A stretch of 64,000 nt of DNA from Octopus vulgaris. Its lineage: Eukaryota. Below, in pieces: positions 1 through 64,000 of this stretch (its first letter is position 1; each line of letters begins with the position of its first letter). Location of the stretch: assembly GCA_951406725.2 (NCBI GenBank), contig OX597816.1, positions 103,416,001-103,480,000 on the forward strand, written 5' to 3'. Made by a program: the position numbers and the translations under genes. Below the pieces are notes generated by a model. It ran no database searches and was not told the DNA's origin. It saw only the letters and a list, made by a program, of their open reading frames with translations.

Positions 1-42
1 GAGAGACACTGAGAGAGAGAGAAAGAAACAAAGAGTGGAAGT

Positions 43-86
<44 letters not shown>

Positions 87-1250
87 AAAGAGAGAGAGGG
101 GGAGAAAGAAAGAGAGGGTGAGAGAGAGAGAGACATCGCAGGAGAGAGATTGAGAGAGGGAAAGAAAGTGAGAGAGTTAGAGAAGCATGGATGAGAAGAG
201 AGAAATGGAGAGTGGTATGGGACAAGTAATATAAAGAAAATTAAACAGTTGTAGAACAGAAAAAATTAAAACGATAAAGGAAATAATGAGAAGGATGAGA
301 CAGAAGAAGAAGAAGAAGAAGAAGAAGAAGAAGAAGAAGAAGAAGAAGAAGAAGAAGAAGAAGAATTAGGTGAGGGGGTGATGAAGTACTGGAGAGAGGA
401 AAGTAGAGGGATGAGAAAGAGAAGCGGGTGGAAAAGTGAAAAAAAGGGGAGACAAGAAGAGCAAAACGTGAAGAAGACTAAGCAAAGGAGAGGAGAAAAC
501 AAAAGGAATAGCTAGATAGATAGAGTATCGAAAAAAAATGGGAAGTGAAAGGGTAAAAGTAAGTGAGGGAGAGAGAGAAAAAGAAAAGGGAGGGGTGAGA
601 GAGCAGTGGAGATGGGGCAAAGAGAAAGAGAGAGGGAGAGGGGTCGGAGAGAAAGAGAGAGGAGGAAACGGAGAGAAAGAGAGAGGGGACACGGAGAGAT
701 AGAGATAAAGAGAGACGGGGGAGGAGGGAATCGGAGAGAAAGCGAGAGAGGAGAGGGAGAGGTGGAGAGAAAGAGAAGGACTTTTGCAAAAGAGCAAAGA
801 AGGAGGGAGAGATGAAAACAGAAAGCCAGTGAGAGAGGAAAAGAGAGATGCACGCACATGCATGCGCGCGCGCACGCACACACACACACACACACACACA
901 CGCATGCACGCACCATAAATATGGAAAGCAAGGCAGTGAGAAAGTGGGCTGTGACAAAAATAGATGCAATGATAGATTGGAAAAAAAGGAGAGCGTGAAT
1001 AAGAGAGAGACGAGTATAAAGTAAAGAGTGAGACATTGTGACATACACATACACACACACACGTGTGTGTGTGTACACATACATATGTACCGCAACTACG
1101 TGCGTGTGCACGCAAACATGCACGCACGAATGCGAGCATGGAAAGCACGCCCGCAAACGTGCACGTATGCATGCAAATAGTCGCACTCAGCCACGCAGAT
1201 GAAAAGCAGAAAAGCAAGCAAACGTGCACAGAAGTGAGACAGAGCGGGAG

Positions 1251-1288
<38 letters not shown>

Positions 1289-1443
1289 GGATGGAAGGGA
1301 GAGATGGAGAGGGAAAGAATAGAGAGAGTGACTGCACGAGCGACAGATATAAGGGAGAGTGAGACACACGCACACACATACACACAGAGGCACAGACACG
1401 CACTTGCAGACACATACGCACGTCGATATACACAGCGGAGAAG

Positions 1444-1486
<43 letters not shown>

Positions 1487-1652
1487 CAGGAGTGACAGAT
1501 ATAGTGGAGAGTGACATACACACGCGAGTGCGCGCGCATACACACACACACACACACACACACATGCAAACACAGGCAGACACATGTGCACGTGGATATA
1601 CACAGTGGAGAGGGAGAAAGACTGAGTGTGACAGACAAAGAAAGAGACAGAT

Positions 1653-1707
<55 letters not shown>

Positions 1708-1716
1708 AAGGGAAGT

Positions 1717-1748
<32 letters not shown>

Positions 1749-1750
1749 CA
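1..1750. repeat. Purine-rich low-complexity / compound microsatellite block: (GAAA)n, (GAA)n, (GA)n, (CA)n
   Basis: Read directly: (GAAA)n ~45-90, (GAA)n ~302-365, long (GA)n tracts at 1260 and 1650-1745, (CA)n at 875-900 and 1540-1563. The long ORFs here are Ser/Leu/Arg/Glu-rich artefacts. Confidence 0.95.
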
Positions 1751-2264
1751 TATAGAGATGCAAATGCTGTATTACCGACTATACACCATTGTAGTTGCAG
1801 CATGCACTGAAGCAGAATGCAGTAAAGCATAATTTCTCTGTGAACTTGCAACAACAGCTGCACTAAATCTTCAATAGCAGTCATATGATGACAACCGCTT
1901 CTTTACTCAAAAATTTCTCTTCTTTTTTTTTTTCTTTTTCTAGAACAAACTTTTTTCTTTCATTTTTGTTGTTCCTTTCTTTCATTTGTTTTTTTTTTTA
2001 AATTTTTCTTTATATACTTTTTCCGATTCTTTTTCCAAGCTTTGGAAAATGTTGCTGCTACTGCTGTTGCTGCAGTTGCTGCTGTTTTTGTTGTCGCCGT
2101 TTTGTTCGTATTCTTTTCTCCTTCAGGCACAAGGCCCGAAATTTTGAGGGGAGGGGGACCCGTCGATTAGTTCGACTCCAGTACGTAAGTGGTACTTAAT
2201 TTATCGATCCCGAAGGGATGAAAGGCAAAGTCGACCTCGGCGAAATTTGAACTCAGAACATAAA

Positions 2265-2476
2265 ACAGTTCTATATTTAAGAGATGAAGAATTATGTACA
2301 TTATTTATATTATTTACAATTGACGGATATTGTCCTCATCTTGTTTGTTGTTAACACAACGTTTCGGCTGATATACCCTCCAGCCTTCATCAGGTGTCTG
2401 GGGGAAATTTCGAACCTGGGTTCTCATTCCTAAGGTTTTTGTTTCTTTTTCGATGTTGTTGTTGTTGTTGTTGTTG

Positions 2477-2552
<76 letters not shown>

Positions 2553-2847
2553 CATTATTATTATTATTCAGGTCACTGCCTGGAATCAAACTCGGTATCT
2601 TGTGTTAGTAGCCCGCGCTCTTAACCCCAAAATTCCGATTACGATTCCAGGCAGTGACCTGAATAATAATAATAATAACAACAACAACAACAACAACAGC
2701 ATCAAAAAAGAAAAAAATATCTTAGGATTGAGAACCCAGGTTCGAAATTTCCCCAAGACACCTGATGAAGGCTGGAGGGTATATCAGCCGAAACGTGTTA
2801 ACAATAAACAAGATGAGGACAAATATCCGTCAATTGTAAATAATGTA
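2265..2847. mobile_element. Fold-back (inverted) element with hammerhead motif, Penelope pLTR-like, inserted into a SINE
   Basis: Arms ~2310-2588 and ~2643-2845 are reverse complements, including the (AAT)n(AAC)n tract. Flanked by a 15-bp duplication AACTCAGAAC(A/G)TAAA at 2250-2264 and 2848-2862. Confidence 0.75.
2353..2398 (-). ncRNA. Minimal type I hammerhead ribozyme motif
   Basis: Minus strand reads GACAC-CUGAUGA-A-GGCUG-gagggUAUAU-CAGCC-GAA-ACGU-U-GUGUU. It has stem I GACAC/GUGUU, the conserved CUGANGA and GAAA core, a 5-bp stem II, and palindromic ACGU in place of stem III. Activity is untested. Confidence 0.65.
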
Positions 2848-2999
2848 AACTCAGAACGTAAAGACTGACAAAAAACCGCTAAGCATTTCGTCCGGCGTGC
2901 TAACGTTTCTGCCAGCTCACCGCCTTCTTTTTTTTCTTATTGATGATGTTGATGTTGTTGATGAAATTATTGTTCTTGATATTGTTATTGTCGTCCTTT

Positions 3000-4060
3000 G
3001 GGTTGTTGTTGTTGTTGTTGTTTAGTTTCACGAAGTTGGCACGGCACGGTTTAGTTTCACAAAGTTGGAATCATTGACGTTCCAACTGAGGCAATCACAT
3101 CTTATTTTGAGACGTTGTGTTTCTAGGATTTTAATATCTAATGAGATACTTTAAGTCAGTAAGGTATGATTATAGGGACATTTTTGCCGATGTCTCAAGC
3201 AGAGATTATATAAAGAATTCATTGTAGGCACATGTTGGGGTGCTTGTGTTGTCTAGCTCTGGATCATCTTTGATCAAAGTAGAACTGTGATCCAAAATAT
3301 TCCAGCTGTTGACCATTTCGTCACTACCTGTGCAGTTGATCCAGGAGATTTGAGGGAAATTTGGTTTATTATTTCTAGCATGTCGAAAAACCTCGTAGAG
3401 GATCCCTCATTGTTTCATGTTACTTTGGTGGTTGGCCCTGAATGAGCAGGCATACAATCAAAGGCGTTTCATCCGTAACTACTCAATTCTTTTGTATATC
3501 TAGGTGTGTCCAATGTTGACTTTTGCTCAGACTGCATGTGAAATTTTGGAAGGTGGATGAGGGTACATATAGGTGCTATTTCTAGCATTTCGTGTGACCA
3601 CATAGGCCCCACCCTCCTCATTGGCTTGCAGCTGGCTTCAATGTGGTTCCTGGAACTGTTTAGTAATTATAGCCAAATCTCCCCACCAAAGCAGTCTCTC
3701 CCATCTTAGAAAATAAAACACACCAATAATATAGCCTATTGGCTATTAGTTGTTGCTGCTAATGTTGTTATTTAACCCTAGGTCAGCACTGACCAAGCAG
3801 ATCTTTGATTAAAGCCATCATTTCTTTTTTCACATGTGCAGAGAAACCAGAGTAAAATGGCTGTTGTTTATCCCATGCTGTCCATGATCCAACAGACCTA
3901 ACACCAAAGGCATCCCAACAATAACCATCCCATCAAAATATATTTCACGCTCTATTCATTTTCTTTTTAAAATTTAATTTAATCTTAATACTCTCACGTA
4001 TGATTTAAGAGAAACCTATTGTTAAAAGGTTGAGCGACTATTTAGAAGCTTCCTTATCGA
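3000..4060 (+). repeat. Cluster of about 6 degenerate copies of a dispersed ~170-bp repeat
   Basis: Recurrent motifs ttgttgtttagc...tgatcaaagg.attccag...ccat and gatttgagggagatttggctgctatttctagca. The same family recurs elsewhere, e.g. 11220, 45130, 46380, 53530, 54230, and on the minus strand at 44570, 47700, 58070, 63200. Confidence 0.6.
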
Positions 4061-4456
4061 ATTCTTGTTCTTGTAGTTTTTTTTTTCTTAACCGAAATAG
4101 ATAAGTTAAATTAGAGTACCGAACTAAATGCATTACAACAGTAAAGTGGTACCCTATAATGGTCAGAGTCCAATAACAGAATCAAGTAAACGATAAAAGA
4201 TTTTTAAAAAGTTTAATTCATTCTCAGTTCTGAACGATATTGTCTTGTTTTTCATTCCGTTGCGCTTTGAGTTCAAATCTTTGCTGAGGTCAACTTTACC
4301 ATTCAACCTGTTAAAGTCTGCGTGTATGTATGTATGTATGTATGTATGTATGTATGTATGTATGTATGTATGTATGTATGTATGCATGCATGTATGTATG
4401 TATGTATGTATGTATGTATGTATGTATGTATGTATGTATGTATGTATGTATGTATG

Positions 4457-4756
4457 TGTCTCCTATTTTTTAATTATTATAAATCTTCCACTGAGGAAGG
4501 AGCCGGTTTCCAACAAAGATACAAGGCTCCATATTTGGGATGTAGTTAACAGAAATTCACATTTGAAACTTGAGAAAAGTCTTGCATATTTTAACTGTTC
4601 CACTTACAGATTGCACCTGTAATGAACGAATCAGCTGGTCGATTTCTCTTTCTGAAAATCCCAGTTTATCCAGATTCTCCTTTAAGCATTTACTAACAAA
4701 ACCTAGTGCTCCAATTATTGGTATGAATATGAATTCATTGTCTGGATATAGAAGCT
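4457..4756 (-). mobile_element. 3' end of an RLE-type (R4/Dong-like) non-LTR retrotransposon embedded in (TATG)n
   Basis: Minus strand translates LLYPDNEFIFIPIIGALGFVSKCLKENLDKLGFSEREIDQLIRSLQVQSVSGTVKICKTFLKFQM*, a typical PIIIGALG restriction-like endonuclease C-terminus. A short 3' UTR then runs into (CATA)n. Confidence 0.7.
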
Positions 4757-4770
4757 ATACATACATATAG

Positions 4771-4801
<31 letters not shown>

Positions 4802-5984
4802 TGTATGTATGTATGTATGTATGTATGTATGTATCTCTCTCTCTCTCTCCATCTATCTATCTATCTATCTTTCTATCTATCAAATCTGTTCTGTTGTTCT
4901 ATTCTGTTCTATTCTATCTGACTGTCCCTCTCGCTCTCATTCTCTCTCTTACACTTTTCTCTCTTTCTCACGCGCTCTCGTTCTTTCTCTTTCCCTCTTT
5001 CTCTGTGTATGTGTGTGTGTATGCGCGCACGTGTGTGTGTGTGTGTGTGTACGTGTGTGTGTGAATTGGCTACGCCGAAGAGAGACAAGAAAGGCACGTT
5101 CGCATTGCAACCCCACCAATCACATGATCCCTTATTATATATGAGGACACGATAACGATTGGATGAATTCTAGTTCGAAGTACTAAAACTTCACACAGCC
5201 AACAACAGCAGCAACATCAAAAACGACGAATCACTGAAGAAACCTCAACCCAATCATTCAATCTTTTGGAAACAACAGCTGCATTCTACACTCAAATCAC
5301 ACACTACTATCTATAAAATAGGAAATACACATTGGATAATACATTTCTAGGTACACAGTATGATCGTGGTCGTAACGCTTTTGATCTAGGTCTTCACGAT
5401 CAGACCATATCTAAAAAGCAACAACAACAACAACAGAAACAACTTACGCATTCCTCCCTATTACTCTGCCATAGTAGAAAAATGGTTAAAGAAATGCTAG
5501 GCGTAATCAGAATAAACATGGTATTGACAACATTTTAGGATCGAATGAACGAGATAACTGTGACGGTTTAATATATATATTCTTTGTTTTGTTTATACGT
5601 GTGCGTGTGTGAGTGTTTAACTTATGCATGTTTGGGGTTGATCGCTTATACTTTCTATTTTTTACCAAGTTTCGTTCTTATCAGCTCTGGAGAAAGGTTG
5701 TCTGTTTATAACATGAGGAGATGGAGTAAAGGTTGAGGTGAGTATATATATATTCATATGTATATACACACATATACATATATATGTATGTGTGTCTGTA
5801 TTGGTGTGTGCACGAATGTGTGTGTGTGTGTATATATATATATCTATGTTCGTGTATACACACACACATATATGTGTACGTGTGTATGTATACGTACATA
5901 TGAATACATGTACATGCGTATGTATGAATGATGTGTGTGTGTGATGAAAGAGAGAAGGAAAGAGAGAGACTGATAGGTAGGTAA

Positions 5985-6064
<80 letters not shown>

Positions 6065-6451
6065 GCAAGCAAGCAGACAGACAGACAGTTAGATAAAAAT
6101 AGACAGTTATAGGTATGATAGATAGTTGAATGAATGGGTGCACGGGTGACATGCATATGTAGATGCAGCGACTGTGAGATGAATGTATGAACGTTTGACA
6201 GACAAGATAGATATTATTAAAGATATAAATAAATAGACGGGTGGTTTGATGGAGAAATAGATGAATAATTAGACATAGACGGAAAGAAAGAAGTTATATA
6301 TGAAAGCTAGAAGTCTATGAGTAAGAGACAAGAGAATAAAATAGCAGGAAAAGACCATGTATCTGTAAACGGGTTTACGTACAAGATGAATCTATGAGCA
6401 AAGCAGAACTCAATACCTGTGTTGAATATGTATTTAATAAATGGAGATATA

Positions 6452-6665
6452 CGAGGGTGTGCTGAAAAGTTCCTGGCTTTAGGTAAAAGAAAATACAGGA
6501 TGTTCCGTTAATTATGATTTTATTCAACATATTTTCTCAGATTCACACACTTATTTTAGCGGTTCTTCAGTTTTTTTTTAAACCCTGTAAAAGAACTCGG
6601 AAAGTTGGGCCTCCAACCAGGTCTTTCACGATACTCTTAAAGCCTGGAACTTTTCAGCACGATCG
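6452..6665. mobile_element. Mariner-type MITE
   Basis: TIRs CGAGGGTGTGCTGAAAAGTTCCTGGCTTTA / TAAAGCCTGGAACTTTTCAGCACGATCG, with TA on both sides (6450-6451, 6666-6667). No coding capacity. Confidence 0.8.
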
Positions 6666-6925
6666 TAGTTCTAGCTTGCTGATAACAATGTCTTTTGGTC
6701 TGGACATTTCTCAGATGTGGCTGATTGATTGAAAACCTTCATAGTCCATTTCATCTCTCCTTCACACATTTTCTTTCTCACTGTCATAAACACACGCACA
6801 CGCACACACACACACATACATGTATATACACACACGTTTATACACGCATACATACATATACATATATTTACAGATATACATACATATACATATAGTTAAA
6901 CACACACACACTCACACACACACAC

Positions 6926-6975
<50 letters not shown>

Positions 6976-8837
6976 TTATGTATGTATGTATATATATGTG
7001 TGTCTGTCTGTCTGTATGTATATATGTGCATACAAAGAGTGTGAGTGGTGGATTATAGGGGCGGGCTGGCAGAGATATCATCATTTTTAAAATCGGTTTT
7101 AATGTGTTACAATCAGTTGCCCTTTCTGACAATAACACTTTCTATTACTTCTTACGATAAACAAGAATACAGTGTACTTGTTCTGCAAGCCTCTGATGAA
7201 GGCTGCATGGTAATGTTCTTTTTATAGATGAGCCTCTGGCAGATTTTCCTTCCTTGATTCTTATGCTAGTAGTGGCCAAGATGAACTCAGTTGAAATGCA
7301 ACTGTTGATGTTTTCTCTATATCTCTCCTTGATAGTTTTCATCCAATTGCACTTTTTTTCTCATATTTATAAGTTTTATTGTTGGTATTTTTGTGTGGAT
7401 ATTATTTTTGTGGTTGTCTGAGGCTGAGTGGGATAGTATTTCTTAATTTAATGCTATAGTAGCGTCACCAAGATGAGTTGTTGTTTAGCGTCAGGTCAAC
7501 CCTAATCGACCAGATATATGATAAAAGATATTTCAGTGGTTTCTATCTCGTATTTCAGAGTTATTTAGGATTACATTATCCAATGTTCTGTTACAATTTT
7601 CTTAGAACTGTAGAATCTGATTTGTGATAGATTTTTTTTTAATTCTTGAAAATCGAGTGACTGCTTAAAGAATACTTCGATTACTTGAGTTTTTGTAGAT
7701 CGGATAAGGGATGGGTTGATAATGTTTCCAATAATAAAGTTGGGAGGATTCATTTGATTGCATCCGCTCCCTTTCAAATCAGCGCTTTTGTGCCCATTAA
7801 AGAAATACTTATCACTGTGACATTGCTGTAAACTGCATCTCTTACTAAATTATTTTTGTCTTATTCCTTAGAATAACATCTATCAGTTGCTTTCAAGGCT
7901 TCCTTTAACTGAAGAAAGCTTTATAGAGAGTAAAAGGAGAAATTATATCAGTTGTTTGCTTGTTTATTTTGTTGTGATATCGTAGAAGATATATAGCAAG
8001 CGGGAAATGTCAAGCATTTCAATGAAAAGATAAGATAAAAAGCAAAGCTTGAAAATCAGAAAAGAAAAAAAATCTATAAAAATTTTGTAGGTGAATGATT
8101 AAAAAGTTAACATAAACAAAATGATGGCGTTAAAGAAAACCACTTCAAGAGAAAGACATAATTTATTTGAGTTGGATAATAAAAGTCAATAGAAAAACGA
8201 AACAAAATATTGCGCACTGCTACCATAGTTTCTCTCTCCATCCAGCATGTTCAACCACCAAAACATTAGTTACACTGTTTTGTCTCATTTTCTGTTTTTC
8301 TCTTGGCCTGCTTTCTTGATTAATTGAATATTCACTCTGGTATCTCAGAGACTAGTGAAGCTAGAAAGTCGAGATTTTTTTTAATGATTATTTTTTAGAG
8401 ATAGAAAAATAAAGTATCTTTTAGTTGTTTTGCATAATTTTGCTTTATCAAGTTGTTTGAATATTAAATAAGCAACTCCGTTCAACATGAAATTTACATA
8501 GGAAAAGAAATTGCATTAGAAATACATCCATGCACACAGTTACAAGGCAACATCATTTATTTCAGACATTGGTGGTTGTAATAGTAGTGCGAAATATTCA
8601 GATATTGACCACATATGTAGAGAGAAATCTTAGTTCCTGTTTGTTCGTTAACATGTGGGTTAATTTTGGGAGAATTATTACTCCAGTTAACGTAAACCTA
8701 CGAAGGCATAAGTGAATCCTTACGATTATCTTTTCACAACCATGCCGTCACAGATTCACCCACACACGCAGTATCTTTGTCAAAAGGTTTTACCGTTATC
8801 TCGGGTACATTGGCCGGAGTAAACATGTTTGTGAAAG

Positions 8838-8897
<60 letters not shown>

Positions 8898-8964
8898 GCA
8901 TACACGTACATCTGTGCTTGTATGTGTGTATGTGTGAATATATGTGTGTGCATGTATGTATTTA

Positions 8965-9020
<56 letters not shown>

Positions 9021-9207
9021 CACAAGAGCGCATCAAAGAACTCTTATTTTAGTGTAACTGTATCCTACGTTGGTTTTTGTGCTTAAGTGCATGGTTTACC
9101 TACGTGATCTTGTGAACGTATGCGCTTGTGTGTAATATTGTACAAGTCACTGCAAAGTTTTATGTCTATCGGTATGATTATGCGTGTAAGTGCGTGTATG
9201 TGTATAG

Positions 9208-9259
<52 letters not shown>

Positions 9260-9981
9260 ACGCGTGTGAATTCTAAATACAAAACCTCAGGAAATTGGTT
9301 TTGTTTTTATGCGTCGTCAGTGAAGTCGTACGAGAGAATGAAAAAAGAAATATTGATTTATTATTAACTCCACTAAAATCCTTGTTCTAAAAGAGAATAT
9401 AGAATTCGATTTGCAGCTATCTGCGAATGTAGACGATATTTAGATATAGCTGACGTTAGATTTCAACGAATGAAAAAAGAACTTTTCCATTACCTTGCAT
9501 TACAATACATTCGACAACATTTCTTTTGAAGAAAGTCGTCATCATAAGCATAGCATTATTAAAGTATGTTTCATTTTGTTTTATACCTCAACGCACTACA
9601 TTTTCATTATTTCCTTTGACATCACTATCAACATCAACTGCAATTATAGCAGAGACATATCTGTAACATCGGCAGCATGTAAGAATAAGAACAATTATAT
9701 CAACAGAACTGTAACTTTATTAACCTCTCAAATTCTATATTGAATAATAAAATATAATTTATCAGAATCTCTGGATCAATTTCTAACAAGTAAACCATCT
9801 GCAAACCGACGAGAGAGAGGGGAGAGGGAGAGGAAGATAGGGTGAGTGGAAGAGAGTAAGGGCAGGCAGGTAGAGATATCACCGCTTTTACAATCGGTTT
9901 TAATACTGGCATAGTTTGGAGGGCGGAGAAACTTAATACAAATATATAACTGTAAGTGCAAAAGAATCCGTAACGTCACTT

Positions 9982-10448
9982 AAGGCGGCGAGCTGGCAGA
10001 AACGTTAGCACGCCGGGCGAAATGCTTAGCAGTATTTCATCTGCTGTTACATTCTGAGTTCAAATTCCACCGAGGTCGACCTTGCCTTTCATCCTTTCCG
10101 GGTCGATAAATTAAGTACCAGTTACGCACTGGATTCGATATAATCGACTTAATCCGTTTGTCTGTCCGTGTTTGTCCTCTCTGTGTTTAGCTCCTTGTGG
10201 GTGGTAAAGAAATAGGTATTTCGTCTGCCGCTACTTTCTGAGTTCAAATTGGGTGGTAAAGAAATAGGTATTTCGTCTGCCGCTACGTTCTGAGTTCAAA
10301 TTCCGCCGAGGTCGACTTTGCCTTTCATCCTTTCGGGGTCGATAAATTTTGTACCAGTTACGCACTGGGTCGATGTAATCGACTTAATCCGTTTGTCTGT
10401 CCTTGTTTGTCCCGACTATGTTTAGCCCCTTGTGGGTAATAAAGAAAT
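9982..10448 (+). mobile_element. tRNA-derived SINE (family A), young, with internal tandem duplication
   Basis: A-box/B-box-like head (GAGCTGGCAGAAACGTTAGC...GAGTTCAAATTCC). The body is repeated (10215-10250 partial, 10268-10448 full). 20-bp target-site duplication AAGAATCCGTAACGTC(A/T)CTT at 9962-9981 and 10449-10468. Confidence 0.9.
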
Positions 10449-11132
10449 AAGAATCCGTAACGTCTCTTCTGTGCTGAGAAACATATCGAATCTTTTAATT
10501 TTACAATTTCCTAGGTATACCGCTTACACAAAATAATCATTTTGGTTTCAGAGCTTTACACTATTTTTGAGGGGTTTTTTCAGTCTTTTTTCCCTGCATT
10601 TTTAAAATCTTCGTCAAGGCGCAGTTTCGGAATTATGCGCGTAGCCGAAGGTTTCTTTACCCGAACTCTGCAAGAAATTACATTTTAGTTTCTGACTAAT
10701 CACAGCATAAAATATTAGAAAAAAAGATATGAGGTATTAGATATTGCTTTATTTCCTTTTCACAATAATATCAATATCTATCCTAAGTAGAAAGTCACAA
10801 ATTTTAAGAGATAGAACACTAACCCCTTTATTTAATGCACAATGTATTTATCTGTGTCGACGAAATCAAATTTATACTGTAATTGTACGTAACTGAGTAC
10901 GTAAGGGATTTTTTCCGACCCTTAATCAGTTCTGCTAGATGTTCCTTCTTTCAAAATAATATGAAATTTCGTTCATGAAACGCGCACACGTACCCATGGC
11001 ATTTTCAGTTTTGTTCACTAAATCCTCTACTAATTCACTGCTAAAGAGTACAGGAACACTACTTGGTCTCAAGGAGTAATTCCTGTAAATTAAAAGATCC
11101 AGTCAACTTAAAATTCCATTACCGATAGACGA

Positions 11133-11181
<49 letters not shown>

Positions 11182-14100
11182 TACGCTTGGTGGTATTTTG
11201 CTTATGGGTGCAAATGTTGCTGTTTAGCCCCAGGTTAGTTCTTATGATCAAAAGCCTTCCATATGTGACCAACCTGTCTTTTTGTATAGGTCAGACTACT
11301 CTGTCCAACGTGTCTTTTTAAAGACTGCATCAGGGGGAATTGCGGGATGTTTAGCTATATTTAACTGATCGAGTATAGTTTAACAGGGTGAGTGTATATG
11401 GTTTGGTAAGCCTTAAGTTAGTTTGTGTGCGCACGCGAATGTGTGTGTGTGTGAGTGTGTGTGTGTGTTTGAGTGTCAGCTACTGATTTACTTTTGTGTT
11501 TTTTAACATTGTACGACTAAAAAGATACTATCCCAGGCCGAACACAACAGTTAATCAGACTTCCAATGATGTTCTGCTTTAAATATGACAGGCAGAGCTT
11601 GATACACCGCCTCTCCACGCATATACATTTTACAGAAAGATTTAGGAAGAGTATGAGTGTGTGTGTGCGCATGCAGATGTGTGGATGGTGTGTGTGCGTG
11701 CGTGTGTGCGTATTTGTGTGTGCGTGCGTGTGTATGTGTATGATCTATCTATTTACTCCTCTGTCTATGTCTGCCATCCTGCTTCTATCATACATCCGTT
11801 TTACGCAAACCAATGCTGTACTAATGCGAAAGATCGTTTTACTGTCGTTTTTCGCATGATTTTGCTTTCGACTTGATTTATTTATTTATTCATTCATCTA
11901 TTTTTTGTTTTTTTTCTTCATTCGAAAAATATCATCAAAGTGCCAGTCAAGCACTAGGTCGATTTATATTTCTATATTGTATCCGAGATATAAATGGAAA
12001 TATAATAGAAGACCGCTTTTATGATCTTACATTCATAAAATACCCATATTAATCATACGGGGCTCATTCCTTTGTTTCCCAACTTTTACAATTACACACA
12101 AAATAAGAAGATAAATAAAGACAAATAAAAGAAAATTAATTGAAGCAATAAATGATCTCCGGTGTTCTGACACTATTGAGGTCGCCTTTCAAACGATACT
12201 GATACAAAACATTCCTCGTTGCTTTGTTCCGTCATCATAACCAACAGCCTGGAAATACCCGACTCTCAGTTACATCAATATCGAGGGAATCAATTTTGTT
12301 CTCTACAATTAATCTAACATTAATTATATCAGTAGGAATTCCATATGCTTCATTCTGCAATCTATTTCAGCACGTTTCGTTCTAGTTTTTCACATAAATG
12401 GCAATATTTCACTGAGAATTTCAACGTTTAAGAATATTACATTTATTTTCATTTGGGAACATGGGTATAAATATTCAAAGAGCAGGCTTACAAAAATTCC
12501 CTTCTACCTATAAATGAAACAACAACTGAACAATTTTACGCACGATTTCTTTCTTTTTATTTCATATTTCTTTTTGTTCAAAGTCTTTACTTTTACTTTC
12601 ACTTTCACTATTTCGTTCATTTTCTGTTTTTATATATTTTTATATATTACTTCTACCAACCCGCACACACATGCGCACTACACACAGCGGTATTCCATAT
12701 CGTTTTATTCAAGGTCGTTCGTACATCTTATTTACTTTTCCATTAAATCAGTTCGCTGTTTCTTTGTCTCCTTCTTTCTCTCTCTTTCACGTACACACAC
12801 ACACACAAACGCGCGCACACACACACACACACACACGCACACACACACACACACACACATACATTCTTCTATCTCTCTCCTTCTCTCTCTCTCTCTCTCT
12901 CGCCTTTATTGATTTTAATAGTTTTTTGTTTCTGTATTGTTTCACTCATTATCATAGTCTGAAATCAAATACCTTTATATAACTCTAGGTTTCTACCTCT
13001 GTAGGTAAAAAATAAGCACTGCTTATAAATAGACAATGCTTATAATCAATGCTTATAAATAGACACAGAGAATGTTTATAAGATGGTAATAAATTGGTTG
13101 TCTGTCTTCTCTCTCCTCCCTCCCTACCCCACTATCTCTCTCTTATCGCTATCTCTCTCATTCTCTCTAAATTATTCATGTGTTGTGAAGGGGTCATGGG
13201 AGAACCTCTTCCACGTCCTTTTCTCCTGAAAGGGAGACGAGTTGAATGAGGGCTTAGCAACCTATCGGAACCGGCCAAGTACAAGCCTATGTGCAGTGCG
13301 ATACGGCACAGAAATAAAGTAGGGAAGAATAGAATATGCTTACTAGAGATTTGCATTTTGTCATCAACCTGACGTTGACACCAAACTTTCGACGATCTCG
13401 ATTACTTTATTGTGAATTGGTTCCAACAGAATATAAACATTTTAACGATATGCAAGGCCCTATCGTACTGTGTTCGCAAAGTGGCCGCCGCATTATATAT
13501 GAGTGTTTATGAAAATGCTTTGAACATCCAGGGTTGGATTTGGGTTTCAACCCACTAAACAAATTTCGTTTCCGCACTTATGATTGAATAAAATATATCA
13601 CTCGGAAATCGAAACTGCATCGCTAACAGAGTTATTGGGGAGTTTAACATAACTAACATTTGCATAGATTTCCTTAGATAATCTGTGTGACTTTAAAATG
13701 TGAGGTGTTAAGTGTAAAATACAATCAGGTGAATAATGGAACCTTTACATGGTCTATCGATCTGATAGCCATAGAAGTCAGATTTCCATGGAGTTACCCT
13801 CTCCTCTCTCTCAAGTAGGAAAAGGACATATTTGATAATGCAGTTGTATATGTAACTAAAAAAAGATTTAAATCATACTTAACGTCTTTGCTCCTAGGTA
13901 TATTTAATCAGTTTTTATCTGTAGCTAGACAAACACTCTCTGGACCAGCATTAAGCTTGTGGGAATATATGTAGCGCAACATAACTTTCGAGAAGATGAA
14001 TATATTCGACTCCCAAGCTGCCCACTCATAATCATCTTTGATGAAAAATTATCAACCATCTGGCTGTGATTTGAACTTATCCTCTCACAGTTTACAACAT

Positions 14101-15494
14101 GCACGGAATGCCTGTAAAAAACACATCCGTATATTGATAAGTATTTATTCATAATAGCTATTTTATATGTATTTCCCACATATTCTCGCAATGATATGTT
14201 AATACATAAATGCATTCAGACAGATAGACAAGCAGGTAGGCAGAGTGGCAGTCAGGCAGTCAGGCAAACAGTTGGTTAGGCAGGCAGTCAGGCAGTCAAG
14301 AATACGCATATATTTAATCTTTTTGTAGCGACCAAACAGGTCATACAATAAGTTTCGCAGGAAATAGACATATCATGTATTGATGTCTTAAATGAGTCTA
14401 AGCAATCATTTGATGTCTTATTGCAATCACGAAAGTTTGATTCACCCCTATCTGGCTCTATCTTCCTCTTTTATTCCTACCTCTTCAGCCCGCATCATTT
14501 CTGCAAGAATGGTCACACGACCTTATTACAGAAATTGTCGTCAAAATGATTAATAGGGATAACAAAAATCCTTCTGTCTCGAAAACATTTTCCTACAGAT
14601 ATATTGAGTGGGAATAAATAAAAATTAATGAAGTATCGATTCAAACGTCTATACTAATTTCTTTTTACAACACTGATTTCGTCGTAGTTTAAAATAGATG
14701 AAACACGATCAATAGTATCTATAACGAACTGCTGCTCTTTCTTATAAGTGTGTGTGTGTGTGTGTGTATAAGTGTGTGTGAGAGAGTGAGTGAGTGTATG
14801 TGTGTATGTATGTGTGTTTGTTATATTTATTGCGAGGATATAGTGAAAAAAGGTCTCAAATGTACGAAAATAGGTTACATGACAAAAAGTAATTTTTTTT
14901 TTTAATGTTAAAAAATTATAAATTTAGACCTATTTCCCTGAAAGGGAAATAAATGACAGAAACGAACACCGAACAATAACCGCAAAGACACTTCCTCGTT
15001 TTATATAATTCTCACATCACGTTCTGTCTTCTTTTTAGACTATAGTTCTCAGGCCTGAAGGCCAGCAATTGTGAACTACAGCTGAAAATGGTAGAAAGTT
15101 TTTAAATCTATCTATAAGACGATTGTCATGATAATGAAATGTGAAGGCAAACAAAATACGTTAACTTGAAATAAAAATGTTGCTTAAAATAAAAGATTTT
15201 ATTATATGTTTATATATATTCCATCAGTACCTTATTTGTTTTCTTATTTCATACATAATGATATTGGACCGTACTTTGCACAAATTTTCCTGGTTACGTC
15301 TATAAATAGACTAGATATTGTTTGTAGTTGGTATTGGAGAATATTAACGCTAATTTATTCTTATTTTATCAGATTTTGTTCGCAAGATCGTGCTTGATAT
15401 ACAAACAAAGAGACAATGGGCTGGCATAGAATATTCTAAACAGATAGTTTACAATTAGCTGAACACACGAATAATCTGCGTTCTTTACTGAACC

Positions 15495-15592
15495 AGTGAT
15501 TAATCTCGTTTGAAAGAATGATTAATTTCATAGAAAGAGTGATTAATCTCTTTAAAAATCTCCTTGATTAATTTTATTGAAAGAGTGATTCT
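15495..15592. repeat. Degenerate ~21-bp minisatellite containing TGATTAAT
   Basis: About 5 units resembling GAAAGAGTGATTAATCTC.TT. Confidence 0.6.
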
Positions 15593-16938
15593 TTTCACCA
15601 GTCTGGGAACTTTTGCAATGGCTATGGGTATTGACTCTCCTCTTCGATCTAGAATTTTAAGAAATTTCGTACAATAGTAATTAATTTCGATGAAAGATAA
15701 CCAGTTAAGAGTTCTTTCCTGTTTTTAGTGATTAATAATTTTTCTGACAGGTTATTAGTGTTCTTAATGACTAATATTCTCACGTTTATCTGGAGTTGTT
15801 TAACTCATAGCTACACCTGATCGAGCAGACCTATGATTTAAACATTCTGGGGTTACCCCTTCGCAGACTAAATTACCTAATTTCACCTTCCTGACGAAAG
15901 GCGGTAGCATATAAAACTTTGACTTACACACCGAAACTGTACACACCGAACTGACAAAACTAAAATGAATTTACATATTAGTGAGAAGAGTTACAGGCAG
16001 CAGCCATTATGTTTCCAAACAGTTATGGATTGGAGAAATTTATGATGGTAAAGATTAGTGGATAGACGTCACAAAGTAAAACACATATATGTACACACTC
16101 ATTACGCACAAACACACATATAAATATATATATACTCAAATATTTATATATATATATGAATATATATTCATATATGTGAACATGTATGTATATCTCTCTG
16201 AAGAGAAGTAGAGTTGTGTATAAATGCTTATCAATATAGAATTCCATTATAGGGACAGCACTTCTGCGAAACGATCGTAAGATGCTTTAAAAACTTAATT
16301 CGAAACTTTTAAACTATCATATTTATTATTATATATTTATACTTATACACATTTACATATTTTTATATATATTCATAATTTTAATACAACTATTATTTTA
16401 CACACGTATATATCTTCCTGAAGAATGTTCTAATATTGATTTCTTGATATTAATATTAATATATTATATAAAATATACATAGTTGCATGTATTTATGTAT
16501 GTGTATGTATGTATGTATGTATTTATGTTTATATGTATGTATGCTTATTTGTCTAGGCTATATTCTTTTTTTTTTTCGTTTGGAGAATTCAGGCTGGCCA
16601 CAAACCAAGTGGCAAGGCTCTTTTCTTTCGGTAAAAAAAGATGTTGGGCATTTGTGGTTGTCTGAATCGGCTGATGTTTGTACATATACATATTTATGCT
16701 CATGGATAACTTGTATTTTAGGAGCAGACATTCGTTTCACTTAAGTATTCAAATATCTGTGCTTCTCATATTTTACTCCTCAGTATACAAGTGTTTGGGC
16801 TTCACTCTTCTGTGTGCTTATGCATGATAACTGCAAACACGTGTGTATGTATGTATGTATGTATGTATGTATGTATGTATGTATGTATGTATGTATGTAT
16901 TTATTATGTACGTATGTACGCATGTATGTGTGTATGTG

Positions 16939-16987
<49 letters not shown>

Positions 16988-17365
16988 CTTTGAATTTTAA
17001 ATTCTTCTTGAGAGGTTTCAAACCGGTTGCTCACAAAGCAGCAAGACTTTTTGAGTTACGAGGGTTCCCAGTGTTTGTAAATATGTAGTTGAGTCGCTGT
17101 GCTGGTTGAGCTGTCTATGCATACACCAAAGTGTGTGCATCTATTCACATAAGAATCTCACATGGAGAATTTCTGAAATGTCTTACAAAAATTTTCGCTG
17201 TACCGCTAATAGACTGGATTTGGAGAATCCGCCTCAGTTTCTTTTGCTCTTTTTCCGTGAAACCAAATGTTTCAAGATTTTTGTGCAAATGTATGTATGT
17301 ATGTATGTATGTATGTATGTATGTATGTATGTATTTGTGCAGATTTTTATGTTTTGTTTTATGTA

Positions 17366-17719
17366 TGTATTCTCATACATATTGTTCTATGTCTAGTCAT
17401 GCTCATGTACAATTAAATGATAATTTTCTGGAAAGTTTTACATACATACATACATACATACATAGAAAATACCTATGCTGAACTATTAAGGAATCTACAG
17501 CTACTCCATTCAGATTAAAAGTTCAGGTTGTTGGGGCACTGGGATATGTAATACATTGCCTAAATACCAATCTTGAGAAATTAGGCTTCTCAATACTAGA
17601 AAGGTAAAAGCTGATTCAATGACTACAGATCCAAGCCATCACTAGAACTGTATTCTCATGCATATTGTTCTATCTCTAGTCATGCTCATGTACAATTAAA
17701 TGATAATTTTCTGGAAAGT

Positions 17720-17751
<32 letters not shown>

Positions 17752-18024
17752 CATACATACATACATACATACATACATACATACATACATACATACATAC
17801 ATACATACATAGAAAATAGGTGTATGTGTGTGTATACATCTAGTGATGGCTTGGATCTGTAGTCATTGAATCAGCTTTTACCTTTCTAGTATTGAGAAGC
17901 CTAATTTCTCAAGATTGGTATTTAGGCAATGTATTACATATCCCAGTGCCCCAACAACCTGAACTTTTAATCTGAATGGAGTAGCTGTAGATTCCTTAAT
18001 AGTTCAGCATAGGTATTTTCTATG
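17366..18024. repeat. Direct plus inverted duplication of an RLE-LINE fragment
   Basis: 17461-17646 is the exact reverse complement of 17839-18024 (186 bp). 17366-17471 is repeated directly at 17649-17818. The duplicated core encodes degenerate ENTYAELLRNLQLL...VVGALGYVIHCLNTNLEKLGFS, the same family type as 4457-4756. Confidence 0.85.
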
Positions 18025-18206
18025 TATGTATGTATGTATGTATGTATGTATGTATGTATGTATGTATGTATGTATGTATGTATGTATGCATGTATGCATG
18101 TATGTATGCATGCATGTACGTATCTGTGTGTGTTTTTATGTATGTATGCATGCATGTACGTATCTGTGTGTGTTTTGATGCATGTATGCATGCATATATG
18201 TATGTA

Positions 18207-18282
<76 letters not shown>

Positions 18283-18667
18283 TGTATATTTAGCTGGCTA
18301 GATATGTGGGTAGATACGAGTTTCCCACGATGATTAACTAATAAAGTAGCATACACTGTAACGGAGGCTTATCTCTAGCGATTTTTAAATCTTATTTCAT
18401 AAGAATTTTATGAGAATTTGTGCACGAAAAATGTCTTTTGGCTATTTAATGATTAAGTATATTTTACGTGGCAAGAGGTAAATTTTATTATCGGCTACCA
18501 GGTGATTTCTTATAATTCTATAGAAAAAATAAGGTTTTGTGAGATTCATTCAGAAATTTCAGTGATCAGTGTATTAGGGGCTCTGCTGATAGCGGGGTGT
18601 TATACCTATACATGAGAATTAATTAATTAATTAATACATACATACATACATATATACATACATACAT

Positions 18668-19050
18668 AGCGTGGTACTCCGTCGGTTACGACGACGAGGG
18701 TTCCAGTTAATCGATCAACGAAACAGCCTGCTCGTGAAATTAACGTGCAAGTGGCTGAGCATTCCACAGACACATGTACCCTAACGTAGTTCTCGGGGAG
18801 ATTCAGCGTGACACAGAGTGGGACAAGGCTGGCCCTTTGAAATACAGGTACAACAGAAACAGAAAGAAAGAGTGAGAGAAAGTTTTGGTGAAAGAGTACA
18901 GCAGGGTTCACCACTACCCCCTGTCGGAGCCTCGTGGAGATTTAGTTGTTTTCGCTCAATAAACACTCACAACGCCCGGTCTGAGAATCGAAACCGCCAT
19001 CCTACGACCGCGTGTCTGCTGCCCTAACCACTGGGTCATTGCACTTCCAC
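18668..19050 (-). mobile_element. tRNA-derived SINE (family B)
   Basis: Minus strand begins GTGGAAGTGCAATGACCCAGTGGTTAGGGCAG...GGTTTCGATTCTCAGACCGGG (A and B box-like). Flanked by (CATA)n on both sides. Confidence 0.8.
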
Positions 19051-19779
19051 ATACATACATACATACATACATACATACATACATACATACATACATACAT
19101 ACATGATGGCTGCAGACTCGTGCTCAATTATTGCCATCGCCCCATCGAAAGCTCCACACATGCGAAAGCTACGATCAACCATTTTTGTGATAGTTCTTAA
19201 CCTTTTTTCAAGCGATGCCTGTGCAAGAGGATTTATTTTTATAGTGGGGAAAGTATTTGTACAAATCCAATCCCACTCTCTGAACATGGACAACATAAAC
19301 TCGAAAAGAAGAACTAGTCTACATCATCGAATATTATCAGTGTCGCAGGTTTTCTCTCAGAGTTTCCCTCTCCTAGAGAGATGTTGGGACCACAACAGAG
19401 GGCCTCCCATTCCGAGTGGGCCAACTGCGCGCCTGGATACCAGCCCAGGTATTTCCACGTCCCCGCACATACATACATGCATACATACACATGTACACAT
19501 ACATACACATGTTGGATGGCTGTTGACTGCTCATGTGCTCTTCCGCCCTTTGACAGGTCTTATTTTACGTCCAACAATCACCCTCCTCACCAAGCAAACA
19601 AGCTTGATGGGGGTGCCAGTTTAGTCACCGACGATCCAACCATGCAACAGGTTGTACTGGGTTACATGTTACCAGCAGCGCCCGAGAGTGACCTGACATA
19701 ACATACATACATGTGCACACATGCATGTACATGCACACACACGCCACTTCATCATACGAAGCACTCAAATAGCCTCACT

Positions 19780-20110
19780 ATCTCACAATCACTCCATATG
19801 TTGAGGCTGACTATCCCCGAAGATCTCACCCGGTAAAAGCATATCCCTAACATTGCAAGGAGAGCTTCCCAATGACTAACTCAATTCTTCAGGCGAAAAA
19901 ATACTTTGGTCCTCAAAAATTACTGATTCATTGCTACTCTACAAAATTCAGATGAGACCTGAAATAAAGAATTGCTCTCACATTTGGGATCATCACTAGT
20001 GCTACCCACACAGATATCCCTACACTGCATCTGGAAAAGGGCCACAGATTCGCTCCTGTCCCTGGCACCGGCGCATTTTATTCTCTCTCCGTCATTTCTG
20101 TCAGTACTGT
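19780..20110 (+). pseudogene. Degraded CR1/L2/Jockey-like LINE reverse transcriptase C-terminal fragment
   Basis: Frameshifted translation LRLTIPEDLTR*KHIPNIARRASQ...LLLYKIQMRPEIKNCSHIWD resembles the LG.tI..dL.W..HI..i..kA...lYk..iRP.lEYcs.iW consensus. Confidence 0.6.
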
Positions 20111-20387
20111 CATATAACTGGTGTTGTTGCGTGGCATCCGTTTATGTCCCTTTAATATAGTGATACAACAAATAAAGATTCGAAAAAAATAGGTAAAGGA
20201 CAGAAATTAGAACTGGAGTTCGTATGACTGACTAAATCGCTTGGTGGTGGTACGTCAGAGTGACCAGAGGTTGAAGCCACCAGGGGGTTAAAAGAATTAA
20301 TAAAAGAATATGTATGTATGCCTAATATGATACTAATAAAACAGAACTCGATATAGCGGTGTTTGTATCAGCACGCGCATACATATA

Positions 20388-20428
<41 letters not shown>

Positions 20429-21945
20429 TAGATACATAACAGTGAAAATTTAATTCTTCCGAAGATTGAAAAATAAATGAAGAACAACCTTAATCGATTT
20501 TTGAACCTTATTGGACTCTCATCAGAGGTGTCTACATCAACTTGACCAATTCTAGAGAAACAAGAAGCCAACCCGATTATATACTCAACAAATCCAACAG
20601 CCACGGTGAACTGGGGCTATTGCTTTGCATGTCCCTGCAAAAGCTCTACTATGATACAAATTTTTTTTTATTCTTCATATATATCTTTGTATATTCGTTT
20701 ACGGAGATAGCTAACAAACTTTTGGTAGATCTCAAACAAAGCATCACGGTGCCATATGTATATTAGTGCACTGTGAATTCCAGAAAATATAAGTTAAATC
20801 TTTTGAAATTACATATTGATATCAGAATGTCTTGAAAAGCATATTACTCATAATTTAGCTTAACACAATTATGATTGGTAAAACAAAATTTGTCTTTGAC
20901 TTTAAAAGAGTATTCCAAGCGAAGGGCGCCGAAATTATTTTCCATTTACTTCTTAATGCACCACAAAGTGAAAAACAATGAAAAGTATTGTTTAAAATTG
21001 ACGTTCGATTCATGTTCCTGCAATATTTTACGTGCCTGGTTAATTTGACCTTTTTTTGTTGTTATTATTTACTGAATCTGGTGTAATGATGTTTGTCCAT
21101 AACTTTTGCAGGACCTCTATGACTGATAAGCTTAGAGCCGCTAATGTTCGATATAAAGTGTTGCCGGTCAACATCTACAGGAAAGATATCGGAATTGTGA
21201 ATATTCTAGAGGGCTGATGTTCTGGGGAGAAAGGACTGAGAAGAGCGGTTAGTGCGGCGCCTGGGAGGTTATCACGACAAGAATGAAGAAAGGTGGAGTT
21301 GGTGGGGGTGTCTAACTGGTGGAAGTACGAGAATAATGTGTTCCGGGAAGCAGAGACCATTATAATAGCGATGCAAAGGACTGACCAATGATTGACGATA
21401 CCTGTTACTGAGCCTCACGGCCCATAGGCAGTACTCAGAAATTCTATTTCAGAATTACCACTTTAATCTGGATTCATAATAAAGTTTAATGCTGGGTTCA
21501 AGTTTAAGCTGAAATTGTATAAAAGTACATGCTTAATAGAAATCAAAAAGAAGAAAAAGAGAATTTCCTTTTCACCTAACAACAATTCTTAGATCTTTAT
21601 TATTTCTAAAGGAGGAAAATATGAAACTATCCAAATAACTTGTAGCCCCAGGGAGATTTTAAAAACTATATACCACACTTTTTTTAAGCGGAGAAAAGTT
21701 AAGTGTGTTTTAAGATACATCACATTAAGATGAATTTTTCGCTGATTGACCATGCTTTACAATGACCATTTTAAATTATACAAAATTAGTTTGCTTAAGT
21801 ATTAACAGAATTGAGCAGATAAGTCTCCTTCCTTGTCTCCCCTTTTCTGAATCTTTTCCCTCTCTCTTCTCTCCTCTTCTCTCTATTTATCTCTCTGTCT
21901 GTTTGTCCGTTTATCAATCTCTTCCTTCTTTTCTCAATTTACAAG

Positions 21946-22041
21946 GTTTGAAGGTCTTTGATTGCTGTAGTTCTCCAAAAAGAGCAGTGGATATCCTGTT
22001 GAGCGAGATCAAAGGTCATGGATGTTCAACAACGATAAATG
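21946..22041 (+). CDS. Class C GPCR exon A (VFT1; phase 1/1)
   Basis: Polypyrimidine tract, then caag|GT. Encodes (G)LKVFDCCSSPKRAVDILLSEIKGHGCSTTIN(G), matching the mGluR lG..i.DtCs....Al motif. Donor G|gtaagt at 22042. Confidence 0.8.
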
Positions 22042-23198
22042 GTAAGTATGTTTATAATACATTCATGAGTTTAAAAATTAGTTTCAAACTATTAGTAATT
22101 CTCACTTGCAGTGTCGACTTTATATTTCTGTAACGATTACAAATCCTTTGAGTGACCAGGCTTGAATCGAACTCAGAACACCAAGAAACACAACTAAACA
22201 TCATCAGGCACTATGTCAAAGTACTTCTACAAATTCAGGCAAAGAGTACGGTCGATTTAATCAGCATCACTTCTTAAACAGTACAATTCAAAGATCTCAC
22301 CGAAACTAAACAAACATAACGAAGTGCAGTGAATCTGTTTCTCTGCCACCCTACCAGTTCTACCATCCTCTGTTCATTTTAGTATTATCACAACAGTATT
22401 ATTAATAATCCTTTCTAATATAGACACAAGGCCTGGAATTTGGGCGAAGAGACAAATCGATTACATCGATTCCACTGCTCAACTAGTACTTATTTTATCG
22501 ACCCTAAAAGGATGTAAAGCAAAGTTTACCCCTGTGGAATTTAAACATCCTATTATTAATAATAAGTATTATTATCAATAATACGTCAAAATTGGGAATA
22601 TGATTTTTGTTGTTGCATAGCTTTAGACGAAGCAGGTTAATGATAAAACGACATTTCGTCTTTACTTATTATTTTCAGAATTAGTGTAACCCTGAACTGG
22701 ACGGTGAATTAGCTGCAACGTTAGAGCATGAAACGAAATTCCACTGACGTATTTATTCCGTTCCCTTGCGTTCTGAGTTCAAATCTCAATGGGGCCAACT
22801 TGGTCTTTCCTTTTTGGGGACCAACGAGTAAAAGTGTGATAGTCTGGTCGATACAATGATATATAGATAGATAGATATCATACATGCCGTATTTATTCGC
22901 AAAGAAGTCTCATCTTTTGGACATAGCTTGTTGCTTTTTTCTTGTGTTCCTTTGGCACGTATAATGCGTAATGTTTAATATAACTTATATTCAATCCTCA
23001 ACACTTAGCTGGTAATATAAAATAATTATTTGGGAGTTGATACGTATATTTTCCAGGCGTTAAGTTACAAAAAAGTTTTTTTCATTTTTTTTTCTATTTC
23101 TTATCTTGTTTATAGTGTCATCCGTGTGTAAGAAACACATTACATGCATTAAGCTTTCATTGAATATTGATAAGCACGATTTTGTTTGCATTTTTCAG

Positions 23199-23359
23199 GT
23201 ATTGTCATATTCACTTCTTTAGAAGTGTTTTCCGAAATGAAAAATTACCTGCAGAGATTTCAGATCCCTCAAGTTATTATTTGGGGAGAACTTCAAAAAC
23301 CGCCTAATCCAACACCATTCCAAACGATCATACGACTGAAATCAATTAAAAAGTCAAAG
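23199..23359 (+). CDS. Class C GPCR exon B (VFT1; phase 1/0)
   Basis: tttttcag|GT. Encodes (G)IVIFTSLEVFSEMKNYLQRFQIPQVIIWGELQKPPNPTPFQTIIRLKSIKKSK, matching the GVIG..sS.v...v..ll.lf.IPQIsy...f.R segment. Donor AAG|gtaact at 23360. Confidence 0.8.
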
Positions 23360-23408
23360 GTAACTAATAAGTGTCAACATCATATTTAATCGAAACGGAT
23401 GAAATTTC

Positions 23409-23461
<53 letters not shown>

Positions 23462-23502
23462 CAATAATAATAATAATAATAAAAATAATAAAAATAATAA
23501 TA

Positions 23503-23557
<55 letters not shown>

Positions 23558-23558
<1 letters not shown>

Positions 23559-23745
23559 GGCATACAGAAAGTAGCACTGCTGCTACCGCATACATCCGAC
23601 TAAAAACACTTTCAATGCAGTAAAAATCACAACCCTAAAACGAACTTCAGGGCATACCCAAGGCACACAGAGCGCGTTCTGCAGTGCAGTGAAAGCACAT
23701 AATAGAAATGAAATTACTGAATAATAAATAATAATAATAATAATA
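23558..23745 (+). mobile_element. 3' end of an R4/Dong-like LINE within a (TAA)n/(TTA)n tract
   Basis: Degenerate IQKVALL.TAYIRLKTLSMQ* (IQK.ALLGTA.ILRK-type terminus), ~100-bp 3' UTR, then an (AAT)n tail. Confidence 0.6.
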
Positions 23746-24735
23746 ATAATAACAACAACAACAACAACAATAATAATAATAATAATAATAACAATAACAA
23801 GAACATTATTGTTGTTGTTGTTTGGCATTAGATGAGATATTGTATATGGGATGGATAGAGTAGACTGAATTTACCATAATATTTACATAACACGCACACG
23901 TACACACGCATGCACACACGCATACACACATATGGTTCAAAATTAGATTTTTAAAGAAGTCAGATAAGCGAGGGAACACACAAACAATGTGTATTAGTTT
24001 AACACTCAGAAAAAATGGAAGTGTCTTTGACGTTTCGAGCCTATGCTCTTCTACAGTAAGGAATGAGGGAGAAAACAGATGGAGAGAAGGAAAAAAGAGA
24101 AACATGCATCGACTAATAGTTATGCGTGTTGAATATTATATATTCTATCTGTTATACTAAAGTGCTAACGATAGATTCATGTGGTACAAAAATCTGTCAC
24201 GTAGTAGAAAGATGTGCGAGAAAGAGAGAGAGAAAGGGGAGAGAGAGAGAGAGAGCGAAAGAGAGAGAGAAAGCGAAAAAGCGAGAGTTAGTTGAACGCA
24301 TACACGCAGTCACATAAGAACTCTATTGGCGCGCACACGCGCTAACTTACACAAGCAGCAATTAACTATGTATATATGTGTGATAGAGTGGTGGTGGGAT
24401 ATCTATATATGTGCTCACTCCAGCTATGTTCGTCTGTGTGTGTGTGTGCACGTGCCAATAGCATTATTTTGTGTAAGCACCAAGAAATTCATCATTTTGT
24501 GCAAGCACCAAGAGATTTGTATGCTTGTGATATTTCTTGATAACAATCATGGTGGCAAAAATACACTTTCACAGTTACTCATTACAGGACGTGTAACATT
24601 TTTAGTAATTATATAAATACAAGACTTCTACTGTTACATAAACATGCATACGTAAACACGCACACATACACACATAGGCATGCATGTCCTCATATGTGGT
24701 CTTATTAAGGTTTAATTTTTTCTTGTCTTTTACAG

Positions 24736-25482
24736 GCTCTGGTGGAATTAAGCCAATCTTTGGATTGGTCGTATATTAACACTCGAGTGAGTGCAAGTGC
24801 TGATGCTTTAGAAGAATATAAATCCTTTTTGGAACAAGTAGCTCTTAGTGAAACGAAAATATGCATATCAATGGAAGAACCCGCCAGTATTAACCAACAA
24901 AGTCAATCCTCGACAGTTCTCTTCTTTAACAATGGATTAACTAACTCCGGACAACACGAAGCTGCTATGCTCAGCGATGCCACAAGTAAAATTACACTTT
25001 TTATTTCGGATAGTAATTCAGATCTAAAACAGATCGTCTTAAACGCAACAACGAATGGACTTCTACTACGTGAAGATTTGCCACCCCTAAAGAACTTTCC
25101 ATTGGCTGATGTCCTTGTAAATAGATCAAACTTAATGATCGACCAGGCTGGCGAAATTTCTCGTCATTGGCTTACCCAAAACCATTTCTGTAAAATAAAC
25201 AACGATGTCCTTGGTAATTGTGATATTCCTAATATTCAGAGCGTTTTGTCGGAGGCTTTGAACTTGAAATCTATCCATGGTGTGATTAAAGCTATTAAAA
25301 TGCTATCTGGTGATTCTAATGTCACTTTAAACGACTCAACAACAGCAAATAACAATGTTACAAATATCACAAGAGCAGACGATAGCTGGAATGACGTTTT
25401 CAAAATGTCGAATATCGAGAACATTTGGGAAATGAACACGGATTTCAGTCTATTTGCTACTGTCGGACCTGTTTTTGAAAAG
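24736..25482 (+). CDS. Class C GPCR exon C (VFT1 remainder; phase 0/0)
   Basis: ttttacag|GCT. Encodes ALVELSQSLDWSYIN...ICIS...VFEK (the Al..l...f.W.yV and iCI motifs). Donor AAG|gtaggt at 25483. Confidence 0.85.
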
Positions 25483-25944
25483 GTAGGTTGCTAATGTAAC
25501 TGTAAACTAGTTTAAAGGAATAATGGTGAAGTGGCAAAATGAAAGATACACTATTTGTAGAATTCCAATATTTTACATTGAATAAAAGTACTATTCAAAG
25601 ATATTTACATATATAGAATGTCTGCATGGACAGCTCAGCGTATAAATTGTAGAAATTAAACTCTCATTTCAAAAGGTTCTTATTCTAGTTTTAAAATAAT
25701 CCTTAGAGGCAACTATCATATGAGATAATAATAGCTAGTCGATAAAAGATGAATAAAAACCAATATTTTTTCTAAATTCAATATATAAAGATATAACTAA
25801 TTAAGAACTTAAAATACACAAACTCGTACGTAATATTGTTCGTGTTACTTTGACATATTACACAAAGCTATTTATCCTTTTCTTACTAATGCCAAAAAGT
25901 ATCATTCATATGTGTGTGCGTATGTGTGTGTGTGTTTGTCTGTA

Positions 25945-27219
25945 CAGGGATTGTACAAAATAATGGAAACACCTAGCATCATAGCATCATAACTTTGAAA
26001 TATATAAAAAAAAAACGTCAAAAGCTTGTTTATTTTTATGTTTTTTGATGTAATATTAGTTTTGCTTAATATGTTTTGCTAAAATTACTGTTTCTTTTCA
26101 AATATCATTAGAAAAAAGTAATTAAAATTCATTTAAAATGACAGATCTATCGGACTTTCAAAAAGGTCAAATTGTTGGTGCTCGTATGGCAGGCGCTAGC
26201 GTAATGAAAACAGCCGAAATGTTTGGTGTATCAAGAAGCGCTGTCTCGAAAGTAATGACAGCCTTTGAGAAAGAGGGAAAAACCTCCTCGTCGAAATCGG
26301 AAGAAAACCAAAACTTTCAGATAGGGACTTCGGACTCTTACGCGAATTGCTAGAAAGGATCACTAAAGTACAGTTCCCAAAATTACTGCAGAGCTTAATG
26401 ACCACCTTGAGAACCCAGTTTCCACAAAAACTGTTCGCCTGGAGCTGCACAAAGCCGAATTTTGCGGGATGGTTTCAATCAGAAAACCACTACTTTCAAA
26501 AACAAACGTTGCAAAGAATTTAGAGTAGTGTAGAAACCTACAGAATTGGTCCCTAGAGCAGTGGAAGAATGTTATTTTCTTGGACGAGACATCCTTTACT
26601 TTATTTCCGACCACCAGCCGAGTATACGTGTGGAGACAGCCAAAAGAAGCATTTGACACAGACTGCCTTCTTCCAACTGCTAAACATGGAGGAGGATCTG
26701 TGATGATCTGTGGGGGTGGGGCTATATCTTGGAAATCCGCTGGCCCAATGGTTTCCTTCCATGGCAGAATTAATAGTCAAGACTATTTACGCATTTTATC
26801 CTATCAAATTCATCCTATGGTTGCGGAACTGTTTCCGGAGGGAAACGCAATCTTTCAGGATGATAATGCACCAATTCTCACAGCTAAAGTTGTTACTGAA
26901 TGGCACGAGGATCATTCTATTGAAGTTGAACATCTTATCTGGCCACCACAGTCTCCAGATTCCAATATTATTGAACATTTATGGTGCATTTTAGAAAAAC
27001 AAGTAAGGAGTCGATATCCTCCACCATCATCACTACAAGAAATGGAAACTGTTTTAGCTGAAGAATGGACAAAAATTCCTTTGGAAACAATTCAAACTTT
27101 GTACAAGTCCATACCTCGTAGAATTCAAGCTGCAATTACTGCCAAAGGTGATCCTACCCCATATTAAAATAAATGTGTTTGAAATTTTAAGGTATTTCCA
27201 TTATTTTGTCCAACCCCTG
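25945..27219 (+). mobile_element. Full-length Tc1-like transposon (DD36E spacing), inactive
   Basis: 30-bp TIRs CAGGGATTGTACAAAATAATGGAAACACCT / AGGTATTTCCATTATTTTGTCCAACCCCTG (3 mismatches). TA duplication at 25943-25944 and 27220-27221. Length 1275 bp. Confidence 0.93.
26138..27167 (+). pseudogene. Tc1-like transposase pseudogene
   Basis: Paired-like HTH (MTDLSDFQKGQIVGAR...), GRKPKL after a frameshift, in-frame stops, then DETSF, KHGGGSVM, FQDDNAP and WPPQSPDSNIIEHLW. Confidence 0.9.
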
Positions 27220-27318
27220 TATGTATATATATATATATATATATACGTATGAATGACACTTCCTATTACAGAAAGTTTGTTTGCATGTGTGTGAGAGATC
27301 GGTGGGGTGAGAGTGTAA

Positions 27319-27355
<37 letters not shown>

Positions 27356-29352
27356 AAGGCTTCTGTAAAGTTTCCATCCGCCAAATTCTATTCTAAATGT
27401 ATGGCTTAAACCGAAGCTATAACAAAAGACGTGAAGACACTTGCCCAAATTTCTGAACAGCTTCGCAAAATTACTTTCTTCTTGTAGTGAACGTATCGAA
27501 CAGTGTTGTCTTATGAAAACACGTGCATCGAAGTTCAAGTTGCTCTAGGAATCATAAAGATAAAACTTAAAAGCATTAATAGCACTGCAGATGGTAAAAT
27601 CAATGAGGAGGACGGCAACAATACCAAAGGGTATTTAACTGCATCACTTCAGTTTTTTAACTCGCTTCCTGCTGAAAACATCTTGGCCTTTCATCCGATC
27701 CGGGATCAATGTGATTCCGTGCAAATATAAGAAATCAATAATATTCTCCACCATGACGTATTCAACAGCTGACGTGGGAGAATATTATCCTTTCCTGTTC
27801 ATTTTTTAGTAAATATTTGCTCACACTGAGTGTATCTGCCCCAAACATATCCTTATACAAGGATACACCTACAGACACACATAGACGGATAAACAGATAG
27901 ACACACACACATACATACCCACTTACATATGCATCATATGCATGCACATGCGAAAGTACACTTTCACTCACAAACACACATATGGATTCCTGAATGTTTG
28001 CGCTTTCAAACGAAGATAAGAGTAGCCAATACAGAAAGTTGAGTTTTGTGTGTTTCTGAAGTTGAAGTTTCTTAAATCATTACTTTCGGTTTCATATTTC
28101 AAACGATTCAAAAAGCAAAGCAGAGTAAAAATATATAAGCAAAAATAGGTAGAAAAACACGTTAGAAAATGAATCGTACTATCGACTTTTCAATTGTCCT
28201 ACAGAAGAACGTACAAAAATATGCAATATTTTCAAATTTTTAATATCATAAATGTAAAACTCCTGAAAAAACAGAAGTTGGTTATCGGTGACGCAGTTTT
28301 CGTGTTGGTGAAACAACCAATTCTAACAAGTTGGTATTTGGAAATTTTCTCCACGAGTATCGTTATAAGTGTTTGAAAGACTTCGCACATTCCAATCTAT
28401 TGGTCACAATTACCAAAGTGGTAATAGAATGCTATATTTCTCCTAGAGATATTAGTAACCCAATATCATATCTTGGGTAATTGATGTAGAAGGACGTTCG
28501 TTCTCTAATGGATCCATCAATTTTATAATTCATAATATTATTCAATAGACTCCTGATATATTTGTGCAATAAGATGGTCTTTCTGAGTGTCTGAATACGT
28601 AAATATTTTTTAAGATTTCTTTTTTAAAGGAATTTTTGTTAAGGCCGATGTAGCTTTCTGTTTCACTGTTATTTTCAAGAGAACTTATTTCAATAAGCTA
28701 ACCCGTTGAGCGAAGCCGTTGCAGTTATACAGAGGAAGAATTTTTGCGTTCTTACTGATGAATTTTCTTCTGATTTTGGTTGAGTTGTCGCTCCCGTTAC
28801 CGTTATTTCTATCAAAGATATTTTAATGTTTATGGTAAACAGCTAAATGCTTATTTATAAGGTTTACGAAAATCGTGACAACACTGGGGCAAACATTTAA
28901 GCTAAATGAAGTTGTATACCATAGAATATTTTGTTTCATTTGTTCTTTAGTATTAGTGCTTTTCTGCATATAATGTATTCTTTGTGCAATTGTCTTTTAA
29001 TGCATCATTGTATCATGTGCTATATAGTTAAAAGATTCTTCATCAAAGCATAAACTGAATATTCATTTACCGATATTATTAACTGAGTTTCTAAGCATTA
29101 TTGCGGAATAACTGGAATTTATATGAACATATTGCAATTTCACATTTAGTTTGTTATAGAAGCCATGTTTAACAGCATCCATATCTAAAATTAGATTAGT
29201 ATCTACAGTGATCTTTAATTCTTTGTGCGTTGAATATATTGATGAACTCCTTTCTAAATGTAACCATTGTGTTGCCATTCATGCTTCGCAAAAAGAATAA
29301 ACCATTATAACACCAAAGATTGCATTCTATGCAGCAGAATATCTTTCCAAGT

Positions 29353-29430
29353 ATGTCTAAGACGCACAATCCTATCAAGTGAGTGACCAACATGTCTAAG
29401 ACGCATAATCCTATAAAGTGAGTGACCAAC
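29353..29430. repeat. 39-bp tandem duplication
   Basis: ATGTCTAAGACGCA(C/T)AATCCTAT(C/A)AAGTGAGTGACCAAC x2. Confidence 0.85.
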
Positions 29431-29548
29431 ATAGACACATAGTCCATTTCCATAACTGTAACATTCGATTCCTGGTCATTACATTTAACACAAAAGCATT
29501 TTTCGTGAAATATCAAAGACATCGTAGCATACATAATAATGATAATAT

Positions 29549-29762
29549 TGATTTCAAATATTGGCACAAGATCAGCAATTTCGGGAGAGATGTAAGTCGA
29601 TTACAACGACTCCAGTGCTCCACTGGTACTTATTTTATCGACCCCGATAGGATGAAAAGTAAAGTCGACCTCGGCAGAAAGTGAACTCAGAGCGTAAAGA
29701 CGGACGAAACGCTGCTAGGCATTTTGCTCGGCGTGCTAACGATTCTGCCAGCTCACCACCTT
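29549..29762 (-). mobile_element. tRNA-derived SINE (family A)
   Basis: Reverse complement of the 9982 head and central domain; CpGs retained. Confidence 0.85.
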
Positions 29763-31156
29763 ATATATACTAATAATATTAGTGTTTGAGTCACTAACTG
29801 GAATAAAACTTCAACCGAATTCTGAGGCTTTTACAAGAAGGGAAATAAGTATAGACGGATAAAACTCTACTACATTAAACTGTATAAATTTACCAAGGGG
29901 GTTTATTATCTCATGAACCACCTCATAACTGGTAAGCTATTATTCCATAGTGAAAATGAAAATACTTGTTAAATACTGCAAATTATGGAATCTAAAATAT
30001 TTAAACTAAACTTACTTATCTAACTTTTTCCGGATTTATTAATCTATATTACGGTTTGGAAAAATATTATTTCTATGATCCTTATAAGTAATATATGACT
30101 CACGTTATGCAAAATATGCTTTGCTGTATATTTTTAGGTTGGAAGCTATTCATTTTGCACTTCTAAATTAATACCAGGGTAAGGATTAGAGTTGGTTTTC
30201 TTGTAGATATTGTAATATTATTGGAGAGGCGCCTGTGGTATGAGAAGTTATAAGTTTCGCTCAAATGTTTCGTTTCTTCCGAAGAAATATGCATGCATTG
30301 CCAAGTTTTTAATTGTTTTAAATCTCTGTTTAATATGTCTCCCGTCGATATTTATCGATGAATTTCCAAGTATTAACTGGTTGAAAAAATGTTAATTTCC
30401 ACAAAATTAAATGTTGGATAAATATTCAAAATTATCATTCAGTTATTCGTCCTCACTAAAACTGCATTAATAGTAACCACCTTGCTTTTGTGTGTTTTAC
30501 TTATATGATAAAGCAGACAAGAAAAAATAATAAAACCAGGTGTTGCTGCATGTGAATTGGTGAATATATCACAAACTTTGCTTATAACAATTGGGTAGAT
30601 GAATATGTGGCAATTTTCTAACACTGTTTTGAATACCAATCAAATTGCAACGACTAATTATATTTCAATGTATTGCAAATATCTTTGTTTATATATTATA
30701 TCGCACTACTTTTTTCGTTCAATCGTTTGAATAATCGGTAATCAGAAACATGAAATTCAAAGTAACGGTTCAAGAAACTTTCATTTCTAATTCATCACAG
30801 TTCAGCCTGTCTTTTAGGGGTTATCTGTTTAGGGCTACAAAACCCAATATATCCTTCCCTATTTAAAATAGTGGGTATTGATTTGAAATATATGGCTACC
30901 AGAAATAAGTGACTCCTAGAAAATGCTGCAATCACATAGAAAGTCCTTTGAATCATATCCCGATATATTACCTATGTATGTGATTGAAAAATTGCGTGTT
31001 TGTGTGTGTGTGTGTGTAAGCAATTGTAAATGCATCAGTATCTCACAATGCACACACACTCACACATCATACACGCACACACTCATACACACATACATAG
31101 GTACGCTAGATTATGAATAAACATACACAAGTGTGCAAAAACATGCATGGGTATTG

Positions 31157-31197
<41 letters not shown>

Positions 31198-31263
31198 TAT
31201 ATGTATGTATGTACGTATGTTTGCATATATATATATATATATGCATGTACGTATGTGTGTATG

Positions 31264-31699
31264 TATAAGAACAATATAACGCGAGGATGGAAGATACCAG
31301 GCTTTAATAGTAGATCAGAACATTTGTTTCTGCACTGCAGACCCATATTCATATACCGTTATACAAAATTATACTTTATAATTACTATATAGTTGAATGT
31401 TTTTTCAGTAAGAGCCGCGTGTGGCCGCTTCATCGGGTGGAATACGATTAAACACCCGGAATTTAATAATTTGATTGGTGAACAGTAAAGTACATCCGAC
31501 AGTGTTTTCATGGTATTACAACCGATGAAAGGCCCAAACACTGTTACTGCTGAAAAATATTCAATTATAAGAATAATCTTGCATAATGGTATTTTAATAT
31601 AAACTCAGCAACTTAATGCTGGTGTGCGGTGCAGTAACAAATCTTCTGATCTACTATTAAAGCCTGGTGTCTTCCACCCTCTGTTATATTATTCTTGTA
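31264..31699. repeat. ~440-bp degenerate palindromic (fold-back, MITE-like) element
   Basis: TATAAGAACAATATAAC...GGAAGATACCAGGCTTTAATAGTAGATCAGAA pairs with TTCTGATCTACTATTAAAGCCTGGTGTCTTCC...GTTATATTATTCTTGTA. Inner arms around TTCATCGG / CCGATGAA also pair. Confidence 0.75.
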
Positions 31700-32347
31700 T
31701 TAATCTTGTATTCCGCGTGTATCCAGCCTTGGAAAATATCCTACTGTAGAATAACATGTGGTGGTCAAATAAGCGCACAAAAGCTCTTAAATGCCTGTTG
31801 CGAGATTTTTACTCGAATTATACTGTTTGTGTGTTTGTGTGTATGTGTGTGTATGCGCGTGTTTTACTTTTTTTATTTGTATTATTGTTTGCTGTGAATA
31901 TATTTCTTGTGCTATGCGCACTTAAAAACTTAGTGAACTTCTCATCATTGACTTCTTTCATCGGAATTATGGATTAGAAAAAAGAGCTCCAATTGAATAC
32001 TCTAGTTTTAGAAACACTATGAAAGAGAAAAAGCAAGCATATATTCATAGCTAGTATGATTTTGCTCATAAGTTTGTTTCATTGTGTTTGAACCATGGCT
32101 CAACAACTGAATCAATAATAATAGAATTAGGAATATATATATAAACATCTTTGCGTTCATTTTCTTTAGTTTCGAAATATTTATTTATAACCAGATATGA
32201 TTGATTTTAAAGAAATGAAAAATGTCACTTTAAAAGTTATTGTATTTTTGCTTTCATTTTCTTTTATAAATATTAGATTTTGACATTAATTCATAGGAAA
32301 ACATCACTATTTATCATCAGCCTTTCATTTTCTCATTTGTAACCCAG

Positions 32348-33688
32348 GTCGGTCAAATTAACGGATCATTCTACCCGTTGGATAAAACAAGATGGCGCTT
32401 AATTTCAGAGAAATTACACGGTTCGAATTGTCCAAGTTATTGTCCAGCCTGCATCCAATGTTCCCATAACAGGACTGAATTATCGGTTAGCAAATTCGAA
32501 GAAGGAGACTTTTATGTTGCATTAGTACTTCCTGTTCAAAAGTCCCTAATATGTGATGAAACTAACCATGAAAACGAGTTGCTTGTTGATTATTTTTTGA
32601 AGTCACTTCGCCAGATAAAAGAAAAGCCTTCGACTGCGACCGGTAACAAGCTAGGGGGTATTGTCATAGACTCCTGTCACTCTCAAAGTGACTCCGAAAA
32701 CATGTGTTACAGTTTTATTGACAAAAATGGCATCAAGCGAGTAATAACTTCTGGTAACCTGTTATCCACTATTCATGTCCCCAATCTGAGCAAAGAGCCT
32801 TACCAAGAACACCCAAAAAGAAATTCTCTGCTACCCAGCATTCACATCACAAAAATCGGATGCTTCTTTGACAACTTAAATGTTCAAAAGTACGTATCTG
32901 TAATTTTGGATGTCATGGAGTCACTTCGCTGGTCTTATTTAACTATATTATTATCAGAAAATCCATTCATGAAAGCAATTCATAAGGACCTTAGTAAACA
33001 AGCCAAAATGAAAAACATGTGCATTCGAAATGTTATATTAATTGAAGATTTAAGAAGAGCTCAATTGCTTAACCAAAATAATCTTTTCTCTGAGCAAGAT
33101 TCTTCGGCACTGGTTCTTCTAACTGATTTATCTGATACTTCTGAGTTTTTGCATTCTATTTCAAAACATTATGGTTCTTCTCATGTATTCAATTTTGTTT
33201 TCTTCCCATGGAATTCAAAAGCGATTTCGAATTTAGGATCTAATCTTTTTCAAAGTTCTGTTTTCATTGAAGTTAATAACCCAAAATCATATGAAATTTC
33301 CAGAAATGTCACCTCTTTGAATGTTTCTGAGCTAGAAAGTCAACTTGAAATGTGTCATTTAAGTCCTTCTGGGAAAATCTATTGTCCTGCGGGCAAAATT
33401 GTGAAGAAGTCGCAAAAATCGGTATTCTTTAGTTATTTGACATCTGTACTAGAGGTTACTGCCACTGCCTTAGATCAAGTCAGTTCTAAATTATGTTCCG
33501 GAAAGAAAGGACTTTGTAACGAATTTCTTGAATGGCCAAATGTGATGTCAAACTTCCGACATTTCTTGAAAACATCACCTGTTTTCTTATTCGGTGAAAA
33601 AACACACTTTGATGAGAATGGAGCTCTGGAAGCCAACTTTGCCATGAAAAACCTTCGAAGAATCGGAGACGAATTTGAATGGATCCAG
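32348..33688 (+). CDS. Class C GPCR exon D (Cys linker + VFT2; phase 0/0, 447 codons)
   Basis: acccag|GTC. Encodes VGQI...SNCPSYCPACIQC...EGDFYVALVLPV...LGGIVIDSC...WSYLTIL...MCIR...LCSGKKGLC...FDENG...WIQ. Donor CAG|gtaagt at 33689. Confidence 0.92.
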
Positions 33689-34622
33689 GTAAGTGTTGAA
33701 ATATCTTTTAGTAAAAATCAGAAAGAAGATAGTGGTTTCGTAATACGTATAGCTCACATTTCAGCGATCCATATAAAATCACGACTAATATTTATATTTC
33801 TTGGATGTATTTTAAGCTGTCAAGTAAGGAATTATAGAATTTGACTTTATTTTTCTGTTGTAAATTGTGCGAAAGATTTTCATAAAATGTTAATGTCATA
33901 GTTGGACCTTGTAAGTTTACACATGTGCATACAGTTTATTTCTATGTTTACAGTTTAAGGGCACATATCCTTTAGATATCGGACCCTGTGTAACCTCATC
34001 TACCTAAATGCAAGTTACTTTCGGTGAATTCAGATTTTTTATTGAATAAATATTCCTTCCATATATTTTGAAACTATATACTCCTAGCTGGTTTCATATC
34101 TGCATGGAGTAAGTAGAAGCATTGGATTAAATTTTGGAACATGCCTAATACTCTTCGTATCAGTATAAGAGGTGGAAAAGGCAGCATAGACTCTATAGGC
34201 ATGGTTGACATGAGAGAAGATTGAACATAGAATGTAGAAGGACGAAAGTAAATATTTCAGGGCATGTAGCCTGGTGTCTTGCCAGTTAAGCTCCTAAAAT
34301 CACTATTTTTCCTATTTCAAACGTAAACTTTGCATTTAACATTGGTTGATATCCATACCTGTTTCCGATTATTTTATGCTTTAATATAGCTGATAATTTA
34401 ACTTGTTACAAATTCCCGAAAAATTATCCAAAATGAAGGAGAGTTTCTCTCGGTATTTTGTACGAGTTCCATTAGTTAACATCACAGCTTCTTTCCCTAT
34501 TAGATAAGGTTTGGATTAAATTATCATTATATTGTAATTTTCATGATATATTCACTAGCGTACCAACATTTGAACACGTTTCCAGATAAGAGGATGCCGT
34601 AGTCATTACCATTATTATATTG

Positions 34623-34765
34623 TTCAGTTTCCACCGAGGTCGAATTTTCATTTCATCTTTTTGGAGTCGATAAAATAAGTACCAGTTGAGCACTGGGGTG
34701 GATGTAATCAACTTACCTCCTCCTCCTCCTCCTCCAAACTTGCTGGCCTTGTGCCAAAATTTAAA
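34623..34765 (+). mobile_element. Partial SINE (family A 3' half)
   Basis: CCACCGAGGTCGA...TTTCATC...GTCGATAAAATAAGTACCAGTTGAGCACTGGGG...GGCCTTGTGCC. Confidence 0.75.
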
Positions 34766-34995
34766 ATCATTATTACAGTGTTCAGTATGCTCAATTCGTG
34801 AAAAGTTAAGCATAAAGCATGTAAGTATAAAAGTGTCCTGGCTTAATTCACAGTTGTGTACACTAAAAAAAGAAAAAATCCGAATGGCTAAATATTAATA
34901 ATGTTGGACTGCCTTTGTATAGATTATAAGTACTTATATTTTAACAGAATCATAAACTATATCATTTGTTATGTATTTTCTCCGTTTTTTCCTAG

Positions 34996-36546
34996 GTTGG
35001 CCAATACACTATAAACAGAAATATATCTCTGTTCAAGAAATCAGTGCGAGGCTATAATGCATTACAAGATGTTAAAGCTCCAGTTTCTGAATGCAATGGA
35101 TGGTGCCCTCAGTGTTACCAGTGTGATAACTCTCCCGGTAAAACAATAGATATTAATAACGACTTCATTTACATGCCTGGTGATATTTTAATAACGGCAA
35201 TGATGCCTGTACGGAAGGCAGGACGAACAATATTTGAATGTGGGGATGTCACCATCGACAGTGATGTTGATCAACTGATAGAGGCTGTGATTTATGCTGT
35301 CAAAACAGCAAAACAACGACACAATTCGCTTTTGAAAGATATTGATCCTGGTCTTTTAATCTTGGACACATGTTCTTCTAAACAAAAAGCCTTAACCATT
35401 TTAGGGAATTTTGAATCTTGTGCATATTCTCTTCGACAAAATAGTAAAGAAAAGTCTAAAAAAATCGAGAAAAATGAGGATTATTATTCAAGCTGGGGAG
35501 CAAGCCCTAAACTAACTCCAGCTTATATGGCAGTTGGATCTTCGGATGTCCTTGATATTTTGTTGGATTCAGTTGCAGATTTTAAAAAGCCTGTTATGGC
35601 AATAGACAAAAATGGAGGTACACGTAGAGCACAACGAGATTCAGATTTGCACGAAACCACTTTGTCGATGACACTCTCTGCAAATGCTCGATTTTCCGCT
35701 ATGATTGGTCTCATAAATGCATATCGCTGGAATCATGTTTTCGTCGTTGCCTCTGACTCACCAGAGAACCATAAACTAATTCAGTTATTCAGTGATATGA
35801 CCAGGAGTACCAAAATATGTATTTTACATATTATCTGGCTAAAAGACATTCTCGGAGTAAGTTATGATGACCTAAGCCCTAACAACGAAACTAATTCAGA
35901 TGATCCTTTCCTATATGCTCTCAAGCTTCTTGCTACCGACAACACCACAAAGTTAATCATCGCTTTTATTTCTGAAGATCACTTCACCAAATTGAACTCG
36001 TTGATTAAGAAAAGCAACTTGTCAGTAATATGGTTTTTTGACCAATCACCTGATGGTTGGGAAAGACATCCATTGAATACAACAATTCCGGCTGGTGCAT
36101 TCACTATCGATCGGGCGACTCAGGTATACACAGAATTCGAGAAATATTATAATTCGTCACTGAGAGGAACAGACAACGTTTGGTTTTCTCGACAGCGGCA
36201 AAAGCGTTCGTCTTGCCAAATCAAGAACAACAGCCAGTTACGAAAAACCTGTTTAGGTAAGGGAATTCCTGCGGATCAGGCAATATCTCCTGTAACTACA
36301 GATGTCATACGTGCTACTGATGCGATATTATTTGCCCTACAAAGGGAATATTTGGACAAATGTGGAGGCAAAGGTGGCTTGTGTAAAGAGTTTAATTCCA
36401 GAAATATTCTGACTCTTGATTCTTTCAAAAATATTGAAGTTGAGTTTGAAAGTGACTCCTTCCAGTTTGATGAAAGCCGAGAAGTGGTAACAAGCATAGC
36501 TATATATAGTCGAATTTTGAACGAAAACAACACAAAAATCATAAAG
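34996..36546 (+). CDS. Class C GPCR exon E (Cys linker + VFT3; phase 0/0, 517 codons)
   Basis: ttcctag|GTT. Encodes VGQY...SECNGWCPQCYQC...MPGDILITAMMPV...ECG...EAVIYAV...LLKDIDPGLLILDTCSS...WNHVFVV...ICI...NVWF...DAILFAL...CGGKGGLC...FQFD...IIK. Donor AAG|gttagt at 36547. Confidence 0.93.
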
Positions 36547-37174
36547 GTTAGTGGAAATTTTTCGATTTTATCAGTGTACAAGTGTGAGTGTGAAAGTGTG
36601 AACGTGTGTGTGAATGCATGCGTGAGTGTGTGTGTGTATGTGTGTGTGTGCGTGCGTGCGTGAGTGCGTGCGTGTGTTTGTATGCATGCGTGTAAGTGCG
36701 TGTATAGGGCCAGGGCTGTAGGCCCTCAGGCAAATGAATGTACTGGACTCTAGAGTATTCATTATCAACTACAAGGCTAACTATACATCGATCAGAATTG
36801 AGCCTCTGGACTAGTGGGACCGAAGGGCTGAGGGGCCACTGAGCAACTTGCCCAGTGTGTCCATGCCTCAGACGGCGTTGTATACAAGCGCAGGTATGAC
36901 CAAGTTTTATAAGTTTGCTTTGTAATCTTGAAATACCGGGTTCGATTCCACTTGTGTACCCCCATCCCATAGCCTTATAAGTAGACGTAAACTCCGCAAA
37001 GTCATCTAATGGATTGTTGCTGTTAATGGAGAGGCCAACTTCACTGCACAGTGACTCGTTGGTTTTGTTTGGGCCCGAGTACAAATGGCAGTGAATACTC
37101 ACTCACTTCCAAGCATTTCCAAGGAAGATCCTTAATAGATCAAACAATTGGAGTAATTAATGTTGTAACAGACG

Positions 37175-37214
<40 letters not shown>

Positions 37215-37285
37215 ATGTATATATATATGTATATAGGGAGACAGACAGACAGACACATACATATGTATACATATGTATGCACGTG

Positions 37286-37342
<57 letters not shown>

Positions 37343-37458
37343 GTGTGTGTATGAATTAATGAATGGATGTATGTATGTACGTATGTGAGTGTGTATGAAT
37401 GTATGTATGTATGTATGTATGTATGTATGTATGTATGTATGTATGTATGTATGCATGC

Positions 37459-37512
<54 letters not shown>

Positions 37513-37540
37513 ATCTATCTATCCATCTGTCCATCTAAAT

Positions 37541-37620
37541 CAGTGGTTCCCAACCGTTTTTTGGCCATGCCCCACCGAATCATTTCTAAAATCCTGATGC
37601 CCCCCTTGTGATATTTAATT
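37541..37620 (+). mobile_element. One end of a hAT (Charlie-like) MITE
   Basis: CAGTGGTTCCCAACC terminus preceded by ATCTAAAT. No matching other end found. Confidence 0.45.
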
Positions 37621-37904
37621 TTTGGTATTCAAAATTTGGTTAATGTTTACAATATTACCCGGAAACAAACCCCCAAAAAAATTGTGCAACGGATGTAAAA
37701 AAAATGTGTAGGAAAAGAATATAAAAAAATGCGCGGAAAGCAACGGGAGGTGGGGGATAAGGACTTTGGAAAATTCACAAGATCCGAATTTTTCCTTCAT
37801 AGCTTCTAAGGAATTTTTTTTTTTTAGATGAAATTTTAAATAGATACCTTTCAACCAGCATATATTACGATTATAAAGAAATTTGTGGGAAAGTCTTTCC
37901 GTAA

Positions 37905-38075
37905 GACTAGTTTCGATTCCTAGTCCTGACGGAACGTTGTGTTCTTGCGCAAAGCACTTCATTTCACGTTGCTCCAATCTACTCAGTCGACAAAAATAAA
38001 TAATTCTATGGCGGACCGGTATCCCGTCCAAGTGGGGAATATAAACCCCACAGAATCCGGGAAAACGACCTTATG
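37905..38075 (+). mobile_element. Degenerate SINE (B-box plus V-domain-like segment)
   Basis: GTTTCGATTCC...GTGTTCTTGCGCAAAGCACTT...GGCGGACCGGTATCCCGTCCAAG. Confidence 0.55.
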
Positions 38076-38810
38076 AAGCTATGGCTCTGGAAGAAATTTT
38101 GATCCTATTTTCTCCTAACGTATCTACCTTTTGCTGTTCACTTTTCTGTCTCTGTTTTTTATTCCGTTTACTATCCATGTACTTTTGGTTATCGTTGCTA
38201 CCTTTACTTGACTTCTTGCATCTTTCTGTCCCCTCTTTTACTCCTTTTCGATGGGCTATGGTGCACCTGAGCACTGGATACATCAAACTCATTAGTCTGA
38301 TTAACATCAGAATATGTGACAACCGCCATCACACTTTAGTGAACCCACTGCTAAATATACTAAACAAAAGTCGGGTACTCTTTTTTTCTACAAGCATCAT
38401 TTTGATTGATTAATCTGTTTTACTTTTTTAAGAAGAGGAGAAACTAATTCGTACTTACCGGATTCATGGCTAACAATTAAAATTTGACCGTAAAACCATA
38501 TTAACATTTTTTATTTCGTTGTAATGAAAAAATATGAGATTGGGATTTTGCGATTTCTGTAATCTTCATTTTCTTCATTAGTACGAAATAAATAGATGAA
38601 ATGCGATTCTACAGTTGTATTTTAATTTCTAACTGCTATGAAGTAACTAAAACTTTCTTTCATCACAAATGAGCAAAATGAATGAGCCAACCAAAAGGAA
38701 TCATGTAGATTATTATCTCTTTGATGTAAAATATAAAATGGTATTGCAATTAGTACTCTATTCATAGTGAATTTATCATATTTTATTTCTTTATCTTTTA
38801 TCTTCATTAG

Positions 38811-39971
38811 GTTGCCGAATGGAAAGATGACACTTTGTTCGAAGTTATAAAAACCACCATCTTACTAAATGACAATTTTGGTGATGATCTGGATAAAGAA
38901 GATGTCAGGTTAATGATGGAGGCCAGTTGTGAAGAGAAGTCTTGTACGTGTGCGAATATGCCACCAAAACCAACTCCATCTATGAAATCTACAATGGCAC
39001 TAACATTACGGGATGAAGGATTTGTAAAGTCGACTGGTCAGTTTCGGGGAACTATTTGGGCAACTGTAGTAATAACAGTGGCGGCTGCTGGTGTCTTAAC
39101 GGCGATTGGAATCTTCACGTATCTTCTTTATAAATATTGTCTGGGTACCGGTTGCGGACGACGCTATTGTACTTTAGCGTTGATCCTGTTATTTGCTCTT
39201 GTTGTACAATATTCCACCATCTTACCATTTGTTTTCACGCCCAACGAACTTGTATGCGAGATGCGTTATTTCGCTCCTGCTTTTGGTTATGCATTTACCC
39301 TTAGTATAATACTCGTGAAGCTAATGAATCTTCACGATTATAGATTAATAGGACTCGGTGGAACTTTATCAATTGTCAACCAGTTATTGACAATTGTTTT
39401 TATAACAGGCATCCAAGTAGCAGTCGGTCTGCAACGATGGCTTCTAAAGAAATCTGCACTGGCAAAGATGGTTACTTACTATGGAGTTTCCATCTATAGT
39501 TGTTTGTTTGATAAGTATGATTTTATTTACTACATCTGTTATCCGATGTTTCTACAGATTCTCATCTTGCTTTACGCAATCTCTCTTTACAAAGAGAAGA
39601 GAAATCTCCGTGAAGCCAAATATATTCTTTTGGCTTGTGTTTTCAGCATTGTTGTTTGGTTGGCGTGGCAACTGGTCTACTTCTTGCAACCAAGCAAATT
39701 CATGCAACCGGCTGTCGCAATCGGTATCCTAATATTTACCACTGTTAATTTATCTCTCATCTTTATTCCTAAGATACACATGATGGCCACTCTAAGATAT
39801 GATGTCAACAAGACGTCACAGGATCACTACAGTACCAAAGCCGATTCAGACTTTTTCTTTGAAAGACCTTTTTCTCTTCCTGGCACATTGAAAACATCTG
39901 TTTCTGAAAAAACATATGCAAGATCTTACGACGCTTTTGAGAATTCAAATTATTCATCGGGGTCTGTTTGA
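38811..39971 (+). CDS. Class C GPCR terminal coding exon (VFT3 end, short Cys linker, 7TM, C-tail)
   Basis: ttcattag|GTT. Encodes VAEW...SCEEKSCTC and seven hydrophobic helices with class C motifs: LVCEMR (TM3 Cys), SIILVK, YSC (ECL2), [21 protein letters not shown]. Stop TGA at 39969-39971. Confidence 0.95.
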
Positions 39972-40022
39972 TATGTGGTTTTGGGGATTTCGGTAATAAT
40001 TTTAATCGGAGTATGTAAATAA

Positions 40023-44400
<4,378 letters not shown>

Positions 44401-45133
44401 TATGCGATAGGACAGAACAGAAAGCTTTGTAGCCTGTGTTTATTCACTCAGAGCTGACGTGGACCAAAACGAAAAGAACAACCATTTCAAATTTGAACGA
44501 CAAACTCATCACTGAAAGTACTTGAAGTCAAAGCCACCAAAAAAATCCCAAAGTGGCTGCATGATTTGCTAGAAATAATGGCTCAGTATTTCTCAAATTT
44601 CACCCTTCAGTCTTCAATTAGATAAATACTGAATTATAGGGAAGGACATATTAGATAATGTAGTCCTTAATAAATAAAGAGTGAAAAAAAAAAGAACCAT
44701 GAGATGCTCATAGCTGGAATTTCTATGATCAGATCTGCTCTCCTTCGACAGAATAGGGATGTTGGAGCTCTAGCTAGGTGTGAGGGAGACCCCTGCCACC
44801 AAAAAACTCCAAACAGCACCTTAAATTGTCATAGGTTATTTATCGACAGTAGTTCCTTATTATATGGTACTTATTTTATTCATAACAGGAAGATAAACAA
44901 AGTCATTCTGAGGATAAAGGCCTGTAATAGCATCAGACCAGAATGCTTCAATTCTTCCATGCTTTGGAATTCTGATGCATTTGAAACTGACTCATGACTC
45001 ATTAATACTTGATTAAAAGCTTTTTAGATAACTCCATTGAGCGATGAACCTGTCTTTTGTTGCAAAGAACATTGTGCATCTAGAGCTGCATTGTATAATT
45101 TGTTCTTGCTATTTTTAAGAATGTAGGGTCTGA

Positions 45134-45412
<279 letters not shown>

Positions 45413-46021
45413 TGATGGATGTCTGCAATCAGCAAAAGTCAAGTAATTCACTTTATTATCTGACAATAGACAGTGTTTCACTTCTGTTTAGCTGGTGATA
45501 TATTTGTTGTAGAAGTTACTACAAATTTCTTCTCTATAAGGAGTAACATAGACTTTTTTATGGGGAGTATAAAGGATTCTTCTACAGAGAATATCACAGA
45601 TATTTCTATGGTTTTCATAAATTTTTCTATGAAGAATATCATTGATATTTTTATAGCTGAATATCATGGACTTTTCTGTGGTGCATATCATTACTGCCTT
45701 ATTTACCTCACCACGCTCTCCTATATTGTGACTACCATAATATTTACTGTCTTCATTATTTATGTTGTATTGTAACCTCAGTGATATGAACATTCTTACT
45801 TCATAGGGAGTATCATGAAAATGTTATATCCAAGTCCTTATTGGGAACTTTTATATCTCTTCTGGTCCTTAGTGGGGGCTTTAAGACATGTCTAAACCTT
45901 AAAATACTCTCTCCTTGTTTCTTCTGGTGTATTGTCATAGCCCTTACAATTATTACCTCATTTCTTCCATAGTACTTTCACACAGTTGATGTGGTAATAT
46001 TTTATTCTGACCAATGAGGAG

Positions 46022-46057
<36 letters not shown>

Positions 46058-46699
46058 CTGATTTGAAACTTGAAAATGAGGCACGATTTTGTATTAATTA
46101 TATTACTGCAAGTGCTGCTGTTTCCTCTATGACTTGTCTTTGACATTGTTTTGCTTGTTGTAGCTGTTGTAAATTCTATTATTTTGTTTTTCTTGTTCTT
46201 TATTTTATTGCTATAATTGTTTTTAATGCAGTTTTTGAATCTCAGCACATCCCTGATTTAAGGCATTCCAGCCATGTCTACCCATTATTTTTTTCCTATT
46301 AAATTTTGGAATTTAAAAATGTATATAGAACCACATTATCCAGTGTATCTTCTCTACTTTTTCATATATACAGTGTAATTTAAGAGAGATTTAGCAACTA
46401 TTTCTAGCAAGTCAAGTAACCATATAGTAGTTCCTTTAAAGCCTTGTTGTTTCTTTTGTAATTGCTATCAGATTAAAATAAGAGAAAGAAGAGAAAAGTT
46501 AAACTAATGGAACAAAACTAGCAACTTTAAGATCTACATTACACATGATTTGCACTCATATACAGTTGATGGAACAGCCACGCTAGTGAAACATAAGAAT
46601 CATTGGCAATTCAGGGAACTTGCTAACAAAATGAAAGTTGATTTATTTACTTGACCCTAATTTAAAACTATAACACTACTGGCAGTTCACCCTAAGTCA

Positions 46700-47056
46700 C
46701 ATTTTATAGTCCGATAGACAATTTGACTAAAATTACATTTGGCAGTTTGGTAAGGAATTTAATTGAAGTTGCACAAGTCAGTCAGTCTAATAGTAAATTT
46801 AGCTAAAATTTATGTAGGGCAGCTTGGTAGGGAATTTGACTAAAATTACACATAGCAGACTACTATGGAATTTCACATTTTACTACATGTAATAGTTTGT
46901 TAAAGAACTTGATTAAAGTCGCATATAACATTTGCTAGGGAATTTAACTTCAGTTACACATGACAGTCCAGTAGATACTTTAACTGAAGTCACATGAGTT
47001 AGTCTGCTACAAAATTTGGCTAAACTCACTAGTAGTCTGCTGGGAAATTTGACTAC
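46700..47056. repeat. Degenerate ~36-bp minisatellite, about 10 units
   Basis: Recurrent GGAATTTGACTAAA(A/G)TTACACATGGCAGT(C/T)TG(C/G)TA-like units. No ORF. Confidence 0.7.
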
Positions 47057-50000
47057 TAGGAAAGTAGCAGTGAAATGGTTAATGAAGAAACTTTAGCATT
47101 AATGAAAGAAACCCTTCCATTCTGAAGAGTTCTTTGTAACTTCTATGAGGATTACTTTTCTTACAGCCAAGATATTTATTTACAGGCTGTCTTGTAGAAT
47201 ATATGAAGAGTTAGAACAAAGTTTGTGACACTATATTAATAAAAAAGGCTATTATATAGGCTAATGTTTATGCCTACAGTAGTAAGGTGGAAATGCCTGA
47301 ACACTTACGTAGATATTAAAGTAATGCATACATACATACATAAAATGAATGTATATATATATATATATATATAAAGGCAGAAACATTAGCATGCTGGACA
47401 AAATGTTTAGCACCATACCAGCCAAGAGATCAGTGGTCTGTATTCCATTCCCATCATTGCATTTTAATCAGGGTTTTAATCCTTTACAATTCACTTAGAG
47501 GACAATTGATATGACAGAACTTATTGATTCAAGCAAAGAGCCAAACTGAAATTTTGTAGAGGTTTGTTAACTTTTAGTGATGAGTTCTACTCATTCTGTG
47601 ATTATAGTTTAAAAAAAGAACAGGTTCCATCAAGTCTACTTGATTTGAGATATGTTATATGAAGACAATAAGCTAATGAAGGATCCTTTATGTAGTTACT
47701 CAGCCAGCTAGAAATATCAGCCAAATCTCATTTAAACTCCTACCACAACCAACATTTTATAAAGCATACATTGAATATGATAACCTGAGATACACTGTTT
47801 ATATTAAAAAAATAATAAACAGCATGGTCATGACTTGAATGTCTTTTATGATAGGCCTTTTGCATCAGGGCTGACCAAAACAACATCAGCAACTCTAAGT
47901 TCCTTTGAAACCAATGAACCAAATTCTAGATGTTCCTCTATATGCCTTCTGTAAAGTAACATCTTTTAGAAATGACACAAACATATATAAATATGCTACA
48001 CACTTAAATTAAAGAAATAACAAATCAAGGAAAATGCATGAATGGATAACGACCTCAGCTGCTTGTCTAACCTCATTATCCACACGGGGACATCTTTTAG
48101 TTTTTCAATTAGCTGAAGATGAAGCATTAAGTCTGCTGCAGAAGTAGACCATTATCCTATTCAGTGAGGAATTTTTCTCGCATCTGCATAAGTCAATGTA
48201 AGCCAGAGAGAGCTATGAACCATTATTGATTATGAACAGATGAAATGATTAATTAAAAGTAATTTTTATAAGTTTCTGTAGCAAAGTCAGACAGGTAACC
48301 AGTAAAACTTTGATCAATTAATCTCTTTGTTTAATAACCTAAGATAAATACAAAGAAGAACTGGTATTAAAAAACATTCACTTCTTTGAAGCAGACTAGA
48401 TGTCCCTTCTGAAAGAAGTGATATGGCTCATCTGATAATAACTTCCAAAAGCAGTCTTAAACAAAGCCATTATGAATCCCTACAATTTATAAAGGATTAA
48501 CTAAATTCTATTCCTATTCAGATGAAAAATAACTCTCCTTTAAGATAGGGCACCAGTCAAACTTGAATATTATTCCTATAAGATCTAGTAACTATTTTCA
48601 ACTGTGTTATAGAAATATAATATATAATTGTTTAAATTATTTGAAAGTTATTGAATTATTTGATTAGCAGAACAAGTAAATTGGCTCCTAAGAATTATAA
48701 ATCACTATGATAGACTGTGGCTGAGACTAACTTGTTAGGCAAGAAAGCTGAATGAAAGTGCTCATCGAATTTGCAAGCCCATTCAATCTGGTGAACTTCA
48801 TGTCACAAATTCTTAGTTTCAGTATTTAAAAGTAATGCCTGAAGGGAAAATGCAGACAGGGTGAGAACCAGGGTTCAAGTTCAAATGATTGCAACAGAGT
48901 GAACCTTACTAAAGGCACTCAAGGACCAGGTGGTATGTTGAACTGTATGACATCTTAGACCTGCCACCCAAATGCCAATACAATTTTAAAATCTCAAAGA
49001 AAGTCCATAAATATCTACCACAAACATACACAATATTATATGCAACCATCTAAATAGACATTATATATATTCTTAATAAATATTTATAAAATTACGCATG
49101 TATTTTCCTATATCTCTTTTTTTCTTCTTCTGTTTTTACTTTTCCATCATTTACTCATTAATCATTGACATAATTAATAATCTAATTAAATGCATACATT
49201 TCTGACGTTGCATAGAAACATTAAAGAAAGAAAAATTACTCCTACAAATTAGTGGAACTTCTGGCAATAAAATTTGTCTGTTGATGCTAGAAAATATGCA
49301 TTTCAATAAATTTTCAAAAAAATCAAAAATTCAGAAAAGTTTAGGGAAAAAGCTGTAACTATATTTATTAGCTTTATTAAACTGTTAAACAAAGTAGAAG
49401 TTAGTGAAAGCTTCTTACATAAAACTATGGTACACATTTTGCCAACTGAAATCACATTATAATTCATGAAATAATTAGATTAGTGTTGAAATATATTTAA
49501 TTATGAATATTCTAATAGAGGCAATTCAAAAAATTCAAAGAGGGTTGGTAACTTGTAACAAGACAGATCTGTTGTGGACTGGTTTCAGAAGGTGGGCTTC
49601 AAAAGTTGTGATGGTATATTTTTAAGAAGTTTGCTTCACAACCACATGGTTCTGAGTTCAATTTCAATGCATGGCAACTTGAATAAGTGTCTACACACAC
49701 ACACATTCTCACATACTCATTAGAGCATCAAATAAAATGCCTTGCAGTATTTGTACTGATTATCTGCAAACTGAGTTTAAATCCTTTCAGTGACAAAAAC
49801 AAAAAAAAAGGGTATTGAACTAAGGCCATGAATTGGCTGATGCATAAGAATGTCAATATGCCTTGTGATATTTATGCTGGCTGTTTCTGTTTTGAGTTCA
49901 AACCCCACCAAGGCCTGCTTGGGTGGCTGACTTAGTCTACCAACTGGTCTAACACCACCATCTAGCATCTTGGGTGCTCTTAGTAGAGATCACTCTGCTG

Positions 50001-50134
50001 CAAGAAATAAGACCAGTTCAAGTACAGATGTCAAGTAGTAATGCAGTACAACCGTTTCAAGTGACTCCATATAATTGAAAAATGGCTTGGACGGTGTTAT
50101 GTGTCACCAGCACTGGCTATAACAATGATTCGAC

Positions 50135-50320
50135 TTGGTTTGACGAATCTTCTCAAGCAACTCATCAAAGGTCACAATCACCTGTCATCACCTCCGTGAG
50201 GCCCCACATTCAAAGATCATGCTTCACCACCTCATCCTATGTCTTACTGGGTCTTCTTCTTCCACAAGATCCCTCCACAGTTAGAGATCGGCACTTCTTT
50301 ACGCAGCTCACTATCTTATG
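50135..50320 (-). mobile_element. RTE-type LINE 3' fragment
   Basis: Minus strand CVKKCRSLTVEGSCGRRRPSKT*DEVVKHDL resembles the RTE C-terminal G.R.RGRP.KTW.E.V..DL. Confidence 0.7.
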
Positions 50321-50364
50321 ATCATGAAAGCAACACACTAACCAGTAAATCACAAACCTCCATG

Positions 50365-50520
50365 AGGAGTGGCGGTGTCGTAAGTAGCTTGCTTACCAAC
50401 CACATGGTTCCGGGTTCAGTCCCACTGCATGGCACCTTGGGCAAGTGTCTTCTACTATAGCCTTAGGGCCGGCCAAAGCCTTGTGAGTGGATTTGGTAGA
50501 CAGAAACTGAAAGAAGCCTG

Positions 50521-50574
<54 letters not shown>

Positions 50575-50839
50575 GTATATATATGTATATATATATATGT
50601 ATATATATGTATATGTATGTGTGTGCATATGTTTGTGCGTCTGTATTTGTTTCCCCCTCCCACCAATGCTTGACAACCGATGTTGTGTGTTTACGTCCCC
50701 ATAAGTTAGTGGTTTGGCAAAAAGAGACCGATAGAATAAGTACCAGGTTTACAAAGAATAAGTCCTGGGGTCGATTTTCTTGACTAAAGGCAGTGCTCCA
50801 GCATGGCCACAGTTAAATGACTGAAACAAATAAAAGAAT
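50365..50839 (+). mobile_element. tRNA-derived SINE (family C) with internal (TA)n
   Basis: GGTTCCGGGTTCAGTCCCACTG..GGCACCTTGGGCAAGTGTCTTCTACTATAG..CCAAAGCCTTGTGAGTGGATTTGGTAGAC; 3' end CCAGCATGGCCACAG..ATGACTGAAACAA. Homologous copy at 59732. Confidence 0.85.
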
Positions 50840-51659
50840 AGTAGATAGAACTATTAATTAACAAAAACAAAAATGAATAAAACAGGTTTCGTGTGTTCTT
50901 AAATAACTGAAGTAATTCTCTTATGGTACAGATGTTACAGCTTTAATATGCAGTCATTAACCAAAAACACCTCTGGAATTATCGGTAGATAAATAGATAG
51001 ATAGAACTCAACTGTTTTCACTCTGTCTGTTTGTCTGTCTATTTATCTATCTGTCTATCTATCATTACTGTTTTAATAGCCTGCAAGAAAAAAAAAATTA
51101 TGTAACTGAGCATTAAAGAGTTAATGATGGCAATTTTTAATATTTATACATCTTATTTTCATCTTTTATCTTTGTACATGATTTCATTTATGGCTTTACT
51201 TTTGCTTGTCACAATATATCCCTGAGGTATACATTCAGCACATGACTGTAACACACACACACACACAGACACACACGTGAACGCACACAGACACACATGT
51301 GCATGCATACACACATGCACATGTGTGCTCACAAACATTGTGTGTTGTTTTATTTTTCCTGTTAATGGAGCATGTTTTATTATATATTGATGTAATTTGT
51401 CTTTGACTGTATGTAGTTAGCATGCTTGTCTGTAGATGTGATGCAGCAGCAATGCATATGCATATATATAGCAAGAGAGAGTCTTATTACTTAGACAACA
51501 AAACTATAGAATTTTGGCTCATTGGTAATGTGATTTGATCAACAACGTTGAGTTTATTGTCATTCAATAAAACATTAGGATTGATATAATCAACTAACCC
51601 CTCCCCACAAATTTCTAGCCTTGTACCTATTTTAGAAATTATTATTATTATTATTATTA

Positions 51660-51872
51660 AGATGGCATGCTGCCAGAATCATTATTGCACTGAACAAAAA
51701 TTGCTTAGTAATATTTTTCTGGTTTAACTTCCCAAGTTCTAATGCCACTGAGGTTGACTTTGCTTTTTTATCTTTTTAAGATTGGTGGTAATAACTACCA
51801 GCTGTATATTAGGGTCGAAGTAATTGATTAGACCCCTCCCCTAAAATTTCAGGCCTTGTACCTATAATAGGA
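51660..51872 (+). mobile_element. Degenerate SINE (family A) with CpG decay
   Basis: Aligns to the 9982 copy with CpG>TpG/CpA changes (e.g. GAGGTTGACTTTGC). Confidence 0.7.
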
Positions 51873-51952
51873 AGGACCACCACCATCATTATCATCATTG
51901 CTGTCACTGCCACCGTCGTCATCGTCACGCCGTTGTCATCATCATCATCATC

Positions 51953-52866
51953 AAGACAGAGCAGCATTTCATCCATCTTTCTTAGGAATCTTGCAGAATA
52001 TAGGATGGAATTTTTCTGTCTTTTGACAATGCAAGTTTCACTTCCAATATCTTTCAATCTTTTAGGTAGCATTTTGGGTGTTGTGCCAAGTACACCAACT
52101 ACTGTTGGAATAATTGTTGTCTTAGTCTTCCACAGTCTCTTCAGCTCTCTAGCTGGATCCAATTTCTTTGGTATTGACTCTGATATAAGGAACTGCAATG
52201 CCTATGATCATACACTGTTTGTTTATTTTGTTCTCTGTAATCATATTTGGTCTTTTTGCATCAATATTACGGTCAGTCTTTATTTGGAAGTCTCATAAAA
52301 TTGTGTAATACTCATTTTCTATCACAGCCCCTGGTTTGTGTTCATACCACTTTTCTGTTACCTACACAATCATGTCTGTGCTTATACTATTTTTCTACTA
52401 GTATACTGCATTCACTCAAGATATGATTGATACTTTCATTTCCATTTCTATAGATTCTACATTTGCTGTGTAAGTTTTGATGATCTTTGTCTTTATCATA
52501 TTTGTTCCATGGCAAGAACATTTCAGGTTCTTATCTGTTAGCCAGAGTCAGCAATTTTTACTCCCAACATTCTGTTTGTTGCATGAATTGGCCATGTAAT
52601 TCCATTTCTTTCCATTTTCTTGCTCTCTTGATCTTTCTCCTAATTCTTCCATGTTTCATTTACTTTTCAGTATCTCTAGCTGCCAATAGTATTCTTTCTT
52701 TATCCTTCACAATATAGTTTTTCAATCCCATTATCATGATGCTAAAGGAGTCTCCTGTGTTTAGTAATCCTCTGTCTTCTTCCTTTCTTGGTAGACAGAG
52801 TCTGTTGGTCTTACTTTTAAGATGGTGCGCATTGAGCATTCTCAGCACCTCTTCAGTTCTATCCAA
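51953..52866 (-). pseudogene. R4/Dong-clade LINE C-terminal fragment (RT end, Zn knuckle, RLE)
   Basis: Minus-strand segments RLCLPRKEEDRGLL, LHGQF, KWYEHKPGAVIENE, ELKRLWKTKTTIIPTVVGVLGTTPK...QKNSILYSARFLRK, ending in (TGA)n. Multiple frameshifts. Confidence 0.8.
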
Positions 52867-54529
52867 GAAGCATTTTCTTTTCTTCTAGCTCTTTATGTCC
52901 TGAGTTCAAACTCTGCTGAAGCTAACTTTGACTTTTATCCTATTATGGTTCATTAAATAAGTACCAGTCGAACACTGGAATTGATGTAATGGATAAGCCC
53001 CCTGAGTGTAATTAGTCAGAACAAATATTGCAGGGCATGTTGTCCAACTCTCTGATAATTCTGCCAATTTGTTGCTAATAAGTAACATAGTCCTGCTTAC
53101 ACTGTGCCAGATATAATAACAAAATAATCACTACTAGAACATGTTTTATCAAAAGTCTTTCCTATTAAGACTGATTTGGAGTTGGAATTCATACAAGCAC
53201 TCTTATCTAAAGGATACTCTAATCAGTAACCTTAGGCTGGTATGAAAATGTTTGTTCATATTATTTGATATTGTATTATTATATAATGACCAATCCCTGG
53301 ACAGGCCTATGATCAAAGTTGTTTTAACTACAATCAAAGATGGTGCAGCCTCCTGGTTTGCCAGTCCTCAGTCAAACCATCCAAACCATGCCAGCATGGA
53401 AAGTGGACGTTAAACAACAATAATAGTGATGATGATGAAAAATGTACTACATTTAGCCATTCTATCTTTGTGCATGGCTATAGCTACATCATATATGTTT
53501 TGTTTTCTTTAAGATGGTAGAGTAAGATATAAGGTAGATTTGGCTGCTGTTTCTACCAGATTGAGTGACTATGTAGAAAATCTCTTGTTGTCATATATTC
53601 TACATAGCTTTTAATCAGCTTAATGTAGCAACCATATCTTTTCGGCAAACGGAATGCTTTGTTAAGTTTTCAAATTTCGAGTCTTATGACTTTCTCGCAA
53701 AGCTGATTAGGAATATTCAATGAAAAATATTTATGTAATGTTAGATAAAGCAACAATGAAATAATGGTAAGAGCTTTCTTTTGACTGTTTGGTACTCGTC
53801 ACTTACAGAAGAAACAGTATTTTTCTTTCTTCTCTTCTTTCTTCGAGAAAGATCATTTTCTTTAAGTCATGTCATATGGAGAACATACATAGTCGCAGCT
53901 ATTGTTGTTTGGCCTCTGTCTGTGCTTATCTAGCAGAACTTTGAAGATGTACAAGCTGAGGTAATTTAGTATTTTCCAGGCATAGTAAATCTAGGAATAC
54001 ATTAGTTAAATGTATCTTTTAAGCACAGATTTGATTGTAATCTGTCACATGTCAAACATCTATGTAAAGACTGTTTGTTTATGTGAGGTCTTTGTGGTAA
54101 TAATTGTATAGCTCCAGCTCTATCTTCATCAACCAAACATATGATCAAAAGATGTTCCAAACAGGAGAATTTGACTTTCTTTCAAGTACTCTATGCATTC
54201 ATCATTGTTTTTTTGGAGACAGTAAGGTATTATTTGAAGGAGATTTAGCTGCCGTCTATAGTGTGTCAAGCATCTTTATAGAGGCTCTGTCATTTGTTTG
54301 AGCAAAATTGTTCTTGTCATTTAGGTCATGTCTATCCAATGTGAATAAGGGACATTTTGTTGTTATTAAGCATCTGCATGAAGACCCAGTCATTTGTTCA
54401 AGCAAAGTACAAGGTTCAAGCAGTAATAGTGAAACCTGTATAGTTGTATATTAACCAAAAGAGTTTTCATGATACAATGTGAGAAAACAAAGAAGGTAAA
54501 TCAGTAATCACATCAAGCAACATTTAATA

Positions 54530-54742
54530 ATGATTTCAAAGTTTAGCACAAGGCCAACAATTTTGAGGGATGAAGTAAGTCAATTACGTTGACTCATGTT
54601 CAGCAGGTACTTGTTTTATTAACACCAAAAGGGTGAAAGGCAAGTTTGACCTTGGAGAAATTTGAACTCGGAATGTAAAGATGGACAAAATGCTGCCAAG
54701 CATTTTGCCCAATGCAGTAATGATTCTGACAGTTCACCCCTT
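54530..54742 (-). mobile_element. Degenerate SINE (family A) with CpG decay
   Basis: Homologous to 29549-29762 with most CpGs mutated. Confidence 0.75.
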
Positions 54743-56829
54743 TTCAGCAACATTTAATATTCTCAATGTTTATAGGTCTAAATTTCAGCAACTTAATTAT
54801 TCAACTTATTTTCCTGCCTCCCATGAAGGCAGTATTTCAGTATTTCCTTGTAACTGTGCTTTACTCTTTTATAACCTATCTTCCCTGTTCACATATACTC
54901 CACTGAAGACTTGTTGGATAAATGCTAATGAAATACTTGACTTTTTTCTTGACCAGAACCATCCATCAATGAGGGATCTACCATATTATCAAAAATTATA
55001 TATTACAAAGTTATGTACAGGAATAGCTGTGTTGCAGGGAGAAATGACTTTGCTGATTTATTGGAATTTCTTAATTGAAATAATCATTAATAAGATGTTA
55101 GGCTTATTCTTGAGCCATCATAAAAATTGAAACATACAGCTGAATGAGTATCAACAGGTAAATGGTAGGCTTCCGAACTAAACCTACAATTTAAGTTCAT
55201 CTTCAAGTGGAAACTATTGCACCTTTACTAGAAATGGGAATGTCACGACTACTATTTTCTGTTCTCCTTTTCAGTTTAATGGTTACCTAATGAAGACAAT
55301 GAAGCACCATTCCATTGTGTCTTCATTAAGACACCATCTCACTACTTCATGAGAAAATGTCTAAATATAGATATGAGGATTTTTAAAGAAATGGCATATT
55401 CTTATGAAACCCAAACACTGCAGTTTAACTCATTTCAAATATTTCAGCTTTACTCTTTTGATATCAAACTACCTGAGGCCACTCTTGAGTCTGATACAAA
55501 CATCCCATTTTAAAGTGATCTGAATCAATGCCTTCCATTTAAAATTTAATATTTATGCTCCAAACACCAACTAAATAGTGACAAAGTTATTTTACTAAAG
55601 TGTTCATTATTTTCAAAATTAATTGAAATGAAAGCAATATTATTCAACTGCAATTTGATGACAAAATGCTTAACCCAACTCAAAACCAACATACCAGCTC
55701 AAAACCAGCATACCAGCTTATCTCAATTCAAACATTCAGTTAATCTTAACTCCACCCAAATGCTAAATGAAATATATTCATTACAAAGAGCTGGCATGAC
55801 CAACTGGATTAAGGACAATACAGAAAGCTTTCTAATTCCCAAAGGGCTTTTAAGGGCATGCAATTATTTTTGATTTCACAATGTTAAGTAGATGAGAAAG
55901 AATATCAACTCAACCTGTGTTTGATACATATTTGTGACAGGTAACATTTGCAAATGATTTGGTATCTACACCTCCTGGCAAATTACTTGAGATTACACAG
56001 GATAAAATATTCTACTGAGAAACATAAGTGTATTTGAATTCATCATCTTTGGACAGTTAGTGTAATACCTTATCCACTCACACATCCATCTTCTATAAAG
56101 AGGGATTAGATGCTGACGCATAACTCTATATGTCATAACTTTTTTGTACAAAGGACAGGTGTTTATATGTTGTGTTTTAGTTTCAATTTATTCCTACTCT
56201 TGTGTTAAAAGGAATTCCAGTCATCAGGGCAGATTTTGTTGCTATTTCTAGCAGTTTATGTGATAACATGGAGGCTCTTTTTAGTGGCTTCATTAAAGTG
56301 GGAGGCTTGATAAAATAGGTGCTTTTATTTCAGCAGTGGGATTTTTCTTTTTTTTTTCGTTATTCTGAGATAGTTAATAGGGCTTGTTCCAGTGCAATGA
56401 ACAAGTTAAGCAGATACAGAGTACAGAAGAAAGCTAATCTGTGACTGACCAAAATTTTAGCCAAAAGAAAATGTAATACATAGTGAGAAGATAACGTTTT
56501 ACTCTCTTGAATGAAACACAAAGAGATCAAATCCTATCAGTGGTTCAGAGAAGGCATTAAGCAAAGCATTGAATGAATCCCTTACCTTTTTCATTTGGTT
56601 TCAGAGAAGATGATTAAATATAGAGAAAAGAAAACAAAATGAATGTGTACAAGAGAGAGAGTAAGAGAGTCAAAATGAGAACTGCTATGTATATTGGTGG
56701 CTTGCAGTAGCAAACTTATTTCAACATTAGAATATTACTATGGTTTTTATCTTTATGTAGAAATTCAAGTGAGAGATCACACATTTCACTTATATGTTTC
56801 TAGACCCATGGAAATATTAGAATCTATCA

Positions 56830-57020
56830 AGGTGGCAAACTGACAGAATCATTTGTGCACTGGGCAAAATGCTTAGTGGCATTTCATCCATCTTTACATT
56901 CAGTGTTTAGATTCTGCCAAGGTTGACTTTGCCTTTCATCCTTTTGGGATCGATAAAATAAGTAACAGTTGAGTACATTAGTAGTAATTAGAGTAATTTT
57001 GTGCCAAAATTTGAAACCAA
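56830..57020 (+). mobile_element. Degenerate SINE (family A) with CpG decay
   Basis: GGTGGCAAACTGACAGAATCAT...GGTTGACTTTGCCTTTCATCCTTTTGGGATCGATAAAATAAGT. Confidence 0.75.
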
Positions 57021-59731
57021 TATTAGAACCTATCTCTGAAAGCTAATGACACTAGTCAACTCAGTAGGGTTAATGATGCCATTATTGTTGTTGTTTAGCT
57101 CCAAGCCAACCCTCATTAAGTAGATCTATAATCAAAAGTATTTCAGTCATAACTAATCTGCCTTCTTATGCATACCTTGATTATATTATCAAGCATGTGT
57201 CCTTTGTCCTCTTTTTCAAGCCATTAGAGTGTGATTTAAGTAAGATTTGCTGATATTTGTTGAGGCATAGATGCTCCCTTGCTGGCCCATTGTTATTGTA
57301 GCTGTTGTAGAATAAAAAAAATAAGCAGAACAAAATACAGGTATCCAGTTCTGGTGAAACAACAATATTCTCAAAGTCCAGACTTCAGAAACAACCTTTA
57401 TTAGGATTGTTACAAAGACTGGCAAATTAGCAGCTTCATTAGGGTACTGGATAGGCACCCCTTATGATAGAATTCAATTAAAAAAAAAAGGTCAACCCTG
57501 ACTGAGTAAATCTTTCAAAGTATTCCAGCTATGGCCATCTCATTTTATTTTGATGATAGCCTTAATAATCAATGTATAAGGTCCAATATCCAAATTGTGA
57601 ATTATGTTGTAATTCACAACTATATAGTATCTTGAGCAAGTATCTTTACCACAGCTTCTAGTCACCCCATATTCTGTGAGTGGAAGTGAGTTGACAGAAA
57701 TTACATAGAAGCCCTCTTTATGAGTTATATCTCTAATTCAATAAAAAACCCAGTCTTGTCATCTACCCAACCCAAGAATTGCATTAGTGGTGTGTGTGTC
57801 TACAGAATACTCAGCCACACACATGTTCATATAAAGAGTTGGACATTCAGTTATTCAAATAAACTAAATGCTTGGCATCAAATGTGAGAGAGGGTGCTTC
57901 ATAGACTGTGTGAGTCAAGGTTGCAAAAGTTGTGATATACACATCGTTTTCAAAATTATTGGAAGGTAAGTTTAGAAAATTAATTCTAGCTGGGAATTAA
58001 AACTAGGTCATTGAAACTTATTGCCAATAGAGAGAGTGAACCAATAAAGGAAGGCCTCTATGTGGTAACTTAATCTGTTGGAAATAGCAACCAAATCTCC
58101 CTAAAAATGAAACAACCACACACCATATTAAACAAGAAGTATATATTGAATAATGCAACACTAGATATACCTAAAACAGAGATAGTCATAGCTGGAATGC
58201 TTTAAGCTACAATGATGACTTACTATGATTGCAAATAAATCAAAGTTTGAAATATAAAAGGTGGGTGAGCTGACGGTTTAAGCAAAAGTTTAAAACCCAT
58301 AAAATGTTTGAGTTGTAATAATCTTTACTCTATTTTCATTGGTTCCAGCAACTTATAATTATTACTGTTTGAAGAAAAAACTACTAAATTCTAAGAGAAA
58401 CAAACATTGCTTAACTCTGAGTCTCAGCTTGAGGAATAACATTGATTTAAACATTTAGAATGTTCTAGCCTGAGTGCCATGTCACTGCATAGGTTATCTA
58501 AGTCTACAGACTCCAGTTTGTCTGACTAAAGGAAAAGAACACCCTCTGTTGTCTACTTCGAGATTACATGGTTAACTCTACCATGTTAACACTAAAAGGA
58601 AATTTACCCAACAAATAAAATATCAGATTTCCTTGAGAATGAATAAATGGATGTAAAACAGTAAACGTTGAAGAAGAAAGAATCACATTATGTCAGACAG
58701 GTAAGTATACACCAGACAAATCATACAGGTAAGTATATAAAACAGGTCATATGACAAATTAATATATAGGTAAAACGTCGGGGTATATATAAGTAGCAGA
58801 GGTTATTATGAGACCTGTTCAATGTTAGCATACATGAGAAAAGTTATATAGATCAATAGATATCACGGTTTAAAATTCATCTTAATTGCTGAATTCAGAG
58901 ACGTAAATTATGAAATGGGATAATTATAGTATTTATGAAATAACATCATAAATATACCATATTTACAGTACAAATAATATGTATATGTGTGAATGTGTCT
59001 CCGTATGACTATATATATATATGTGAGCGTATGTGTACACATAAGAAAACTGAAAAATTGTTGCTTTGCGAAGAAATTCTTGAGATATTTGTTCTGGGCA
59101 TTAGTAGACCAGATTTGAATTCGCTGGAAGCCTGGAACCATCGACGCTATGGTTCAGTAATTGCTATAGAAATGACGATTAGCTTTCAGTGTTGTCTCTC
59201 AACCTAAAGTAAGTCAATAAGAAAATGTTAATTTAGTAAAAAAAATAATAATGACCTTACTGTGTACAATACTCAGATGCACCTCAGACTCATAAAAAAA
59301 AAAAACGGAAAACGAGAAAGCAGCTATAATTAAAAAAAATGTTCAGTGATGAAAACAGCAATGACAGCCAAAAATGCGTATTCTAAATAAAACTCAAAAA
59401 GACGGGAAAGTGAACAGTGAAAGGCTGTAAAGAGAAACGAGTGCACGTCGGTTATAGCATTGGTGAGTTTCGAAAATTGGGAATTTTTAATGCATACAAA
59501 AGACAGCAAATAACCAACGAAGATAGTTTAGTTCATGCTTTGAAAAGAGGAGTTATCCCAGAATGATAAAAAGCAGAGTTGCCCTCAGCAATTTTCTCCC
59601 AAGTATCGATTTTCTTTCGAAATCGACTGATTAAATACCTATAAATATTATCCAGTTTGCCATGACGTGTGCTAGAGTATTTACAGTGCAGTGGAACGAA
59701 ATCGAAGACAGTACAATTTTTATATATATAT

Positions 59732-60070
59732 AGGCGCGGATGTGTAGCAAGAAACTTGTTTCACAACAACACGGTTCCAGGTTCAGTCCCATAAGTGGCA
59801 TCTCGGACAGACCAAAGCCTTGTGAGTGGATTTGGTAGACGGAAACTGAAGGAAGTCCGCCGTATATGTGTGTATCTACGTATGTGTCTGTCCCTCGCTT
59901 GACAACTGGTGTTGGTGTGTTTTTGTCCCTGTAACTTAGCGTTTCGGCAAAATAGATCGATAGAATATATACCAGGCTTAAAAAATACATTCGACTATAA
60001 ATTCTTCAAAGAGGTGCCCCAGCATGGCTGCAGTCTCATGACTGAAACAAGTAAAGAAGTAAAAGAAAAT
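59732..60070 (+). mobile_element. tRNA-derived SINE (family C)
   Basis: Homologous to 50365-50839; CpGs retained. Confidence 0.8.
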
Positions 60071-60079
60071 AAATATATA

Positions 60080-61692
60080 CCATGTTTCCCCGAAAAAAAG
60101 ACCTGGTCTTATATTAATTTTGCATAAAAAAAAAAACGCACTAGTGCTTTTTTTCAGGGGATGTCTTATATTTTTGCGGCAAAATATCCAAGAAAAACAA
60201 AAAAGTCTCATGTCCTCATGTTAAAGGAAAAACTGTAAAAAGGAAACCCATGTTTTTAGTTATCAAAAGTTTATTTATTTGCCTATCGTCTTTAGTCAAG
60301 TATAAACATTTCGTCCTCTTCTGGAACATCGTTATAAATCATCAAGCCCCGAACTTCAGACTGAATTTCTTGCAAATCCATTTCCTGTAGAATCACGGAC
60401 CCCAGTCTTTCATGTTTGGCAATATAACTTTCCTTAAATGAACACTTTTTTGTCCAAGTACCCTGCTCGTAGCGCATTGGCAACGAAGCTGTTGGTAATT
60501 TTATTCCATGAATTTTTCACCCAATTAACAACTTCTTGGAGGCTGGGTTTGACAAAGTTTCCACGCTGATTTCTCTCCATTCTCTGTTCGATATATTCAT
60601 TCACTTCCATCCGCAAATAATCTTTGAAGGACTTGTTTATTACAAGATCTAATGTTTGTAGATATGAAGCTATTCCCGCGGGAATCATTATGTGGTCAAT
60701 TCTTCTTTCAGAAAGGAAGGTTTTTTTATATCTTTTACGTGATGAGTGCTGGCCGAATCCCAGACTAAAAGACCTCTTTAAGAACCACGTAAAACAAGTG
60801 GCATAGTTAAATCAACCCTTTTTTTTTATAATAGCTTGTGTGCACCAAGCCTTTTCCGTATCAAGGACATAAATGCCTGAAACTCGTTCTACTTTCTGTT
60901 TTTGCCCTTTGTGATGATAAGCGGTGTGACTTTTGTTCCATCAAGACGAATTGCTAAAATACAAGTAATTCTTGCACTTTCGTAACCCTTTGAGGCAACG
61001 TAGATTGACGAGGCACCTATCTGTTCAATTGTCATTTTAGATCCTTTGCCTATAAATACTGCAGTCTCATCCATAGCAATTATATTGGAGAGATTGTATT
61101 TAGATAAGTCGATGCCATCAACGGACTTGAATGCAAGTGCACATTAAATCACTTCAGCATCCTCCAGCTTAAACAGTGTTGTCAATCTTCTTAGAGAGAG
61201 CTCATATCGCCGAAGGAAGTTATCCAACCAATAAGGTGATGCTTTGAATATCTCTGGGAGTATATCCAACTGTGGTGCCATTGCAAGAGCAAATTATAGA
61301 ATATCAGCCTTGTGTACAACCAAAACTTACCCTTCTTAGCACTTCCCTCATCGACCTGTCGGCTGAAATTATCGTATTCTGTTCACCATTTTCGACCCAT
61401 TCGGAGATCCAACATCTTCTTAGAGAAAGCCGTAAGATTCTTGTTATGTGACTCTTTCACAATTCCTTTCTTGTACTCCATGGAGTAACTCTTTCTTTCT
61501 GCACTCAACTTGCCTGGGGGACAAGGGAGTCAGCTACTTTAGCCAAGCTGTGGTAGTTAGTTTATTTTGTAAACATCATATAATCTTGCTAACAAGCTGA
61601 TGCATTTTTGACTAGGTCTTATTTTCGGGATAGGGCTTATATTAAAAACACCCTGAAAAATCATGGCAGGGCTTATTTTCGAGGAAACGCAG
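60080..61692 (-). mobile_element. pogo/Tc2-like DNA transposon, inactive
   Basis: Imperfect TIRs CCATGTTTCCCCGAAAAAAAGACC / GGGCTTATTTTCGAGGAAACGCAG, TA on both sides (60078-60079, 61693-61694), and subterminal GG(G/T)CTTAT repeats. Confidence 0.85.
60292..61508 (-). pseudogene. pogo-family (CENP-B HTH + DDE_1) transposase pseudogene
   Basis: Fragments RKSYSMEYKKGIV, FKASPYWLDNFLRRYELSLRRLT, MDETAVF...GYESARITCILAIRLDGTKVTPLIITKGK and IPAGIASYLQTLDLVINKSFKDYLR. Frameshifted. Confidence 0.88.
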
Positions 61693-61714
61693 TATGTATA
61701 TATATTGTGATTGG

Positions 61715-61874
61715 GGAGAGTCATTGTTTTAATGCTTTATTAATTAATACACTCACCGGTTCGATTTCCACTCATTTACTTCATTTAAAAAAAAATATTT
61801 TTCCTTAGTAAATGAGTGGAAATCGAACCGGTGACTGTGTTGATTAATAAGGCATTAAAACAGGACGACTCTCC
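61715..61874. repeat. 160-bp hairpin/MITE-like inverted repeat
   Basis: Arms 61715-61780 and 61807-61874 are near-complementary, including TCACCGGTTCGATTTCCACTCATTTACT / AGTAAATGAGTGGAAATCGAACCGGTGA. 26-nt AT-rich loop. Confidence 0.85.
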
Positions 61875-62168
61875 TCAGATAATAAAATACGCTTCAACAC
61901 ACGGATTCACATGAAGAATCTTGCAAACTAAATACAAAAACGATATATATATATATATATGTATATATTTATATATTATAACAAATTCAAATTTGCACTA
62001 GAAAAAGACTAAATTCTAATTGAAAGCAACTCGAAGTCCTTTAACATAGTGAAACAAGGATTTATCTATAAATTTAATCGAGAAATTAGTAAAACACATT
62101 GTGAAATGTAGAATTTTCCCTTGGTCGGCTAGTTTTAATTCCTACGTGCTTTCCTTTAGAATCTAGAG

Positions 62169-62425
62169 CAGTAGTTCCCAAACTTTTTTGAGCTGCCACC
62201 CACCTTGGCGCCCAAGACACATTCTTAGCGCCCCTCACTCTCCCCACCACAATTATTGACCACTTTCTACAGCAAATTCAAAACAACTGTATTTCACAAA
62301 TAAAACATAAGCTTAATCAACCTATTAATATTTTTTAATATCTATCACCCCATTTTTCTTCAATGCCCCAGTTGATCTTTCCACTATCCCCAGAGGGGCA
62401 ATACCTCTCACTTTGGGAACCACTG
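62169..62425. mobile_element. hAT (Charlie/MER20-like) MITE
   Basis: TIRs CAGTAGTTCCCAAA / TTTGGGAACCACTG. The left flank ATCTAGAG fits the NTCTAGAN target preference; the right flank ATTGAGAA is degenerate. Confidence 0.75.
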
Positions 62426-63190
62426 ATTGAGAATTAAGTCAGCTCTTGTCAAGGGACTTAACTCTTCAAACAAAAGTATAATTTCCTGTCAGAAGTTGTT
62501 TCCCTTTAGTAAAGTAATTTGTTATAGCGAAGATAAAAAGTGAGGCCCAGGTATAAACAGTATATATCACTATGACCGCAAGAGACCTTTTGTATCTTTA
62601 TGTATAGCACGCGTAATGTCATGATCGTATTAAAATAACAGCTTTTATTGAAATTTTGAGTAGTATACAGCACATAAGATTCTCGTATCTTAACCAAAGT
62701 CGCTATGCAATTCAGAAACCCTTGCTACTCCAACAACCAGCCAGGAACTAGAGCATGCAGAGAAACAAAACGAAAGTTGTCTGGCTGAATAACTAAGTCC
62801 AAAAGAAACCTTCCGAACTTCCTTTTCTAATGTCACTTCATCCAATCAAGGTCCCTTGCTTCTCTTTTCCGCTCGTCTTACCTACTCTGGCACATTTTAT
62901 TATATAATCCTTAGGTCCGACTCTCTTAGTGGTGAGTGAGACTCCGTCTTTAAAAATAAAATTGTTCTTGTCTTTTCTATGTAGTTGCGATGTATTAGTA
63001 AGAGCAAACGAATGTCTCTATTGTCACACAACTGTCTTCAAAACGGGAAAGGAAAAATTGGGCAATGGTAATAATAAACATACAGAAAGACTAGAAGGAC
63101 AAGGCTGGAATGACTTTCATCATAGGCTAATGAATCAAAATCGGATCTCGTATTAAGCAATAACAAAGAGTCCCTGTGAGGCAAAGAAGT

Positions 63191-63286
63191 CTGTATACGG
63201 TAGTTAGACCTGCTAGAAACAGCTGTATACGGTAGTTAGACCTGCTAGAAACAGCTGTATACGGTAGTTAGACCTGCTAGAAACAG
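63191..63286. repeat. Perfect 32-bp tandem repeat x3
   Basis: CTGTATACGGTAGTTAGACCTGCTAGAAACAG x3, inside a minus-strand copy of the dispersed repeat family seen at 3000-4060. Confidence 0.95.
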
Positions 63287-64000
63287 CAGATAAAGTTCCC
63301 TCAAAAAGCACTCCATTCTAAAAAATAAAATCGAAGGACGCTTTAGGCAAAGTCTAAGATGCACTTAAAAGAACTATTTATGATTGGAACATTATTATCT
63401 ATAAACCAGTTTCATAAAAGTTAATCAGAGTTTAAACATCAATAATTCTCCCACCATAAAGTCTCTGATAAGGCTTTTAGCCCACTAATTTAATATAACG
63501 TTCAATCATTCTTCGATAGCTGTTAGAATCAATCCAGTGAGGAACAACAACTCGTGTGAGATTGTGAAGACTTCTTGTACATGAGGAATTTATTCCAATA
63601 TGGAATAAGAGCATTTACATAGCTTGTACATTATTATTCAATAGAACAAAATGGAATTTGAATGAGGGAGTGTTTTCGTCATGCCGTATTCCATAATTGG
63701 TGATGGAGATTGAAGAGAATTCAATCAACGAGAAGATACCTTATAGCAGGTACAGAGATGGTTAACACCATAGATCATCGCAGGCAATGTGCGAAGGATA
63801 ATGTTACCTCTCCGTACATATATTTTATAGCTAGGTAACGAGCGCCACCTAGTTGCTAGCGATGTGACAAGAGAGATAACTCTCATTGAAGCATGACGTT
63901 ACTAATTCAAATAAGGTTGCCTACAGGCTTCTCTTGCTTTGCTGCTTTAACTCAATGAAGACATAGTCTTATCTAGGATATTTTCTGTCATAGATCTGTT

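Follow-up and report, generated by a model that had tools for sequence, protein, structure and literature searches.

The Octopus vulgaris locus examined here encodes an orphan class C GPCR (protein P0001, 1783 aa) with three Venus flytrap domains (VFT1–VFT3, also V1–V3) ahead of the 7TM domain and a brief vestige of the cysteine-rich domain after each of them. The reading we favour, at a probability of roughly two in three, is that this receptor is spliced mostly constitutively, with an ectodomain of three repeats of a VFT plus a truncated cysteine-rich linker, and that module number has been tuned by evolution between lineages; tuning by splicing within octopus has no such support.

Gene organization

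The window (the whole stretch of DNA analysed, 64,000 nt) contained exons A to F of the gene (Table 1); it lacked coding sequence for the first 98 residues and signal peptide, placing the upstream exon(s) outside it. Exons C to F all had AG/GT ends at the tabulated coordinates and lengths that were multiples of 3, and annotated P0001 (Octopus vulgaris) joins C-D-E-F exactly at these junctions, in phase 0 (FEK|VGQI, WIQ|VGQY and IIK|VAEW). As the preliminary description had stated, skipping D (1341 nt), E (1551 nt) or both would preserve the frame, and VFT1 was split by introns (exons A, B and C; at least three internal introns), whereas D and E had none. What was there called simply a linker is in each case a truncated cysteine-rich domain with 3–4 Cys.

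Table 1. Features of the receptor gene in the window.
Feature	Position	Strand	Description
Exon A	21946..22041	+	Internal part of VFT1; 96 nt, phase 1-1; P0001 residues 99-131; donor GT at 22042
Exon B	23199..23359	+	Internal part of VFT1; phase 1-0; P0001 residues 132-184
Exon C	24736..25482	+	Remainder of VFT1 to second-last strand; 747 nt, phase 0-0
Tc1/mariner-type DNA transposon, decayed	25955..27209	+	In intron C/D, not receptor; inverted 14-mers at 25955 and 27209; DDE_3 match (E 1e-12) at 26529-27164
Conserved intron flank before exon D	32297..32347	+	In-frame alternative acceptor, AG ending 32320, +9 residues
Exon D	32348..33688	+	VFT1 last strand, 4-Cys mini cysteine-rich linker, VFT2 minus last strand; 1341 nt, phase 0-0, intron-free; ANF_receptor E 2e-10
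Exon E	34996..36546	+	VFT2 last strand, CxxWCPxCxxC mini linker, VFT3 minus last strand; 1551 nt, phase 0-0, intron-free; ANF_receptor E 6e-10
Exon F	38811..39971	+	VFT3 last strand, 3-Cys linker, class C 7TM, C-tail, stop; 7tm_3 E 3e-24

A Pfam scan of P0001 returned three ANF_receptor stretches, although exon C alone gave no ANF_receptor match, and exon F scored 86.5 bits for 7tm_3 against a cut-off of 33.5, which identifies the receptor as class C. Strong divergence among the units, together with the long open frames of D and of E, might be expected had neighbouring genes been fused in a gene model, but the protein has one signal peptide and one 7TM, unit order was constant in 15 genera, and uninterrupted full-length ORFs on assembled contigs effectively refute such a fusion, to which we assign next to no probability.

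Boundary introns and the VFT fold

Alignment of the family profile ('klvk|vGew') with mGlu2 ('YRYQK|VGYW') placed the introns immediately ahead of the final VFT strand. The predicted structure of exon E (pLDDT 75.8) matched the VFTs of mGluRs in superposition (best Z 29.3, with 399 aligned at rmsd 3.9) and terminated at mGlu2 residue 470 and mGlu1 residue 496; a single-sequence fold of exon D (pLDDT 35) was discarded. Coordinates, junction residues, mGlu2 alignment and the exon E model all agree with the original observation of three phase-0 introns at this position. With a phase-0 intron frequency of 0.47, three phase-0 introns alone have a chance of about 10%, but their common structural position is not chance. 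Nor are the three sites independent, since they are copies of one ancestral site: introns of the same phase stand at homologous positions around homologous exons, as in a symmetric duplicated exon module.

The boundary intron was also present in cuttlefish genomic ORFs (sites taken from ORF ends), and a Biomphalaria ORF ran uninterrupted through exon E and stopped at the E|F site; five further ORF starts in relatives suggest the same intron. Overall, the site looks ancient, and module symmetry therefore probably arose as a side effect when exons were duplicated in tandem. In the mechanism that we propose, this receptor lineage would have carried an old phase-0 intron directly ahead of the final VFT strand, and any exon spanning one such site to the next would be automatically symmetric, so that recombination between introns could duplicate or delete a whole module with frame and fold intact. 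V2 and V3 would have arisen by module duplication before the mollusc classes split, and intron recombination may later have removed the V2 that is absent from the annotated proteins of neoheterodont clams. The gene would also illustrate how one ancient intron site can make a large folded domain portable.

Distribution across molluscs

Receptors with three VFTs and a 7TM occurred in cephalopods (Octopus, Argonauta, cuttlefish), gastropods (Haliotis, Lottia, Biomphalaria, Nucella, Littorina) and most sampled bivalves (Mizuhopecten, Saccostrea, Pinctada, Tegillarca, Mytilus, Sinanodonta, Potamilus), 15 genera in all. VFT1 and VFT3 without VFT2 were found in 4/4 neoheterodont species (Mercenaria, Mactra, Mya and Dreissena), an absence read from annotated proteins, one of them flagged as low quality, so that a skipped exon D could persist in the genomes. 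Clam unit A scored 137–180 bits on V1 vs 23–43 on V2, unit B scored 283–311 bits on V3, and in the unit tree the clam units grouped with V1 and V3 at 100/99. In the 7TM tree the clams nested with three-VFT Sinanodonta at 100/98, which indicates, at the level of protein sequence, that their two-domain state is derived and that VFT2 was lost. A scan for the deletion breakpoint gave a score that was flat over about 100 residues and not placeable on an exon edge, and a global alignment misplaced the gap and was uninformative. The two-VFT clam and three-VFT forms constitute a natural deletion series bearing on which module communicates with the 7TM and on what role the outer modules play.

Broken or partial models, recognized by eye and by unit scoring, were left out of the architecture count (Batillaria P0043, Babylonia P0042, Mytilus edulis P0034, Aplysia P0202, P0029, P0032 and a second Mya model, P0040). 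Batillaria P0043 consists of part of V1, a V2 tail and V3, and is readable as D-less but retains V2 tail residues.

Splicing in cephalopods

It had been suggested in the preliminary description that ectodomain length in octopus could be tuned by alternative splicing. This gained no support, as exon D or E was missing from 0/17 long cephalopod protein records, all of which kept V1-V2-V3, and two protein searches with length windows covering the predicted skip products (1336, 1266 and 819 aa) returned no skip-length protein, which is weak evidence. Seven of the 17 records were cuttlefish-cluster ORFs free of interruptions; they came from 27 assembled contigs whose longest lengths were 6.2–6.7 kb (15 of the 28 cluster members were listed; P0015, P0016 and P0027 were unrelated short proteins). 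Constitutive splicing was judged from gene models and assembled contigs, both of which lose rare variants. Variation in module number as such was borne out, by the D-less receptor of the four clam species.

No 40-residue window was better conserved between octopus and cuttlefish than the C|D junction (85% vs 46% mean), and 15/17 translated positions of the intron flank before D were identical to two cuttlefish genomic ORFs. This conservation suggests that the splice site is regulated in some way. Downstream of D, 1/20 positions were conserved (translation only, one species pair; the E flanks were not comparable). Annotations of O. sinensis (X1/X2) and O. bimaculoides (X1) include the form with nine additional residues. 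No RNA structure was supported at the conserved D acceptor (z = +0.74), and a duplex between the end of exon C and early exon D (-34.8 kcal/mol vs mean -19.9, sd 4.8) was rejected as an editing or splicing stem, being tied with a transposon window and about the chance best of some 500 windows.

At 1.3–1.5 kb and with good splice sites, D and E would be atypical cassettes, and we consider it unlikely that D, and perhaps E, is skipped under regulation in some coleoid tissues or stages to give two- or one-VFT isoforms beside the three-VFT form. Skipping would preserve the frame and the D-less architecture does occur in clams, but neither the cephalopod records nor the length-window searches contained a skipped form. 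The conserved flank is likewise double-edged: conserved intron flanks in mammals are associated with lower cassette inclusion (PMC5055659), but conservation here was upstream of D only, and the nine-residue alternative acceptor, the sole annotated variation at C|D, could itself explain it. A wider reading, in which an undescribed invertebrate class C branch combines a plug-in exon (VFT plus mini cysteine linker) with coleoid splicing regulation at C|D that varies ectodomain reach, is doubtful as a whole because of its splicing part; if true, one coleoid gene would yield receptors with ectodomains of different reach. Its between-lineage part, with 1, 2, 3 or 5 module copies by lineage and a mollusc family without the classical amino-acid pocket, is very probable. 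In a separate listing of sequencing runs, which was not used as evidence, 14/24 listed runs were guessed to be RNA and contained the stretch (none was recorded as RNA), most at shares of 0.69–0.73, near the exon fraction.

Origin of the modules

Profiles of V2 and V3 cross-scored 98–127 bits, vs 23–34 bits with V1, in keeping with the earlier proposal that the ectodomain grew by duplication, with D and E as duplicated intron-free symmetric modules. There is no need to invoke the further suggestion of retro-copying, as cuttlefish, a snail and more distant relatives have the boundary intron too. In the best unit tree V1 stood apart from V2/V3 (deep nodes long-branched), and V2+V3 grouped with the second unit of nematode two-VFT receptors at 99/96; an AU test did not reject a single clade uniting the full set of 25 mollusc units (p = 0.245). 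The position of V1 casts doubt on a simple triplication of one domain, though a single mollusc clade is still compatible.

An alternative in which V2/V3 arrived by retro-copying without introns, or were taken from part of another class C gene, rather than arising by internal exon duplication, would suit the contrast between intron-free D and E and intron-split V1, as well as the separate position of V1, but appears quite improbable given the shared boundary intron and the unrejected single clade. V2/V3 profiles did favour Branchiostoma units (126–186 bits) over each other, but rate differences predict higher scores to slowly evolving outgroups, and the nematode grouping fits an old two-domain ancestor with one duplication.

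Putative function and relation to known receptors

The mGluR amino-acid pocket motif, which we take to be SYxS/T ... RTxP (anchored on P0004 and mGlu alignments), was missing in canonical form from all three VFTs: Y[GA][AS][ST] occurred in 0/59 family units and R[TS]xP anywhere in 4/59, whereas the former was present in the comparison receptor P0004, which bears a cysteine-rich domain, and in 2/3 Branchiostoma units. A glutamate receptor role thus seems unlikely, since the VFTs have lost this pocket. Membrane-proximal V3 most likely couples to the 7TM, and V1/V2 may lengthen the ectodomain, serving as a spacer or offering a binding surface to a non-canonical ligand, perhaps a protein. Descriptions of class C GPCRs give each protomer one ligand-binding domain and have VFT closure relayed through the cysteine-rich domain (general knowledge and PMC12716839). 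Three serial VFTs with a shortened linker and a degenerate pocket, conserved across mollusc classes, cannot work exactly in this way.

The receptor resembled mGlu1-8 in its VFT fold (Z up to 29.3), its class C 7TM, the PDB entries that its sequence profile matched best (E 5e-82) and the start of its cysteine-rich domain (family 'srCyskC' vs mGlu2 'SRCSEPC'), but differed in having three VFTs per chain, linkers of 3–4 Cys, no amino-acid-binding motif and about 20% identity. The nine-cysteine domain NCD3G had no match in P0001-P0003, whereas P0004 matched (E 4e-9); without NCD3G, and with three VFTs vs one per chain, the receptor falls outside the mGluR/CaSR/T1R group. GABA-B receptors are class C receptors whose VFT lacks a cysteine-rich domain (PMC12716839), and the octopus receptor similarly has no NCD3G match between VFT and 7TM, but it keeps a remnant of that domain and three VFTs, and its listed sequence and fold matches were mGlu and CaSR.

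Related receptors with 1, 2, 3 and 5 VFTs occurred in other animals, the multi-VFT class C proteins being those of Branchiostoma floridae (three), Babylonia and Physella (five), Trichinella and Steinernema (two), and also Antedon. In them, too, short S-x-C..C..C..C linkers connect the tandem VFTs and a class C 7TM follows, but they form separate 7TM clades whose deep links the 7TM tree left unresolved, and the Branchiostoma and five-VFT proteins partly retain the amino-acid motif, unlike the mollusc family. Literature searches turned up no account of class C GPCRs with tandem VFTs. By analogy only, the bacterial sensor kinases BvgS/EvgS also carry tandem VFT domains in one chain above a membrane signalling unit, but are histidine kinases and not GPCRs (PMC4352136). 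Invertebrate Venus kinase receptors reuse a class C-like VFT, but with one VFT, a single pass and a tyrosine kinase (PMC3703292). C. elegans F35H10.10 and Drosophila CG32447, which appear in published work as list entries only, may be relatives. The ESM Atlas yielded generic ANF_receptor clusters only.

Gene structure and domain architecture

The preliminary description of this class C GPCR gene had placed four exons, C to F, across three tandem Venus-flytrap (VFT) units, V1 to V3 (V3 nearest the 7TM), with introns falling just before the last VFT strand and V1 further split by internal introns. All four exons were recovered with AG/GT borders and lengths divisible by 3, two further V1 exons were found, and the intron position was borne out by profile alignment to mGlu2 and by a structural model of exon E, which matched mGluR VFTs at Z 26–29 and stops at mGlu2 residue 470. 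Pfam placed ANF_receptor on exons D and E and 7tm_3 on exon F. A protein search with exon E led to the complete O. vulgaris protein P0001 ('metabotropic glutamate receptor-like', 1783 aa), with three ANF stretches and one 7TM, and to its orthologues P0002 (Argonauta) and P0003 (cuttlefish cluster); the domain search found no NCD3G in P0001. The linker after the last VFT strand lined up with cysteines 1 and 2 of the mGlu2 cysteine-rich domain; linkers between VFTs read C-x3-C-x2-C-x2-C, and that before the 7TM has three cysteines. Given the intron position and linker pattern, exons D and E each comprise the last strand of the previous VFT, a mini cysteine linker and the next VFT without its last strand. 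No exon for receptor residues 1–98 was found in the window, where positions 1–21945 lie upstream of the first exon seen, so that the first coding intron must exceed 21.9 kb unless this assembly stretch lacks the 5' exons.

Features of the receptor locus and transposon remains (window positions)
Feature	Position	Strand	Remark
Further V1 exon	21946–22041
Further V1 exon	23199–23359
Exon C	24736–25482		747 nt
Conserved C side of C–D junction	25435–25482		octopus-cuttlefish
Decayed Tc1/mariner element	25955–27209		intron C/D; DDE_3 match, matching inverted ends
Conserved D side and intron flank	32297–32420		octopus-cuttlefish
Exon D	32348–33688		1341 nt
Exon E	34996–36546		1551 nt
Exon F	from 38811		1161 nt
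ORF	51809–52201	(-)	no significant Pfam match
DDE_1 (pogo/Tigger-type) transposase fragment	60434–60811	(-)	E 2e-9

By eye, the ORF without a Pfam match looks like the tail of a non-LTR retrotransposon protein.

Module loss in clams

The main value of the analysis lies in a family of tandem-VFT receptors in which module loss is lineage-specific. An exon F search of a representative library gave 480 matches, of which the best 150 were considered; the top long matches among those listed were orthologues from Haliotis, Lottia, Biomphalaria, Nucella, Mizuhopecten, Saccostrea and Sinanodonta, and further search added Littorina, Pinctada, Tegillarca, Mytilus and Potamilus. Every complete orthologue from these molluscs had V1-V2-V3; seven partial or broken models (P0043, P0042, P0034, P0202, P0029, P0032, P0040) were left out of the architecture count. 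In Mercenaria, Mactra, Mya and Dreissena, the four neoheterodont clams found, the proteins have 1248–1275 aa and two VFT units, A being V1-type (137–180 bits on V1 vs. 23–43 on V2) and B V3-type (283–311 vs. 98–107 bits), and profile scoring detected no V2 remnant in the four proteins. The one inner linker in each clam protein belongs to the CxxWCPxC type; in three-VFT proteins this type is found a single time, at V2–V3, in 17/17. Because the clams nested with three-VFT Sinanodonta (100/98) within a mollusc clade (98/95) on a 7TM tree of 41 rows, the two-domain state represents a loss. In the clam protein models its composition equals the predicted product of exon D skipping, but a breakpoint scan did not place the deletion on an exon edge. 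Two near-identical 1709-aa Sinanodonta models with neighbouring locus tags (P0039, P0187) result either from tandem duplication of recent date or from an artefact of the assembly.

Origin of the VFT units

On a tree of 47 units (412 columns, LG+G4), V1, V2 and V3 each formed a clade (100/99, 100/98 and 100/99, respectively). V2 and V3 grouped with the second unit of nematode two-VFT receptors (99/96), and V1 with the first nematode unit and single-VFT receptors including a millipede protein (99/96); FastTree on 75 units agreed. These groupings suggest a two-domain protostome ancestor followed by one V2/V3 duplication, for which support was weak (87/49). A single clade of all mollusc units was not rejected (AU test, P = 0.245), and tree branches were long.

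Cuttlefish genomic ORFs end or begin at the C–D and D–E junctions, and a Biomphalaria ORF (461 aa) starts at the D–E strand, spans exon E unbroken and ends at E–F. Among the matches listed, P0041, P0045, P0046, P0056 and P0061 are ORFs that open on intron-like residues and a Q directly ahead of the strand; in seven other ORFs with the strand, coding is continuous there. Judged from such ORF ends, the boundary intron looks old, in which case exon symmetry follows from exon duplication and is not by itself a predictor of alternative splicing.

Possible exon skipping in cephalopods

Exons D and E had been proposed as symmetric cassettes that could yield one-, two- or three-VFT isoforms. We examined 17 cephalopod gene-model or assembled proteins, comprising isoforms of O. 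vulgaris (2), O. sinensis (3), O. bimaculoides (3), Argonauta (1) and Sepia pharaonis (1) and seven long assembled cuttlefish-cluster proteins, the last representing 27 contigs (longest 6.2–6.7 kb). None of the 17 lacked D or E, and V1-V2-V3 was kept throughout; variation was confined to the N terminus, to shortening of the C-tail, or to 9 extra residues at C–D from an upstream in-frame AG (3/17). As cuttlefish genomic ORFs stop at the junctions, we infer that the contigs must be spliced transcripts, unbroken across all three. Skip products were predicted at 1336, 1266 and 819 aa. An exon F search over 677–2000 aa returned only three full-length clusters among 5688 candidates, and an exon E search over 906–2585 aa did not find the 1336-aa form, both weak negatives.

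Counting against an absence of skipping is the conservation around C–D, where 40 residues form the ectodomain's most conserved octopus-cuttlefish window (85% vs. 46%). Translated, the 51 intronic bases before exon D match at 15/17 positions, as against just 1/20 after it. Both sides of the junction and the intron flank before D are unusually conserved between octopus and cuttlefish; across other molluscs, conservation there is poor. In mammals, lower cassette inclusion accompanies conserved flanks (PMC5055659). The conservation could reflect splicing regulation or RNA editing, and the alternative acceptor of the 9-residue form could also explain the flank; no RNA structure signal was found at the D acceptor and C–D region. 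Judged from gene models and assembled contigs, the splice-isoform claim is unproven and probably minor; the preliminary interpretation is partly supported.

Function and relation to other receptors

Its 7TM and VFTs make the octopus receptor a class C GPCR; three VFTs, the lack of NCD3G and the lack of a pocket motif show that it is not an mGluR. The amino-acid-backbone-binding motif of mGluRs, anchored on comparison receptor/mGlu alignments, was present in 0 of 59 family units. The best conserved parts are the 7TM and V3, which hold the majority of 74 invariant columns, and V2 is dispensable in clams. The protein is probably an orphan receptor in which V3 would couple to the 7TM, with the outer VFTs perhaps serving as a spacer or binding surface.

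VFT repeats are already displayed in domain databases. A search of literature outside subscription found no description of tandem-VFT class C GPCRs; the tandem-VFT systems that it did return were bacterial BvgS/EvgS. The portions consulted of PMC9138782, PMC11682238, PMC10670001, PMC6307864, PMC12716839, PMC4302439, PMC1192796, PMC6408891 and PMC2246102 do not mention repeated VFTs, and their supplements may list such proteins; metazoan architectures in the portion of PMC12716839 are single-ANF only.

Multi-VFT class C proteins elsewhere, in amphioxus, a crinoid, nematodes and gastropods, are unnamed or generically named. P0064 (Branchiostoma), P0166 (Antedon) and P0095/P0100/P0128 (two nematodes and one grouping with them) have two or three VFTs with matching short cysteine linkers. 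The amino-acid motif is partly kept in the Branchiostoma three-VFT protein and in P0163 (Babylonia) and P0164 (Physella), which, at ~2870 aa, represent a second class C family in gastropods, one with five tandem VFTs.
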